In this document: piece after piece, positions 1 to 64,000 of the stretch
How positions within the stretch are numbered: the stretch's first letter is position 1
How the letters are laid out: every line of letters starts with the position of its first letter
NCBI GenBank assembly: GCA_965199855.1
Contig: OZ241326.1
Location: 576,001 to 640,000 of the forward strand
DNA length: 64,000 nt
Source: a bacterium
GTDB lineage: Bacteria; UBA8248
Direction: 5' to 3'
Notes under the pieces: generated by a model
What the model was told of the DNA's origin: nothing
Databases searched by the model: none
The model's input: only the letters and a program-made list of their open reading frames with translations
Translations under genes and position numbers: made by a program

Positions 1-4
1 AGGC

Positions 5-1333
5 GTGACGGCGATGAGCCTTCTGGTGGGCGTCTTCGTCGGCGGAATGACCGGAGGAAGCATCTCGGCCATCCTGCTGAACATCCCCGGCAATCCCGCC
101 GCCGTCGTCACGAGTCTGGACGGACACCCGCTCGCCAAAAAAGGGCAAGCGGGGATGGCGCTGGGCGCGGCGTTTTTCTCCAGCTTTCTGGGCGGGCTGT
201 TCAGCCTTTTCTGTCTGGCGACCATCGCGCCCCAGTTGGCGGACTTCGCCCTGAACTTCGGCGCGCCGGAGCTGGCGTCGCTGATCCTGCTGGGGCTTTG
301 CCTCATCTGCGGATTCGCCCAGACCTCGATGCGCAGGGCACTCGTCTCGGGCCTGCTCGGCCTGAGCTTCTCCACCGTCGGCATGGACCCCATCGATTCG
401 ATACCGCGCTTCACGTTCTCCGTCGTCCAGATTCAGCAGGGGGTTTCGTTTCTTCCGGTGATGATCGGGCTTTTCGCGGTGCCCGAGATCATATCGGGAG
501 CGCGCGGCGCCGCCGTCTCCCTGCCGGGCTTCTCCACGCGCCTGCGCGATTTGCTGCCCGCCCCGGGAGCCTTTCTCGGACTCTGGAAGACGCTCGCGCG
601 CTCCTCCCTCATCGGAACCGCCGTCGGGCTGCTGCCCGGCACGGGGAGCGCCGTCGCCGCCGTGCTGAGCTACAACGCGGCGCAGCGCCGCTCCCGGGAG
701 CCGGAATCGTTCGGCGCGGGAAATCTGGAGGGCGTATCCGCGCCGGAGGCCGCCAACAGCGCCATGACCGGCGGCGCGATGATTCCGATGCTCACGCTGG
801 GAATCCCCGGCGATCCCGTCACCGCCGTGATGCTCGGCGCGCTCACCATTCAGGGCCTCGCGCCGGGGCCTCTCCTGTTCGAGAGCCACGCCGGCTTCGT
901 GTTTTCCATCTTCGGGTCTTTTCTCGTCGCCCTGTTCCTCACCATCATCGCCGCGCTGCTGGGCATACGCCTGTTCGTTCAGGTGCTGCGCGTGCCTCCC
1001 GGCCTGCTTTTTCCGGGCATCGCCGTGTTCTGCGTCATCGGGGCGTTCGCCCTTCAGAACAGCTTTTTCGACGTGTTCCTGATGATTGGCTTCGGGCTGC
1101 TCGGCTTTTTCATGCGGAAGTTCGACTATCCGATCATGCCCTTGCTGCTGGCGATCATCCTGGGGCCCGTGTTCGAGAAGAACGCCAGAATGTCGCTCAT
1201 CCTCTCGGACGGCGACCCGGGCATCTTCCTGCGCAAGCCGATCAGCCTGATGTTCCTGGCGCTGGCCCTGCTCTATCTCGTCAGCGTTTTTCTCAGGCGG
1301 ACTTCTCTCCAGGAGAAGCGGGGCTCCGCCTGA
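5..1333 (+). CDS. tctA: Tripartite tricarboxylate transporter large permease TctA (5'-partial at window edge)
   Basis: Hydrophobic; GGSISAILLNIPGNP, PEAANSA..GAMIPMLTLGIPG and GPVFEKNAR motifs typical of TctA. Confidence 0.93.
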   Translation: MTAMSLLVGVFVGGMTGGSISAILLNIPGNPAAVVTSLDGHPLAKKGQAGMALGAAFFSSFLGGLFSLFCLATIAPQLADFALNFGAPELASLILLGLCLICGFAQTSMRRALVSGLLGLSFSTVGMDPIDSIPRFTFSVVQIQQGVSFLPVMIGLFAVPEIISGARGAAVSLPGFSTRLRDLLPAPGAFLGLWKTLARSSLIGTAVGLLPGTGSAVAAVLSYNAAQRRSREPESFGAGNLEGVSAPEAANSAMTGGAMIPMLTLGIPGDPVTAVMLGALTIQGLAPGPLLFESHAGFVFSIFGSFLVALFLTIIAALLGIRLFVQVLRVPPGLLFPGIAVFCVIGAFALQNSFFDVFLMIGFGLLGFFMRKFDYPIMPLLLAIILGPVFEKNARMSLILSDGDPGIFLRKPISLMFLALALLYLVSVFLRRTSLQEKRGSA

Positions 1334-1500
1334 TTCCCCGTTTTCCGTCCTTCTTCGCCCGCGCCTCCCGGGGGCCTGCCGAGAATCTCCCCGCCGAGAT
1401 GTTCCACGAGGAACACAGCGAGCAAATGCGCGCAGATGCGGGCAGATGCCGCGGCCTTGCGAAATGACCCCTCCCGGCGCCGCCTTTTCGCATAATCCGT

Positions 1501-1610
1501 TTATTTTCAATGAGTTGATATTTTTCCCGCGCTCTGAAGGGTCTTGAATTTGTCGAAAAAAGGCGCGAATTTGCGGGATAAAGGCGTGAATTTGTCGGAT
1601 TTTGTCGAAA
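1501..1610. promoter_or_regulatory. IHF-like site plus three GAATTTG-core repeats with 21-bp period
   Basis: TTTCAATGAGTTG at 1505-1517 vs IHF consensus WATCAANNNNTTR (1 mismatch); GAATTTG starts at 1546, 1567, 1588. Confidence 0.4.
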
Positions 1611-1860
1611 ACGGAATCGTTTTCGTTATGACGAGGACGGAGCGCGCGCGTCGCTCCTGAAACGCGCAGGGGCGACCCCTCCCCGGGGCCGCCCCACAAC
1701 TCCCGAGCCGCCCGTCGCCGGACGACGCCCCCCGGATTCCGCAATTCCTCCTCCTCGCCGGGATTGACGACGCGAGAACGGCGCGGGGCGAAAAACGCCC
1801 TGACCCATGCCCACGCCTTCGTCATCATCCGCTTCCCGAAACCCATGGTTTCGCCTCCTC

Positions 1861-1933
1861 CCTCTCGCGCCTCCGGAATCTAGCGCGTCGCTCCTTCTGG
1901 CGCGGCATCGCAAATGCGGGCAAATGCGCGATC
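1861..1933 (+). repeat. 73-bp direct repeat, copy 1 (left of RM pair)
   Basis: 70/73 identical to 4383-4455 by manual alignment. Confidence 0.92.
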
Positions 1934-2003
1934 AATCCCGGCAGGGCGGAAGGATTGTCCCGACGGAGGAATGGATTGCGTACGCCGCGGTGAAACGCGC
2001 TCT

Positions 2004-2082
2004 CTGGATTCCGGCCTTCGCCGGAATGACGGCGGAAGGACGCGGGGTTTATGGTTCCGTAGGGGTGGTTCGGAAACCGCCC
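2004..2082. repeat. REP-like palindromes (GGATTCCGGCCTTCGCCGGAATGAC and GTAGGGGTGGTTCGGAAACCGCCC)
   Basis: 2024-2082 is a near reverse complement of ~33915-33970; GTAG-headed hairpin. Confidence 0.75.
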
Positions 2083-2238
2083 GCATCCATAGGATATTCG
2101 CGGGGCGGGGAGGAAACCCCGGCCAATCCGTGCGCGGGACGCGCCCGCCCGGCGGACGGCTGGATGGCCGGCGCGAACCGCCCCGCGCCGGGGATCAGCG
2201 GGATGGAGCCGCGCCGTGATTCGTGGTATCTCCTCTTT

Positions 2239-2907
2239 ATGCCCAACGACTCGCCGAAACCGCGTCTGACGCTCGAAACCCTGCTTGAAGAAGCGCGGGC
2301 GTTCGCCGGGGCCGAATCGGTCTGCGAGGAGCCGGCCATTTACGGCGTGACGGACGGCAAGGCGCTCGGCACGTATTTCGAGCGCAAGTTCCGCGCGCGG
2401 CTGAGCGGGAAGTATCGATTCGAGGCGGGAAGTTCGGCCTTGGGGATTGATTTCCCCGATCTGAACGTCGAAATGAAACTGACCAGCGTCAGGTAGCCGC
2501 AGTCATCCTGCCCGTTCAGGTCGGCCCGCGAAAAAATTTACGGACTGGGTTATTCGCTTCTCGTTTTCGTATATGACAAATTCGACGATCCGGAAGCGGC
2601 CGTGGGAACGCTTCGCATCCTCCACGCCATATTCATCGAATCGAGGAGAACGGGAGACTTCCAGACGTCAAGCGGCATTCTCGGCATCCTGGAAAACAAC
2701 GGAAACGCCGAGGATTTGGTCGCCTTCATGCGGGAGCGGAATCTGCCCGTTGACGACATTCAGGCCCTGCGGCTGGCGGAGGAGGTGATGGAGAATCCGC
2801 CGCAACCGGGATATTTGACGATTTCGAACGCCCTCCAGTGGCGGCTGCAATACAAGAGAGTCATCGAGACGGCGGGGGCCGTGGACGGCGTTCAGAAAAT
2901 CCGGTGA
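2239..2907 (+). pseudogene. Type II restriction endonuclease interrupted by in-frame TAG at 2494-2496
   Basis: ORFs 1807-2496 and 2602-2907 share a frame; read-through gives GIDFPDLNVEMKLTSVR*PQSSCPFRSAREKIYGLGY (PD-(D/E)xK-like); 7 bp upstream of a methyltransferase. Confidence 0.8.
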
Positions 2908-2914
2908 CGCGGGC

Positions 2915-4405
2915 ATGGCGCGAAAAGCGGTGAAAATCGAATTCGGCGATTTCCAGACGCCCGCCGCGCTGGCGGGGGACGTCTGCGCGCTGCTGGCTCG
3001 CGCGATGCCGCCTCCCGCTTCCATCGTCGAGCCTTCATGCGGAACGGGCGCGTTCCTCGTCGCCGCTTTGAGGCGGTTTCCGAAAGCGAAAGCGGCGCTC
3101 GGATTCGAGATAAATCCCCGATACGTCGAAGCGGCGAGGCGGGCTCTTGCGGGGGCGGACGCCCGCGTCAGCGTCGAGCGCGTGGATTTTTTCAGGGCCG
3201 ACTGGGGGCGTCTGCTTCGGGGGCTCCCGGAGCCGCTGCTCATCATCGGCAATCCGCCCTGGGTGACCAGCGCCGCGCTCGGCAGGATGAGCGGCTCCAA
3301 CCTGCCGGCGAAGAGCAATTTTCTCGGTCTCGGCGGCATGGACGCCATGACGGGCAAAAGCAATTTCGACATCTCCGAGTGGATGCTTCTGAATCATCTC
3401 CACTGGATCGAGGGCCGCCGCGCGACGCTCGCCATGCTGTGCAAGACGACCGTGGCGCGCAAGGTTCTGGCCTATGCGTGGAGAAAGCGCATGGGCCTGG
3501 GCCGGGCGTCGATTTACGCCATCGACGCCGCCGCGCATTTCGGCGCGGCGGTGGACGCATGTCTTCTCGTGTGCTCCTCGACGCCTGGACGCCGCGCTTT
3601 CGACTGCTCCGTCCATGACGCGATTGACGCGGAAGCGCCGACGCGCGCGATCGGCTTTCGGGATGGCCAGATGGTGGCGGAGGCCGCGCTCTACGATCGC
3701 TGGAAGCATCTGCGGGGAGAAAGCGCGCATCGGTGGCGCTCCGGGCCGAAGCACGACTGCTCCGGGGTCATGGAATTTCGGAAGGAGGGCGGGCGCTACC
3801 GGAACGGCCTGGGCGAACTCGTCGAGCTGGAAAGCCGGTATCTGTATCCCATGCTGAAAAGCGCGGAACTCGCCAACGGGAGGACGGAGACGCCGAAGCG
3901 GTGGATGCTGGTTACGCAGCGAAGCGTCGGGGAGGATACGAGCGCGATTCGGGACCGCGCCCCGAAGACGTGGAGGTATCTCCAGGCGCACGCGGACCGG
4001 CTGGACCGGCGCCGAAGCTCGATCTACAGAAACCGGCCCCGCTTTTCCATGTTCGCCGTCGGCCCCTACACGTTCAGTTCCTGGAAGGTGGCGATTTCCG
4101 GCTTCTACAAGAGGCTCGACTTCAGGACGCTGGGCGAAGCGGGGGGCAAGCCGATCCTTCTCGACGACACCTGTTATTTTCTCCCCTTCGACGATGAGCG
4201 GCAGGCGCGCCTGACGGCCGGTTTGCTCAACTCCGAGCCGGCGAGGGGATTTCTGAACGCCTTTGTCTTCTGGGACGCGAAGCGCCCGGTCACCATTGAT
4301 ATCCTGCGGCGGCTCGATATCGGGGCGCTGGCTCTCGAATGCGGAATCGAGCTCGAACCCGCCGCGCCGGGCGAACGGGACGCCTCCCGCGCCTCCGGAA
4401 TCTAG
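2915..4405 (+). CDS. N6-adenine DNA methyltransferase (gamma class, TaqI/Eco57I-like)
   Basis: GDFQTP (motif X), EPSCGTGAF (motif I), GNPPW (motif IV). Confidence 0.9.
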   Translation: MARKAVKIEFGDFQTPAALAGDVCALLARAMPPPASIVEPSCGTGAFLVAALRRFPKAKAALGFEINPRYVEAARRALAGADARVSVERVDFFRADWGRLLRGLPEPLLIIGNPPWVTSAALGRMSGSNLPAKSNFLGLGGMDAMTGKSNFDISEWMLLNHLHWIEGRRATLAMLCKTTVARKVLAYAWRKRMGLGRASIYAIDAAAHFGAAVDACLLVCSSTPGRRAFDCSVHDAIDAEAPTRAIGFRDGQMVAEAALYDRWKHLRGESAHRWRSGPKHDCSGVMEFRKEGGRYRNGLGELVELESRYLYPMLKSAELANGRTETPKRWMLVTQRSVGEDTSAIRDRAPKTWRYLQAHADRLDRRRSSIYRNRPRFSMFAVGPYTFSSWKVAISGFYKRLDFRTLGEAGGKPILLDDTCYFLPFDDERQARLTAGLLNSEPARGFLNAFVFWDAKRPVTIDILRRLDIGALALECGIELEPAAPGERDASRASGI

Positions 4406-4455
4406 CGAGCCGCTCCTTCTGGCGCGGCATCGCAAATGCGGGCAAATGCGCGATC
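4383..4455 (+). repeat. 73-bp direct repeat, copy 2 (contains the methyltransferase stop codon)
   Basis: 70/73 identical to 1861-1933. Confidence 0.92.
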
Positions 4456-4489
4456 GATTCGAGGATTTTCCCTTCATTCAGGCGTATCG

Positions 4490-4732
4490 GAGGGCAAGCG
4501 CGTCATCCCCGGCGTGATCGATTCCACCTCGAACTTCGTCGAGCATCCCGAACTGGTGGCCGACCGCATCGTTCGCTGCGCCGCCGCGGTCGGACGGGAA
4601 AACGTCATCGCCGGCGTCGATTGCGGCTTCGGCGCCTTCGCCGGCCGGGTTCAGGTGGATCGCCGCATCGTGTGGATGAAGCTGGCCGCCCTCGCCGAGG
4701 GCGCGGCGCTGGCCTCGAAGCGGCTCTGGTAG
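4490..4732 (+). pseudogene. C-terminal remnant of a cobalamin-independent methionine synthase II (MetE-like) family gene
   Basis: VIPGVIDSTSNFVEHPELVADRI..GRENVIAGVDCGF..W.KLAALAEGAALASKRLW; no N-terminal part present. Confidence 0.8.
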
Positions 4733-4940
4733 GACGGGGCGAAGGCCGGCGAACGAGAGCGGCCGCCCTTAAGCGATAGCCGGCAGCCGCCCCGGGCGGC
4801 GGGCGGGACCCGAACCCTTCCCCTTTCTGATTTCCCGCTCCCCCGTTTTTCCCGAAAAGCGGTCTGGTTTTTCGCGCCATGGCGCCGTTGGACGGCTCCG
4901 CCTTCCCCGCCGGGCGAAAAATATAATTTTCCCGACCGGC

Positions 4941-4970
4941 TTGACAAAAGAAAAACAGGGAATATATTAT
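4941..4970 (+). promoter_or_regulatory. Sigma70-type promoter of hsp20
   Basis: TTGACA at 4941-4946, TATATT/TATTAT at 4963-4970 in an AT-rich patch. Confidence 0.7.
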
Positions 4971-4984
4971 TTTTTAGAAATAAG

Positions 4985-5013
4985 ATTATATGAGTGTAAT
5001 TAACTCATATAAT
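4985..5013. promoter_or_regulatory. HAIR-like (HspR-type) operator
   Basis: Perfect 11-bp inverted repeat ATTATATGAGT-N7-ACTCATATAAT; core TGAGT-N7-ACTCA as in HAIR CTTGAGT-N7-ACTCAAG. Confidence 0.65.
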
Positions 5014-5075
5014 TGGTTTTTCAAGCGGGGCGGCAGAGCCCCTCAGACAAACCCGCACCATGAGGAGGACGCACG

Positions 5076-5489
5076 ATGTCGAACATGACGAGACGCGCTT
5101 CGTTCCATGATCTGGTCGGTCGGATGCTCGAGGAGACGATCGCGAAGCCTTTCGCGCAGGATTCCGAGGAGGGGCTTCTGCCCGTCGATGTCTCGCAGAC
5201 GGAGAAGGATGTCGTGGTCCGGGCGTCCATCCCCGGATTCCGGAAGGAGGACGTCGACGTTCGCGTCGAAAAGGGGGTTCTCTCCATCAAGGCCTCGAAG
5301 CAGGCCGAGGAGGTCAACGGCGAGAGATACTACCGCCGCGAGCGCTTCACGGGCTCCCTGAGCCGCCGCATCGCGCTGCCGGGCATGGTGCGGGATCACG
5401 ATTCGACCGCGGAGCTCAGGGACGGCGTCCTCACGCTTCGCGTCCCCATCGCCGAGGAAGCCAAGCCGAAGCAGATCGTGATTCAGTAG
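5076..5489 (+). CDS. Hsp20/alpha-crystallin small heat shock protein
   Basis: LPVDVSQT..ASIPGFRKEDVDV..GVLSI..RRERFTGSLSRRIALP..AELRDGVLTLRVP; RBS GAGGAGG. Confidence 0.95.
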   Translation: MSNMTRRASFHDLVGRMLEETIAKPFAQDSEEGLLPVDVSQTEKDVVVRASIPGFRKEDVDVRVEKGVLSIKASKQAEEVNGERYYRRERFTGSLSRRIALPGMVRDHDSTAELRDGVLTLRVPIAEEAKPKQIVIQ

Positions 5490-5993
5490 GACGGACGGCG
5501 CGGCGGCGCCCGGGCCCTTCCCGACCCGGGCGTCGCCGCGCGTCGAAGGCGGAATTTTCGCCTGCGGGGAATTCTCCTTCGTCGCCCTGTCCCCGCTCAC
5601 CATGACGCCGCCGGGGGGCGCTTCCTCCTCCGCGGGAACGAGATCGCCCCTGCGGCGCTCCTCGGTTTGCGAACCCGGAAGAGCGGAGCCGGCGGCCCGC
5701 GAGGTCACGACCTCGGCGCGGTCGATGGCTTCCGGCGGCGAATCCTCGAAGCGGAGCGCCGCGTCCCGGGAGCCGAGAGGCTGATTTCGCGCGGGTCGCC
5801 CATGGGACGGGGAATCCCCGAAACGCGAAGGAAACGAAACCGAAACGGCAATTTAACCGAACCGCAAGACGCCCGTAAAGAACGCCCCCTATATTTCCGC
5901 TTCGTCGGAGAGGATTCTCGCGCTTCACTTTTCAGGGCCGCGCCGTCCGGCTTCCCGGACGGGCGGCGGCGCAAAGAGGGGGAGATCAGGAAA

Positions 5994-7319
5994 ATGAGGA
6001 ACGGAAAGCTGGCTGGGGCGGAAAAGGTTTCTCGCCGGGGGTTTCTGAAGAAGGCGGGAGCGGCGGGGCTCGGCGCGGCGGCGGCGAGCGCGCTGCCGTT
6101 TCCGAACGTGCTTCGGGCGGCGGAGCCCGTCAAAATCGGGGTTCTGCACTCTTTGAGCGGGACCATGGCGATCAGCGAGGTTTCGCTGCGCGACGTCGTC
6201 CTGATGGCCGTGGAGGAGATCAACGCCGCGGGCGGGGTGATGAAGCGTCCCGTCAAGCCCGTCGTCGTCGATCCGGCCTCGGACTGGGATTTGTTCGCCG
6301 AGAAGGCGAAGCAGCTCCTCCTCAGGGAAAAGGTGACCGCGACCTTCGGCTGCTGGACGTCGGTGAGCCGAAAGTCCGTCCTGCCCGTGTATGAGAAGAA
6401 CAACGGACTCCTCTTCTACCCGGTTCAATACGAGGGGGAGGAGTGCTCCCGAAACGTCTTCTACACGGGCGCGACGCCGAACCAGCAGCTGATACCGGCG
6501 GCGGAATACATGATGAGCGAGGACGGCGGCGGGTTCAGGAAGTTCTACCTGCTCGGCACGGACTACGTCTTCCCGCGCACGGCGAACAAGATACTCAGGG
6601 CCTTCCTGCTGGCGAAGGGCGTGCCGGCGGCGAACATCATGGAGGAATACACGCCGTTCCACCACCAGGACTACCAGACCATCGTGAGCAAGGTGAAGTC
6701 GTTCGCCTCGGGCGGCGACGCCGCCGTGCTGAGCACCATCAACGGCGACAGCAACGTTCCCTTCTACAAGGAGTTCGCGAACCAGGGGCTGCGCTCGGAG
6801 GACGTGCCCATCATGGCGTTCAGCGTGGCGGAGGACGAGCTTCGCGGCATGGACGCCAAGTCGCTCGTCGGGCATCTGGCCGCCTGGAACTACTATCAGT
6901 CGATCAGCACGCCGCAGAACAGGAAATTCGTCAAGAACTTCAAGATGTATTGCAAGAGAAGGGGCCTGCCGGGCGGGGCGAGCCGGGTGACGGACGATCC
7001 CATCGAGGCGGCCTATCTCGGCGTCCACATCTGGAAGAAGGCGGTGGAGAAGGCGGGCGCGACGGCCGTGGACGCCGTCCGCAAGGCGGCCTACGGCATG
7101 GGCTTCGAGGCGCCGGGAGGGTTCAAGAAGATCGACGAGAAGAACCACCACCTGCACAAGCCGGTGCTGATCGGGGAAATCCTCAAGAACGGACAGTTCC
7201 GCATCGTCTCGCGGACGAAGGGGCTCGTGGCGCCCGAGCCCTGGAGCAAATACACGAGCCCGGACAAGAGCTGCGACTGGGTGAATCACCAGGGAACCTA
7301 CACGAAGACGCAAGCCTAG
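5994..7319 (+). CDS. urtA: Urea ABC transporter substrate-binding protein
   Basis: Tat signal SRRGFLK; GVLHSLSGTMAISE, FGCWTSVSRK, YPVQYEG, GTDYVFPR. Confidence 0.95.
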   Translation: MRNGKLAGAEKVSRRGFLKKAGAAGLGAAAASALPFPNVLRAAEPVKIGVLHSLSGTMAISEVSLRDVVLMAVEEINAAGGVMKRPVKPVVVDPASDWDLFAEKAKQLLLREKVTATFGCWTSVSRKSVLPVYEKNNGLLFYPVQYEGEECSRNVFYTGATPNQQLIPAAEYMMSEDGGGFRKFYLLGTDYVFPRTANKILRAFLLAKGVPAANIMEEYTPFHHQDYQTIVSKVKSFASGGDAAVLSTINGDSNVPFYKEFANQGLRSEDVPIMAFSVAEDELRGMDAKSLVGHLAAWNYYQSISTPQNRKFVKNFKMYCKRRGLPGGASRVTDDPIEAAYLGVHIWKKAVEKAGATAVDAVRKAAYGMGFEAPGGFKKIDEKNHHLHKPVLIGEILKNGQFRIVSRTKGLVAPEPWSKYTSPDKSCDWVNHQGTYTKTQA

Positions 7320-7328
7320 CCGCAAGAA

Positions 7329-7378
7329 CCGCCCATGGAGGAGCGCCCGGGACTGGTCGGGCGCTCCTCCATGGGCGG
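7329..7378. terminator. 20-bp perfect inverted repeat between urtA and urtB (mRNA stabiliser/attenuator)
   Basis: CCGCCCATGGAGGAGCGCCC ... GGGCGCTCCTCCATGGGCGG. Confidence 0.6.
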
Positions 7379-7435
7379 CCCAAAAACAGAATCCGTGAAC
7401 TGCGAATCCCGGCGGCGCGGGGCGAAGGAGGGAGC

Positions 7436-9166
7436 ATGAGGCGGGCCGGAATGGCGGCGATTCCGCGCGGAGCGGCGCTCGGGTGCCTCGCCCCCTGCGT
7501 CCTCGCTTCGGTTCTCGCGTCCGGCTTCGGCCTCGCGTGGGAGCGGGAGGCGCGGGCCGGGACGTTTTCACCGGAAATCCGGGCGGAAATCGCGCAGCTG
7601 GAATCGAGAGACGGAAAGACGAGAAGACGCGCGGCCCTCGCTCTCGCGAAGCGCCTGGATCCGAAGCTGCTGCCTCTTCTTCTGGCGCTTCGGGAGGGCG
7701 GTCTTTATCGATGGAGGCCCGCGTCGGGGCGGGCGCGAATCGTCATCGGCGGAGACGCCCTGACGCGCGGCGGCGAGGAGCGCGTCCCCCTTTTCTCCAT
7801 CCAGGGGAAAAAGCCTCTCGCCTCCCCGGACGGGAAGCCCCTCCTCGCTCCCGCCGGGCAGCTCGCCGAGATTCGCGCCGGCCGGAGAATCCGCCGCGCG
7901 ATCAGACCCTATATCAGCCGGCTCCAGAGCGCCGCGCAGCTGCGTTCCGCCGATCCGAACGCGCGGCGCGCCGCGGCCACGCGCCTGGCGAGGGTGGGGG
8001 ATCAAACCCTCATTCCGCTGCTGGACGGGGCTTTGAAGGATGAGGCGCACTGGCTGGGCCGCCACGCGCTCGTGGAGGCGAAGGCGCTGATCCGCCTCAA
8101 ATCGCCCGATCCCGGGCAAAGACGCGCGGCCGCCGCCGTTCTCGGCGAGATTCGCGGGCTGAACGCCCTCTCCGAGCTCAGGCGTCAGGCGAAGGAGGAC
8201 GCGGCGCGCTCCGCGCGCGAGGCGGCGCGCGAGGCCGTCGGGGAAATCGAGCGCTACCTGGGCTGGACGTCCGTCCTCGGCGTCCTGTTCCGGGGGCTGA
8301 GCCTGGGCTCCATCCTGCTGCTGATGGCGCTGGGGCTGGCCGTCGTCTTCGGGCTGATGGGCGTGATCAACATGGCGCACGGAGAGTTGATGATGCTGGG
8401 CGCATACGCCGCCTTTCTCGTCCAGGGCGCGTTCATCGCGCATTTTCCCGAAAATTATTTCGGCTGGTATTTCCTGGCGGCGCTTCCCGCCGCTTTTCTG
8501 GCTTCGGCGCTGATGGGCTGGCTGATGGAAGCCTCCATCATCCGCCACCTGTACGGCAGGCCGCTGGAGACCCTTTTGACCACCTGGGGGATCAGCCTGA
8601 TCCTGCGGCAGGCGGTTCGCCAGGCGTTCGGCGCGCAGAACGTGGACGTGAAGTCTCCCGGGTGGCTGAGCGGGGGCTATCACCTGATGGTCGGCGTCCA
8701 GTTTCCCTACAACCGGCTTTTCGTCATCGCGCTGGCCGCCTTGTGCGTTGCGGGCGCCTACGGGCTTCTCTTCCGCACCCGGGCGGGGCTGCGGATTCGC
8801 GCGGTGACCCAGAACCGGGGCATGAGCGCCTGCCTGGGCGTTCGCTCGAGGCGCGTGGACGCGGGCGCGTTCGCCTTCGGCGCCGGGCTGGCGGGGCTGG
8901 CGGGGGCGGCGCTGAGCCAGATCGGGAACGTGGGGCCCGACCTGGGGCAGAACTACATCGTGGATTCCTTCATGGTCGTGGTGACGGGAGGGGTCGGGAA
9001 AATCCTGGGTACCATCGTGGCGGGCCTGGGCATCGGCGGGATGAACAAGGCGCTCGAGCCGGCGATGGGCGCGGTGTTCGGCAAGGTGGTGATTCTCGCG
9101 CTGGTCATCCTCTTCCTGCAAAGAAGGCCGGAGGGCCTGTTCGCCATCCGGACGAGAGGGGCCTGA
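7436..9166 (+). CDS. urtB: Urea ABC transporter permease with N-terminal HEAT-like domain
   Basis: GLSLGSILLLMALGL..FGLMGVINMAHGE, RHLYGRPLETLL, YIVDSFMVVV; start chosen by RBS. Confidence 0.92.
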   Translation: MRRAGMAAIPRGAALGCLAPCVLASVLASGFGLAWEREARAGTFSPEIRAEIAQLESRDGKTRRRAALALAKRLDPKLLPLLLALREGGLYRWRPASGRARIVIGGDALTRGGEERVPLFSIQGKKPLASPDGKPLLAPAGQLAEIRAGRRIRRAIRPYISRLQSAAQLRSADPNARRAAATRLARVGDQTLIPLLDGALKDEAHWLGRHALVEAKALIRLKSPDPGQRRAAAAVLGEIRGLNALSELRRQAKEDAARSAREAAREAVGEIERYLGWTSVLGVLFRGLSLGSILLLMALGLAVVFGLMGVINMAHGELMMLGAYAAFLVQGAFIAHFPENYFGWYFLAALPAAFLASALMGWLMEASIIRHLYGRPLETLLTTWGISLILRQAVRQAFGAQNVDVKSPGWLSGGYHLMVGVQFPYNRLFVIALAALCVAGAYGLLFRTRAGLRIRAVTQNRGMSACLGVRSRRVDAGAFAFGAGLAGLAGAALSQIGNVGPDLGQNYIVDSFMVVVTGGVGKILGTIVAGLGIGGMNKALEPAMGAVFGKVVILALVILFLQRRPEGLFAIRTRGA

Positions 9167-9170
9167 GCCG

Positions 9171-10337
9171 ATGCCGCATGAAGCCCCGGCGGATCGCGCG
9201 GAGAGGAGAATCGGCGGCGGCGCCCTCGCGGCGGCCGCGCTCTGGTTCGTCGTCGCCATGCCCTCCCTGAACGCCTTCGGGACGCCGGGCTCCTTCTTTC
9301 ACGTCTCCGACTTCACGCTCAACCTGTTCGGGAAATTCCTGGCCTACGCCATCCTCGCGCTGGGGCTCGACCTGATCTGGGGCTTCACGGGCATCCTGAG
9401 CCTGGGCCACGGCGTGTTCTTCGGCCTCGGCGCCTACTGCATGGGCATGTATCTGACGCTCGGCATCGGCGGCGAGGGGGTCTATCAGAGCAGGTTGCCC
9501 GACTTCATGGTCTGGAACCGGGTGAAGGAGCTGCCCCTGTTCTGGGAGCCGTTTCATTCGTTTCTCTTCACCTCCCTCGCGGCGGCGCTGGCGCCCGGCG
9601 CGCTGGCGGCCGCCTTCGGCTTCCTCGCCTTCAGAACGCGCGTGCGCGGCGTGTATTTCGCCATCATCACGCAGGCCCTCGCCCTCTGCGCCTGGCTCGT
9701 CCTCAACCGCAACGAGGTGAACCTCGGCGGAACGAACGGCCTCACCAACTTCAAGAAAATCCTGGGCTTCGCGCTCGCGGAGGCCTCCACCCAGCGGGGG
9801 CTTTACGTCGTCACCGCCCTCGCGCTTTGCGGGGCGTATCTGCTCTGCCGCTGGATAGCGGACTCCCGCGCGGGGAAGATTCTCCTGGCGATTCGGGACG
9901 CGGAGAGCCGCGTGCTCTACTCGGGCTACACGCCCGCGAACTACAAGGCGTTCGTCTTCACCGTCTCCGCGATGCTGGCGGGAGTCGCCGGCGCGCTGTA
10001 TGCGCCCCAGGTGGGCATCATCACCCCCGGACGAATCGGCGTGCTGCCCTCCATCGAGATGGTCATCTGGGTGGCGGTCGGCGGGCGGGGGTCGCTCATC
10101 GGCGCCGTCGTCGGCGCCGTCGGGGTGAACTGGGCGCGGAGCTGGCTGACGTCGAGCTATCCGGATTACTGGCTCTATTTCCTGGGCGGCGCGTTCATTC
10201 TCGTGGTCCGGTTCTTCCCGGACGGAATCGTCGGCGCGGCGCGCGGGGCGCTGCGAAAGCTGCGGAGGCGGGCGCGCGCGTCGGCGGGGCCGGAAAGCCT
10301 CTCGTCCCGGCGGGGCGAGGCCGGGGGCGAGGCGTGA
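9171..10337 (+). CDS. urtC: Urea ABC transporter permease
   Basis: GKFLAYAILALGLDLIWG, LPDFMVWN, RGVYFAIITQAL, SIEMVIWVAVGGRG. Confidence 0.93.
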   Translation: MPHEAPADRAERRIGGGALAAAALWFVVAMPSLNAFGTPGSFFHVSDFTLNLFGKFLAYAILALGLDLIWGFTGILSLGHGVFFGLGAYCMGMYLTLGIGGEGVYQSRLPDFMVWNRVKELPLFWEPFHSFLFTSLAAALAPGALAAAFGFLAFRTRVRGVYFAIITQALALCAWLVLNRNEVNLGGTNGLTNFKKILGFALAEASTQRGLYVVTALALCGAYLLCRWIADSRAGKILLAIRDAESRVLYSGYTPANYKAFVFTVSAMLAGVAGALYAPQVGIITPGRIGVLPSIEMVIWVAVGGRGSLIGAVVGAVGVNWARSWLTSSYPDYWLYFLGGAFILVVRFFPDGIVGAARGALRKLRRRARASAGPESLSSRRGEAGGEA

Positions 10338-11101
10338 CGCTGACTTCGAGGAGCATTCTCTATCTGGAGGACGTGTTCGTCGTCTTCGACGGCTTCAAGG
10401 CGCTGAACGCGCTGAACTTCGGAATGGACAGGGGGGAGCTGCGCTGCGTCATCGGCCCGAACGGAGCGGGAAAGACCACGCTGCTCGACGTCGTCACCGG
10501 CAAGGTGAAGCCCGACTCCGGCCGGGTGATATTCAAGGAGAAGACCAACCTCGCCCGGATGCGGCAGGAGGAAATCTCGAACGCGGGGGTCGGCAGGAAG
10601 TTCCAGACCCCGACGATTTACGAGAACCTGACGGTGCGCGAGAACATCGAGCTGTCCGTGAAGCAGGAGAAGAAGGTGCTGCCGCTCCTGTTCGCCAAAT
10701 CCCCGCCCGAGGCGCGGGAGAAGGTCGAGGAGACGCTCGACGTCATCGGCCTCGCGTCCAGGGCGGACCGGCGGGCCGGCCTGCTGGCCCACGGCGAGAA
10801 GCAGTGGCTGGAAATCGGCATGGTGGTGGCGCAGGACCCCGACTTGCTGCTCGTGGACGAGCCCGTCGCCGGAATGACCGACAGGGAGACGGAGAAGACG
10901 GCGGATCTTCTGCGGAAGGTCGCCGAGCGCCGCTCGGTTCTCGTCATCGAGCACGACATGAAATTCGTGCGCGACATCGCCGAGCGGGTCACCGTGCTTC
11001 ACGAGGGTGCCGTCATCTGCGAGGGCTCCATCGATCACGTGCGCGGGGATCCGCGCGTCGTCGAGCTCTATCTCGGCAGGGGAGGCGGGGAGCGTGCTTA
11101 G
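10334..11101 (+). CDS. urtD: Urea ABC transporter ATP-binding protein
   Basis: GPNGAGKTT, GRKFQTP, HGEKQWLEIGM, DEPVAGM; GTG overlaps urtC stop. Confidence 0.93.
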   Translation: MTLTSRSILYLEDVFVVFDGFKALNALNFGMDRGELRCVIGPNGAGKTTLLDVVTGKVKPDSGRVIFKEKTNLARMRQEEISNAGVGRKFQTPTIYENLTVRENIELSVKQEKKVLPLLFAKSPPEAREKVEETLDVIGLASRADRRAGLLAHGEKQWLEIGMVVAQDPDLLLVDEPVAGMTDRETEKTADLLRKVAERRSVLVIEHDMKFVRDIAERVTVLHEGAVICEGSIDHVRGDPRVVELYLGRGGGERA

Positions 11102-11789
11102 GGTGGAGAACCTGCGCGCCCGCTACGGGAAGAGCCGCGTCCTGCGGGGGCTGGACATCGAGGTGGGCGCGGGCGAGATCGCGGGCGTCCTCGGCAGAAA
11201 CGGCATGGGCAAGACCACGCTGCTGAAGGCCGTCGCCGGCCTGCTCCGGCCCGAGTCGGGAAAAATCGAATTTCAGGGGCGGGACATCACCTCGGCGAGA
11301 CCGGAGGCGCGCGCCAGGCTCGGGGTGGCCTACGTTCCCCAGGGCCGCGAGATTTTTCCGCAGCTGAGCGTGCGCGAGAATCTTCTGCTGGGGCTCGAGG
11401 CGCATCCGGCGCGCCCCAGGAGCTACGACGAGGGCGTCTTCGAGCTTTTTCCCGCCTTGCGGGAGATGCTCGGTCGAAAGGGCGGGGCGCTGAGCGGAGG
11501 CCAGCAGCAGCAGCTCGCCATCGCCCGCGCCCTGGTGAGCGAACCCAGGCTCCTGCTGCTCGACGAGCCGACCGAGGGCATACAGCCTTCCGTCATCCTG
11601 GACATCGAGAGCGTTCTGTGGAAGATCAAGGAGCGCGGCGAGGTGGGCGTCATTCTGGTGGAGCAGTATCTGGAGTTCGCTTGGCGGCTCTCGGACAAGT
11701 ATTGCGTGATGGAAAAAGGGGAGTTCACGGCCGCCGGAAAGGCGGAGGGCGAGTACGACGGCGCGCTCCTGGAGCGCCTGACCGCCTGA
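11094..11789 (+). CDS. urtE: Urea ABC transporter ATP-binding protein
   Basis: [38 protein letters not shown]. Confidence 0.93.
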
Positions 11790-11832
11790 GCCGCCCGCGG
11801 AGGGCTTCGGTCTCCGGGAGGGGAGGAGCGTT

Positions 11833-12138
11833 GTGCGCCTGACACCGAGGGAGCGGGAGAAGCTCCTCGTTTTCCTGGCGGCGGAGCTGGCGCGGAAGCG
11901 CCGCGCGCGCGGACTCAGGCTCAATTACCCCGAAGCCGTCAGCATCATCACGGCCGAGGTGCTCGAAGGGGCGCGCGACGGGCGGTCCGTCGCCGAGCTC
12001 ATGCGGCTCGGCGCGGGGATTCTCAGGAGGGCGGACGTCATGGAAGGGGTGCCGGAGATGATTCGCGAGGTGCAGGTGGAGGGCACCTTCCCCGACGGCA
12101 CCAAGCTCGTGACGGTGCACGACCCGATACGCGACTGA
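11833..12138 (+). CDS. ureA: Urease subunit gamma
   Basis: [36 protein letters not shown]. Confidence 0.98.
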
Positions 12139-12149
12139 GGGAGAGGCGC

Positions 12150-12521
12150 ATGATACCCGGCGAATATCTTCTGGCGGAGGGCGATATCGTCTTGAACGAG
12201 GGGCGCGAGACCGCCTCCCTCGTCGTGGCGAACCGGGGGGACAGACCCATCCAGGTCGGCTCGCACTTTCATTTTTTCGAGGCGAACCGCCTGCTCGACT
12301 TCGACAGGAGGGCGGCCTTCGGCATGAGGCTGGACATGCCCGCGGGAACGGCCGCGCGCTTCGAGCCGGGCGACGAGAAGGAGGTCGCGCTCGTCGCGTT
12401 CGCCGGCGCGCGCGCCGTCATGGGGCTGAACGGGCTGACGGAGGGCGCGCTCGATTCGGACGCCGCGCGGGAGGGCGCGCTCGAAAGAGCCCGCGCCGAA
12501 GGCTACGGAGGAGCGGGCTGA
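12150..12521 (+). CDS. ureB: Urease subunit beta
   Basis: [35 protein letters not shown]. Confidence 0.98.
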
Positions 12522-14233
12522 TGGCGTTCCGGATGGACAGGCGCGCCTACGCCGACATGTTCGGCCCCACGGTCGGGGACAGGGTGCGGCTCGCGGACAC
12601 GGAGCTCTTCATCGAGGTCGAGGAGGATCGCACCGTCTACGGCGATGAGGCGAAGTTCGGCGGCGGCAAGGTCATCCGCGACGGCATGGGGCAGTCGCCC
12701 ACCGAGACGCGCGGCGCGGACGCGCTCGATCTGCTCATCACCAACGCGCTGATTCTCGACTACTGGGGGGTGGTGAAGGCGGACGTCGGCGTCAAGGACG
12801 GGAAGATAGCCGGCGTCGGCAAGTCGGGGAATCCGCACCTCATGGAAGGGGTGGACATGATCATCGGCGCCGCCACGGAGGTGCTGGCGGGCGAGGGGAT
12901 GATACTCACCGCGGGCGGCGTCGACACCCACATCCACTTCATCTGCCCCCAGCAGATAGACGAGGCGCTCTCCTCGGGCGTCACCACCATGTTCGGCGGG
13001 GGAACCGGCCCCGCCACGGGAACGAACGCCACCACCTGCACCCCCGGCGCCTGGAACATCGCCAGAATGCTCCAGGCGGCGGAAGCCTACCCCATGAACG
13101 TCGGCTTTCTGGGAAAGGGCAACGCCTCGCGCCCGGAGCCTTTGGCGGAGCAGATTCGCGCGGGGGCGGCCGGGCTGAAGCTCCATGAAGACTGGGGCAC
13201 CACGCCCGCCGCCATCGACTGCTGCCTGTCCGTGGCGGACGAGATGGACGTGCAGGTGTGCATCCACACCGACACGCTCAACGAATCGGGCTTCGTCGAG
13301 ACCTCCATCGCCGCGCTCGGGGGCAGAACCATCCACACCTACCACACCGAGGGGGCGGGCGGCGGCCACGCGCCCGACATCATCCGCGTGTGCGGCGAAG
13401 CGAACGTGCTGCCCTCCTCGACGAACCCCACGCGCCCCTTCACGGTGAACACCGTGGACGAGCACCTCGACATGCTCATGGTGTGCCACCACCTGGACGG
13501 CGGGATTCCCGAGGACGTGGCCTTCGCCGAGTCGAGAATCCGGGCGGAGACCATCGCGGCCGAGGACGTTCTCCACGACATGGGCGCGTTCAGCATGATG
13601 GGCTCCGACTCCCAGGCCATGGGCCGCGTGGGCGAGGTGATCATCCGCACCTGGCAGACGGCGGACAAGATGAAGCGCCAGCGCGGCGCGCTGCCCGAGG
13701 AGCGCGGCGCGAACGACAACCATCGCGCGAGGCGCTACGTGGCGAAATACACCATCAACCCGGCGATCGCGCACGGAATTTCCGATTACGTGGGCTCGAT
13801 CGAGGCGGGGAAGATGGCGGACCTGGTTCTCTGGAAGCCGGCCTTCTTCGGCGTGAAGCCCGACGTGGTGGTGAAGGGCGGCCTCATCGCGCGCGCGGCG
13901 ATGGGCGACCCCAACGCCTCCATCCCCACCCCGCAGCCCGTTCTGGACCGGCCCATGTTCGGCGCGATGGGAGGGGCGGTCGGCCCGACGGCCTGCGCCT
14001 TCGTCTCGCGGGCGGCGGCCGACGCGCGGGTGGGAGACGCGCTGGGGCTCGCCAAAATCGTGGCGCCGGTCTCGAACTGCCGGGGGATCGGCAAGAAGGA
14101 CATGCGGCTCAACGACGCCCTGCCCGCGATCGACGTGGACCCCGAAACCTACGTGGTGCGGGCGGACGGCGCGGCGCTCGCCTGCGAGCCGGCGAGCGAG
14201 CTGCCCATGGCGCAGCGGTATTTTCTTTTCTAG
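12521..14233 (+). CDS. ureC: Urease subunit alpha
   Basis: [54 protein letters not shown]. Confidence 0.99.
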
Positions 14234-14241
14234 GAAGCGGG

Positions 14242-14685
14242 ATGATCCTCGTCGAGGAGATCAGGGGCAGGCTCTCCGGGGATGAGCGGAGGCGGGTCGA
14301 GCGCGTGGCGCTGGGCTGGGAGGACAGGCTCAGGAGCCGCCAGCGGGCGCGCTCGGACGCGGGCACGGAGCTCGGCGTCGCCCTGCCGACGGGGAGGGCC
14401 CTGAGCGAGGGCGACGTTCTCTTCGAGGACGATGAGCGCGTCATCGCCGTCTCCGCGATTCCGGAGGACGTGCTGGCGCTCCACGCGGATTCCGCCCTCG
14501 AGCTGGGCCGCCTCTGCTATCAGGTCGGCAACCGCCACGCGCCGATCTGCGTGCGCGAGGATCGCGTTCTCACCCCGTATGACGGCGCGCTCGAGGCGCA
14601 CTTCGAGAAGCTCGGTGTGAGGTGCGAGAAGACGAGGGAGCCCTTCACCCACGACTTCGGCGCCTTTCACGGGCATCGCCACTAG
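14242..14685 (+). CDS. ureE: Urease accessory nickel chaperone UreE
   Basis: [18 protein letters not shown], short His tail HGHRH. Confidence 0.9.
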
Positions 14686-14688
14686 GAG

Positions 14689-15369
14689 ATGAGCGTCTAT
14701 CGGCTCCTGCAGATATCGGACTCCGCCTTTCCGCGCGGGGCCTTCGCCCACTCCTGGGGCCTGGAAGCCTACGCGCAGGAGGGGCGCGTCGCCTCGGCGG
14801 AGGCGCTGGAGGAGCTCATCGCGTCGGTTCTGCGGCACGGCGCGGCCGCGCTCGACGGCGTCTATCTGCGCGAGGCCTTCCTGGCGAGGGAGGAAGGCGA
14901 CCCGGATCGCCTGGCCGCCCTGGACGGCGCCTACGACGCCGCCATGCCCGTGAAGCCGCTGCGGGAGGCGAGCCGGAGCGTGGGCCGCCAGTTCCTGAGA
15001 ACGGCGCGGGGCTTCATCGACGATCCTTTTCTCGGCGATCTGGAGGCCCGGGCGCGCATGGAGCGGATTCGCGCGCATTATCCGCTCGCGTTCGGGTGCG
15101 TCGCCGGCTCTCTGGGCGTCGCCTGCGCGGAGGCGCTGGAATCGTTCTGCTACGGCGTCGTCTCCGGCCTGGTCTCCGCCGCGGTGCGCCTGGTTCCGAT
15201 CGGACAGACGGAAGGCCAGCGCGTCGTCTCGAACCTGGAGGGCGAGGCGCGGGGCGCGGCGGCGCGCGCCATGGAGCTTCCCCTCGAGGACGCGCATTCC
15301 CTGGGGCCGGGGCGCGAGATCAGGGCCATGGCGCACCGGAGGCTGCATACGCGCCTGTTCGTGTCCTGA
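14689..15369 (+). CDS. ureF: Urease accessory protein UreF
   Basis: [32 protein letters not shown]...HTRLFVS. Confidence 0.95.
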
Positions 15370-15425
15370 GCGCGAACCTGGCCGGGAGGCTCGCGCGCCC
15401 GCTTCGCTTCCGAATGGAGAGAGGG

Positions 15426-16045
<620 letters not shown>

Positions 16046-16046
<1 letters not shown>

Positions 16047-16894
16047 TGCCGGGCGCGCCCGCGCCGTCCGGGGTGGGACGCCACGGCGCCGCCCTGGCGC
16101 GCTTCGTGCGCGCGGGAGGACGGACGCGGCTCGCGGATTCGTTCTTCAGGGTGCCCCTCCAGCTGATTCGCCCCCACTATCCCGAAGGCGGGGATCCTGC
16201 CCACGTGACGCTGCTCAACCCCACGGGCGGGCACGTGGGCGGAGATCGCCTGGAGCTCGAGATCGCCTTGGGCGAGGGCGCGCGCGTTTTGTGGACGACG
16301 CAGGGGGCGACGAAAATCTACCGGAGCCTGGGCGAGCCGGTGATATCGACGACGGAGATCGAGATGGGCCCGGGAAGCGGCCTCGAGCTTCTGCCCGATC
16401 CGATCATTCCCTACCGAGAATCCATCTACGCGCAGGAGACGAGAATCCGCATGGCCGGGGGCGCGAAGCTCCTCTACGGGGAATCGCTCTATCACGGGCG
16501 CGCCGCCTCGGGCGAGCGCTTCGATTATTCGTCCCTGGAGCTGAGGCTGGGCATCGACCGCGAGGGCGCGCCTCTCCTGCGCGAGGCGATGCGGGTGCAT
16601 CCGGCGGAGTCGGACCCCGAGCGGCTCGGCCTCTTCGAGCCCTACCCCTATCTGGGTTCCTTCTACGTCGTGGGCGGAGAGGACGAGGCGCGCCTCGTCG
16701 CCGAGCAGGCGGACGCGCTTCTGGCGCGCTGGGCGGGGCTGGCCGGCGGCTGCTCGCCGCTGTCGGGGCCGGGCGCGCTGGTTCGCTGGCTCGCGGAGTC
16801 GCCGGAAGTCTTGAGGAAAACGCACTTCGAGGTCTGGCGCATCGCCAGAAAAGCGCTTTTCGGCCGGGAGGCGAAGCCGCTCAGAAAATTCTAG
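16046..16894 (+). CDS. ureD: Urease accessory protein UreD/UreH
   Basis: LLNPTGG.VGGD.L, TTQGATKIYRS, PDPIIPY, GR.ASGERF. Confidence 0.93.
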
Positions 16895-17016
16895 GGACGC
16901 CCCCGCTTCGCTCCATCCGTTGCTTCACTCTTCCGAACGCGTCGAGGCTTTCCTCGCCCGGTCCCCGCCGCGCTTCGGCTTTCGCCGTCCGAGGGCGGGC
17001 CGAAGCGCGGACGCCC

Positions 17017-19335
17017 CTATTCCGCAAGCGGGCCGAAGGCGGGCGGGGGGATGCGCCGCTTCGAGGCCGCCTCGTAGGCCGAGGCGATTTTCAGGAGCGC
17101 GTCCTCCCTGCCGGGTTCGGCGCGGAACACGAGGGAGAAGGGCAGGCCCGGCTCGGGGATGAGAGTCGCCTGATCGTTGGGGGCGGGGACGAACCGGGTT
17201 CCGTCCTCGCTGAGCTCGAAAACGGGGTCGTAGACCGTCCGCACGTAGCCCGCCGGCACGAGCGCCTCCGTCAGCCCGGCGTTCGGCCCGCTCTGCGATT
17301 CGGGCCGCGAGTTCAGCAGGAGGCCGGGCTGGCCCGCGCCTCCGATGACGGCGGGCGGAAGCGGCGTGTGCAGGCGCACGAGGGCGTCGAGCCTGTTTTC
17401 GAGGATCACCATCATGTCGACGCGCCGAAGGAGCTCGCGGAGCATGATGCGCTCGCTCACCCCCTGCCGGCTCCCGAGCGGATTGCGCGGATCGCTCACC
17501 TCCTCCCAGTTCCTGAAGGCGGCGCGCTGGTCGTCGCCCCAGAATTTGGAGCGCGCGTTCAGCTCGGCGAAGCCGGTGAGGGTTTCGGTGAATCCGCGCG
17601 CCTGCCAGTCCTCGGCCCGGCGCGAGAGGTACTGGTGGATGTGGTAGCGGAACGTCATGGCGAGTTCCTGCTGCTGCACGGTGGCGAGGTCGAGGTTGGC
17701 GGGCGGCTCGATTCTCCCCTCGGCCATGTCGAGCATGTAGTCGATGGGCCGCATGCCGCCCGCGCCGAAAATTCTGCCCGGCGCGAATTCGGTGGGGACG
17801 ATGGCCGCGGCGAACTCGGGGAAGAGCGGCTCGCCCTCGGGGGTGAGGCGGAACATGAGGTCGGGCATGAACACGGGCGTGAGCCTTGCGAGGGCGCGCC
17901 GGAAGTCCGTCTTCATCGTCTCGATATCGGGGTCGCTCCGCCAGAGCGGATCGGCGGATTCCAGGAGCGTCGCCCCGAGCTTCCCGCCGAGGACGGTCTT
18001 GATCTCGCGCGCCGCCGCCTCGACGATCGGCTCCTCCGACTTGGAACCCCTCGGATAGACCATGGACTCGCGGATGACGCCGACGCGCGTTCCCGCCAGC
18101 GCGCCCGCCTCGCCGCTCGTTCCCGCGTGCGCCGCGTAGGGCGTCTCCAGGATGGAGGAGCGCGGCACCGTCGTGAACGGATCGCGCGGGTCGTAGTAGC
18201 CGTTTTCCGGATCCTTGAGGGCGTCGAGTATCCGGGCGCAGTCCCGGAGCGTCCGCGCCATGACGCCGCTCCTGTCGCAGTAGATGTCCGCCCCGATGGC
18301 GCCGCCGTCGAAGCCGAGCATCGCCTTGTGCGGGAGGATGAGCGCGACGGCGTTGTGGTTCGAGGGGCCCCGGCAGGAGGCCCGCGTCTCCTCGCCCAGG
18401 CTCGCCATCACCATGTTGACGCTCACCGAGAGCGCCGAGCCGGAACTCGAGCCCAGCGACGCCGCGCGCGCGGTGTCGTAGGGGTTCGAGGGATTCCCGC
18501 CCCAGGAGCTGCGCTGGTAGCCCAGGACGGAGGGCAGCGCCTTCTCGGGCCGGTGCCGGCCGCCCGGGTCGCCCGCGCGGCCGTTGTATTCGGTGCTGAC
18601 GGCCTTGGCGAAGATGACGGCGCCCTTGCTCCTGAGCTGCTCGACGAGAATATGGTCGCGCGCGGGAAAGTCGATGTCGTAGCGGGCGTCGCCCCCGCCC
18701 GTCGAGCGCATGTCCTTCGTGTCGAAGGGATCCTTGAAGGAGAAGACCACGCCGTGCATCGGCATTTTTTCGAGGTCCGGGCTCGCCCCGTATTCGGCGT
18801 CCAGCTCCGCCGCGCGCTCCAGGGCGTCGGGATAGCGCCGGAAGATCTCGCAGACGGGGGGCGCGCCCGGCGGAAGCGGCCCCTCTTCGGGACGCCTGTC
18901 GAAATCGCCCCGGCAGGTGACGGAGCGCTCGCCGCGAATGTTCAGGGTGGCGAGGGCGTTGACTTGGCCCGCGTTCGGGATGCCGGCGATCATGCCGTAT
19001 TGCTGCTGGACGTCCGGGTCGGAGGCCGTGTCCTCCATGCGCCCGAACTCGAGGGGCGGCCCCCTGTATTTGTCGAGGTCGGGCAGAACGTCCGCGGCCT
19101 TCACGGTCTCCGTGGGAAAGCGAAGCGGCGCGCCCCCCCGCACGGCACCCCTGGCCTCGGGAACCGGCGCGCCGTCCTCGGTCACCAGCGCGCTGGCGAC
19201 GCCGTTGTAGGCGCGGACGCGCGCGACGTAGCGCTCTACGGTCTCGACGCAGGTCGTCCGCCCGGAGCGAATCGCCTCCTGCAAATCCTCGATGGTCGCC
19301 TCTTCCAGGCGAAACGCCCCGGCTTCATCTCCCAT
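17017..19335 (-). CDS. Long amidase-signature family protein
   Basis: FSFKDPFDT (Lys), GSSSGS, ETRASCRGPS (nucleophile Ser), C-terminal LLKIASAYE...RIPPP. Confidence 0.88.
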   Translation of the reverse strand: MGDEAGAFRLEEATIEDLQEAIRSGRTTCVETVERYVARVRAYNGVASALVTEDGAPVPEARGAVRGGAPLRFPTETVKAADVLPDLDKYRGPPLEFGRMEDTASDPDVQQQYGMIAGIPNAGQVNALATLNIRGERSVTCRGDFDRRPEEGPLPPGAPPVCEIFRRYPDALERAAELDAEYGASPDLEKMPMHGVVFSFKDPFDTKDMRSTGGGDARYDIDFPARDHILVEQLRSKGAVIFAKAVSTEYNGRAGDPGGRHRPEKALPSVLGYQRSSWGGNPSNPYDTARAASLGSSSGSALSVSVNMVMASLGEETRASCRGPSNHNAVALILPHKAMLGFDGGAIGADIYCDRSGVMARTLRDCARILDALKDPENGYYDPRDPFTTVPRSSILETPYAAHAGTSGEAGALAGTRVGVIRESMVYPRGSKSEEPIVEAAAREIKTVLGGKLGATLLESADPLWRSDPDIETMKTDFRRALARLTPVFMPDLMFRLTPEGEPLFPEFAAAIVPTEFAPGRIFGAGGMRPIDYMLDMAEGRIEPPANLDLATVQQQELAMTFRYHIHQYLSRRAEDWQARGFTETLTGFAELNARSKFWGDDQRAAFRNWEEVSDPRNPLGSRQGVSERIMLRELLRRVDMMVILENRLDALVRLHTPLPPAVIGGAGQPGLLLNSRPESQSGPNAGLTEALVPAGYVRTVYDPVFELSEDGTRFVPAPNDQATLIPEPGLPFSLVFRAEPGREDALLKIASAYEAASKRRIPPPAFGPLAE

Positions 19336-19534
19336 GACGCATCCTTTCCCGTCCTTCCGCGCTCTCCCCCCGCCCCGGCGGACGCGGCGCCTCCCGATCC
19401 CGCAAGCGATGCCGGAATACTATGGGCGGCGCTCCGTTTTCGCAACAGCCGGACGAGCGGCTCTTTTCGCAAAACGGGCGCAGATGTGCGATGATGCGAC
19501 AAACGAAAAGCGAAGCGAACGAAGGGGGCCGGGG

Positions 19535-21157
19535 TTGAAAGACGACGCGACGACGCGCCTGGACGCCCTCGTGGTGGGCGCGGGCATCGCCGGGCTGTTC
19601 ATGCTTTATCGGCTGCGCACCCTGGGCTTCTCGGCGCGCGCGTATGAAGCGGGCGGCGACGTGGGCGGCACCTGGTACTGGAACCGCTACCCGGGCGCGC
19701 GGTGCGACACGGAGAGCGTCCAGTATTCCTATCAATTCTCCGAGGAGCTCCAGCAGGAGTGGGAGTGGAGCGAGCGCTACGCGGGCCAGCCGGAGATTCT
19801 GCGCTACGTCCGCCATGTGGCCGAGCGCTTCGACTTGAGGCGCGACGTCGTCTTCAACGCGCGGGTCGCCTCCGCCGCCTTCGACGAGGAGGCGAGCCGC
19901 TGGCTGGTCGAGATCGAAGGAGGCGAGCGGGTTTCGGCCTCCTTCTGCGTCATGGCCACCGGGTGCCTGTCCTCGCCCAACCTGCCCGCCTTCGAGGGCC
20001 TCGACGACTTTGCGGGCCCCGTCCATCACACCGGCCTCTGGCCGCATGAGCCGGTCGATTTCTCGGGCAGGCGGGTGGGCGTCATCGGCACGGGATCCTC
20101 CGCGATGCAGTCCATCCCCGTCATCGCGCGCGAGGCGGCGCGGCTCCTCGTCTTTCAAAGGACGCCGCATTACGCGGTGCCCGCCCACAACGGCCCCCTG
20201 AGCGAGGAGCGCCTGCGGGAGGTGAAGGCGAATTACGCGGAGCTGAGGGAGAAGGCGCGGAGGCTGCCCGCGGGCTTTTACCAGACGTATAACGACAAGG
20301 CGGCGCTGGAGGTCGGCGAGGACGAGCGCGAGCGCGAATATGAAGAGCGCTGGGCGCGCGGGGGGCTTCCCTTTCTCGCCGCGTTCACGGACCTGCACTT
20401 CAGCGAGGAGGCGAACCGGACCGCGGCCGAGTTCGTCCGCGGCAAGATTCGCCGGATCGTGAACGATCCCGAGACGGCGGAGCTGCTTTGTCCGCGGACG
20501 GTGATCGGGTGCAGGCGCCTTTGCGTGGACACGGGCTACTACGAAACCTACAACCGCCCGAACGTCCGCCTGATCGACGTGAGCGAATCGCCCATCGAGA
20601 GGATAGCGCCCGAAGGGGTGGTGACGGCGGGGCGGCTGCATGAAATCGACGTGCTCGTCCTCGCCACGGGGTTCGACGCCATGACGGGCGCGCTGCTCAA
20701 GGTGGACGTCCGCGGCCGCGCCGGGCGGACGCTCCGGGACAAATGGCGCGAGGGCCCCCGCTCCTACCTGGGCCTCATGACGGAGGGGTTCCCGAACCTG
20801 TTCACCATCACGGGCCCCGGAAGCCCCTCCGTGCTGACCAACATGCACGCTTCCATCGACCACCACGTGGAGTGGATAGGCGCGTGCCTCGCGTTTCTGC
20901 GCGAGCGCGGCCTGGCGGGCATCGAGGCGTCCCCGGAGGCGGAGGACGCCTGGGTGGCGCACAACAACGAGGAGGCCGCCAGGACGCTTCGCTACCGCTG
21001 CGCCTCCTGGTACCTCGGGGCGAACATACCGGGCAAGCCGCGCGTGTTCATGCCCTACATCGCCGGCTTCGACGTGTATGCGAAAAAATGCGCGGAAATC
21101 GTCGAGGCGGGATACGAGGGGTTTCATCTCCTCTCGCGGGAAGGAGACGAGGGATGA
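19535..21157 (+). CDS. Baeyer-Villiger monooxygenase (cyclohexanone monooxygenase-like)
   Basis: GAGIAG, GGTWYWNRYPGARCD, fingerprint FAGPVHHTGLWP, GTGSS; start uncertain (TTG 19535 or ATG 19484). Confidence 0.93.
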   Translation: MKDDATTRLDALVVGAGIAGLFMLYRLRTLGFSARAYEAGGDVGGTWYWNRYPGARCDTESVQYSYQFSEELQQEWEWSERYAGQPEILRYVRHVAERFDLRRDVVFNARVASAAFDEEASRWLVEIEGGERVSASFCVMATGCLSSPNLPAFEGLDDFAGPVHHTGLWPHEPVDFSGRRVGVIGTGSSAMQSIPVIAREAARLLVFQRTPHYAVPAHNGPLSEERLREVKANYAELREKARRLPAGFYQTYNDKAALEVGEDEREREYEERWARGGLPFLAAFTDLHFSEEANRTAAEFVRGKIRRIVNDPETAELLCPRTVIGCRRLCVDTGYYETYNRPNVRLIDVSESPIERIAPEGVVTAGRLHEIDVLVLATGFDAMTGALLKVDVRGRAGRTLRDKWREGPRSYLGLMTEGFPNLFTITGPGSPSVLTNMHASIDHHVEWIGACLAFLRERGLAGIEASPEAEDAWVAHNNEEAARTLRYRCASWYLGANIPGKPRVFMPYIAGFDVYAKKCAEIVEAGYEGFHLLSREGDEG

Positions 21158-21777
21158 GCGATGAGGCGCGGCTGCGCGAGGCGGCGGACAGGCTGGAGAT
21201 GACGGAGGCGTCCATGCTCTCTCTCGCCTGCCGCGACGCGGGCGACTGGGAGAATCTGCTGGACTGCTTCCACCCGGACGCGGAGATCGCCACCTCGTGG
21301 TTCTCGGGGCGCGCGCGCGAGTTCATCGAGGAGTCGCGCCGCATGATGGGCGGCCACCACGCGGGGGATTCCCAGAAGCACGCGGCGGGCAGCGTCCGCG
21401 CCCGGGCGCGCGGCGCGCGCGGCGTCTGCGAGTATTACGTCGTCCTGCATCAGCGGCGGACGCTGGACGGCTTCGAGTTCGACTTCTCCACCTGGAGCAG
21501 CGTGGTGGACTTCCACGAGCGGAGAGGCGGGCGGTGGCGCATCGCCCGGCGCGCGACGATCTACGAGAAGGACCGCATGGACCCCCACAGGCCGGGCGAG
21601 GCGCCTGCCTCGTATTTCGAGGCGATGGACCTCGCGCCCTACCCCAAAGCGCTTCGCTACCACTGCTGGCGCAACGAGAGGTTCAGCGGCCGCCCGCCGG
21701 GGGAGAATCTCATCCTCGAGGGAACCGACGCGTCGCGGCGGGTGCGGGAGGAAGCCCGCCTGTGGCTGGCGGGCTAA
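21154..21777 (+). CDS. NTF2/SnoaL-like domain protein
   Basis: RDAGDWENLLDCFHPDA..WRIARRATIYEKD; ATGA overlap with BVMO. Confidence 0.8.
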   Translation: MSDEARLREAADRLEMTEASMLSLACRDAGDWENLLDCFHPDAEIATSWFSGRAREFIEESRRMMGGHHAGDSQKHAAGSVRARARGARGVCEYYVVLHQRRTLDGFEFDFSTWSSVVDFHERRGGRWRIARRATIYEKDRMDPHRPGEAPASYFEAMDLAPYPKALRYHCWRNERFSGRPPGENLILEGTDASRRVREEARLWLAG

Positions 21778-21982
21778 AGAGGTTCGAGTCGGAACGATGA
21801 AAATCCCGGTTAGTTCGTCAAAATGTCAAGAGCAATACATTCAGAAAGAAATTTTTAATGCCTGTGAATTGTCCAATCTGCCAAAAACATGTAAATTACA
21901 AGAAAAATTAGCAAATATATTGAATTTGGAGTATATTGCGACATGGCAAACGGTTTTTATTTCGTGGAAAAAGGAGGGCCAA

Positions 21983-22249
21983 ATGGAAAATTTCGATCAA
22001 AAAAATCCAAAAATTAAGTCGGGAGAATCGCCATCAAAGCGCGAAAAATTCATAGAACTAGCGGAGAAGCGGACCATCAACGCACTCAAAGCCATTCGGG
22101 TGCTCAGCAAGCTAGGAAATCGTAATGCCTATGATTACAACGACGCAGATGTCAAAAAGATTGTCAAAGCCCTCATAGATGAAATTGAAGCTTTGAAAGT
22201 GCGCATGAATAATACCAAGGGCTCTGATGGTATTGATTTCAAGCTCTAA
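21983..22249 (+). CDS. 88-aa small helical hypothetical protein
   Basis: RBS AAGGAGG before ATG 21983; KREKFIELAEKRT..LGNRNAYDY..DVKKI pattern. Confidence 0.8.
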   Translation: MENFDQKNPKIKSGESPSKREKFIELAEKRTINALKAIRVLSKLGNRNAYDYNDADVKKIVKALIDEIEALKVRMNNTKGSDGIDFKL

Positions 22250-22269
22250 ATTTTAGGGATAGTAAAGGC

Positions 22270-24813
22270 ATGGAAGACAATTATAAATTGTGTCATGAGC
22301 TACTTTCTTGCGATAGCGAATCAGACGTTATTTTGCTCCTTAAAGAGAGGGGATATTGGGACAAACCGGAACTGTGGCGCTTTTACGGCGATGTTGAAAA
22401 CAATTGGGGGCAAAGCGGCAATCAGATGAAGTTGGCCGAAGTTGCCCTAGTGGAAAAAATTGTCAATTCTGTTGATGCTCGTCTTACCAATGAATGTCTT
22501 ATACGTGGGATCGATCCTGCTGGCCCTAATGCTCCGAAGTCGATCCAAGAAGCAGTCGCACGTTTTTTTGCTAATGGTACGGGGAGTCGGGTTGCAACTG
22601 GTGGCCTGATTGAAAATTGGGGTGATATTAAAATCCGAGAAGTTGCAGAGGGAATCACTTTTTGTGTCACGGGTGTCCGGCCTGAACAGCTTAGCATCAC
22701 GATTGCTGATTGTGGAGAAGGGCAGACGCCGAACCTCTTCCCTGATACGATTTTGTCCCTTAGTAAAAGCAACAAGATGTATATCCCCTTTGTCCAGGGG
22801 CAATTCAACCAGGGTGGGAGTGGCGTCCTTCGTTTTTGTGGAGAAAAGAATTTTCAACTTGTGGTTAGTAGGCGAAATCCTAAACTCCTAAAGAAGGATA
22901 GCACTGAGAGAGATCAACAGTGGGGTTTTACTATCGTGCGGCGAGAACGTCCTTCTGGGAGTCGAAAAATATCTAGATACACCTATCTTGCGCCAGTAGG
23001 GGCCGATACGGACAAAAATGCCCACAAGGGTCGAGTTTTGTCGTTTGAGGCCGAGAGCTTCCGAGTGTTTCCGAACGACGATGGGCCGTATTCACGCGAG
23101 GCTATTTATGGAACCGCCGTCAAGATGTTTGATTACCGGTATCTGGGTGAGAAATCGAACATTTTGCGAGGCAATAGTTTGCTCAGCCGTCTCGATCTTC
23201 GGTTGCCTAAGATTGCTTTGCCTGTCCGACTCTATGAATACAGAAAGAGTAAAAAGGGCGACTTCCTAGATGTTGGGAGCCGACGAACGACCCTCTCGGG
23301 CTTGCAACGCCGCTTGGTGGGAAATCCGAATGTCGAGAGGAATTTTCCGATTTCCATCCCCCTCTATCTTGAGGGGGAGGAATTCATTGTGCACATCTTT
23401 GTATTTAGGCTAGAGGGAGCAACTAACGAGAAAAACGGGAAAAACAAAAATGCAAAATCTAAGAAGCGCGGCGGCTCGAGAAGTTATCGTAGGCGGGAAG
23501 GTGTAGTCTTCGTGCAAAATGGTCAGACTCAGGGCGATTTGCCAAAGGATTTCTTCCGGCGTGATGCGGTAAAGATGAAATCTATCGCTGATGATCTTCT
23601 GGTCTTTGTCGAATGTGATGGGTTGAGCGACGTTGCTCGTGAAGATTTGTTTATGTCGAGTCGAGATCGCCTCGTCGAGAGTGCCTTCAAACAATCTTTG
23701 GTTGCCCGTTTAGAGCAAAGCATCCGCGATTGTCAGGAATTAAGGGATCTCCGAAATCAAAGACAGCAAGAGCGGATGAGCGAGCACGTGAAAGAGGAGC
23801 AACCATTTGTTGATGTGTTGCAATCGTTGATGAAAAATTCACCGAACCTCAAAACGCTACTTCAGTTGGGAGGTCGGATATCGGCATCCTTTGATACTCG
23901 ACCAACCGGTTCCGACAAAAAGAAAGAATTCAAGGGAGAGTTCTATCCGAATTATTTTAAGACCAAGGGAGTTGAATACGGAGTTACGTTTAAGCGTCTA
24001 TGTCCCATCAATCGAAGTATGCGGCTTATTTTCGAGACTGACGCACGGGACGATTACTTTACTCGCTCGGCAGAGCGCGGGGTTTTCACGCCGACCTGGA
24101 TCGCTAAGGACGGTAAAAAGCGGAAGGTTAGCTTAAGTGGCCCGAGGCTCAAGAGTGGTATTGCAACTGTCATGCTGGATCTGCCGGATGATGTGACCGT
24201 AGGCGATGACATCGAGTTCATCGCGCTTGTGAATGATACACTCAGTGAGTTCGAAAATCGCACCGTAGTGAGCGTGAAGCCCAAGACAAAGATTAAAGAC
24301 AATCCTTCTGGTTCTTCCAAGTCCCCCAGACGGCCTGGTCCGGAGGATGGCAAGCGGCGAGAACAACCTTTGGCGCTTTCTCCACCTAGGATCAAACGCG
24401 TTTATCGAAAAGAATGGGATAACGAAGGCTTCGATGCGTTTACCGCTATGAAGGTAGAGCACCTTTCTTACCTTGAAGATGAAGAAGCGGAACTCTACAT
24501 CTTCAAGGTGAATATGGACAATGCCCCTCTCGAAAACGAAGCTAAGCAAAAACGCCTGGATAGCAATCAGTACAACCTACTTCGTCAACAATTTCTTTAT
24601 GCGAATGTTCTGATAGGTCTCTCGCTTCTGCTTGATGAGAAACAAAACAAACCACAGAAAGAAGCAGAAGGGGAGGTCCTTCAAGAGAGTGTCGAAGAAC
24701 GCATCAACAGTATGTGTCGTGCACTGGCGCCTTTCCTACCTGCTCTTATTTCTCTCCGGACGGAAGATATTCAGGCTGACGATCAGTTTGAGGGTTTAGA
24801 GGAGGCTGTATAG
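22270..24813 (+). CDS. GHKL (MORC/Hsp90/MutL-like) ATPase-domain protein, 847 aa
   Basis: Bergerat motifs: EKIVNSVDA, ITIADCGEG, SKSNK, GQFNQGGSG, later GTAVK. Confidence 0.8.
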   Translation: MEDNYKLCHELLSCDSESDVILLLKERGYWDKPELWRFYGDVENNWGQSGNQMKLAEVALVEKIVNSVDARLTNECLIRGIDPAGPNAPKSIQEAVARFFANGTGSRVATGGLIENWGDIKIREVAEGITFCVTGVRPEQLSITIADCGEGQTPNLFPDTILSLSKSNKMYIPFVQGQFNQGGSGVLRFCGEKNFQLVVSRRNPKLLKKDSTERDQQWGFTIVRRERPSGSRKISRYTYLAPVGADTDKNAHKGRVLSFEAESFRVFPNDDGPYSREAIYGTAVKMFDYRYLGEKSNILRGNSLLSRLDLRLPKIALPVRLYEYRKSKKGDFLDVGSRRTTLSGLQRRLVGNPNVERNFPISIPLYLEGEEFIVHIFVFRLEGATNEKNGKNKNAKSKKRGGSRSYRRREGVVFVQNGQTQGDLPKDFFRRDAVKMKSIADDLLVFVECDGLSDVAREDLFMSSRDRLVESAFKQSLVARLEQSIRDCQELRDLRNQRQQERMSEHVKEEQPFVDVLQSLMKNSPNLKTLLQLGGRISASFDTRPTGSDKKKEFKGEFYPNYFKTKGVEYGVTFKRLCPINRSMRLIFETDARDDYFTRSAERGVFTPTWIAKDGKKRKVSLSGPRLKSGIATVMLDLPDDVTVGDDIEFIALVNDTLSEFENRTVVSVKPKTKIKDNPSGSSKSPRRPGPEDGKRREQPLALSPPRIKRVYRKEWDNEGFDAFTAMKVEHLSYLEDEEAELYIFKVNMDNAPLENEAKQKRLDSNQYNLLRQQFLYANVLIGLSLLLDEKQNKPQKEAEGEVLQESVEERINSMCRALAPFLPALISLRTEDIQADDQFEGLEEAV

Positions 24814-24815
24814 CT

Positions 24816-26042
24816 TCATCTTATTCGGTGGATCAAAACAACCTCTCGTGCGCCGGGAGAGCGTGATTTTTGTTGAGCGTGCCATTTCCGGTTGGGCACA
24901 TTGCGCCAAAGGCGGCCGTCGCCCGTTTGGATGTTCCAGGGCAATTCCTCGCGCAATCCGCAATGTTCCATAACTTTAAGGTATTGAGGGAGTTGCCAGG
25001 CCGCTTCTGAAAACGCGACCATCTGAACTATGGTTGTTTCTTGACCGGCTATCCGCGCTACGGACTTAAAAGATGCTTCCAAGTTGTCAAAGTACGATCT
25101 TAGTTTTGGATTTTTTCTGTCTCCCATTGTGTAATAGGATGACCCAAATCCATCAAGTGTGCCTGTGATCCAGAACGGTGCGGGCGTTTCACGCCGACCA
25201 TCCACTTGCCATCGGTGATAGATAACGTGGATACCAGGATAAGGCGGCGAAGTGATAATGAGCTTCGGGGGAGATATGCGTTTTACAATGCTTTCAGTTT
25301 CTGCTCCGACAATGCTCCTATTTAAGCAGATTACCCGCGGTTGCGGGAAATTGTCCGCTCTATTGATTTTCACACGAAATGTTAAAGTGTCCTCTAGCAT
25401 CGTTTTAGCTAAGCGATGAAGTTCCCTGCGAAAGCGGGGAATTGAAGGGCGAATCTTTCGGGCGTCAAGTGCCCATTGGGCCGTGCGCAGCACAGTGCAA
25501 CGGGCTAAGGTTTGCGCTCCCTTGCATCGAAGTTTTTGCACCGAAGCTAGGCATTGCTCAATCGCCTTGCGGAATCGCCAGGACGACCGATCTTCGAGGT
25601 TCTTGTAATAGCCTGCATCGGCATAATTCTCAAAATAGAAGCTAGGTGCGTGCATGTTCACGGTGCTTGATAGGCGATTCATCCACCGTCGGAATTCTTT
25701 GACATCCCGATCAGTCAAGATGAGCGTTTTCGCTTTGCAAACAAACTTGGCTAGCGAACTAATATCAATACCGAGCGCGTTGCGCCCCGAGGCTACAGCT
25801 TCGACTAGCGTAGTGCCGCCCCCGACGAAGGGATCAATAATCCAGTCTCCTGGTTCTGAAAACACCTCGATTACTCTCCTCGCGAAGACAGGTGAAAATC
25901 TGGCGGGGTAGCGATAGAAATTGTGAGTCAGGCCCGTTATTCGTTTAGGACATCGCGCCGCTAGGATGATTTTCTCAAGATTTGCTTGGATGCATTCGGA
26001 TTCTGGATCAAATTTGTTCATTCTTTCCTTTCGTTTGCTCAA
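24816..26042 (-). CDS. DNA methyltransferase, N4-cytosine/N6 type (alpha motif order)
   Basis: HNFYRYPARF, DPFVGGGTT (motif I), TSPPY (motif IV); start TTG 26042 or ATG 26021. Confidence 0.88.
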   Translation of the reverse strand: MSKRKERMNKFDPESECIQANLEKIILAARCPKRITGLTHNFYRYPARFSPVFARRVIEVFSEPGDWIIDPFVGGGTTLVEAVASGRNALGIDISSLAKFVCKAKTLILTDRDVKEFRRWMNRLSSTVNMHAPSFYFENYADAGYYKNLEDRSSWRFRKAIEQCLASVQKLRCKGAQTLARCTVLRTAQWALDARKIRPSIPRFRRELHRLAKTMLEDTLTFRVKINRADNFPQPRVICLNRSIVGAETESIVKRISPPKLIITSPPYPGIHVIYHRWQVDGRRETPAPFWITGTLDGFGSSYYTMGDRKNPKLRSYFDNLEASFKSVARIAGQETTIVQMVAFSEAAWQLPQYLKVMEHCGLREELPWNIQTGDGRLWRNVPNRKWHAQQKSRSPGAREVVLIHRIR

Positions 26043-26209
26043 CGATAGCGGGAGATGAGCCTATCCCTTTTTGAAGCGACCCTAGGCTAGTAGAGTTCGC
26101 TTTTACTTTCGATTATTAAAGCCTCACAGCAATTCCTCATAAATCCTTTTCATGTCGGCCGCTGGAATGCGGCGCGGCTTTCCGCGTCATTTTTCACCGG
26201 ACGCGGCGC

Positions 26210-27250
26210 TCAGCCCCGGTCCGCTTCGGCGATTTTCGTCCGGAGGAGATCGTAGTTCGCGCGGCCCATCCTGACCTCGCCGTCGTCGATCATCCGGGCG
26301 ATTTCGGCCACCGCGTCGTTGCAGGGGGAGGGAACGCCGAGTTCCTTCGCCCGGCGCGACACGAGCCCGCTGATGTAGGCCATCTCGCTCCTGCGGCCCT
26401 TGATGTGATCCTGAATCGGGGCGGTGCGCGAGCGCGGCCCCACGTGGCCCAGCAGCGTCTTCATGGCGGTGACCAGCACCTGATCGTCGGCGCCCGCGAA
26501 GTCGTCCGCCGTCAGCCCGAAGACGGGCTCCACCCCATGGCCCAGCGCCTCGCCCACCGCCATCGCCTCTTTTCCGAGCCTGACCGAGACGTCGATGATG
26601 CCCGGCAGCTCCCGGGCCTCCGCGTTCCTGAGGCCCAGCAGGCCGAAGGGCCCCATCGTCATGCAGTTGGCGATCAGCTTCGTCCACTTGACGCCCTCGA
26701 TATTGGGGGTGAGTTCGGTCACGCCGACGTGGGCGATGAGGGCGCGAACCTCCTCCGCGCGCGGCGTGAGCGACCCGTCCAGCTCCCCCACGGCGAACCA
26801 GGTGCCCTTGCGGGGGGTGTTCCGCTGGATGAAGCCGGGCGTGAAGATTTCCGCGGAGAGCTCCACGCAGCAGCCCACCACGCGCTCGCGCCCGATGACG
26901 GAGGCGATGGTCTCGTTGTTCATGCTGTTCTGCACCCCGACGAAGACGCCATCGCCCTTGAGGTAGGGCTCGATGAGTTCGCACGCCCATCGGGTGTCGA
27001 AGGATTTGACGATCAGCAGAACGACGTCGAATTTCATCCTGAGCGAGGCCAGCTCGCAAAGATGGCGCGCGCGGACGGGGACGCGCAGGTCCAGGCCCGG
27101 CATCTCCACGCGCAGCCCCTCTTCGCGCATCGCCTCCACGTGCTGCGGCCACTGGTCGATGACGACGACGTCGAGGCCCGCGTCGATCAGGTCGGCCGCC
27201 ACGCTGCCGCCGATGGCGCCCGCGCCCAGGACGGCGATTTTCCCGTTCAT
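26210..27250 (-). CDS. Ketopantoate reductase (PanE/ApbA) family oxidoreductase
   Basis: GAGAIGG, VKSFDT, QNS, KWTKLIAN, QDHIKGRRSE..ISG. Confidence 0.88.
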   Translation of the reverse strand: MNGKIAVLGAGAIGGSVAADLIDAGLDVVVIDQWPQHVEAMREEGLRVEMPGLDLRVPVRARHLCELASLRMKFDVVLLIVKSFDTRWACELIEPYLKGDGVFVGVQNSMNNETIASVIGRERVVGCCVELSAEIFTPGFIQRNTPRKGTWFAVGELDGSLTPRAEEVRALIAHVGVTELTPNIEGVKWTKLIANCMTMGPFGLLGLRNAEARELPGIIDVSVRLGKEAMAVGEALGHGVEPVFGLTADDFAGADDQVLVTAMKTLLGHVGPRSRTAPIQDHIKGRRSEMAYISGLVSRRAKELGVPSPCNDAVAEIARMIDDGEVRMGRANYDLLRTKIAEADRG

Positions 27251-27395
27251 GTCTTCCCCTCGCCTTTCAGAGTCTCCCGCGCGAAAAGAATGGACGCGCC
27301 CGGCGGTCCGCGCGCGCGTCCGCCCGCTTCCCGATGCTCTTCGTCTCCGGCTTCCGGGAAAATTTCCCCGGCGCGAATCCTGGCCTCGCCGCGTC

Positions 27396-28571
27396 CTACA
27401 AATGCTTCATGGCGCGAACGCGCTGGGCCTGGTTGGTGCCGGCGGAGTGGAGGAAGCTGATGACGTCGCGCAGGTATTTCTCCATCGGCGCGTCCGTCGC
27501 GCAGCCCGCTCCGCCCCAGACCTCGAGAGCCCGGGAGGCGATGCGGCATCCGGCCTCGGAGGCGAACGCCTTGGCCATGTAGCCGAGCTTGGGGTCGTAG
27601 CCCTCCCGCATGGCGCGCCACGCGGCGTAGTGCAGGGTTCGCCGCGCGGCCTGGTATTCGATGAAGCAGTCCGCCAGCATGAAGCCCGCGCCCTGATGCT
27701 CGATGAGGGGCTTTCCGTCCTGAACCCTGGCTTTGGCGAACTCCAGCGCGTCCTCGTAGGCGGCGCGGGCGGGCCCCAGGGCCGTGGCGGCGGATTCGAT
27801 GACGGAGCCGCGCGAGAAGGGCCCCGAGCGCGCCGCCGCGCCCCCGCCCACCGGCGTGACGCGGCACGCGTCCGGCACGCGGCAGTCCTCGAAGAGGAGC
27901 TCGGCGTTTTGCGAGAGGCGCTGGCCCATCTTCTCGTGAATCCGCCCGATGGAGAAGCCCGCCATGTCCGGCGTCGCCATGAAGTAGGTGACGCCGCGCG
28001 AGGCGGCGACGCCCGGGTCCGTGCGGCAGACGATCACGTAGAGGCTGGCGACGCCCGCGTTGCTGATGTAGCGCTTCGTTCCGTTCAGAATCCAGTCCTC
28101 CCCGTCCCGGACGGCGCGCGTCTGGACGCCCAGCCCGGGGGCTTCTTCGGGGATGAAGTTCTCCGAGCCCGCCTCCGGCTCCGTCATCCCGACGGCGAGG
28201 TGGAAGCGGTGGTCGGCCAGAAACGCGGGCAGGAACCGCGCGCGCTGCGCCTCGCTCCAGACGGAGTCGAGAAAATGAATCACCTTCCAGGTCTGATCGA
28301 AGGTCACGGCCACGCCCAGGTCTCCCCAGCCGATCTCCTCCCCGACGACGCAGAGCGTCAGGATGTCGGCGCCGCCGCCGCCCCTCTCCTCGGGAACCGA
28401 GAGCGTTCTCAGGCCGAGCCTGCTTCCCGCCTCCAGGATGTCCCAGGGGAATCGCTCCCGCGGGTCCGCGATCCGCTCGCGTTCGAGGACGCGGGGCCGC
28501 AGCTCGCTTTTCGCGTAGCCGCGCGCGAGCCGCTGCAGCTCGAGCTGGGCCTTGGTGAGGCTCAGGTCCAT
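27396..28571 (-). CDS. Acyl-CoA dehydrogenase-fold flavoprotein
   Basis: MTEPEAGSE, WILNGTKRYISN, KMGQR, ARVQDGKPLIEHQ, VWGGAG, MEKYLRD. Confidence 0.9.
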   Translation of the reverse strand: MDLSLTKAQLELQRLARGYAKSELRPRVLERERIADPRERFPWDILEAGSRLGLRTLSVPEERGGGGADILTLCVVGEEIGWGDLGVAVTFDQTWKVIHFLDSVWSEAQRARFLPAFLADHRFHLAVGMTEPEAGSENFIPEEAPGLGVQTRAVRDGEDWILNGTKRYISNAGVASLYVIVCRTDPGVAASRGVTYFMATPDMAGFSIGRIHEKMGQRLSQNAELLFEDCRVPDACRVTPVGGGAAARSGPFSRGSVIESAATALGPARAAYEDALEFAKARVQDGKPLIEHQGAGFMLADCFIEYQAARRTLHYAAWRAMREGYDPKLGYMAKAFASEAGCRIASRALEVWGGAGCATDAPMEKYLRDVISFLHSAGTNQAQRVRAMKHL

Positions 28572-28582
28572 CGCGCGCGCCC

Positions 28583-29616
28583 TCAGTCCATCACGATGGC
28601 CGCGCGGCCGGTGACGCTTCCCGCCTCCAGGCGCTCGTGAACCTTTTCGGCCTCCTCCAGCCGGTAGGTTTCCGTGACCAGGGGCCAGACCTCTCCGCGC
28701 TCGCAAAGCGCCAGCGACTCGACGATCTCCTGCTTCGTGAAGGAGCGGCTGCCCATGACCTCCAGCTCCCCGTTCAGGAGGCGGCCGGCCGAGAGGCGGA
28801 ACGGCCTGGGCGTGAAGCCGCCCAGCGTCACCAGGCGCCCCCCCTTGCCGAGGGATTCGGCCGCGGCCTCGAGGGTCGCCTCCTGCGAGACGAAATCGAC
28901 GGCCACGTCCACGCCCGCTCCGTTCGTGAGTTCGAGAAGGGCTTCCGCGAGGCCGTCCCTCGAGGCGTCAACCGCCGCTTCCGCCCCGATTTCCCTGCAC
29001 TTGACGAGCTTCTCCGCGGAGACGTCCACGGCGATGACGCGCGCGTTCGCCCAGCGGGCGAGCATCACCATGTGCGCCCCCACGCCTCCGCCCGCGCCGA
29101 TGACGGCGACGGTCTCCATCGGCGCGATGCGCGCGCGGCGCACCACCTTGTAGGGGGTGACGACGGCGTCGCAGATGACGGCGACCTCCGCCGGATGCGC
29201 CCGGTGGTCCAGCCCTTCGGGCACGCGGATGTAGTTCCGCGCGGGCAGGTGACGTATTCCGCGTAGCCGCCGTCGCGGTGCCTGCCGACGAAGCCGGCCA
29301 TGTCGTCGCAGAGAGGCTCCCGGTTCACCCGGCACCAGCGGCACCGCCCGCACGTCAGGTAGCAGTGAAAGGTGACGATGTCGCCCGCCTTCACGCTCTC
29401 GACCCCCCGGCCCGTCTCGACGATTTCGCCCGCCACCTCGTGGCCGATGATGACGGGGTAGTCCGCCTCGACGCGGCCCGCGCGCGCGTGGTGAACCGTG
29501 AGGCCCGCGCCGCAGGCGAGGACGCGCGCCACGGCCTCGCCCGCCCCGGGCGTCGGGTCGGGGACGTCCTCGAAGGAAAAAGGCGCGCCCTTCTCCCTCA
29601 GCACCATGGCCTTCAT
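28583..29616 (-). pseudogene. Zn-dependent alcohol dehydrogenase (MDR) with a one-base frameshift near 29249 (real or assembly error)
   Basis: N-half (GHEVAG, CGRCRWC..C) in ORF 29065-29616, C-half (LPARNY..GAGGGVG..GRAAI) in ORF 28583-29353. Confidence 0.8.
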
Positions 29617-29638
29617 GGGGATATCTCCTTCCGGTGCC

Positions 29639-30550
29639 TCACGCTCCCTCCAGGGCGGCGAGGGACTTCGCGGCCCAGTCGCAGCCCACCTGGCTCGCCC
29701 ACAGGTCCATCAGTTTCTGGGTGACGGGGCCGGGCGCGCCGCGCGCCATCCTCGTCCCGTCGATGGAGGAAACCGGAAGGATGCAGATGCTGTTTCCGGT
29801 GTGGAAGGCCTCGTCCGCCACCAGCAGATCGTAGCGCGTGAGGTTCGCCTCCCGCACCGGGACGCCGAGCTCCTTCGCCATGTCGATGACGTGGGCGCGC
29901 GTGACGCCGGCCAGGCAGTTTCTCTCCGTGGGCGTGAGCAGCTCCCCGTCCCGCACGAAGAAGCAGTTGTAGCTCGGCCCCTCGGCGACGAAGCCGCTCA
30001 CGTCGAGCATGATGGCCCAGGCGTCCGCCTCCTGCGCCTGAAACTCGGCCTGGACGTGGTTCATCTTGTTGCCCACCTTGGCGCGCGGCTCGACGCACTC
30101 GGGCGGAATGCGGCGCACGCCGGAGACGATCGAGCGCACCCCCTCCCTGTAGCCGCGGGCGAAGCGCGAATAGTCCATCGGCAGGGTGAAGATGACCACG
30201 GTGTGCGCCCCGCGCGTGTGGGTGGCGGAGGAGCTGACGCCGCCGCCCCGGGTGACCCAGTGGTTGACGCGGAACTCCTCCCCCTCGCCATACGCGGAGC
30301 GGTTGCGCTCGATGAGCTCCATCGTGAGGGCTTCCATTTCGTCCGCGCTCATGCCGGGGTCGAGCCGCGCGTATCGGCAGGAGAGATAGAGCCTGTCGAT
30401 GTGCGACCGGAGCCGCCAGGGGCGGCCGTTGAAGGTGCGCGAAGCGTCATACACGCTGTCGCCGTAGAGAAAGCCGCGGTCCAGGATGGAGACGCTCGCT
30501 TCGGATTCCGGGACGAAGCGGCCTTTGACGCAGGCGATTCTCTCGCTCAT
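29639..30550 (-). CDS. Class IV PLP aminotransferase (BCAT/D-amino acid AT/PabC family)
   Basis: DRGFLYGDSVYD, HIDRLY.S, RAKVGN, EGPSYNCF, LAGVTR, DEAFHTG; true gene is the 3' part of the 1395-aa ORF. Confidence 0.9.
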   Translation of the reverse strand: MSERIACVKGRFVPESEASVSILDRGFLYGDSVYDASRTFNGRPWRLRSHIDRLYLSCRYARLDPGMSADEMEALTMELIERNRSAYGEGEEFRVNHWVTRGGGVSSSATHTRGAHTVVIFTLPMDYSRFARGYREGVRSIVSGVRRIPPECVEPRAKVGNKMNHVQAEFQAQEADAWAIMLDVSGFVAEGPSYNCFFVRDGELLTPTERNCLAGVTRAHVIDMAKELGVPVREANLTRYDLLVADEAFHTGNSICILPVSSIDGTRMARGAPGPVTQKLMDLWASQVGCDWAAKSLAALEGA

Positions 30551-30742
30551 GGGCAGGTTCTCCTCGCTTTTCGCCATCCTATCACCGATCGCGCGGGCGC
30601 GCATCATCCGGCGAGGGAGGCGCGCCACCGGGGGGAGGGGAAATCGGGAACGAAGCGGAGTCGTCAAAAGGTCGGGAAAAGGCCGTGAATTTGTCGAAAT
30701 TCGCAGGCTTCGTCCGGGCGGCGGCGCCGGCCTGAACGAGGG

Positions 30743-33700
30743 ATGAAAAAGGGATACAATCTCCCGCCCGCGAGAGAGAGGGAGGAGACCGCGTTGCCCG
30801 GAGAAGGCAGAGCCATCGAGGAGACGTTCAACCAGGCGCTGGGCGCGGCGCTGCGGGAGGCCGCCGCGCGCTGGCGGGCCGCGCCGGACGCCGTCCGGGT
30901 GGAGGAGACGCGGACGCTGGCGGGCAGGGGCGCGCGCGGCATGCGGCCGGACATTCTGGTTGTCGAGAAGGGGGCGCCGCCGGTGGTGGTCGAATGCTCC
31001 TTCGACGGCGCGGACGCCGACGCGGACGCAATCGCGCGCCTGGGGCGCAGAACGGCGCAGGGGGGTCTCGAAATCAAGACGGCGGTCGCCGCGCGCATTC
31101 CGCCCGCGAACCGTCTGCGCTCCCAGGCGGAAATCCGCCGCGCTCTGGCCGGCGGCGAGCTCATCCACTACGCCCTGCACCAGAAAATCGCCGACGGGGA
31201 CGCCGCGCGGCGGCGCTGGCCATTGAGGGGCTTTCTGGCGGGCCGCGTCCATGACCTGGCGGCGCTGCTTCCGGCGGCGGCGCTGCCGAGGGAGGACGTG
31301 GAGGAGGTCGCCCGCGAGGTCGCCGAACTGGTGGATCAGGCGGCGGGCAGGCTCGAATGGGCGCTGTCCGAGGCGCGGCAGCTGGAAATCGCCGAGCGGG
31401 TTCACCAGCGAACCCCGCTCAAGGGCCTGCGGACGACGATGGTGCTGTGGCTCAACGCGCTCGCCACCCAGCAGCGGCTGAGCATTCAGGGGGTGGAGAG
31501 CGTCCCGCCCCTGGAGTTCGGCGGGGCGGAGCTGCCCGCGCCCTCGGAGCTGGCGGCGGTCTGGCGCGCCGTTCTGGAGGAGAACTGGCGGTCGATCTTC
31601 GAGCCGGCCGTTCGCGTCCTGGAGAAGGCGGGCGGCGTCCATCCCCGCGCGGCGGGCGAGGCGCTGGCGCTGCTCCTTCGGGCGGTGGAGAGGATCGAGC
31701 TGGCGCGGCTGGGCCCCCGCATCAACGTAGGCGCCGAGCTGTTCCCGAAGCTGAGCGACGACAGGAAGACGGCGGCGGCGTTCTACACCCAGCCGGCCGC
31801 CGCCGAGCTGCTCGCCGGCCTGGTCATCCGCCCCGACGCGCTGACGGCGGACGAATGGGCGTCGCCGGAGATATTCCGCGGGCGGCGGCTGGCGGATCTG
31901 GCCTGCGGGACGGGGACGCTGCTGCGGGCGGGCTACGCCCGCGTCGCCGCCCTGCACGAACGCGCCGGGGGCACGGTCGAGAGCGCCGCCGCGCTGCACC
32001 GGGGCGCGATGGAATCCGGCCTGGTCGGAACGGACATCAGCCCCATCGCCGCGCATCTTACCGCGTCCTCCCTCGCGGCCGTCGGCGCGGGGGAGCCTTA
32101 CGGAGACACCGACATCGGATGGGTGGAGGTGGGAGGAGAAGTCGCGGTAACCGGCTCCCTGGAATACCTGGGCAATACGGAGGTCGCCAACCTCTTCGCC
32201 GAGGTCGCGGGACGCTCGACGGGAGAGCGGGAGGGAGAGGCGGGGAAGCATTCGGTCGCGGTTTTTGACGACAGCTTCGACTGGATATTGATGAATCCCC
32301 CCTATTCGAGAACGCGCGGCGGGCAGAGCGCCTTTGACGTCGCCGGCCTCACCGGGAAGGAGCGGAAGGACTGCCAGGCGAAATGGAGGCTCCTGACGCG
32401 CGGCGAGCCCGTCAACAACAAGGCGGGCATGGCGGCGTCGTTCCTCGCGCTGGCGCGAAAGAAGGTGAAGCGCGGCGGGCGAATCGGCTTCGTCCTGCCC
32501 CTGACGGCGGCGTTCGCGGACTCCTGGCGCGTCACCCGGCGGATGATCGAGCGGGAGTTCAGGGACATTGTGGCCGTGGCGGTCGCCGGCGGGCGCGCGC
32601 TGGGAAGGGACGCCCTTTCCGCCGACACGGGCATGGAGGAGATGCTGCTGGCGGCGACGCGGCGGGAGGAGTGGAGGTTCTCCGCGAAGGGAGAGGGCGA
32701 CCCGGCGCCGATTCGCTGCGTCACGCTCCTGCGCCCGCCGGGGCGGGTGGGGGAGGCGGGGGAAATCGCCCGCGCGATAGCGGCGGCCGTCGAGCGCGCG
32801 GGCGACGGCGGGCTGGCCGTCAAGGCGGGCGAGGAGGAGCTGGGGCAGGTTCTGGCGTTCGACGCGGGCGGCGAGGGCGCTCCGTGGGGGCCGCTCGGGG
32901 TGACCCACGCGGATCTGGCGCTCGCGGCGGCCGCCCTCGCCGAGGGGCGGCTCGACTTCGGAGGGACGCGGGCGCCGTTCCGCGTGGAGATGGCCCCGCT
33001 CGATGAAGTGTTCGAGGTGGGGCCGACGCACGACCTGATTGGGCATCTGCGCGGCAGGGACCCGAGAGGCGCCTTCGAGTTTCACCCGGTGCGGAGCGCG
33101 CGGGACGCCATCGGCCGGGATCGCGCGCTGTGGGAGGCGAACGCCCGCGCGCAGCGGCGGCTCGTCCTCTCGCCGACGCACAAGGGCGCCGCCCCGGCGG
33201 GGGTCGGCTCGGAGCGGCGGCGGGCGGCCATGCGCCGGCATCAAAGCGACCTGCACTACGCCCGCAACATGCGCTGGACCTCGCAGGCGCTCCTGGCCGC
33301 GACGACGGCGCGCCCCGCCCTGGGCGGGAGCGGCTGGACGGCGCTCGGCCACGCCGACGCGCGGGCGCGCCGGGCGTTCGCGCTTTGGGCGAACTCCACG
33401 CTCGGCATGGCGGTTCACTGGACGCGGGGGCAGCGCGCCCACGCCGGCCGCTCTAGGACGCAGATAGGCGCGCTCAGGAAAACGCCCTGCCCCCGGCTGG
33501 ATGATCTGGGCGACGCCGCGCTGGACAGGGCGGCGGCGGACTTTGCGGAACTGGCGAAGCGCGGCGATTTGCTCCCCGCCTGCCAGGCGCACGCGGACGA
33601 CCTGCGGAAGGCCATCGACGAGGCGGCTCTCCGCCTCCTGGGACTGCCGGGAAGCGCCGCCGGGGCGGTCGGCGACCTGCGGCTGCTCTGGTGCGGCGAG

Positions 33701-33757
33701 CCCTCGGTTCACGGCGCGAACCGGGCGGCTCTGCGGCTGCTGGGGCGGGAGGGTTAG
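30743..33757 (+). CDS. Type IIG-like restriction-modification fusion (nuclease-like N-terminus + N6-adenine MTase + TRD)
   Basis: RPDILV..VVVECSF, AFYTQP, DLACGTGTLL, MNPPY, SADTGMEE, WCGEPSVHG; start approximate. Confidence 0.85.
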   Translation: MKKGYNLPPAREREETALPGEGRAIEETFNQALGAALREAAARWRAAPDAVRVEETRTLAGRGARGMRPDILVVEKGAPPVVVECSFDGADADADAIARLGRRTAQGGLEIKTAVAARIPPANRLRSQAEIRRALAGGELIHYALHQKIADGDAARRRWPLRGFLAGRVHDLAALLPAAALPREDVEEVAREVAELVDQAAGRLEWALSEARQLEIAERVHQRTPLKGLRTTMVLWLNALATQQRLSIQGVESVPPLEFGGAELPAPSELAAVWRAVLEENWRSIFEPAVRVLEKAGGVHPRAAGEALALLLRAVERIELARLGPRINVGAELFPKLSDDRKTAAAFYTQPAAAELLAGLVIRPDALTADEWASPEIFRGRRLADLACGTGTLLRAGYARVAALHERAGGTVESAAALHRGAMESGLVGTDISPIAAHLTASSLAAVGAGEPYGDTDIGWVEVGGEVAVTGSLEYLGNTEVANLFAEVAGRSTGEREGEAGKHSVAVFDDSFDWILMNPPYSRTRGGQSAFDVAGLTGKERKDCQAKWRLLTRGEPVNNKAGMAASFLALARKKVKRGGRIGFVLPLTAAFADSWRVTRRMIEREFRDIVAVAVAGGRALGRDALSADTGMEEMLLAATRREEWRFSAKGEGDPAPIRCVTLLRPPGRVGEAGEIARAIAAAVERAGDGGLAVKAGEEELGQVLAFDAGGEGAPWGPLGVTHADLALAAAALAEGRLDFGGTRAPFRVEMAPLDEVFEVGPTHDLIGHLRGRDPRGAFEFHPVRSARDAIGRDRALWEANARAQRRLVLSPTHKGAAPAGVGSERRRAAMRRHQSDLHYARNMRWTSQALLAATTARPALGGSGWTALGHADARARRAFALWANSTLGMAVHWTRGQRAHAGRSRTQIGALRKTPCPRLDDLGDAALDRAAADFAELAKRGDLLPACQAHADDLRKAIDEAALRLLGLPGSAAGAVGDLRLLWCGEPSVHGANRAALRLLGREG

Positions 33758-33833
33758 CGAAGCGCCGGCCCTTGTCCGCAGGGCGCCGTTCGCGAGCGAC
33801 CCGCCGCCCGCCAACCAACCGGACAATCGCCGG

Positions 33834-34746
33834 GTTGTCGGCCCATGCCGTCAAAGCGGGCGACCGCAGGCGGCCGCCCCTACGGCCTCCCTTTGAGGGT
33901 CGCCGTCCGGCAACGGGCGGTTCTCGAACCGCCCCTACGAAATCATAAACCCCGCGTTCCCGCCGTCATTCGCGGCGTCAATCCCGACAGGGCGGAGGGA
34001 TTGCGGAATCCGGGGTTTTGGTTTTTGACAGGGGACAACCACAGGGGGTTGTCCCTACGCCGCGTTGTCGGCCATGCCTTCAAATCGGGCGGCTACAGGC
34101 GGCCGCCCCTGCGGATCCGTGAAGCCCGCGTCCCCCCGCTGTCGAACGAATCGCCTCCGTATTCGTAGGGCCTGGTCGCGACCTGTCCCTGCGTGAAACG
34201 CACAAAATCCTTGGTTCCCGCCGCGAAGGACGCTCCCCACGCATATAGACGATGACGCGGATCGAATCGTAGGGACAACCCCCCGTGGTTGTCCTTCGCC
34301 ATGTCCCCACCCCGCGCCGGGACGTGAAAATCCCGTAGGGGTCGTTCGTGAACGACCCGCCGCGGTTCTGGATTGCGGCCTTCGCCGCAATGACGGGTTT
34401 TGAGGCGGCGCCCGTCGGAGGGGAAATCCTCGCCGCCGTTCGAGTTGTCGGCCCATGCCTTCAAATCGGGCGGGCCGCAGGGGCCGCCCCTGCGAAATCA
34501 TAAACCCCGCGTTCCCGCCGTCATTCGCGGCGTCAATCCCGACAGGGCGGAGGGATTGCGGAGTCCGGGGTTTTGGTTTTTGACAGGGGACAACCACAGG
34601 GGGTTGTCCCTACGCCGCGTTCGCGCGCCGGCGAGGCGCGGCCATCCCACGGGGGGCGTTCGTGATCGACCCGCCGCGGAGGCCGCCGGGATTGCGTAGG
34701 GACGCCCCTCCCCGGGGGCGTCCCGCAGGTCGCGGCCTGTCCCTAC
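33834..34746. repeat. Cluster of REP-like GTAG hairpins with a 129-bp direct repeat (33938-34066 / 34493-34621)
   Basis: Multiple GTAGGG..CCC hairpins on both strands; the 129-bp copies differ at one base. Confidence 0.85.
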
Positions 34747-34762
34747 GGAGGAAGCGGGCGCC

Positions 34763-35905
34763 TCAGAGCAGGCGCATGGCGGCGGCGCGCATGGCGTTGC
34801 CCCCGCCTAACGCATGGGAGAAGGCCGTAAGGTCGCGCAGCAGCCTTTCCATGGGCGCCTCCGTCATGTAGCCCGCCCCGCCCCAGACTTCCATCGATCG
34901 GCGCGCGGCGCGCTCGCAGGATTCCGCGGCGAAGGCCGGGACGAGAAGGCTCCGCCAGGGGTCGGCGTCCCCGGCGCGATCCGCCTCCCGGGCGGCGGCC
35001 TGCAGGCTTCTTCGGGCGGCGTCGAGCTCCACCAGGCTGTCGCAGAGCATGAAGCCCACCGTCTGGTGCCCGATGATGGGCTTGCCCCCCTGGACGCGCT
35101 CGCGCGCGTGGGCGAGGGCGTTTTCGTGCGCTTTTCTCGCCGCGCCGACGGCGGCGGCCGCCGGAAGAACGCGGACGGGGCGCGTCGCGCTTCTCCACGC
35201 CTCCTCCGCGCAATCGACCCGCTCCCGGCGCGCGAGCCTCGCGTCCTGAAAGCGCAGATCGACGTCCGGGCATGAGCGCATCCCCATGGAATCGTGATGG
35301 CGGGCGACCTCGATTCCCCGCCCGCGCCCGCTTCTCGCCAGAAAAATCCGCCGTCCGCTCCCCTCCGGGAAGGGTGACTCCAGAAGAAGAAAGCCGGCCG
35401 CCGCCCCGTTCAGCACGTGCGGCGCGGCTCCATGAAGCCGCCAGCCGTCCGCGTCCTCCGTGAGGGAGACGCCTGCGCTCCCCCCGCTCGCGGCGGGATT
35501 TCCGGCTTCCGGGGCGAGCGCCGCGTGGGCGAGATGGAGCGCGGGGTTTCCCGTGAAATCCGCCGCGAACGCCCGGAACTCCGCCTCGTCCAGCAAGCGG
35601 AGGAGGGCGCTCGACAGCGCCCAGTCCAGCGCGTGGATGACGGCGACGCCCAGGTCTCCCCAGCCGAGCTCCTCCGCCGCGAGGCACAGGCCCGGCGAGT
35701 CGGCGCCTCCGCCTCCGCAGTCCTCGGAAACGGCGAGGGTTCGCAGGCCCAGGGCGTCGCTCTTCGCCAGAATTTCCGCGGGGAAGCGCTTCTCCGGGCT
35801 TTTCTCGCGGTCGATGGCGTCCGTGAGCGGGAGAATCTCCCGCCGCGCGAAGTCGGCGGCCAGCCGCCGGAGCGCGAGGCGCGCCTCTCCCGGGTCGAAG
35901 TCCAT
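34763..35905 (-). CDS. Acyl-CoA dehydrogenase-fold flavoprotein (divergent)
   Basis: AEELGWGDLG, SMGMRS, RERVQGGKPIIGHQ, VWGGAGYMTEAPMERLLRD. Confidence 0.85.
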   Translation of the reverse strand: MDFDPGEARLALRRLAADFARREILPLTDAIDREKSPEKRFPAEILAKSDALGLRTLAVSEDCGGGGADSPGLCLAAEELGWGDLGVAVIHALDWALSSALLRLLDEAEFRAFAADFTGNPALHLAHAALAPEAGNPAASGGSAGVSLTEDADGWRLHGAAPHVLNGAAAGFLLLESPFPEGSGRRIFLARSGRGRGIEVARHHDSMGMRSCPDVDLRFQDARLARRERVDCAEEAWRSATRPVRVLPAAAAVGAARKAHENALAHARERVQGGKPIIGHQTVGFMLCDSLVELDAARRSLQAAAREADRAGDADPWRSLLVPAFAAESCERAARRSMEVWGGAGYMTEAPMERLLRDLTAFSHALGGGNAMRAAAMRLL

Positions 35906-35942
35906 GCGCTGACCTCTTTGTGGGCCGAGGCGCCGGCCCGGA

Positions 35943-36911
35943 TCAGTCGATGAGGCCCACGCCCTTGAGGTCCGAGGCGAGCGCCGCCTTCTCGTCCGCG
36001 CTCAGGGGAATCATCGGCGCGCGCGTGGGGCCGCCGCGCATCCCCATCAGGCTCATCCAGTCCTTGAGGGCGGCGATGGGAAACGCCCCCCGCGACCAGG
36101 GCTCCCATATCCATTTCTCGGCCACGCGCCGCATCGGGTTCATGGACTCGCGCGCCGTCCAGGCCTCCTCGAGGCTTCCCTCGTCGATCAGGTCGGTGTA
36201 TTTCCGCATCCCCAGGCTGCCCGGTCGCTGGAGGAGGAACGGGTCGGGCCCGCTCATGAAGGTCTGCTGCCCGTGATACGCCCGGTTGAAGAACCACTGG
36301 GTCTCCATCGGGTCGCTCACCACGATGTCCTCGCCCACGGCCTCGCGCACTTCGTCGCAGTGATGCTTGGGCTGCGCGTTCTTGACGCAGCAGACGTTCT
36401 CGTTGTCGTCCACGATCCGGCGGATGAGCTTCGGCGAGAGGGAGTAGCCGGTCGCCGCCGCGTTGAACAGGGAGACGCCGACGTCCACGTTCGCGCAGAC
36501 CTCCCTGAAATACGCGCGGACGCGCCCGGGGATTCCCTGCGCGCCCAGGTAGGGATTCGCCAGAATCGCGTAGGCCGCCCCCGCCTCCATCGCCGCGTGG
36601 GTCAGCTCTATCGCCTCCTTGGCCGAGGTGTGGCCCGTGTGCGCGATGACGGGCGTATCCCCCGCCTCGTCGCAGGCGATCGCCTGGCCGCGCAGGCGCT
36701 CCTCCTTCGTGAGGCACCAGAATTCGCCGATCATCCCGCCCACGAAGAAGCCCTTGATGTCCAGGTCGTCAACGTAGCGGCGGATGTCGGCGCGAAGCCC
36801 CTCCTCGTCGATGTCGTCGTTCCCGTCGAACGGATAGGGGATGGCGGCCCAGATGCCCTTCATGTTCTCCCTGCAGTAGGCGCGCGCGTCTGATTTCTCG
36901 TAGGGGGGCAT
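35943..36911 (-). CDS. Dihydrodipicolinate synthase / class I aldolase family protein
   Basis: AAIPYPFD..IDEEG, GMIGEFWCLT.EER, Schiff-base Lys in CCVKN. Confidence 0.88.
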   Translation of the reverse strand: MPPYEKSDARAYCRENMKGIWAAIPYPFDGNDDIDEEGLRADIRRYVDDLDIKGFFVGGMIGEFWCLTKEERLRGQAIACDEAGDTPVIAHTGHTSAKEAIELTHAAMEAGAAYAILANPYLGAQGIPGRVRAYFREVCANVDVGVSLFNAAATGYSLSPKLIRRIVDDNENVCCVKNAQPKHHCDEVREAVGEDIVVSDPMETQWFFNRAYHGQQTFMSGPDPFLLQRPGSLGMRKYTDLIDEGSLEEAWTARESMNPMRRVAEKWIWEPWSRGAFPIAALKDWMSLMGMRGGPTRAPMIPLSADEKAALASDLKGVGLID

Positions 36912-36961
36912 GAAAGTCTCCTTCCCGACTGCGAACCGGGGGCGCCTTCAAAACGCCCGAA

Positions 36962-38140
36962 TCACCATTCATCCTCGCCGGCGGGCGCGAGAAGCGGAGC
37001 GGCCTTGAGCTTGACCGCCTCGTTCGTGCCGAAGCCGTGCAGGTAGCTCAGCGCGTCGCGCCAGCACTTCTCGGGCGTCGGCCTGTCGTCTCGGTGGACG
37101 GCGCCCGCCCTGCCCCATATCTCCATCGCCATGCGGCAGACCCTGACGCCCGCCTCCGAGGCGAACACCTTGGACATCAGGCGGCGCTTGGAGTCGTCCG
37201 CGGGCCCGTCCGCCTGCCGCGCCGCAGAATACAGGTAGGTTCTCGACGCTTCAATCAGCATGTACATCTCCGCGAGCGCCATCCGCGCCCACTGCTCGCG
37301 CATCGCGCCGTTCTCGCTCGCCGCCTCGCGGGCGAGATCGTAGGCGAGGCGGGCCGGGCCCATCACGGGAACGAGCGCGCCGCTCACCATCCGGCTCAGG
37401 ATGGAGAGTCCCCCGTTCCACGCGCCGAAGAGGCCGCTCGCCGGCACCCGGCAGTTCCGCAGGAGGAGCTCCCCGTTCTGCAGAAGGCGCCTGCCCAGCT
37501 TGGAGTGCGCCTCGCCGATCTCGAAGCCCTCCGCGCCGCGCGGCACGAGGAAGCAGGTGAGCCCCTCGCTCATCTTCTTCTCGGGCGCGGTTCGCGCGAA
37601 GATGAAGTAGTATTTCGCCAGTCCCCCGTTCGAGATGTAGTGCTTCACCCCGTTCAGGACGTAGGAGTCCCCCTCCCTTCGCGCCGTCATGCGCGGGCCG
37701 GCGCCCGGCGCGTCGAGCATCAGGAAGGTGTCGGTTCCGCTTTGCGGCTCCGTGGTGGCGAGGGCGAGCAGGGCGCGGGGGTCGTTCAGGAAGTCCTCCA
37801 GGTAGAGGTTGCGCTGCGCCCGGGTGGTCTCGTTCGCGAGCAGCTGGGTGAACTTGTAGGTCTGATCCATCGAGACGGCCACGCCCAGGTCGCCGTAGGC
37901 GAGCTCCTCCGCCACCATGGCCTGGACGAGGTGGCGCGCCCCGAAGCCGCCGAATTTTTTAGGGACGGTGAGCGTCCTCAGGCCCGCCGCGTCGATTTTC
38001 TCGGCGATGTCCCAGGGATAGGCCTCCCCGGGGGCGCGGTTCCTGTCTCGCGCGGCGGCGACGGGCAGAACGTCCTCCCGGGCGATCCTCCGCGCGCGGC
38101 GCACCATTTCGGCTTCCTCGGGGGAGAGGTCGGGCTTCAC
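36962..38140 (-). CDS. Acyl-CoA dehydrogenase-fold flavoprotein
   Basis: TTEPQSGTD, YVLNGVKHYISNG, KLGRR, SKVFASE, EKCWRD. Confidence 0.88.
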   Translation of the reverse strand: MKPDLSPEEAEMVRRARRIAREDVLPVAAARDRNRAPGEAYPWDIAEKIDAAGLRTLTVPKKFGGFGARHLVQAMVAEELAYGDLGVAVSMDQTYKFTQLLANETTRAQRNLYLEDFLNDPRALLALATTEPQSGTDTFLMLDAPGAGPRMTARREGDSYVLNGVKHYISNGGLAKYYFIFARTAPEKKMSEGLTCFLVPRGAEGFEIGEAHSKLGRRLLQNGELLLRNCRVPASGLFGAWNGGLSILSRMVSGALVPVMGPARLAYDLAREAASENGAMREQWARMALAEMYMLIEASRTYLYSAARQADGPADDSKRRLMSKVFASEAGVRVCRMAMEIWGRAGAVHRDDRPTPEKCWRDALSYLHGFGTNEAVKLKAAPLLAPAGEDEW

Positions 38141-38218
38141 GGCGCGAGAACGTCCGCAACGTCCGCGCGGTCGGACGCCGGAGACGCTTTCAGGGGGAGG
38201 GATGCCATGTCACGCGCC

Positions 38219-39523
38219 TTATTTGGTGATGGTTACGATGCTTTCGCGCAGGGGAACCTTGTGCCGCCGGGAATTTCCGGCCCACTTGCCGCCCCGGCGC
38301 CGGATGACCTCGACCTCGAAATCGGAAAATCCCGCGTCCACGGCCAGTTCGCCGACGATTTCATCCGTGCGCACGTGAACGCCGTAAGGCGCCGAATCCC
38401 CGAGAACCAGGACGAACCGCCGCCCCTCTTTCAGAACCGCGCGCGCGCCCTTTATCACCTTCAGCATGTCCTCGAAATAGCCGGCCACCATCAGATCGTA
38501 GGCTTTTTTGCCGCTCTTCTTCATCCGCAGCTCCGACAGCCGCTGGACGATGCCCGTCAGCTCGGCGTGCGTTCGCGGGCTCGCCGCCTTGACGCCGGGA
38601 CACCCGCGCGCCTCCTCCATGGCGGTTCGCCTTGTCTGCGTCGTCGCGGCGATAATGAGGCGATCCCGCACCTCGCGGGTGATGTCGGCCCAGCTTTCGT
38701 AGGTTCCCCAGAAATAGGTCTCGAGCCTCGTGCGGTCGGCGTAGTCGTAGTTGTTCAGATACGGCGGAGAGGTCAGGAGCAGATCGACGCTCCCCGCCGG
38801 AGCGTAATCAGCCAGATGACGGGCGTCTCCGTTGATGAGCCTGTGCTCCGAGGGCGGCGGGTTCAGAAATCTGACGGCGGCGACGTCGTCCAGCATCAGG
38901 GCGCAGCGCTTCTCGAACTCCTCGAAGGCGTCCCGCCGCGTCACCCGCGCGGCGTATTTGCCGGGGGCGATATAGGGCCAGCCCGCCCCGGCCGAGGTGA
39001 CGACGCGCAGAATCGCCGTCAGCGCCACTTTCAGAAAGTCCAGCCGCCGCGCGTCCGCGTCATGCGCCTCGATGGCCGTCCGAAGCGCGTAGAGCTGCTT
39101 AAGCGTTCGCTCGTCGAAGCACTTGTACACCAGGGCGGGCCAGACGTCCCCGCACCGGACGCCGCTCTCGCGGATCGCCCGGGCGCTTCGCAGAACCCGC
39201 TCGGCGTCCCGGGCCAGCGCGCCTGCGTCGCAGTCGAGGCGCAGCTTCGTCTCCGCTATCCAGAACACGAAGGGATGCGCTTCCACGCCGACGGAGCTGA
39301 CGCCCAGCGCCCTGGCGGCGACCGACGTCGTGCCCGTTCCCAGAAACGGGTCGGCGATCCAGTCTCCCGGCCCGAGTCCGTATTGCCGGATTTTGCTTTC
39401 GACCAGTTTGTGGGAGTAGCCGGCCGGGTAGGTGAACCATCGGTGGACCGGGGCGCGCAGGCTGTCCCGAAACGAGCCGTAGGCGCTCGGGCTCTCGCCG
39501 CCGGCGACCGCGCCGCGGCTCAC
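38219..39523 (-). CDS. Orphan DNA methyltransferase, N4-cytosine type (alpha motif order)
   Basis: HRWFTYPAGYS, DPFLGTGTT, TSPPYLNNYDY, VLGDS, LRES. Confidence 0.88.
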   Translation of the reverse strand: MSRGAVAGGESPSAYGSFRDSLRAPVHRWFTYPAGYSHKLVESKIRQYGLGPGDWIADPFLGTGTTSVAARALGVSSVGVEAHPFVFWIAETKLRLDCDAGALARDAERVLRSARAIRESGVRCGDVWPALVYKCFDERTLKQLYALRTAIEAHDADARRLDFLKVALTAILRVVTSAGAGWPYIAPGKYAARVTRRDAFEEFEKRCALMLDDVAAVRFLNPPPSEHRLINGDARHLADYAPAGSVDLLLTSPPYLNNYDYADRTRLETYFWGTYESWADITREVRDRLIIAATTQTRRTAMEEARGCPGVKAASPRTHAELTGIVQRLSELRMKKSGKKAYDLMVAGYFEDMLKVIKGARAVLKEGRRFVLVLGDSAPYGVHVRTDEIVGELAVDAGFSDFEVEVIRRRGGKWAGNSRRHKVPLRESIVTITK

Positions 39524-39929
39524 GGCATCCGCCGCGAATTCTCGCGGGAGGGATGGACTCGCGCCCCCGGCGCGTTCTTTGGCTTGGCTGTCATTATTCA
39601 GTGTCCCCGTTTCGCCTACGATAGCGGCGCGCGCCCCGGGCGGTCAAGGGCCGCGGCTGGAAGCCGGAAAAGGGAATCCGCGCCCGGATGAGGAGGAAGC
39701 GGCTTTGCGGCGAATGGACGCGGGGCTAATATGCGCGAATCCATGAGGATCATGGCGGGCTTCGTCCTTTGTCGAACGAGGGAGAGAAGGATGGCGCATG
39801 GGCGAAGGCGCCGGCCTTCTTCGATGAGAGGCTGAAGTAGCCGGGCGGAAAGCCCGAACGAAGGCGCGGCGGGGGATTCCCGGCCGGCTGGAAGCTGCTT
39901 TTCAGAGGCGAACGGAGGAGGGAGAAGGT

Positions 39930-40919
39930 ATGCCGAGAGCGGTTCTTTTCCATGAGACGGGAAGCGCGGACGCGCTTCGCCTGGAGGAAGTCCCTCTCGC
40001 CGAGCCGGGCGAGGGCGAGGTGCGCGTCAAGGTGGAGGCCATCGGACTCAACCGGGCGGAGGTGATGTTCCGGGAGGGCGCGTATCCCGAAAAGCCCGCG
40101 TTTCCCTCCCGCATCGGCTACGAGGCGTCCGGGACGATTGACGCCGTGGGCGCGGGCGTCGAGGGGTTCGCCGTCGGGGAGCGCGTGAGCACGATTCCCG
40201 CGTTCTCGATGGGGGAGCACGGGGTGTATGGCGAGTTCGCGGTCGTGCCGGCCCGCGCCGCCGCGCGATACCCCGCGCGCCTGACGCCCGTCCAGGCCGC
40301 CGCCATCTGGATGCCCTACATCACCGCCTACGGCGCGCTCGTGGAATACGGCGGGGTGGGGGAGGCGGACGCCGCGCTCATCACGGCGGCGAGCAGCAGC
40401 GTCGGGCTGGCGGCGATTCAGATCGCCAAGGCGGCGGGCGCCCGCGCGATCGCCGCGACGCGCGGGGCGGACAAGAAGGAATTTCTCCTGGAGGCGGGGG
40501 CGGACTTCGTCGTCGTCACCGACGAGGAGGTGCTGGCGGACTCGGTGATGGAGATCACCGAGGGCGCGGGGGCGAGCATCGTTTTCGACCCCGTCGTCGG
40601 GCCGTCTCTGGCGAAGCTGGCCGACGCGGCGGCTCCCCGCGCCATGATTTTCCTCTACGGCGCCCTGGCGCCCGGGGACGCCGTTTTTCCCCTGTTCCCG
40701 GCGCTGCCGAAGGGCTTGACGTTCAGGGGCTACACGCTCATGGAGATCACGAAAGACGCCGAAAAAAGGGAGCGCGCCAAGAAGTTCATCCGCGAGGGGC
40801 TGGAGTCCGGTGCCTTCCGCCCCGTCATCGACAGGACGTTTCCGCTCGACCAAGTGGCGGAGGCGCACCGATACATGGAGTCGAACCGGCAGAGGGGGAA
40901 AATCGTCCTCGAGGTCTAG
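39930..40919 (+). CDS. MDR-family NADPH:quinone oxidoreductase-like protein
   Basis: AIGLNRAE, GYEASG, TAASSSVG, AHRYMESN..GKIVL. Confidence 0.9.
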   Translation: MPRAVLFHETGSADALRLEEVPLAEPGEGEVRVKVEAIGLNRAEVMFREGAYPEKPAFPSRIGYEASGTIDAVGAGVEGFAVGERVSTIPAFSMGEHGVYGEFAVVPARAAARYPARLTPVQAAAIWMPYITAYGALVEYGGVGEADAALITAASSSVGLAAIQIAKAAGARAIAATRGADKKEFLLEAGADFVVVTDEEVLADSVMEITEGAGASIVFDPVVGPSLAKLADAAAPRAMIFLYGALAPGDAVFPLFPALPKGLTFRGYTLMEITKDAEKRERAKKFIREGLESGAFRPVIDRTFPLDQVAEAHRYMESNRQRGKIVLEV

Positions 40920-42592
40920 TTCGAGGCGCGGGGGGGCTGCCCGAACGGATTGGCGTGGGAGTAGGCCATCTCCTCGCTCGTGATGAACTCGAGCAGGGCG
41001 GGCGCGCCTTCCTCCGTCTTGCGCCTGGCCTCCAGGAAGGCCGCGCCGACTTCCGCCGGGTCCTCCACGCGCCTGGCCCATCCGCCCAGCGCCCTTGCGA
41101 TGTCGGCGTATTCGCCTCCCACGTCGCGCGTGCCGTATTTCTCGTGGGAGAGCGCCATGTGGCTCTTCTCCACCGCCATCGTGGAGTTCTTGAGCACCGC
41201 CGCGCAGATGGGCAGGTTCGCGCGGACGGCGGTTTCAAAGTCCAGCCCCGTCATGCCGAACGCCGCGTCGCCCATGAAGTTGACGCAGAACTTCTCCGGC
41301 GCCGCCAGCTTCGCGCCCATGATGAGGCCGAGCCCGGTGCCGAGCTGGTGGGATTTTCCCCAGCCCAGGTAGGACCTCGGCCCGTCCGACTGATAGAAGG
41401 GCAGAACCTCGTATCGCGGATTTCCCGAGTCGTGGGTGACGATGGCCCCGGACGCCGGCGCGCTTCGCATCAGCTCCCGGATCACGCGATAGGGGTTGAT
41501 GGGAACCTCATCGGAGTCGAGCTTCGGCGCCCATTCGTCCAGCCAGGACTTTCGCGCCCGCGCCACCCGCTCCTCCACGCCCTCGCGCGCCGCGCCGTCC
41601 GCGCCCCCGGCGCGCTCCGCGCAGCAGTCGATGAGCTGGCGAAGGACGAGCTTCGCGTCGCCGAGCAGGGGATGCTCTACGGGACGGCTCTTGCCCAGAT
41701 CGACCGGGTCGTTCGTCGCCTGGATGATTTTCTTTCCGGCGGGGACGGGGGCGGCGAGTCCGTGGTCGGTGAGGCTCGAGCCCACGGCGAACAGGACGTC
41801 CGCGTCCTTGAGGAAGCGCCAGGCGGGGCCGGCCATGACGCTCGAGCCCACGCCGAGCGCCAGCGGGTGGCGCTTCTCGGAGATGGCGCTTTTGCCCTCC
41901 ATGGTGGTCATCACGGGAATCCGAAGGAGCTCCGCCAGCTCCCGCAGCTCGTCCGTCGCCCGCGCGTAGAGGACGCCCGCGCCCGCGAGAATCACCGGGC
42001 GCTCCGCCTCCAGAAGGGCGCGGGCGGCGCGCTCGACGTCTTCGGGGTCCGCCTGGGCGCGCGTTCGCTTCACGGGCGCGTAGCCGCGCAGGAGGTCTTC
42101 GCTCACCTCCGCGACGGCTACGTCCGCCGGCAGCTCGACGAGGACGGGGCCCGGGCGTCCGTTTTTGAGCGCGCCGAAGGCGCGGCGCATGGCGTCCGCC
42201 GCTCGCTCGGGCACGCTGATCTGCTCCGCCGACTTCGTAACCGAGGCGTAGGAGCGGACGGAGCTGAACATCGGGAACACGCGATCCCGCCCCCTCGGGT
42301 GGCCGAGGGGAAGCAGCAGAACGGGCGAGGAGTCGGAGAAGGCGGTGGAGACGCCCGGAAAGGCGTTTTCCGCGCCCGGCCCGTACTGCATGGCGAAGAC
42401 GGCGGGGGCGGCGCCGTTGGTGACGCGGGCGTAGCCGTCGGCGATGCCCACCCCCACCCGCTCCTGGCGGCAGACGATCGGCCGAATCCCGACGGCGGCG
42501 GCCGCCTCGATCACGGGGGTGGTGGGGTAGCAGCTGAGGTATTTCACGCCCTCGCGCTTGAGGATTCCGGCGATGAGATCGACCACGCGCAT
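40916..42592 (-). CDS. Thiamine diphosphate-dependent enzyme (acetolactate synthase large subunit-like)
   Basis: RQERVGVGIADGYAR, GPGAEN, GRPGPVLVELP.D, ThDP motif GDAAFGM..N. Confidence 0.92.
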   Translation of the reverse strand: MRVVDLIAGILKREGVKYLSCYPTTPVIEAAAAVGIRPIVCRQERVGVGIADGYARVTNGAAPAVFAMQYGPGAENAFPGVSTAFSDSSPVLLLPLGHPRGRDRVFPMFSSVRSYASVTKSAEQISVPERAADAMRRAFGALKNGRPGPVLVELPADVAVAEVSEDLLRGYAPVKRTRAQADPEDVERAARALLEAERPVILAGAGVLYARATDELRELAELLRIPVMTTMEGKSAISEKRHPLALGVGSSVMAGPAWRFLKDADVLFAVGSSLTDHGLAAPVPAGKKIIQATNDPVDLGKSRPVEHPLLGDAKLVLRQLIDCCAERAGGADGAAREGVEERVARARKSWLDEWAPKLDSDEVPINPYRVIRELMRSAPASGAIVTHDSGNPRYEVLPFYQSDGPRSYLGWGKSHQLGTGLGLIMGAKLAAPEKFCVNFMGDAAFGMTGLDFETAVRANLPICAAVLKNSTMAVEKSHMALSHEKYGTRDVGGEYADIARALGGWARRVEDPAEVGAAFLEARRKTEEGAPALLEFITSEEMAYSHANPFGQPPRASN

Positions 42593-42785
42593 GCGGTTTC
42601 TCCGGTAGATCATCGAAAAGGGCTTCGTCCGGCGGATTCCCGAGTTTCCCATAGTTTCCGGTCCAAGAAAATTCGCGCCCCGGGAGCGGCGCGTCCCGTC
42701 CGTTTTCGCTACAATGCGCCCCGTCCGTCCTTTGCGCGGCGCGCTCGCGGCGCGCCCCGCGCTTTCGGGAAAGGGAAATCCGCTC

Positions 42786-43553
42786 ATGGCGAATCGGGAA
42801 GCGACCATATACGAGGTGAAGAACCGCGTCGCGTATCTCACCCTGAACCGGCCGGAGAAGAAGAACGCCATCAACCGCGCCATGCGGAAGGAGGTGCAGG
42901 ACGCCTACGCGGACATCGAGCGCAACCCGGAGGTCTGGGCGGCCGTCATCACCGCGGCGGGCGACGTTTTCTGCGCGGGGAAGGACATTCTGGAGAAGGC
43001 GCCCGAGGACGACGGGCGCGTGATGTCGAACGATGAGCTCTACCTGTATCTGCGCCACCTCTACAAGCCGATCATCTGCGCCATCAACGGCCCCTGCCTG
43101 GCCCAGGGCGCGGGCTTCGCGCTGAACTCGGACATCCTGATTTTCTCGGAGCGCGCCTCCCTCGGCTGGCCCCAGGTGAAGCGCGGCATCTCCTCGGTCA
43201 GCGGGCCCGCCATGTGCGCGCGTTCGATTCCGTGGCCGCAGGCGATGGGCTATCTCATGCGCGGGAGGCTCATCCCCGCGGAGGAGTGCCTTCGCCTGGG
43301 AATCGCCAACGAGGTGGTGGCGCACGAGGCGCTGCTGCCGACGGCGGAGCGCTACGCCGCCGAGATTCTCGAGTCCGCGCCCCTGGCGGTTCGCGCCATC
43401 AAGGAGGCGGCGCGGCGGGGGGAGGAACTGGGCTATCGGGACAGGGTGTACATGTCGCGCGACGTCGCGAACCGCATCCTCCGCACGGCGGACTCGAAGG
43501 AGGGCGTGCTGGCCTTCCGGGAGAAGCGGAAGCCCGAATGGCGCGGCGAGTAG
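42786..43553 (+). CDS. Enoyl-CoA hydratase/isomerase (crotonase) family
   Basis: TLNRPEKKNAIN, FCAGKD, KPIICAINGPC, EGVLAFREKRKPEW. Confidence 0.92.
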   Translation: MANREATIYEVKNRVAYLTLNRPEKKNAINRAMRKEVQDAYADIERNPEVWAAVITAAGDVFCAGKDILEKAPEDDGRVMSNDELYLYLRHLYKPIICAINGPCLAQGAGFALNSDILIFSERASLGWPQVKRGISSVSGPAMCARSIPWPQAMGYLMRGRLIPAEECLRLGIANEVVAHEALLPTAERYAAEILESAPLAVRAIKEAARRGEELGYRDRVYMSRDVANRILRTADSKEGVLAFREKRKPEWRGE

Positions 43554-43581
43554 CGCGGGCGTTCGGAGACGGGAGCGGAGA

Positions 43582-44586
43582 GTGGCGAAGCGCGCGGTCT
43601 GGGTGGGAACCCCCTTCATACTGAATTTCGAGGATCCCATGGAGATGTTCCGGCCCCTGGTGGACGAGGGGCTGGAGGTGCGCCTGGACGAGTGCCGCGG
43701 CCACATGCCCGAGGAGGACGTAATCGCCTGCCTGCCGGACGTCGAGGCCGTCATCGCCGGCGCCGAGCCTTACACCCGGAAGGTCTTGGAGAGCGCGCCC
43801 GCGCTTCGCGTCATCGCGCGCGCGGGAGTGGGCGTGAACAACGTTGACCTTCCGGCGGCCACGGAGCGGGGAATTCTCGTCGCGAACGCGGCGGGCCGGA
43901 ATTCAGAATCGGTGACGGAGCACCTCTTCGGCCTCATGCTCGGGGCGTGCCGGCGCATCGGCTGGCTGGACGCCGGGATTCGCAGGGGCCTCTGGCGGGA
44001 GATTCAGCCGCCGATGCGTCCCCTGAACGGCATGACGCTGGGGATTCTCGGCTTCGGAAACATCGGAAAGCAGGTGGCGAAAAGAGCGGTCGCCTTCGGC
44101 ATGAAGGTGATCACCCACGACATCGATCGGGACGAGGAGGCCGCCGCCGAGCTGGGCGCGCGGTTCGTGGGGCTGGAGACGCTGGCGCGCGAGTCGGACT
44201 ATCTCACCTGCCACGTTCCCCTGACGCCTGAGACCGAGCGCGTCATCAACCGCGAGATTCTGCGCGTGATGAAGCCGGGCGCCTTCGTGTTCAACACCTC
44301 GCGGGGAGGCGTCTTCGACCTCGACGCGCTCGCCGAGGCGCTTGCGGAGGGCGTCATCGCCGGCGCGGGGCTGGACGTGTATCCCGAGGAGCCGCCCGAT
44401 CCCGCGCATCCGGTCTTCTCGCTCGAGAACGTCGTGCTGACGCCGCACCTGGGCGGGCGCGGGGAGGACGCGATTCGCAACACCCTGCGCCACGCGGCGG
44501 GGTGCGTCCTGGCTTTCTTTCAGGGGACGCGGCCGCCCACGCTCGTCAACCCGGAAGCCTGGGAGGCTTCGCGCCGGCGGGGCTGA
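43582..44586 (+). CDS. D-isomer-specific 2-hydroxyacid dehydrogenase (SerA-like)
   Basis: RAGVGVNNVD, GFGNIG, HVPLTPET, NTSRG, LDVYPEEP, TPHLG. Confidence 0.92.
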   Translation: MAKRAVWVGTPFILNFEDPMEMFRPLVDEGLEVRLDECRGHMPEEDVIACLPDVEAVIAGAEPYTRKVLESAPALRVIARAGVGVNNVDLPAATERGILVANAAGRNSESVTEHLFGLMLGACRRIGWLDAGIRRGLWREIQPPMRPLNGMTLGILGFGNIGKQVAKRAVAFGMKVITHDIDRDEEAAAELGARFVGLETLARESDYLTCHVPLTPETERVINREILRVMKPGAFVFNTSRGGVFDLDALAEALAEGVIAGAGLDVYPEEPPDPAHPVFSLENVVLTPHLGGRGEDAIRNTLRHAAGCVLAFFQGTRPPTLVNPEAWEASRRRG

Positions 44587-44718
44587 GCCCTCCCTGCGAA
44601 GCGCCGCTGACGGCGTAGTGGAGAATCCTCGCCGCCCGCCCGGGCTCCTCCGCCGCGGCCACGACCGCGCCGCGCTCCTCCTGAAGCGCCGATGACGCGA
44701 AAGAATGACGCGGAATGA

Positions 44719-44749
44719 AAAGCCCCGGCCCAATGAGGGCCGGGGCTTT
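44719..44749. terminator. Bidirectional Rho-independent terminator
   Basis: AAAGCCCCGGCCC-aatga-GGGCCGGGGCTTT. Confidence 0.8.
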
Positions 44750-44821
44750 CGCATTTCGGTGACCTGGTGGGGATTCGCCTGGGCGAAGATGAACCCGGGA
44801 ACCTCCCCGCGGCTCTCTCCC

Positions 44822-44860
44822 CTAGGCGCCGGCCACCTCGTCCCTACAGTCCGTTTTCAT
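44822..44860 (-). CDS. 12-aa peptide MKTDCRDEVAGA
   Basis: Preceded by GAAAGGAGGTGATCC (44865-44879), complement of canonical 16S 3' end. Confidence 0.55.
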   Translation of the reverse strand: MKTDCRDEVAGA

Positions 44861-44891
44861 ATTGGGATCACCTCCTTTCCGACGTAGCCCC

Positions 44892-44920
44892 ATCATGCCG
44901 GAAGAGGAGAGAAAAGTCAA
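44892..44920 (-). promoter_or_regulatory. Sigma70-type promoter TTGACT-N17-CATGAT
   Basis: Reverse strand reads TTGACT TTTCTCTCCTCTTCCGG CATGAT. Confidence 0.6.
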
Positions 44921-45013
44921 GAGGGGGCGCGGGGCGATCTCTGGCGGCCGCGCCTCGTCCGTGATATACCCGTTCCCGCGCGGCCGGGGAGGCTTCCGCG
45001 CCTCCGATCCGCC

Positions 45014-45106
45014 GGAGAGGTGTCCGAGAGGCCGAAGGAGTACGACTGGAAATCGTATAGGCGCCCACAAGGCGCCTCGAGGGTTCGAATCCCTCCCTCT
45101 CCGCCA
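45014..45106 (+). tRNA. tRNA-Ser (anticodon GGA)
   Basis: GGAGAGG/CCTCTCC acceptor stem, TACGA-CTGGAAA-TCGTA anticodon arm, long variable arm, GGTTCGAATCC, encoded CCA. Confidence 0.97.
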
Positions 45107-45133
45107 GCGAATCGTCCGCCGCGCCCGGAGGAA

Positions 45134-46162
45134 TCACCCGAAGAAGAGCTCGGCGGTGTCGAAGAAATCCTCCCGCAGCTCGTTCACCTTTCCGGATACC
45201 TCGTCCAGCGGAACCGGTTTGATGTCGCGCCCCTGAAGCGCGGCCATGACGCCCCAGGTTCCCTCGTGGGCGAATTCGCTCGCCCGCGCGCCCAGGCGGG
45301 TCGCCAGCACCCTGTCGTAGGGGACGGGGGAGCCGCCGCGCTGGATGTGCCCCAGGATGACGGCGCGCGTGTCCACGCTCATCCGGTCGCCGACTTCCTT
45401 GGCGAGGTATTCGCCGATGCCGCCGAGCTGGACGTGCCCGAACTCGTCCTGCGCCTGGCTTCGCGTCACGTAGTCCTCCATGCCCTTGGGCTTCGCGCCC
45501 TCGGCCACCACCACGTTGGCGAAGTTGCGCCCCCGCGCGAAGCGCGCCTTGAGGATATCGACCACCTCGTCGATGTCGAAGGGCCGCTCGGGCACGAGGA
45601 TGAGGTCGGCGCCGCCGGCGATGCCCGCGTAGGTGGCGAGCCAGCCCGACTGGCGCCCCATGACCTCGAGGATGATGACGCGGTCGTGCGCCTCGGCCGT
45701 GGTGCGCAGGCGGTCGATGGCGTCGGTGATGACGCCCACGGCGGTGTGGAAGCCGAAGGAGTAGTCCGTCAGCCCGATGTCGTTGTCGATGGTCTTGGGC
45801 ACGCTGATGACGTTGAAGCCCTCCCCGTTCAGGAAGGCGGCGACGCTCAGCGTGTCGTCGCCCCCGATGGCGATGAGGCCGTCGATGCGCGAGGCGCGCC
45901 AGTTTTCCCGGAGCTTGTCGAGCATGGCGGGGTCCTTCATCGGGTTCGTCCTGGAGGACCCCAGAATGGTGCCGCCCTGGTCGAGGATGCCGGAGATCAT
46001 CGGCCCCGTGATTTCCACGAAGTCCGCGTTCACCAGCCCGCGCCACCCCCGGCGCACGCCCAGGGTGGAGCTTCCGCGATGGAAATTCGAGGCTGTCACC
46101 GCGCGGATGACCGCGTTCAGTCCGGGGCAGTCGCCGCCGCCGGTCAATACTCCCAGCTTCAT
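45134..46162 (-). CDS. pfkA: 6-phosphofructokinase (PfkA family)
   Basis: LTGGGDCPGLN, GGTILGSSR, IGGDDT, PKTIDND, EVMGR, LGHIQRGG. Confidence 0.95.
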   Translation of the reverse strand: MKLGVLTGGGDCPGLNAVIRAVTASNFHRGSSTLGVRRGWRGLVNADFVEITGPMISGILDQGGTILGSSRTNPMKDPAMLDKLRENWRASRIDGLIAIGGDDTLSVAAFLNGEGFNVISVPKTIDNDIGLTDYSFGFHTAVGVITDAIDRLRTTAEAHDRVIILEVMGRQSGWLATYAGIAGGADLILVPERPFDIDEVVDILKARFARGRNFANVVVAEGAKPKGMEDYVTRSQAQDEFGHVQLGGIGEYLAKEVGDRMSVDTRAVILGHIQRGGSPVPYDRVLATRLGARASEFAHEGTWGVMAALQGRDIKPVPLDEVSGKVNELREDFFDTAELFFG

Positions 46163-46299
46163 GGCTCGCGCTTCCTTCTGATGGGGGGACGTTCACGCGC
46201 TTTCCGTATGCCTCGCATCATACCACAGCCGGGGGCGGGGGGGAGGGATACCGGCTTCCGGGCTTCGGCGGGCGCCGAGAGCGTGAGCGGCAAGTCAGG

Positions 46300-46773
46300 T
46301 CAAGAGGCGCGTCTTTTGATTTCGCCTCCGTTTTTCTCTCCAAGGTGCACGATGTCCCAATCGCCCCACTGCCGCTTGAGATATTCCGCAACGAGGCGGC
46401 GGTGGCAGTGGTGGGGCTGGTCTTCACTGCACAGCAGGCAGCCGTTTTCCACGACGTCCTTGGGGGTTGTTTCCTCGATGCGCCGTTCTCGCATCAATCC
46501 CATGAATCGGGCTTCATAGGTTTCCCAGTCGATCAGCTTCTTCCTGTAGTCGCGCAGCAGATCCCGCGTGGGCGCAAGCTGCGGCAGATGCGCGTAGTCC
46601 ATTCCGCAAATTTCCCGCAGGAAATAGGACAGATCGTCCCGTTTGGCGAAGCCGGCGAGTTGCGAGGCGTTGTTCAGCCGCACGTCAATGATTCGCCGCG
46701 CGCCCGACGCCCGCAGGAGATGGAAAAAATCACCGGCTGATTTTCTGGTGAAGCCGATGGTGAAAATGTTCAT
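46300..46773 (-). CDS. DUF488 family protein
   Basis: IFTIGFT.KSA, IDVRLNN.SQLAGFAK, LAPT, LLCSEDQPHHCHR. Confidence 0.88.
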   Translation of the reverse strand: MNIFTIGFTRKSAGDFFHLLRASGARRIIDVRLNNASQLAGFAKRDDLSYFLREICGMDYAHLPQLAPTRDLLRDYRKKLIDWETYEARFMGLMRERRIEETTPKDVVENGCLLCSEDQPHHCHRRLVAEYLKRQWGDWDIVHLGEKNGGEIKRRAS

Positions 46774-47396
46774 GCGCTTCGGGCGGCGGCGCGGGCGGCT
46801 TGGGCCTCGTCCTGGCGTGAGATTCGCCGCGCCTGTCTGGCGATAACTCTCGCAATCCGCTGGTCGCGCCGTTCAAACAGCTCCCCCTGCTGCGGGTCGC
46901 CATACAGGGCGAGCAGCCGATCCATGGCGTCGAAATGCGTCTCCAGCCTCCCGTCGGCGAGGATGTGTCTCACCTTGACGCCTCGCGCCTCAAGAGCCCG
47001 CGCCACCAGCAGGGCGCGATGGCACGCCAGAGGCTCTTTCTCCGCGCACATGAGCGCGAGGCGGCGATCGGCGGCGTCGTGAACAATCCGCTCCAGTCCG
47101 CGCCGGAATGGTTCGGTTCTACTGATGCGGTCGTAACAGACGCGCCCGTTTTCATAGCAGGAGGGATCGTCCGATCTGCCTCCCAATTCCAGTCCATGGA
47201 ACGCGTACTCAATCCCGCTCGCGGCGAGGCCGCGCGCCAGCGGCTCGCGGTTGAATTGCGGATTGTGACGGCTGAACGGCGCCGAGCGGACGTCCGCCAG
47301 CGCGGCGACGCGATGCCGCCGCAGCAGCGCGGCGAACGCTTCAAGGGTATGCGTGGAATGGCCGATGGTGAGGATGTTCTCGTCAATTACGCTCAT
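46770..47396 (-). CDS. DUF488 family protein
   Basis: LTIGHSTH, DVRSAPFSRHNPQFN, LGGR, LMCAEKEPLACHR. Confidence 0.9.
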   Translation of the reverse strand: MSVIDENILTIGHSTHTLEAFAALLRRHRVAALADVRSAPFSRHNPQFNREPLARGLAASGIEYAFHGLELGGRSDDPSCYENGRVCYDRISRTEPFRRGLERIVHDAADRRLALMCAEKEPLACHRALLVARALEARGVKVRHILADGRLETHFDAMDRLLALYGDPQQGELFERRDQRIARVIARQARRISRQDEAQAARAAARSA

Positions 47397-48087
47397 TGCC
47401 CTGCTGCCCGCCCGCAGTGATTATCGCGGCGATGAGTTTGTAGCACGCGCCCTGATATTCCCCAAGGCTGATGGTAAGATAGCATTCACCGATTTCATAG
47501 TCTCCAGCCGGCTTGGCGAAATATGTTTGCTCGAATTTGGGGTCGGTAACCCAGAGAGCATATTCGTTGCCTGCGTGCGAGAATCGACCTTGCACGCGCA
47601 GCCTTGGCCTTCGGTGGCCGAAACCTTTATGCATGGCTACGTTGAGCTGCAAACACTCGATGCGGATTAGTCGCAACGAATCGGCGATCGAACCGGTTGT
47701 AGCCAGCGGGATTTTATTATTTTTACCTTTGCTGGTGCTGTGCCCGTCGAGCCAGAGTGGCCCGTCAGGGTCCGTGAGCGCTGGTAAATCGGACCGCGGC
47801 AGATGCCCGACTTTCCTCCAATCATGTTCGGAATCAAGCAGCCAGTTCTCGGTTTGATAGTCTTCAGGCTGTCGTTTCAAGAGCGGGATGTCGATGATGT
47901 CGAGCACCTGCGGGTCGCTTCTGTTTTCGTATTGCCGTTCATTCTTGCGTACTTCTTGGTTTTCGCGTGCGCTGACGGGTCGGATCCATTGTCCAGCTTG
48001 GTTGTCGCTCCACTCGCGGCCAGCGATGCACCTCCCGTTTGATTTCCGGGAGTTTGCGAGGCAGACGATGCGCTTCACATTCTGCAT
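47383..48087 (-). CDS. Dual OB-fold domain protein
   Basis: IVCLANSRK..GRCIAG, WIRPV, YQTENW, VTDP, LTISLGE..CYKLIAAI. Confidence 0.75.
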   Translation of the reverse strand: MQNVKRIVCLANSRKSNGRCIAGREWSDNQAGQWIRPVSARENQEVRKNERQYENRSDPQVLDIIDIPLLKRQPEDYQTENWLLDSEHDWRKVGHLPRSDLPALTDPDGPLWLDGHSTSKGKNNKIPLATTGSIADSLRLIRIECLQLNVAMHKGFGHRRPRLRVQGRFSHAGNEYALWVTDPKFEQTYFAKPAGDYEIGECYLTISLGEYQGACYKLIAAIITAGGQQGNERN

Positions 48088-48459
48088 TTCGACGACTTCC
48101 TTTCGCATTCCAAAGCTTTCGCGCGCATCACCTGGGGATTGGGTGATGCAATTTTCTCCCCTATGCGGGCATCGGAAATTCTAGCATCTCGGATTTTCTC
48201 GAATCAAGGATGCCGTTGAGACGCTTTCTTGCCGGCGCCTTGTTTTCGTTATTCTCCCGTTCCTTCCGTTTTGCCCGATTGACTTTTCCGGGAGAGAGAG
48301 AAGCCCCCCCTCCCCCGGCGCCTGGCGCGGCGCGCGCTTTTCGTGCTAGAATCGCGCCCACGTCGAAAAACTGGAGAGATCGCGCGTCGGAGGGGTTTGC
48401 GGCCGGCCCCCGCTTTCGTCCCAAGTGGCCGCGTCATCTCGACAGGAAAGGAGAGCGCC

Positions 48460-49599
48460 ATGTCCAGGAAGGAGCCGCAGGAGCATCCCGGAATCCTCGT
48501 TCCCGAACCATCCGGCCTCACGCGCAGGAGCTTCATCCGGACCCTCGGCGCGGCGGCGGCCGCGCCCATGGCGTTCGCGGCGCGCGAGGCGGAGGCGGCG
48601 AGCTGGCCCGCGCGCCCCATCACCACGGTCGTCATGTACGCGGCGGGCGGCGGCACCGACACCGTCATCCGCACCCTGGTGGGGGAGATGGCCCGCTCCA
48701 CCGGCTGGCGCGTCAACGTCATCAACCGCCCCGGCTCCTCCGGCGGCGTGGCCACCCGCTACGTGCTCAACAAGGCGGCGGACGGCTACACGTGGCTGGG
48801 CGCGGCGAACTACAACAAGTTCGTCCGCCCGATGGGCTACGTGAACTCCGCGGCGTGGGAGGACTGGCAGCACTTCGGCGCGGCCACCTCGCTGGCGAGC
48901 TGGTCGGTGCGGCCCGACTCGCCCTTCAAGAGCTTCGGGGACGCGGTCGCCGCGGCCAAGAAGCGCTCCGGCAAGCTCACCATCTCCACCTCGGGGGTGG
49001 GCAGCATCTGGCACGAGGTGGGCGCCATCGTAGCGGACGCCGCGGGCGTCGAGCTGCGCTTCGTCCCCTACAAGGGCGGAAAGCCCGCCACCGTCGCGGG
49101 GCTTCAGGGCGAGGTGGACATCGCCGGCGGCGGCGTCCACGAGCACGTCGAGTTTCTGCGGGCGGGCAAGCTGCGCAACCTCATGCACACGGGTCCGAAG
49201 GATCTGGACATTCCGGACTACGGCAAGGCGTTCAGCGTGGGCAACTTCCTGCCCGCGCTCAAGGGGCTGCTGCCCATGGGCGGCACCTACAGCATCGGCG
49301 TCGAGCGGGCGGCGCCCGTCGAGGTTCTCGAGAAGATCAGGCCGGCGTGGATCGCCGCGGCGAAGTCCGAGGCCTTCGGGAAGATCGCGAAGCGCAAGTA
49401 TTTCCAGAGCGACATTCGCGTGGGCGCGGACGCGGATCGCCGCGCCGCCCTGCTGGAGTGCCTGAGCGCCAAGACCCTGCTGCGGCTTCAGAAGCACATC
49501 GGCAAGAAGGTGCGCGGCCCGAAGGAGCTCGGCCTTCCCGACCCGAAGAACTTCGACGCCTGGTGGCCTCCGAAGGGATACAAGCCCCGCATGAGCTAG
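48460..49599 (+). CDS. tctC: Tripartite tricarboxylate transporter substrate-binding protein (Bug/TctC)
   Basis: Tat signal TRRSFIR; WPARPI..YAAGGGTD, NRPGSSG, ADGYT, VPYKGG. Confidence 0.9.
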   Translation: MSRKEPQEHPGILVPEPSGLTRRSFIRTLGAAAAAPMAFAAREAEAASWPARPITTVVMYAAGGGTDTVIRTLVGEMARSTGWRVNVINRPGSSGGVATRYVLNKAADGYTWLGAANYNKFVRPMGYVNSAAWEDWQHFGAATSLASWSVRPDSPFKSFGDAVAAAKKRSGKLTISTSGVGSIWHEVGAIVADAAGVELRFVPYKGGKPATVAGLQGEVDIAGGGVHEHVEFLRAGKLRNLMHTGPKDLDIPDYGKAFSVGNFLPALKGLLPMGGTYSIGVERAAPVEVLEKIRPAWIAAAKSEAFGKIAKRKYFQSDIRVGADADRRAALLECLSAKTLLRLQKHIGKKVRGPKELGLPDPKNFDAWWPPKGYKPRMS

Positions 49600-49705
49600 C
49601 GGGCCTCCGCGACGCTCCCCGGACGGGCCGCCCCATTCGCCGGGCGGCCCGTCTTGGGAGGGGCCGTTTTTCCGTCCCGCGCCCGGGACGCGCCGGGAGA
49701 GCCGC

Positions 49706-50308
49706 ATGGCCGCCCTGAAAGACGACGAACGCGAGGCCCGCCCGCCCGCCTCCTCCGAGGAGGCGCCCGGCGGCGCGCCCCCCGGAAAGGACCTGGCGGC
49801 GGCCGTCTGCGTGGGCGTCCTCGCGGTTTGCGCCATGCTCCTGGCGCTCCTCATGCCCGACCCCGGCGGCAACGTCTTCACCGCGCCGGGCTTCATGCCC
49901 TTTCTGACCGGCCTGAGCCTGCTCGTCATGGCCGCGGGCCTCGGGGCGAGCGCCCTCAAGAGGGGCGCCCGCGCGCGGGCGAATCTCCCGTCCGCCGGAA
50001 GGGGGCTGCGGCGCTATTTCGCCGACTATGAGAACCAGTGGGCGATCATCCTGATGGGCGTGGTGATCCTCTACGTGGCCCTCATCGACTGGGTCACCTT
50101 CGAGGTCTCGGCGCCGCTGGGTGCCTCGGGCTGGCGGATCGCCTTCAGCAGCTTCGAGGCGGTCACCATTCCCGCGCTGGCCGTCGCGCTCAAGATGTTC
50201 TGGCCGAAGCCCTTCCTCCGCTGCCTCGCCGTCTCGCTGGTCTCCACGCTGGTTCTGGCCGCCGCGTTTCGCTACGGCTTCGGAATTCCCCTGCCGGGAT
50301 CGGGATAG
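49706..50308 (+). CDS. tctB: TctB-like small membrane subunit
   Basis: Several TM segments, APGFMP, C-terminal FRYGFGIPLP; lies between tctC and tctA. Confidence 0.8.
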   Translation: MAALKDDEREARPPASSEEAPGGAPPGKDLAAAVCVGVLAVCAMLLALLMPDPGGNVFTAPGFMPFLTGLSLLVMAAGLGASALKRGARARANLPSAGRGLRRYFADYENQWAIILMGVVILYVALIDWVTFEVSAPLGASGWRIAFSSFEAVTIPALAVALKMFWPKPFLRCLAVSLVSTLVLAAAFRYGFGIPLPGSG

Positions 50309-50310
50309 GC

Positions 50311-51792
50311 GTGTTCTTCCTGGAGCAGCTCGTCCACGCGATGGACCCCTATCTGGTGTTCGTCTGCGTCCTGGGCACCATCCTGGGGCTGCTCTGGGGC
50401 TCGATGCCGGGCATCTCGACGACCATGTCCATGGTGCTGCTCATCGGCCTCTCCACCCAGATGAGCCAGGACGTGGCCATCATGTTTCTGCTGGGCGTCT
50501 ATACGGCGAGCGTCTTCGGCGGATCGATCACCGCGGTGCTGATAAACATCCCGGGCACGCCCGCCGCCGTTCCCACCATGATCGAGGGGCACCCTCTCGC
50601 CCGGAGGGGGGAGGGCGGGCTTGCGCTCGGCACGGCGCTGGCGGCGTCCTTTCTCGGAAACTGGGTGGGCATCCTGCTTCTGGTGGCGTTCATCCCCCTC
50701 ATTCTCCTGGTCGCCCTCCAGTTCCGCTCCTGGGAGATGTTTCTCCTCGCGCTGTGGGGAATCGCCATCTGCGGAACGCTCACCTCGGGAGAGGCGCCCA
50801 TCAAGGGCTGGATATCCGGCTGGATCGGGCTGCTCATCGCCTATGTCGGACTCGACAACATCTACGGCGTTCCGCGCTTCACCTTCGGGAGCGCGCTGCT
50901 CGAGGACGGCATCAGCTACATTCCGGTGATCATCGGCTTCTTCGGCCTCGCCGAGGTTCTCTGGGTGCTTCCCCAGAAGGCGCCGCCCGCGATTCCCGAG
51001 AAGGTGGACCGGGTGGTGCCCCCCTTCTCCATGCTGTGGCGATACGCGCGCTCCTCGGTGCGCTCGGGCCTCATCGGCACGGTGATCGGCGCGATTCCCG
51101 GGGCGGGCGGAAACATCGCCGCCTTCGTCGCCTACGACGTGGGAAAGCGCCGGGCGCGGCCCGAGGAGCGCGAGAAGTTCGGCAAGGGGAGCTACGAGGG
51201 CATCGTCTGCGGCGAGGTGGCCAACAACGCCTGCATCGGCGGAACCATCCTGCCCACGCTGACCCTGGGGATTCCGGGCAGCCCGCCCGCCGCGGCCTTC
51301 ATGGCGGCTCTCGAGCTCAAGCACGTGGTGATGGGCCCCACCATCAACATCGAGAACCCGGGCCTCGTCTATTTCATCTACGGCGCGCTCATCGTGGCCA
51401 ACTTCCTGATGTACGTCTTCGGCCTCCTGCTGGTGAAGCCGGCGGTGAAGCTCTACAGCCTGCCCCGCACCCTGCTGATGCCCGTCATCATCCCCATCTG
51501 CGTCCTGGGGGCGTACGCGGTGCGCCTGAGCATGTTCGACGTCTACGTCATGCTGGCCTCGGGGTTCGCCGGCTACGCCCTGAGGCGCCTCGGTCTTCCG
51601 CTGGCGCCCATGGTGCTGGCCGTCATCCTGGGCTCCCTGGCGGACGAGAACCTGCGCCGCGCCCTCATCACCTTCGAGAACAAGCCGTTCTGGCATTTCC
51701 TCTCCAGCCCCGTCGGGACCCTGCTGCTCTGCGTCTCCCTGTTCACGCTCTACGACGGCGTCTTCCGCCGCAGGCGCGCGGCGAAGACCTGA
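50311..51792 (+). CDS. tctA: Tripartite tricarboxylate transporter permease TctA
   Basis: GSMPGIS, GGSITAVLINIPGTPA, EVANNA..PTLTLGIPGS. Confidence 0.92.
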   Translation: MFFLEQLVHAMDPYLVFVCVLGTILGLLWGSMPGISTTMSMVLLIGLSTQMSQDVAIMFLLGVYTASVFGGSITAVLINIPGTPAAVPTMIEGHPLARRGEGGLALGTALAASFLGNWVGILLLVAFIPLILLVALQFRSWEMFLLALWGIAICGTLTSGEAPIKGWISGWIGLLIAYVGLDNIYGVPRFTFGSALLEDGISYIPVIIGFFGLAEVLWVLPQKAPPAIPEKVDRVVPPFSMLWRYARSSVRSGLIGTVIGAIPGAGGNIAAFVAYDVGKRRARPEEREKFGKGSYEGIVCGEVANNACIGGTILPTLTLGIPGSPPAAAFMAALELKHVVMGPTINIENPGLVYFIYGALIVANFLMYVFGLLLVKPAVKLYSLPRTLLMPVIIPICVLGAYAVRLSMFDVYVMLASGFAGYALRRLGLPLAPMVLAVILGSLADENLRRALITFENKPFWHFLSSPVGTLLLCVSLFTLYDGVFRRRRAAKT

Positions 51793-51862
51793 CGGCGAAA
51801 GGCGCGCTCCCGCCCGCGGTCGTCCGCGCCCTTTCGCCGCTTCACCCCCTTACTTTTCCCGT

Positions 51863-51890
51863 TTGACATTTCCGGAGCGGGTGGTAGCAT
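51863..51890 (+). promoter_or_regulatory. Possible sigma70 promoter TTGACA-N16-TAGCAT
   Basis: TTGACATTTCCGGAGCGGGTGGTAGCAT upstream of cupin operon. Confidence 0.5.
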
Positions 51891-51965
51891 GAGCGCACAT
51901 CGTCAAAACGCGGCTGGGCGGCGGCCGCGCCTTGCGAGGTGCCCGTCGGCCCGAGGGGCGGAGCA

Positions 51966-52313
51966 TTGGCCGAGCGAGCGGCGCGCCTGATACGGCGCGA
52001 GGACTGCAAGCGCAAGACGCTCGACGGCGGGGCGCGCGCCTGGCGGGTGACCTCGAGGGAGGATCACGGCTGGAACGTCGACGCCTGGCTGACGGTCTTT
52101 CGCCCGGGCGAGACGCACGAGTGGCACGACCACGAGGAGGACGAGCTCATCTACGTCATCGAGGGCGAGGGCCGATACGAGCTGGAGGATCGGAGCATCG
52201 AGTTCCGGGAAGGGGACTGCGTTTTTCTCCCCCGAAAGACGAGGCACCGCAGCATGACGGGAGGAGAGCGGGACGTGAGGCTGCTGGCGGTATTTCACCC
52301 GGCGAGAGAGTAG
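51966..52313 (+). CDS. Cupin domain protein
   Basis: PGETHEWHDHEEDELIYVIEGEG..GDCVFLP...H; start approximate. Confidence 0.85.
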   Translation: MAERAARLIRREDCKRKTLDGGARAWRVTSREDHGWNVDAWLTVFRPGETHEWHDHEEDELIYVIEGEGRYELEDRSIEFREGDCVFLPRKTRHRSMTGGERDVRLLAVFHPARE

Positions 52314-52393
52314 GCGGGAGCTTTCGCCGGATTCGGTCGTTTTCTCTGGCTGGCGCGGAGGCGATGGCGCCCCACTCATGGAGGGAGGAGAAA

Positions 52394-53389
52394 ATGAAAA
52401 AGCTCAGCCTGGTTCTGATCGCGGCGGTCGCGGCGTTCGGCGCGGCGTCGAACGCGCTGGCCGCGAAAGGCGTCGTCCGCCTGATTCACGACAACACCTC
52501 GCACGCGGCCATCCCCTACATCGCGGAGAAGAAGGGCTTCTACAAGGCCGAGGGCGTCGAGGTGAAGCGCCGGGTCACGAGTCCGCGCGCCCTGATCGAC
52601 GCCTTGATCGGCGGCACCGCCGACATCATCAGCACGCGGGGCTCGCGCGTGGGCCAGATCGCCGCGCGCGGCCTGGACGTGGTGGGCATCGCCCTGAACC
52701 GCTACGGGAACCAGAACATGGTGCTGGTGCCCGTGAAGGACAAGACCACCAAGTCGGTGAAGGACCTGAAGGGCAAGACCGTGGGCGCGCAGATGGGCAC
52801 CGGCACCTGGGCCACCTGGATGACGTATCTCTCGCGCATCGGGCTCTCGGACAAGGACTTCAAGATTCGCAACACGAAGACGGGCTCGCTTCCCGCCGCC
52901 TTCGAGCGGGGCGCGCTGGACGCGGGCCTCACCTGGGAGCCCTGGGGGTCGATCATCGTGGACAAGGGGCTGGGCCGGATGGTCATGGGGCCCAAGGACT
53001 ACGATGATCTGCTGGGCTACACCTCGCCTGTGTTCCTGACGAGCTCGTGGTCCTACATCCGGCAGAAGAACCCCGACGGCGCGCAGCGCTTCATGAACGC
53101 CCACGTCCGCGCGATGCGCTTCCTGAACCGCCGCCGCGACGAGTCGGCGCAGCTGATGCGGGAGTTCTGGAAGAGCCAGGGCTTCGACTTCAGCGTGGAG
53201 AAGGTGAAGAACAACCTGTATCGGTTCATGCGCTGGGATCGCGCGATGATCACGCACCGCGACATCAAGGAGGTGCAGGACGGCGTCGACGTGAGCGTGA
53301 AGAAGGGCAAGCTGCCCAAGCGCATCGACGTCACGAAGCACATCGACACCATGCTGGTGGAGAACGCCTACTTCGCGCTGATGAAGTAG
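52394..53389 (+). CDS. ABC transporter substrate-binding protein (SsuA/TauA/NMT1-like)
   Basis: Sec signal, YIAEKKGFY, DLKGKTVG, DAGLTWEPW. Confidence 0.88.
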   Translation: MKKLSLVLIAAVAAFGAASNALAAKGVVRLIHDNTSHAAIPYIAEKKGFYKAEGVEVKRRVTSPRALIDALIGGTADIISTRGSRVGQIAARGLDVVGIALNRYGNQNMVLVPVKDKTTKSVKDLKGKTVGAQMGTGTWATWMTYLSRIGLSDKDFKIRNTKTGSLPAAFERGALDAGLTWEPWGSIIVDKGLGRMVMGPKDYDDLLGYTSPVFLTSSWSYIRQKNPDGAQRFMNAHVRAMRFLNRRRDESAQLMREFWKSQGFDFSVEKVKNNLYRFMRWDRAMITHRDIKEVQDGVDVSVKKGKLPKRIDVTKHIDTMLVENAYFALMK

Positions 53390-53512
53390 GGCGAGGCGGG
53401 CGATTCCGAAGGGCTTTTGTCGGCGCCGCCGGCGCTCCCCCCGGAGGGGCGATCCGTCCCTCCGGAGGGAGGGATATACGCGCCCCCGGCGGGCGAAGGA
53501 GAACCGGAAACG

Positions 53513-54838
53513 ATGGACGCGCTTCAGAAAAAGGTTGTCGAGGCGGTGGATGAGGATTTCCTCGTCCGGACGACGATGGAGCTCGTGGACATTCCGAGTC
53601 CCACCGGCTCCGAGGAGGCGGCGGCCCGCTACATGAGCGCGAAATACGAGGAGGCGGGCTTCGAGGCGCGTCTCCAGAAGGTGGCCGAGGGCCGCTACAA
53701 CGCGGTCGGCGTCTCGCCCGGGACGGGCGGCGGCTATTCCCTGATGTTCAACGGCCATCTGGACACCTCCTATTCCGGCGAGGAGCCGGAGCTCACCCAG
53801 CCCGGCTACAAGAACAAGGCGATTCTGGATGGGGAGTGGATCATCGGAAACGGCGCCTTCAACATGAAGAGCGCCGACGTCTCCTACCTCGCCGCGGCCA
53901 AGGCGCTCGCCGACGCGGGCGTGAAGCTCAAGGGCGACATCGTTCTGGCCTCCGTCGTGGGCGAAATCGAGAAGAACCGGGTCGATCAGTATCAGGACGC
54001 GCTCTACGACGGCTACGGCGTCGGCACCCGGCACCTCATCTCGCACGGCTACCTGACGGACTTCTGCATCCTGGGCGAGCCGACCGGGATGCAGGTCGCC
54101 CCCTGGCACGGGGGCACGGTGTGGTTCAAGATCACGACGCGGGGGCTGATGGGCCATACCTGCTACGGCGACTACACGGCCAGCGCCATTGAGCGCATGG
54201 AGCGCGTGCAGGCGGCCATCCGCAAGTGGATTCCCGAATACAGGGGGCGCAACGAGTTCCTGGGGGAGCGTCCCCACGTCAACGTGGCCGCCATCGAGGG
54301 GGGATGGCCCTATCGTTGCGCGCGCTCGCCCGTGGAGTGCCGCCTTTACGTGGACGTCCGCCTCGTGCCGGGCCAGAAGATTCAGGACGCGCAGGCGGAG
54401 TTCAAGGGCGTCATCGAGGGCGTGAACCGGGAGCATCCCGACGTCGAGGCCAGGGTCGAGGTGTTCTGCTCGCATCCCCCCTCGGGCATCCCGGTCGATT
54501 CGCTGCCTTCCAAGGCCATGATTCGCGCGCACGAGGAGGTCATGGGCGAGAAGCCCAACGTCATCGTCAAGACCTCCTACCTCGACGGCGCCCACATGAA
54601 CCGCTACGGCATTCAGACCATCACGTATGGGCCGGCCGGCCACACCACGACGACGGACTACGGCTGGAACGCCGACATGGGCGAGCACGTCAACGTCAAG
54701 ACGCTGGTGAAGGCGACCAGGGTCTATGCGCTGGCGGCGCTGGACATCTGCTCGCGGGATCGGGACCCGGCCGCCATCCCTCCGGATCCCTACGCGAACC
54801 TGCCCGAGCCCGGGCAGATCGAACTTCTCACGGGCTGA
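53513..54838 (+). CDS. M20 metallo-hydrolase (ArgE/DapE-like)
   Basis: IPSPTGSE, FNGHLDT, GNGAFNMK, VVGEIE, GEPT, YGP..EHV. Confidence 0.88.
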   Translation: MDALQKKVVEAVDEDFLVRTTMELVDIPSPTGSEEAAARYMSAKYEEAGFEARLQKVAEGRYNAVGVSPGTGGGYSLMFNGHLDTSYSGEEPELTQPGYKNKAILDGEWIIGNGAFNMKSADVSYLAAAKALADAGVKLKGDIVLASVVGEIEKNRVDQYQDALYDGYGVGTRHLISHGYLTDFCILGEPTGMQVAPWHGGTVWFKITTRGLMGHTCYGDYTASAIERMERVQAAIRKWIPEYRGRNEFLGERPHVNVAAIEGGWPYRCARSPVECRLYVDVRLVPGQKIQDAQAEFKGVIEGVNREHPDVEARVEVFCSHPPSGIPVDSLPSKAMIRAHEEVMGEKPNVIVKTSYLDGAHMNRYGIQTITYGPAGHTTTTDYGWNADMGEHVNVKTLVKATRVYALAALDICSRDRDPAAIPPDPYANLPEPGQIELLTG

Positions 54839-54861
54839 AGGCCCGGGCGGGGGAGCTTCCG

Positions 54862-55722
54862 GTGGCGTCGGTCGATAAAGCGCGGGGCAGCTCCGGCGGG
54901 GCGGCGGGCGGCGGGAGGCGGCTCGGCCCCCCGAACTGGGGCGTCGTCCTGCGGAACTCCGGCAAGGCGCTCTTCCAGATGGCCGCGCCCCTCATCGGGT
55001 TGCTCGTCCTGTGGGAGCTGCTCGCCCATTCGGGGACGCTGCATCCCGTCCTGTTTCCTCCCCTCGAAACCATCTGGCTCACGATGGTGAAGCAGGCGCG
55101 CTCCGGCATCCTCTGGCTCGACATCTACGTCTCGCTCTACCGGCTGCTGATCGGCGCGGCGCTCGCCATCGTTTCGGGGACCATGGTCGGGCTGTGGATG
55201 GGAATGAGCCAGACGGTGGAGCGGGTTCTCGCGCCGCCGATGTATTTCTTCCTGGCCGTGCCGGGCCTCGCGCTGTTTCCCATCGTCATCCTGTGGTTCG
55301 GGCTGAGCGACTTCACCCTCATCTCCGTGCTGTGGTTCGAGGGCATGATCACCGTCATGGTGAACGCCTGGACGGGCGTGAAGACGGTGGACGCCTCCCT
55401 CATCCGCGCGGGCCGCGCCATGGGCGCGAAGGGGATGACGCTCTTCTTCCAGGTGATGGTTCCGGGGGCGCTGCCGAGCCTCATCGCGGGCTACCGCATC
55501 GCCTTCAGCCGCGCCTGGCGCATCGTCGTGACCGGCGAGATGATCGTCGCCCTCGAGGCCGGCCTGGGCTTCCGCATTTTCTCCGCCCGCGACTTCCTCG
55601 CGGCGGACATGATGTACGGCGGCGTGGTGGTCGTCGGCATCCTGGGCGTGATCGTGGAGCGCGTCTGCCTGCGGAGCATCGAGCTGGCCACGGTCCAGCG
55701 GTGGGGAACGCTGCGCGAATAG
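54862..55722 (+). CDS. ABC transporter permease (SsuC/TauC-like)
   Basis: SLYRLLIG, PGLALFPIVILWFG, RAMGAK..PGALP, EM..GLG; start approximate. Confidence 0.88.
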   Translation: MASVDKARGSSGGAAGGGRRLGPPNWGVVLRNSGKALFQMAAPLIGLLVLWELLAHSGTLHPVLFPPLETIWLTMVKQARSGILWLDIYVSLYRLLIGAALAIVSGTMVGLWMGMSQTVERVLAPPMYFFLAVPGLALFPIVILWFGLSDFTLISVLWFEGMITVMVNAWTGVKTVDASLIRAGRAMGAKGMTLFFQVMVPGALPSLIAGYRIAFSRAWRIVVTGEMIVALEAGLGFRIFSARDFLAADMMYGGVVVVGILGVIVERVCLRSIELATVQRWGTLRE

Positions 55723-55731
55723 GAGCGAGCT

Positions 55732-56547
55732 TTGTCGAATCCGGGCGCCGTGAAGCTTCAGGTCAGCGGTCTGGGCAAGGTCTTCACCATCGACGAGGGG
55801 TGGGGGCGGAGCACGGACATCACCGCCCTCGAGGGGGTGAACTTCGAGGTGCGCGGCGGCGAATTCATCTCCCTGATCGGGCCGAGCGGGTGCGGCAAGA
55901 GCACCCTCCTGATGATCGTGGCGGGCCTGTATGAGAAGACGGGGGGCGATCTCGTCCTGGACGGCCGCCGCATCGACGGCACGGGCTTCGACCGGGGCGT
56001 CGTGTTCCAGGAATTCGCCGTCTTCCCCTGGCTGACGGTCGCCGGAAACGTCCGCTTCGGAATGCGGATGAAGGGAATCCCGAAGCGGGAGCGCGACGCC
56101 GTCGTCGATCGCCTCCTGCGGCTCGTGGAGCTCGAGGGCTTCAAGAACGTCTATCCCTACCGGCTCTCGGGGGGGATGAAGCAGCGCGTCGGCATCGCGC
56201 GCGCCCTCGCCTTCGACCCCGAAGTCATGCTCATGGACGAGCCCTTCGGCGCCCTCGACGCCCAGACCCGCTCGAGCCTCCAGCAGCTTCTCGTCCAGGT
56301 GTGGATGGAGACCCACAAGACCGTCCTCTTCGTGACCCACAGCGTCCGGGAGGCGGCCTATCTCTCCGACCGGGTGCTCCTGATGTCGCCGCGCCCCGGC
56401 CGGGTGGCGGAGGAGATCAAAATCGATCTGCCGCGTCCGCGCGACGCCCTTTCGGTGGAGTTTCTCGCCTGCGAGCGGAAGGTGGCCGAGACGCTGGCGC
56501 GGCTGACGGGGCAGTCCGACGGCGGCCCCGCGTGGGTGACGGACTGA
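55732..56547 (+). CDS. ABC transporter ATP-binding protein (SsuB/TauB-like)
   Basis: GPSGCGKST, LSGGMKQR, MDEPFGALDAQTR. Confidence 0.92.
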   Translation: MSNPGAVKLQVSGLGKVFTIDEGWGRSTDITALEGVNFEVRGGEFISLIGPSGCGKSTLLMIVAGLYEKTGGDLVLDGRRIDGTGFDRGVVFQEFAVFPWLTVAGNVRFGMRMKGIPKRERDAVVDRLLRLVELEGFKNVYPYRLSGGMKQRVGIARALAFDPEVMLMDEPFGALDAQTRSSLQQLLVQVWMETHKTVLFVTHSVREAAYLSDRVLLMSPRPGRVAEEIKIDLPRPRDALSVEFLACERKVAETLARLTGQSDGGPAWVTD

Positions 56548-56573
56548 ACTGCAGCCAGAGGAGAGCGCGAGAG

Positions 56574-57011
56574 ATGATCAAAAGACAGTTCATGCAGCCC
56601 GAGGACATGTGGTCCCGCGTGGAGAACGGCGAGCTGCTCTACGTGCCCGTGGTGACGATTCACGGCGCGGATCACGCCCACGTCTATCTTTCCGGCCAGG
56701 TGCCCCGAAGGCCCTCGGGCGAGGTGGAGGGCGTGGGCGACATGCGCGCCCAGATACGGGTCACCTGCGAGAACATCGGCAAGGGGCTGGCGCACGCGGG
56801 CGCGACGTTCGACGACATCGTCCGCTCCACGACGTATGTGACCGACATCATGGAGTATTACAGGCACTCGGACGAGCGCTTCAAATACTTCAAAAACGTT
56901 CGTCCGGCCAGCACGCTCATCGAAATCTCCCGGCTCGGCCCCCCCGACGCCCTGATAGAGATAGAGGTAGAGGCCATCATCGAGCCCGAGCGCCTGCGCG
57001 CCGCGCCCTAG
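56574..57011 (+). CDS. RidA/YjgF family protein
   Basis: VYLSGQV, Q....ENI, RPASTLIEISRL..LIEIE. Confidence 0.88.
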   Translation: MIKRQFMQPEDMWSRVENGELLYVPVVTIHGADHAHVYLSGQVPRRPSGEVEGVGDMRAQIRVTCENIGKGLAHAGATFDDIVRSTTYVTDIMEYYRHSDERFKYFKNVRPASTLIEISRLGPPDALIEIEVEAIIEPERLRAAP

Positions 57012-57187
57012 GCGGGATTCCGGGGGAGGCCGGCGGGCGAGGATCGCCCGCGCTTCCCGCGAGATTCTCTCCGCGGCGGCGCGCTCCCCGGTCGTCTTTC
57101 GCGGCCGGAAGCCGGATTTGCTCCCTTCAATCCGCGTGGGATAATATCGCCCGCGAATCCGCCCTGAAGTCCGGGAGACCCACCGCG

Positions 57188-60091
57188 ATGGCGACGGCGG
57201 CCACGACCGAGCCGGTCTTCAACTCCGCGTTCGGCCGCGCCCTGCGCGGAAAGCACCCGCTCTGGAAGGACGCGATAGGCGTCGAGCGCACCGGCGTCCT
57301 GCTGGGCGCGCCGGGCAGGCAGCCGGACATCCTCCTCGCGCCTTCGGGGAGTTCGCCCGTGGCGATTGAGGCGGAGTTCGCCCCCGCCGCCACGGTGGAG
57401 GCCGACGCCGCCTCTCGGCTGGGCGCGAACCTGGAGGGCGACGGCGGAAGGATAGAGAACGCCATCGCCCTCCGCATCCCTTCCGAGCTGCGGACCGTCC
57501 GCCAGAACGAAATCGAGGACGCCATCGGGCGGGCGGTCTTCGCCTACTGCGTTCTTTCCGAGACGAAAGCCGGGGGACGCCGGCGGTGGCCCGAAAGCGG
57601 CTGGCTCCACGGCGGCGTGGACGACGTGGCGAACTGCCTGGAGTCGGTCTCCCTCTCCGAGTCCCTCATCTCCAGGACGACGGACGTGCTCGAGGAGGGC
57701 GTCACCCAGGCCGCCAACATCCTGAAGACGGCGGAGGAGCCCATCCACCGGAGCATCGCCGCCCATCTCCACCAGGCGCCGGGCGAGCAGACCAACCGCA
57801 TGGCGGTCGCCATCATGGCCAACGCCGCCGTGTTCCACACGCGCATCGAGGGGCGGGAGGGCGTCCCCCTGCTGGACGACCTGAAGGGCCCGACCGGATT
57901 CTACAAGATAGGGGTCCTCGACTGCTGGCGGTGGACCATGGAGAACGTCAACTACTGGCCGATTTTCAGAATCGCGTCGGACCTGCTGGCGAAGGTGCCG
58001 ACGATTCAGGCGAACCGGATGCTGAACCGCCTCTACGGCATGGCGGGCAAGCTGGCGGACATGGGCGCGGCGAGCCTGAACGACCTCTCGGGGCGGATGT
58101 TCCAGAAGCTCATCGCCGACAGAAAGTTTCTCGCCACCTTCTACACCCTGCCGGTGTCCGCCGCCCTGCTGGCGGAGCTCGCCGCCTCCCGGCTACGGAC
58201 GGACTGGGAAAGCGCGGACGCGGTGAAGGGCCTGCGGGTCGCCGACCTCGCCTGCGGAACGGGAACCCTCATCGGCGCCCTTTATCACGCCGTTCTCGCC
58301 CGCCGCCGCCGGGCGGGAAGCGACGACGCCGAGATTCACTCCGCCATGATGGAGGAGTCCCTCTACGCCTTCGACATCATGCCCGCCGCCACGCATCTGG
58401 CGGCCTCCACCCTCTCGAACGCCCATCCCGCCGTCCTCTTCGGAACCACCCGCATCGTCACGATGCCCTACGGCTACGACGAGAACAGGCACCCGCACAT
58501 CGGCTCGCTGGAGCTCATCGTCCACGAGCAGGCGACCTCCCTCTTGAGCCTGGGCGGGGAGCGGGTCGCCGGCCGCCCGGGCGCGGAGACGGAGGAGGCG
58601 AGCAGGGCCGTCGGCGTTCCGCATGAATCGATGGACGTCGTGATCATGAATCCCCCCTTCACGCGCCCGACCAACCACGAGACGGCGGAGGTGCCGGTGC
58701 CCTCCTTCGCCGGCTTCAGCACTTCGGACGAGGAGCAGAAGGCGATGAGCTCCCGACTGAGGCTGATGCGCGGGCGCCTCCCGCATCCCGCGGGCCACGG
58801 AAACGCCGGGCTGGCGTCGAACTTCATCGACCTGGCGCACGCCAAGCTCAAGCCGGGCGGCGTCCTCGCGCTGGTGCTGCCGGCGACCTTCGCCCAGGGC
58901 GAATCGTGGGAAGCCGCGCGGAATCTTCTGGCCGAGCGCTACAGGGACGTAACCGTTGTCACAATCGCGACTGACGGGCCGACCGACCGGGCGTTTTCCG
59001 CCGATACCGGAATGGCGGAAGTGCTGGTCGTCGCCACCAGACGGGACGAAGAAGACGAAGACGGCGAATCGACCTTCCAGTTCGTCAATCTTCATCGGCG
59101 TCCGGTTCATCATCTGGAGGCGGTGGAACTGGCGAAGTTCATGGCGGGGACGGATCGCCGGCCGGGGACGGGGAGTATCGTTTTCGGCCGCGAGGGCAGG
59201 AGCGGCGAGATCGCGGTCGGGGGCAGCTACATCAACGCCGAACAATTCCACTGCGGCTGCGCGGGTCTGGCGCATCATCATCTCGCCCGCTTCATGCTTT
59301 CGCTCGCGGAAGGCGAATTGCTGGCGATCAGACGAAACAGGGCGGCGGGCATACCCTTGACGAGCCTGAAAAACCTGGGCGAGCGGGGGCTGCTCAGCCG
59401 CGACCTCACCGGCGCGCCGCCGAGGGGGCCGTTCAAGAAGATTCCGTTGTCGCCGGGGCAGTTGCCGGCCTATCCCGCGCTCTGGACCCATGACGCGCGC
59501 CGGGAGCGCTCCTTCATGGTGGAAGCGGACTGCGAATTGCGGAGCAGGGAGGGGAGCGAAGAGCAGGCGGCCGATGTCTGGCAACGCTTCGCCTCCCGGC
59601 TTCATCTGACGGTTAATTTCCAGGTCAACTCGCAAAGCCTGGCGGCCTGTCTGACGCTGGAGAAAACCCTGGGCGGCACAGCCTGGCCGAACTTCATTCT
59701 GGAAGACATCGAACATGAAAAGGCCGTCCTGCTCTGGTTCAATTCGACCTTGGGCCTGATGGGTTACTGGTGGGCGGGGACAAGGCAGCAACTTGGCCGG
59801 ACGAGGGTCCAAATCACGACTATTCCCTCCCTGCTCTCCATTGACGCCCGAAAATTCGACAAGAGCTCCTTGCGCAAGGCGGATTCTCTTTTCGAGCGGT
59901 TCCGCGGCGTCGAGTTTCTCCCCGCGAACGAGAGCTACCGCGACCCCGGCAGAAAGGCGCTCGATGAGGCTCTGCTCGTGGATCTGCTCGGTGTTCCGGC
60001 GGAGCTGATGGACGATTTCGACCTCGTTCGCCGCCAGTGGTGCGCCGAGCCGAGCGTGCACGGGGGCAAGAAGACGCGGCTCCGAGCGTGA
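57188..60091 (+). CDS. Type IIG-like restriction-modification fusion, paralogue of 30743-33757
   Basis: QPDILL..VAIEAEF, DRKFLATFYT, DLACGTGTL, MNPPF, FSADTGMAE, WCAEPSVHGG. Confidence 0.87.
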   Translation: MATAATTEPVFNSAFGRALRGKHPLWKDAIGVERTGVLLGAPGRQPDILLAPSGSSPVAIEAEFAPAATVEADAASRLGANLEGDGGRIENAIALRIPSELRTVRQNEIEDAIGRAVFAYCVLSETKAGGRRRWPESGWLHGGVDDVANCLESVSLSESLISRTTDVLEEGVTQAANILKTAEEPIHRSIAAHLHQAPGEQTNRMAVAIMANAAVFHTRIEGREGVPLLDDLKGPTGFYKIGVLDCWRWTMENVNYWPIFRIASDLLAKVPTIQANRMLNRLYGMAGKLADMGAASLNDLSGRMFQKLIADRKFLATFYTLPVSAALLAELAASRLRTDWESADAVKGLRVADLACGTGTLIGALYHAVLARRRRAGSDDAEIHSAMMEESLYAFDIMPAATHLAASTLSNAHPAVLFGTTRIVTMPYGYDENRHPHIGSLELIVHEQATSLLSLGGERVAGRPGAETEEASRAVGVPHESMDVVIMNPPFTRPTNHETAEVPVPSFAGFSTSDEEQKAMSSRLRLMRGRLPHPAGHGNAGLASNFIDLAHAKLKPGGVLALVLPATFAQGESWEAARNLLAERYRDVTVVTIATDGPTDRAFSADTGMAEVLVVATRRDEEDEDGESTFQFVNLHRRPVHHLEAVELAKFMAGTDRRPGTGSIVFGREGRSGEIAVGGSYINAEQFHCGCAGLAHHHLARFMLSLAEGELLAIRRNRAAGIPLTSLKNLGERGLLSRDLTGAPPRGPFKKIPLSPGQLPAYPALWTHDARRERSFMVEADCELRSREGSEEQAADVWQRFASRLHLTVNFQVNSQSLAACLTLEKTLGGTAWPNFILEDIEHEKAVLLWFNSTLGLMGYWWAGTRQQLGRTRVQITTIPSLLSIDARKFDKSSLRKADSLFERFRGVEFLPANESYRDPGRKALDEALLVDLLGVPAELMDDFDLVRRQWCAEPSVHGGKKTRLRA

Positions 60092-60215
60092 ACGCGGCGG
60101 CCCCGCCCGAACGCGTGACGCCCGCCCCCCGGCTCGCGGTCGGCGAGATTTACCCCCCGCGCGGGATCGTGTAGATTCTCCTCATCGCTCACCCCAAAAT
60201 TCCGGAGCCCTCCGA

Positions 60216-61589
60216 ATGGATGAACTCAGGGTATTGTCCGTGTGCGGAAATCTGGGCTACGGGTTTCCCGAAGCCTCTCTTGCGAACGGCATCGCGCGCG
60301 ACCCGCACTTCATGGGGGCGGACAACGGCTCCACGGACGCCGGGCCCTATTATCTCGGAAGCGGCGATCAGCTCACGAAGCGCGAGCAGATATTGCGCGA
60401 CCTGGGCTTTTCGCTCGCCGCCGCCAGAAGGAAGAGGATACCCTACGTCATCGGCTCGGCGGGGACGGCGGGCGGCGACCCCCACGTGGACAGCGTGCTC
60501 GACGTGATGCGCGAGCTGGCGCGGCGCGACGGCCACCGCTTCAGGCTCGCGGTCATTCGCTCGGAGATGGACAGGGCGCTCCTCAAGCGCGCCGTCCGGG
60601 AGGGCCGGACGCGCCCTCTCGGCAATCTTCCCGAACTCACCGAGGAGATGGTGGACGAGAGCGTCCGCGTCGTCGGCCAGATGGGGCTGGACCCCTTCAC
60701 GCGGGCGCTGGAGGGGGGCGCGGAGGTCGTTCTCGCCGGACGCTCCTGCGACACCGCCATCTACGCCGCCTACGCCGCCATGCGGGGCTTCGACCTGGGC
60801 CTCGCCTTCCACATGGCGAAGATCATCGAGTGCGGCGCGCAGTGCGCCCTGCCCATCGGGGCGAACGACTGCATTCTGGGCGCGTTGCGCGGGGATCACT
60901 TCACGCTCGAGCCGATGAACGAGAAGATGCGGGTGACGCCCGGCTCCGTGGCCGCCCACATGATGTATGAGCAGCCCGACCCCTGTCTGTTCCACGAGCC
61001 CGAGGGGACAGTCGACCTCGCGGATTCGGCCTTCGAGCAGCTCGACGAGCGCCGCGTGCGGGTGAGCGGCAGCCGCTTCACGCCCGCCCCGAAGCCCACC
61101 ATCAAGCTGGAAGGGGCGCGCCTCAGGGGCTATCGGACGATCACCGTGGCCGGAATGACCGACCCGCGCCTCATAGCGAGCCTGGACGAGGTGGAGGCGA
61201 GCGTGAGGGAGACGGTCGCCGAGATGGTGCGGGGGTCGCTGGCGCCCGGGGACTACGAGCTGCGCTTCATCTTCTACGGGCGGGACGGCGTGCTGGGCCG
61301 CCCGGCGCCGGCTGCGGCGAACGGGGCGGCGCGCCCCCGGGAGGTCGGCGTGGTCATGGAGGCCATCGCGCGGGATCAGCGGACGGCGAACGCCGTCCTC
61401 TCCCTGGCGCGGAGCGGCTTTCTGCACTGCGGCTTCGAGGGGCGCAAGGCCACCGCGGGCAACCTCGCCTTCCCCTTCTCGCCGTCCGACTTCGAGGGCG
61501 GGCCGGTCTATGAGTTTCACATCTACCACCTGATGGAGCTCGAGGACGCAGGCGCGCCGTTCGAGGTCGAATACGCGCAGGTGGGCTGA
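60216..61589 (+). CDS. AtuA-like (DUF1446) protein
   Basis: GNLGYGF, DNGSTDAGPYYLG, GSAGTAGG, AGRSCD, KIIECG, GNLAFPFSP. Confidence 0.82.
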   Translation: MDELRVLSVCGNLGYGFPEASLANGIARDPHFMGADNGSTDAGPYYLGSGDQLTKREQILRDLGFSLAAARRKRIPYVIGSAGTAGGDPHVDSVLDVMRELARRDGHRFRLAVIRSEMDRALLKRAVREGRTRPLGNLPELTEEMVDESVRVVGQMGLDPFTRALEGGAEVVLAGRSCDTAIYAAYAAMRGFDLGLAFHMAKIIECGAQCALPIGANDCILGALRGDHFTLEPMNEKMRVTPGSVAAHMMYEQPDPCLFHEPEGTVDLADSAFEQLDERRVRVSGSRFTPAPKPTIKLEGARLRGYRTITVAGMTDPRLIASLDEVEASVRETVAEMVRGSLAPGDYELRFIFYGRDGVLGRPAPAAANGAARPREVGVVMEAIARDQRTANAVLSLARSGFLHCGFEGRKATAGNLAFPFSPSDFEGGPVYEFHIYHLMELEDAGAPFEVEYAQVG

Positions 61590-61591
61590 GG

Positions 61592-61903
61592 ATGGAGCGG
61601 CTCTACGACCTGGCCGAGGTGCTGCGCAGCAAGAACGCGGGCCCCCTGAGCATCACCATCGATCTGCTGTTCCCCGACGAGGCGGCATACAGGCGGGTCG
61701 CCGACAGCGAGGCGCTCTCGCCCGGCGTCGTCGCCGAGCTCTACGAACTGGCGGTCGAGGACGTGAGGATCATCCATTTCGACGCGGCCAACGCCATCAA
61801 GATCACCCTGCCGAGAAAGGGGCCGACCTCGGGCGCGCCGGGCGACCGGGACGTCTACGGCGCCCAGCAGCACGGCCCCCTGCTCGGCGTCATGATTCCC
61901 TGA
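61592..61903 (+). CDS. DUF4387 family protein
   Basis: RSKNAGP..ITIDL, AIKITLPR..SG.PGDRDVYGAQQH.PL. Confidence 0.85.
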   Translation: MERLYDLAEVLRSKNAGPLSITIDLLFPDEAAYRRVADSEALSPGVVAELYELAVEDVRIIHFDAANAIKITLPRKGPTSGAPGDRDVYGAQQHGPLLGVMIP

Positions 61904-61954
61904 AGCCGAAGCCCCGGCGGCCGCGCGGCGCCGGGGGACGAGGAGGCCTCCCCG

Positions 61955-63340
61955 ATGGACGTCGAACGGGTCATTGCGCGAATCGAGGAGGATTTCGAGT
62001 CCTCCCACCTCGAGCGTCTTCTGAAATACATCCGCCAGCCGAGCGTCTCCGCCCTGAACCTCGGAAACGAGGAGATGGCGCGGATGCTGGCCGAGGAGAT
62101 CGCCGAGGCCGGCGGCAGCGCGGAGGTGGTGGAGACTTCGGAGTTTCCCGTCGTCTTCGGCTTCATCGACGAGGGCGCGGAGCGGACGCTCCTCTGTCAC
62201 GGCCTCTACGACGTGACGCCGGCGGAGGAGCCGAACTGGATGAACCCGCCCTTCGAGCCGCGCGTCCGGGAGCTGGAGGGGCTGGGGCGCTGCGTCGTGG
62301 GGCGCGGCGCGGAGGACATGAAGACGGGCATCGCCTGCGCGATGAACGCGGTGTTCGCCGCGCGCGCCGCCGGCGAGAGGCTGCCGATCAACCTGATGTT
62401 CGTCCACGAGGCGTCCGAGCTCGGAAGCGGCGGAATCATGGACTTCTTCCCGCGCTACCGGGAGAGGATGCGGAAGGCGGACGCCGTCTGCTGGCTCTGC
62501 CCCATGGCGCACGCCGACGGGACGCCCATCGTCCCCCTGGGGCTCAAAGGCAACCTGATGGGCAGGCTCTTCTGCCGTCCGGGGGCGTGGGGCGGGCCGA
62601 CGGGTAACGAGATTCACGCCCTCCACGCCAACTGGGTGGGCAATCCCGCCGAGCGCCTGGCCGAGGCGGTCGTCCATCTGCAGGCGAGGCTGGGGGAGAT
62701 ATACGAAAGCGGCGCGGGGTGGACGCCGAGCGCGGCGCAGGAGGCGCTCTGCCGGGAGCTTGCGGCGCGCATGGACCCCGAAGCGCTCAGGCGAACCCTG
62801 GGAGTCGAGCGGCTTCGCCGGGAGGATTTTCGCGCCGCCCTCCGCGCCCACCTGTTCAAGCCGGAGTTCACCCTCATCGGGCTTCAGGCGGGCTTCATCG
62901 GCGAGGGAAAATCCGTCAAGGTGAGCATCCCCTCCGAGGCGCAGGCGGTGGTGAACATGCGCTTTCAGCCGGGGGAGGATCCGGACGAGCGCATAGAGAA
63001 CGTCCGCGCCATCCTCGCCGAGGGCGGCTACGGCGACGTGGAGTTCGTCGTGAACAACCGCTACGCGGGCGGCGGAACGGCGCCGGATCACCCCCTCGTC
63101 GCGTGCGTTCTCGAGGCGCACGCCGCCATGGGCGCGGACCCTGAGGTCTGGCCCGCGCATCCGGCGGGGATGCCGGTCGCGCTGTGGACGGAAGGTCTGG
63201 GCGTTCCCTGGATCGGCGGGCTTCCCTGCCACGCCATGAACAAGCACGCGGCGAACGAATACGCGCAGACGGCGGGCGTCCTCCGCGCCGAGAAGTTCCT
63301 GGCGCGCCTCTTCGAGGGCTTCTCGCGGCTCTCGTATTGA
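61955..63340 (+). CDS. M20 dipeptidase-like hydrolase
   Basis: QPSVSA, HGLYDVTP..W..PPFEP, GRGAEDMK, HAANEY. Confidence 0.85.
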   Translation: MDVERVIARIEEDFESSHLERLLKYIRQPSVSALNLGNEEMARMLAEEIAEAGGSAEVVETSEFPVVFGFIDEGAERTLLCHGLYDVTPAEEPNWMNPPFEPRVRELEGLGRCVVGRGAEDMKTGIACAMNAVFAARAAGERLPINLMFVHEASELGSGGIMDFFPRYRERMRKADAVCWLCPMAHADGTPIVPLGLKGNLMGRLFCRPGAWGGPTGNEIHALHANWVGNPAERLAEAVVHLQARLGEIYESGAGWTPSAAQEALCRELAARMDPEALRRTLGVERLRREDFRAALRAHLFKPEFTLIGLQAGFIGEGKSVKVSIPSEAQAVVNMRFQPGEDPDERIENVRAILAEGGYGDVEFVVNNRYAGGGTAPDHPLVACVLEAHAAMGADPEVWPAHPAGMPVALWTEGLGVPWIGGLPCHAMNKHAANEYAQTAGVLRAEKFLARLFEGFSRLSY

Positions 63341-63664
63341 CGGGAGGCGGGGGCGTCCGCGTTCTCTCTTTCCTCAAAGCGGCGCGGGACGCGAACGGCC
63401 CCGGAAGGCGTATCAATAAGAGGGCGGCCGCTTGCCGGGCGAGGCGCCCGGCGCGGGAGACCCCTTATTACTTCAGCCCGGGGATGTCTCGGGAATCGGG
63501 GTGAAAGGATTCGGCAGGCCGTGAAGCGCCGTGGTCGGGCTTGGAAAGCGTTGAGCGACCCGACCTGAAGAGTTCTCCGAATGGCTCGACCCCTGTCCGG
63601 GAGAAGCGCGCGGCTCCGCAACAGGCGGGCCCCGCCTTTTGAAAAAACGCACCCGGTCCGAGAA

Positions 63665-64000
63665 TCACCCGCTTCCCGCAGGCGGCCAGACGCGCTCTCC
63701 CAGGCTGGGAGAGCTGGGGGCGTGAACCAGGGTGCTCACCGCCCGGCGCGAGCGGGGTATCTTCTCCGTGATGAAGTTTTCCCGGAGGGATTCGAGGGAG
63801 ACCCACTCGTAGAGAATGCCGTGTTTGGCCCAGCCGGAAACCGAAACCAGATTGCGCGCCCCGACGCATCCCTTCATCCTCGTCAATCTGGGCATTCGCT
63901 CCTGGGCGTACCAGCACCCCAGCTCATCCTCGTTTTCAACGGCGTTGACGTTGAAGGTTCCGAACTGGATGCCGGGGCCCGGCGTGAGGCCCGGCGCGCG
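63665..64000 (-). CDS. Hypothetical protein, possibly dimeric alpha-beta barrel (5'-partial at window edge)
   Basis: Open frame from edge: RAPGLTPGPGIQFGTFNV..WYAQERMP..GCVGARNLVSVSGWAKHGILYEW. Confidence 0.65.
   Translation of the reverse strand, partial: RAPGLTPGPGIQFGTFNVNAVENEDELGCWYAQERMPRLTRMKGCVGARNLVSVSGWAKHGILYEWVSLESLRENFITEKIPRSRRAVSTLVHAPSSPSLGERVWPPAGSG

Follow-up and report, generated by a model that had tools for sequence, protein, structure and literature searches.

Dual-function small RNAs (sRNAs) with a translated small open reading frame (ORF) include RNAIII/hld, SgrS/SgrT and SR1/SR1P. The locus described here, which lies on the minus strand of a 64,000-nt stretch of bacterial DNA (hereafter the window, meaning the whole stretch that was analysed), resembles them in being a stand-alone gene that combines a ribosome-binding site and a conserved short frame with conserved RNA structure. 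However, its frame is far shorter (10–18 codons), its peptide is unconserved, its Shine–Dalgarno (SD) sequence reaches 14–15 nt, and frame and core helices overlap instead of standing side by side. Another related example is STAB-SD, the 5' mRNA stabiliser of B. thuringiensis cry3A. With this element the locus shares a long complement to the 16S 3' end near the 5' end of the transcript, able to hold the 30S subunit. Here, however, the complement is followed by a start codon and a conserved frame, and the locus is a gene of its own, not an mRNA leader. In leader-peptide attenuators, such as trpL, the ermC leader and the actinobacterial whiB7 uORF, the choice between alternative pairings ahead of a terminator depends on whether a short frame is translated. 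The locus may work in the same manner, but it lacks both a regulated gene downstream and a run of regulatory codons, and what is fixed is the end of its frame and not the codon content. Finally, in prfB frameshifting an internal SD-like element is placed ahead of the stop codon at very short spacing. The locus also has an SD-like box inside its frame at a fixed short distance upstream of the stop; in contrast to prfB, its GAGG stands 8 nt from the last sense codon, which is an initiation-like spacing, and there is neither a slippery site nor a downstream frame.

The closest described RNA is Ms_IGR-5 (Rfam RF02471, "Actinobacteria sRNA"), which was reportedly first described in M. smegmatis by Li et al. 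in 2013. According to extracts of the respective papers, homologues have been detected as transcripts in S. lividans (PMC8079986), S. avermitilis (PMC8780764) and M. smegmatis (PMC10454040); in M. smegmatis the homologue is the locus ncMSMEG15794c. The literature searched contained no functional study of Ms_IGR-5, no description of its anatomy (some of which may already be in print) and no report of a base-pairing target; strings of the SD box retrieved only papers using the universal 16S primer, and peptide strings only surnames.

The locus and the Ms_IGR-5 family

The sRNA gene reads as a promoter, an SD box, a 12-codon frame, a structured 3' domain and a terminator, in that order (Table 1). 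An initial annotation of the window had proposed a free-standing small RNA with an extreme SD and a short ORF, and these features are present in 35/35 sequences of its phylum and far beyond. The promoter that it had read, TTGACT-N17-CATGAT, is of the sigma-70 type, matches the consensus at 9 of 12 positions and is conserved in relatives; two promoter-like sites were found between positions 44000 and 45600, whereas 50 shuffles gave a mean of 0.0, and the same scan gave no such site on the strand opposite the sRNA locus. Transcription would start at A44885, 7 nt past the -10 box, and it is at this A that cross-phylum conservation begins (column 5 of alignments A1 and A2). The proposed 13-bp terminator also exists, and it was missed by a simple terminator scan because its T run is short. 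The minimum free energy (MFE) of the predicted transcript is -84.3 kcal/mol (z = -3.84). A search for sequencing runs that contain the stretch gave six, none of them recorded as RNA.

Table 1. Positions of the sRNA gene features and of the divergent tRNA in the window.
Feature	Position	Strand	Basis or conservation
-35 box TTGACT	44915..44920	-	Promoter scan; TTGAC[T/A] invariant in 20/20 same-genus sequences, also in other genera
-10 box CATGAT, 17-nt spacer to -35	44892..44897	-	Relatives carry hexamers such as GATGAT and GATAAT in this position
Predicted sRNA transcript, ~168 nt	44718..44885	-	5' end inferred at A44885, 3' end at the U run
P0 5' strand CGUC	44881..44884	-	Pairs with GACG at 44842-44839
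SD1 GAAAGGAGGUGAUCC, exact 15-nt complement of own 16S 3' tail	44865..44879	-	Genome-wide word search
12-codon ORF ATG..TAG (MKTDCRDEVAGA)	44822..44860	-	ATG at 44860-44858, TAG at 44824-44822; start conserved 91/99 and 16/17, stop 97/99 and 17/17
P0 3' strand GACG (codons 7-8)	44839..44842	-	Covariation
SD2 box GAGGUGGC and P1 5' strand GGUGGCCGG (codons 8-11)	44829..44839	-	GAGGTG invariant in 35/35 of the phylum
P2 domain: CGCCU/AGGCG closing helix with stop codon, variable extended hairpin	44776..44828	-	Helices 3-5
3'-side bulge AAUCCCCA, family motif GAAUYC	44768..44775	-	Conserved columns
P1 3' strand CCAGGUCACC, like the GAUCACC stretch of the 16S tail (anti-SD mimic)	44758..44767	-	Covariation
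Terminator hairpin, 13-14 bp, then UUUU (hairpin and U run)	44718..44749	-	Fold; helices 6-8 covary across 99 sequences
tRNA-Ser(GGA), divergent neighbour, context and not part of the sRNA	45014..45106	+	ARAGORN

No named family had been recognised in the initial annotation, and on this point the Rfam scan tells otherwise. RF02471 gives a full-length match (27.1 bits, E = 3e-4, 44705-44885 on the minus strand), in which 181 nt are aligned to the 184-position model. The score is below the curated gathering cut-off of 45 bits, which is passed by three genomes of sibling genera from the same taxonomic family (55.1, 49.5, and 47.5 bits). Detection also works in the other direction. When 100 of the 120 pattern-found loci were searched with a model built from 24 sequences of the window's phylum only (R1), 98 matched, 93 of them at E <= 1.5e-5. 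Accepted members of RF02471 are found by R1, namely L099 and L092 (Rfam 185 and 175.5 bits, respectively, both at E 1.9e-10), as well as L062 (Rfam 125.9 bits, E 4.8e-9) and L048 (85.2 bits, E 1.5e-5). Pattern hits L095 and L127, without an R1 match, and L084, L073, and L078, with weak R1 scores of 13.7–20.4 bits, were discarded as chance. The order and spacing of the blocks in the window are those of RF02471 (extended SD, short frame, GAGGUGRC, GAAUYC bulge, YCACC strand, and 3' hairpin), and the architecture shared by the family is found in alignment A2 and its pair counts, with a frame ending in GAG GUG RCN NNN NNN stop and with helices P0 and P1. By this homology the locus is very probably a diverged member of the Ms_IGR-5 family, which counts against its novelty. 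Differences also exist: the host phylum is not Actinomycetota, and the T-run terminator and the divergent tRNA neighbour are features of the window's lineage. The helix between the SD and GCUGCC in the Rfam consensus has non-standard pairs in the window and was set aside for this reason; the alignment supports P0 and P1. A tmRNA or tRNA-like identity was rejected, as ARAGORN gives only the tRNA-Ser in the window and the Rfam scan no tmRNA match.

The element is kept in 22/22 genomes of the genus and is therefore not due to chance. The family is present in 44/51 genomes of the window's phylum, and three further phylum-level groups carry it in 61/151, 16/121, and 39/101 genomes. A chance match or a stray rDNA fragment could be argued only from the identity of the box to the complement of the 16S tail. 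In fact, what the box matches is the tail's complement and not the rDNA, and the occurrence in the genus and the phylum, together with the covariation, refutes this explanation, whose probability is practically negligible.

The extended SD box and the short frame

The box GAAAGGAGGTGATCC (44879-44865, minus strand) had been noted as a complement of the canonical 16S tail, far longer than a normal SD. The single 16S gene of this genome ends in ...GGATCACCTCCTTTCTAAGG; therefore, the box (SD1) is its exact 15-nt complement, and the description holds for the organism's own ribosome. In the 3,043,534-bp genome, the exact 15-mer is found only in the rDNA and at this locus, with two more sites at one mismatch. 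Outside the rDNA, the 12-mers of the box occur 2–4 times and its 10-mers 5–26 times in the whole genome, so that SD1 is the longest SD-type match that the genome contains. Within the window, the box has one match at <=2 mismatches, where 0.11 would be expected, and family-wide AAGGAGGTG-R-Y-C is kept in SD1.

Downstream of SD1, the ATG..TAG frame of 12 codons was found where it had been proposed, and its end is more strictly placed than its content. The alignment A2 comprises 99 sequences, of which 82 come from outside the phylum and were collected by searching for a pattern in which SD1 and GAGGTGRC are fixed, so that the invariance of these rows at the two places follows by construction. The start and stop codons are outside that pattern: in 97/99 sequences the stop is found at a distance of exactly 5 codons from GAG (TAG 78, TGA 12, TAA 7), and a canonical in-frame start lies 7–14 nt after GGAGG in 91/99, whereas the two remaining frames have one in 8/99 and 1/99. 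Of 17 loci that the model detected independently of the pattern, all 17 obey the stop rule and 16 have the start, with SD1–SD2 distances of 32–58 nt and frames of 10–18 aa. The preference for TAG (78 of the 97 stops, against roughly 38% TAG among the long ORFs of this genome) allows no conclusion on RF1, because the rows are related and the stop lies within helix P2. Ribosome footprints on Ms_IGR-5 homologues are described for M. abscessus and M. smegmatis in the accessible portion of one paper (PMC4974804). From the conservation of its two ends, the 12-codon frame is probably translated.

The same footprints, as far as that portion of the paper describes them, fit ribosome binding as well as translation. 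Following the main idea of the initial annotation, an RNA that is not translated might act as a trap or sponge for 30S subunits, or as a hibernation RNA, the 15-nt duplex with the 16S tail holding the subunits and putatively titrating ribosomes, and the exceptional length of the complement would agree with such a role. On the other hand, a conserved in-frame start and a precisely placed stop would have no function in a pure trap, and the gene is single-copy in the 43/51 phylum genomes with a strong match. A 30S trap is accordingly considered improbable.

Eight of the 99 members keep SD1 and carry ATA, ATC, CTG, CTC, CTT, or ACG in place of a canonical start. They are mostly labelled Solirubrobacterales or Solirubrobacteraceae, and these members may therefore do without translation. 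A short frame in another register relative to GAGGUG is seen in weak matches labelled Latescibacterota and Planctomycetota. The members lacking a canonical start are in line with an alternative in which SD1 and the mini-frame would shield the RNA from 5'-end-dependent decay in a STAB-SD-like manner, the 3' domain (P1/P2 and the GAAUYC bulge) acting as a base-pairing or protein-binding sRNA independently of translation. SD1 starts 6 nt from the inferred 5' end, and the bulge and the 3' strand of P1 are conserved across phyla, which favours this alternative. However, protective binding leaves unexplained why the position of the stop is held to a single codon, in the A2 members and in the model-found loci alike, although its triplet switches between TAG, TGA, and TAA, and why the start remains in frame over such variable SD1–SD2 distances. 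Moreover, P1 lies inside the frame, and therefore translation and the 3' domain cannot be independent. Taken with these objections, protection from decay is an unlikely account of the family.

The peptide MKTDCRDEVAGA is hydrophilic. Its reported unlikeness to type I toxins is borne out: type I systems have a hydrophobic or membrane-active peptide and an overlapping antisense RNA, and the promoter scan gave no site on the opposite strand of the locus. A strong SD and a conserved frame might nevertheless be those of a micro-peptide gene, with the 12-residue product as the effector and the RNA structure incidental, and Cys5 and E-V-[A/T] are indeed kept in 35/35 peptides of the window's phylum. 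Between phyla, however, the peptides (10–18 aa) are unconserved outside E-V-[A/T], as seen in MKTDCRDEVAGA, LIDLWTCEVAAR, MNSSRTREVAAR, MSSNHSEVAET, and LKSDKREVAAT. The constancy of this motif is found at the level of nucleotides: the wobble bases of GAG and GUG show no variation in 35 sequences of the phylum, and they are paired in P1. Codon 7 encodes D, S, G, or R in the window's phylum and R or C in actinobacteria, and its changes are the compensated changes of P0. In addition, the same-genus alignment shows the 3' half, which is untranslated, to be conserved to the same degree as the frame, and no modifying or export gene stands beside the sRNA in the neighbourhoods examined. A peptide effector is thus very unlikely, and the signalling micro-peptide suggested in the initial annotation is unlikely because the peptide sequence is not conserved.

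RNA fold and a candidate mechanism

Homologue searches and covariation agree that the SD, the ORF and the structure are conserved in relatives. P0 shows compensatory changes at 4/4 pairs over the 99 sequences (for example, AU:59 GC:23 CG:17). P1 is paired at 96.6% over the same sequences, and one of its pairs (columns 61:137 of A1) occurs as AU:13 GU:5 GC:5. In the P2 domain, helices 3–5 have compensatory changes at 11/11 pairs. In A2, which was fitted to the structure of the model and so favours that structure, 93.3% of the cells pair, versus 33–45% with the partners slid, and the covariation score is 0.555 versus at most 0.081, being reached by 0/500 shuffles.

The two-state fold that had been suggested, in which a 3' GGTCACC pairs with either the SD or the in-ORF GGTGGCC, stands in one of its halves. 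The pairing with GGTGGCC is supported by covariation, with A-U, G-U, and G-C exchanged at one pair, whereas the pairing with the SD is weakly indicated: it is the one adopted in the single-sequence MFE structure, and in 27/27 sequences its energy exceeds that of the other state by 0.1–11.3 kcal/mol (by 0.9 in the window). Within the genus, several variants of the 3' strand (GGCCACC, GACCACC, and GCCCACC) weaken this pairing, which covariation cannot probe because the SD is invariant. In the folding model, SD1 and the start are unpaired with mean probabilities of 0.50 and 0.58, and SD2 with 0.22, so SD1 is only moderately open. Regarding the two hairpins of the initial annotation, GAGCC/GGTTC falls within the supported P2 domain, and TTCGCC/GGCGAA is not supported, as it competes with a P2 helix that covaries.

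The most likely reading of these data is a translated, structured sRNA whose fold ribosomes would remodel. The 5' half would form a very strong translation start, made up of the 15-nt complement of the 16S tail, a 10-nt spacer and an AUG, and this start would drive translation of the 12-codon frame, whose last five codons (GAG GUG RCN NNN NNN, then the stop) carry a second SD-like box. In the free RNA, SD2 is paired in P1 with a 3' strand that resembles the anti-SD stretch of the 16S rRNA, the 5' end pairs with codons 7–8 in P0, and the stop codon is contained within helix P2. A ribosome moving from SD1 to the fixed stop would have to open P0, P1, and the base of P2; this opening would free the conserved 3' strand and the bulge, and P1 would re-form after release. 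In such a translation-gated RNA, the act of translation would matter and the peptide would not. As a whole, an independently transcribed, structured and translation-gated Ms_IGR-5 RNA is a reasonably probable explanation of the locus; the gating steps, in the precise form given here, are put forward tentatively.

A bolder and rather doubtful extension is that Ms_IGR-5 RNAs constitute a pan-phylum class of ribosome-gated switches, with two SD boxes and an internal anti-SD mimic, which would sense free-ribosome or termination capacity. According to this switch reading, SD1 would capture the 30S subunit and the stop would be placed so that the anti-SD of the ribosome could settle on SD2, given that GAGG and the stop are separated by 11 nt, the same spacing as usually lies between SD1 and the start (10–11 nt). 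The freed anti-SD-like strand and the GAAUYC bulge might then close SD1, or have other RNAs or proteins as their targets. Free-ribosome or termination capacity would in this manner be read out by the RNA and passed on.

Genomic context and meaning of the family

The absence of a downstream gene to attenuate, claimed from the outset, is in agreement with the gene map. On the minus strand no gene follows the sRNA; the next real gene encodes a 2-hydroxyacid dehydrogenase on the plus strand (43582-44586), is convergent, and lies 130 nt past the terminator without overlap. An overlapping minus-strand ORF (43903-44754) matched no Pfam family. The divergent orientation with respect to tRNA-Ser was likewise correct. 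A divergent tRNA adjoins the sRNA in 10/12 loci of the window's phylum (Ser-GGA in 8 and Cys-GCA in 2), and an adjacent tRNA was found in 0/26 loci from other phyla. Neighbours vary by lineage, for example aminotransferase IV and a THAP4-like gene in mycobacteria and gyrA in Solirubrobacterales; an OPT transporter, a TPR protein and a tRNA are also found. No neighbour is conserved across lineages, and therefore the context gives no clue to function. These arrangements bear on the possibility that the RNA controls a neighbouring gene, either in cis as a leader or attenuator or as an antisense regulator. Its short frame, alternative pairings and terminator recall the leader-peptide attenuators, and in some actinobacterial loci a gene follows on the same strand. 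Nevertheless, the convergent orientation and the distance of the next gene in the window, and the differing neighbours between lineages, make a cis-acting role highly improbable.

The element belongs to a known kind, and it widens the range of a catalogued RNA family to a phylum in which the curated model overlooked it. The family is much wider than the name "Actinobacteria sRNA" implies, as it covers four phylum-level groups, which suggests that the RF02471 model and its consensus structure could be rebuilt from a broader seed. Its conserved features are all related to the ribosome (a 14–15-nt complement of the 16S tail, an in-frame start, a fixed stop, and SD2 held by an anti-SD-like strand), and the family is therefore a good candidate for a ribosome-interacting regulator, testable in tractable, non-pathogenic carriers such as M. 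smegmatis and Streptomyces. If true, the switch reading would define a new kind of ribosome-sensing riboregulator, and one that would span Actinomycetota with its mycobacteria and streptomycetes, Acidobacteriota, a Zixibacteria-type phylum, and the phylum of the window.

Locus and assignment to the Ms_IGR-5 family

The layout read by the initial annotation, with a promoter, an extreme Shine-Dalgarno (SD) box, a 12-codon frame and a terminator, was confirmed on the minus strand, with one exception: a covarying helix is in competition with the TTCGCC/GGCGAA hairpin. The genome, a single contig of 3,043,534 bp, carries just one 16S gene, whose 3' end is GGATCACCTCCTTTCTAAGG. The 15-nt box (SD1), which had been matched to the canonical 16S tail, is the exact complement of this one, and, rDNA aside, the 15-mer has no second exact copy in the whole genome. 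The 10-mers of the box occur 5-26 times each, and because such shorter sub-words are common, ordinary SDs in this genome end at about 9-11 nt. No Pfam family matched the ORF that continues past the terminator. Elsewhere in the window, the match to RF02514 (5' ureB small RNA; 96.4 bits, gathering score 40) probably marks the region of the urease ureB gene, and the first of two adjacent ORFs (157 and 208 aa) matches DUF488; the 208-aa ORF looks akin to it by eye, and the two may be a paralogous pair.

Features of the sRNA locus and other elements of the window (window positions)
Feature	Position	Strand	Detail
-35 box TTGACT	44920-44915	minus	17 nt before -10
-10 box CATGAT	44897-44892	minus	17-nt spacing to -35
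Conserved block	first base A44885	minus	
SD1	44879-44865	minus	GAAAGGAGGTGATCC
12-codon frame	ATG at 44860, TAG 44824-44822	minus	MKTDCRDEVAGA
Structured G+C-rich stretch		minus	between frame and terminator hairpin
CCACC of bulge	44766-44770	minus	
Terminator hairpin	44749-44718	minus	13-14 bp + UUUU
tRNA-Ser(GGA)	45014-45106		divergent, flanking
Phosphofructokinase gene	45134-46162	minus	farther upstream
2-hydroxyacid dehydrogenase gene	43582-44586	+	convergent
ORF continuing past terminator	43903-44754	minus	
RF02514 match	12685-12965	minus	
Adjacent ORFs, 157 + 208 aa	46300-47396	minus	

At gathering thresholds, Rfam matched nothing at the sRNA locus, and the initial annotation had recognised no named family for the RNA. 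With E-value reporting, RF02471 (Ms_IGR-5, "Actinobacteria sRNA") aligns to it end-to-end with 27.1 bits (cut-off 45, E = 3e-4), and the order of the blocks is common to both: extended SD, GAGGUGGC, GCGAAUYCC and CAG-N-UCACC. The same model gave 20 matches at E <= 0.01 in 51 genomes of the window's phylum, three of them above the cut-off (55.1, 49.5 and 47.5 bits) in sibling genera of the same family, and none in 14 named control genomes. A covariance model (R1), trained on 24 sequences of the window's phylum only, was run on 100 of the at least 120 loci found by a degenerate pattern scan of genome contigs, and matched 98 of them (93 at E <= 1.5e-5; weakly at L067, L070, L078, L073 and L084). 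Two pattern loci, L095 and L127, had no R1 match whatever. Among 20 loci tested with Rfam at gathering thresholds, RF02471 passes in seven (L099, 185 bits; L092, 175.5; L062, 125.9; L048, 85.2; L180, 53.6; L179, 53.5; L085, 52.3), and no other family was matched over any element. Therefore, the end-to-end score and the R1 matches to accepted members make it very probable that the window RNA is a diverged RF02471 member missed by the curated threshold. The initial interpretation stands insofar as this is a free-standing, conserved, ribosome-engaging RNA; its family does have a name.

Conserved helices and alternative fold

Four elements were obtained with RNAalifold from the 24-sequence alignment of the window's phylum: P0, formed by CGUC at the 5' end and GACG in codons 7-8; P1, formed by GGUGRCYG of codons 8-11 and CRG-N-YCACC (GGUGGCCGG and CCAGGUCACC in the window, one base bulged); P2, which holds the stop codon within its closing pairs and bears a variable hairpin; and the terminator. 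A conserved unpaired AAUYC(C) lies on the 3' side between P2 and P1. The wider alignment A2 comprises 99 sequences (17 same-phylum and 82 from genome contigs; matches at E <= 1e-5, 100 sources). Two caveats attach to its figures, the fitting to the model's structure and the relatedness of the rows. Standard pairs fill 93.3% of its cells, versus 33-45% with partners slid by 1-3 columns, and its covariation score is 0.555, which none of 500 shuffles reaches, versus <= 0.081. Compensatory changes occur there at all four P0 pairs (AU:59 GC:23 CG:17; CG:64 AU:17 UA:15 GC:3), P1 is nearly invariant in sequence, with one pair exchanging G-U, G-C and A-U, and both P2 and the terminator covary. Folded in isolation, the sRNA reaches -84.3 kcal/mol (z = -3.84).

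A two-state fold had been proposed, with GGUCACC pairing either with SD1 or with SD2, the SD-like box inside the frame (GAGGTG). Comparative support exists for the SD2 state only; the SD1 pairing lacks it, though it is the one found in the single-sequence MFE of the window, where a bulge CCACC specific to the genus pairs with GGUGG of SD2 to give a fully closed alternative fold. This CCACC is present at same-genus loci (L007-L025), other genera being without it. When the two states were forced on 27 phylum sequences, the SD2 state was lower in all of them, the gap being 0.1-11.3 kcal/mol across the set and 0.9 in the window. A switch between the SD1- and SD2-paired states is thermodynamically plausible. 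Folding models leave SD1 unpaired at 0.50, the start at 0.58 and SD2 at 0.22 (whole-RNA mean 0.36).

The short reading frame

All 35 phylum sequences carry the frame M-[KTR]-x-x-C-x-x-E-V-[AT]-x-x-stop, which spans 12 codons and is extended to 14 by a 6-nt in-frame insertion in a second taxonomic family. The scan pattern prescribed SD1 and GAGGTGRC but neither start nor stop; in A2, counted from the G of GAG, the stop is exactly 5 codons away in 97/99 sequences (TAG 78, TGA 12, TAA 7), and a canonical start is found in the stop's frame, 7-14 nt past GGAGG, in 91/99, versus 8 and 1 in the other frames. Of 17 loci found by R1 and not by the pattern (L166-L182), 17 obey the stop rule and 16 have the start, with SD1-SD2 distances of 32-58 nt and frames of 10-18 residues. 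Three loci of the Acidobacteriota sample (L169, L171, L172) have one base inserted in SD1 (GGAGG-A/T-TGATCC) and a longer frame, of 16-17 codons; they retain P0 and the fixed stop.

The peptide residues differ freely from lineage to lineage (LIDLWTCEVAAR in mycobacteria, MNSSRTREVAAR in Nocardioides, MYEIRTREVAAG in Streptomyces, MSSNHSEVAET in Acidobacteriota and LKSDKREVAAT in the Zixibacteria-type phylum). Since non-conservative codon-7 changes (D/S/G/R; R/C) are compensated P0 changes, and the nucleotides of E-V-[A/T], which also form P1, are invariant even at wobble positions, what selection appears to preserve is the RNA, together with the occurrence and extent of its translation, and not the peptide made. 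Eight A2 members (L061, L065, L086, L091, L109, L102, L053, L087) retain SD1, an open frame and the fixed stop and show ATA, ATC, CTG, CTC, CTT or ACG where a canonical start would be expected, which may reflect near-cognate initiation or loss of translation; the first five are labelled Solirubrobacterales, Solirubrobacteraceae or uncultured Actinomycetes. Five further loci with weak R1 matches (16-29 bits), titled Latescibacterota (L067, L088, L146) or Planctomycetota (L073, L078), have SD1 and GGAGGTGGCTG and a frame in another register, whose stop, measured from the box, is within ~1 nt of its usual position; these may be remote relatives keeping the stop position alone. Ribosome-protected reads on Ms_IGR-5 homologues of M. 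abscessus and M. smegmatis are reported in PMC4974804. On balance, the 12-codon frame is likely to be translated.

Distribution, gene context and proposed gating

By BLAST, the RNA is present in 22/22 same-genus genomes and in the window's own (E <= 5e-45), and in one sister-genus genome (E = 1e-18). R1 matched 44/51 genomes of the window's phylum (a single match per genome, save weak extra ones in two), 16/121 of the phylum containing a Blastocatellia MAG and 39/101 of that containing a Zixibacteria MAG, these counts being samples, in which a missing match means "not found in those searched" and not "absent". For the phylum containing Mycolicibacterium, 61/151 evenly drawn genomes matched, an undercount, as stricter filters dropped an RNA-bearing centre genome, and one that includes six unpublished genomes (G063, G110, G182, G150, G080, G144; 55/145 without them). 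The pattern matches listed are mostly Actinomycetota by public title, among them Mycobacterium, Mycolicibacterium, Rhodococcus, Streptomyces, Kitasatospora, Nocardioides, Solirubrobacterales and Acidimicrobiia. Two MAGs bear public titles at odds with the classification behind the sampling: "Heliobacteriaceae" (L055/G060) falls in the phylum of the Blastocatellia MAG, and "Ignavibacteria" (L047/G062) in that of the Zixibacteria MAG. This breadth over four phylum-level groups is new as far as our searches reach.

A divergent tRNA lies beside the sRNA in 10/12 loci of the window's phylum (Ser-GGA 8, Cys-GCA 2); none of 26 loci from other phyla has an adjacent tRNA in any orientation. Elsewhere, neighbours are a class IV aminotransferase and a THAP4-like protein at two mycobacterial loci, gyrA at two Solirubrobacterales loci, and an OPT transporter, a TPR protein or a subtilase at others; since they vary among lineages, the context fits a trans-acting gene. 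Ms_IGR-5 matches appear among detected transcripts of S. lividans (PMC8079986) and S. avermitilis (PMC8780764), and IGR-5 is equated with ncMSMEG15794c (PMC10454040). In the papers searched, no functional study of Ms_IGR-5 was found.

From GGAGG of SD1, the start is 10 or 11 nt away in 67 of the 91 members that have one; from GAGG of SD2, the fixed frame sets the stop 11 nt away and the last sense codon 8 nt away. Because the start and stop spacers are alike, a ribosome at the frame end could, judging from the sequence, keep its anti-SD on SD2 in a register like that of initiation. The anatomy, comprising the extreme SD, the fixed-stop micro-frame, SD2 with its anti-SD-like strand and P0, is new as far as the searches reach. 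Breadth and anatomy point to a translation-gated RNA, a mechanism that we put forward tentatively for Ms_IGR-5, as possible rather than probable.
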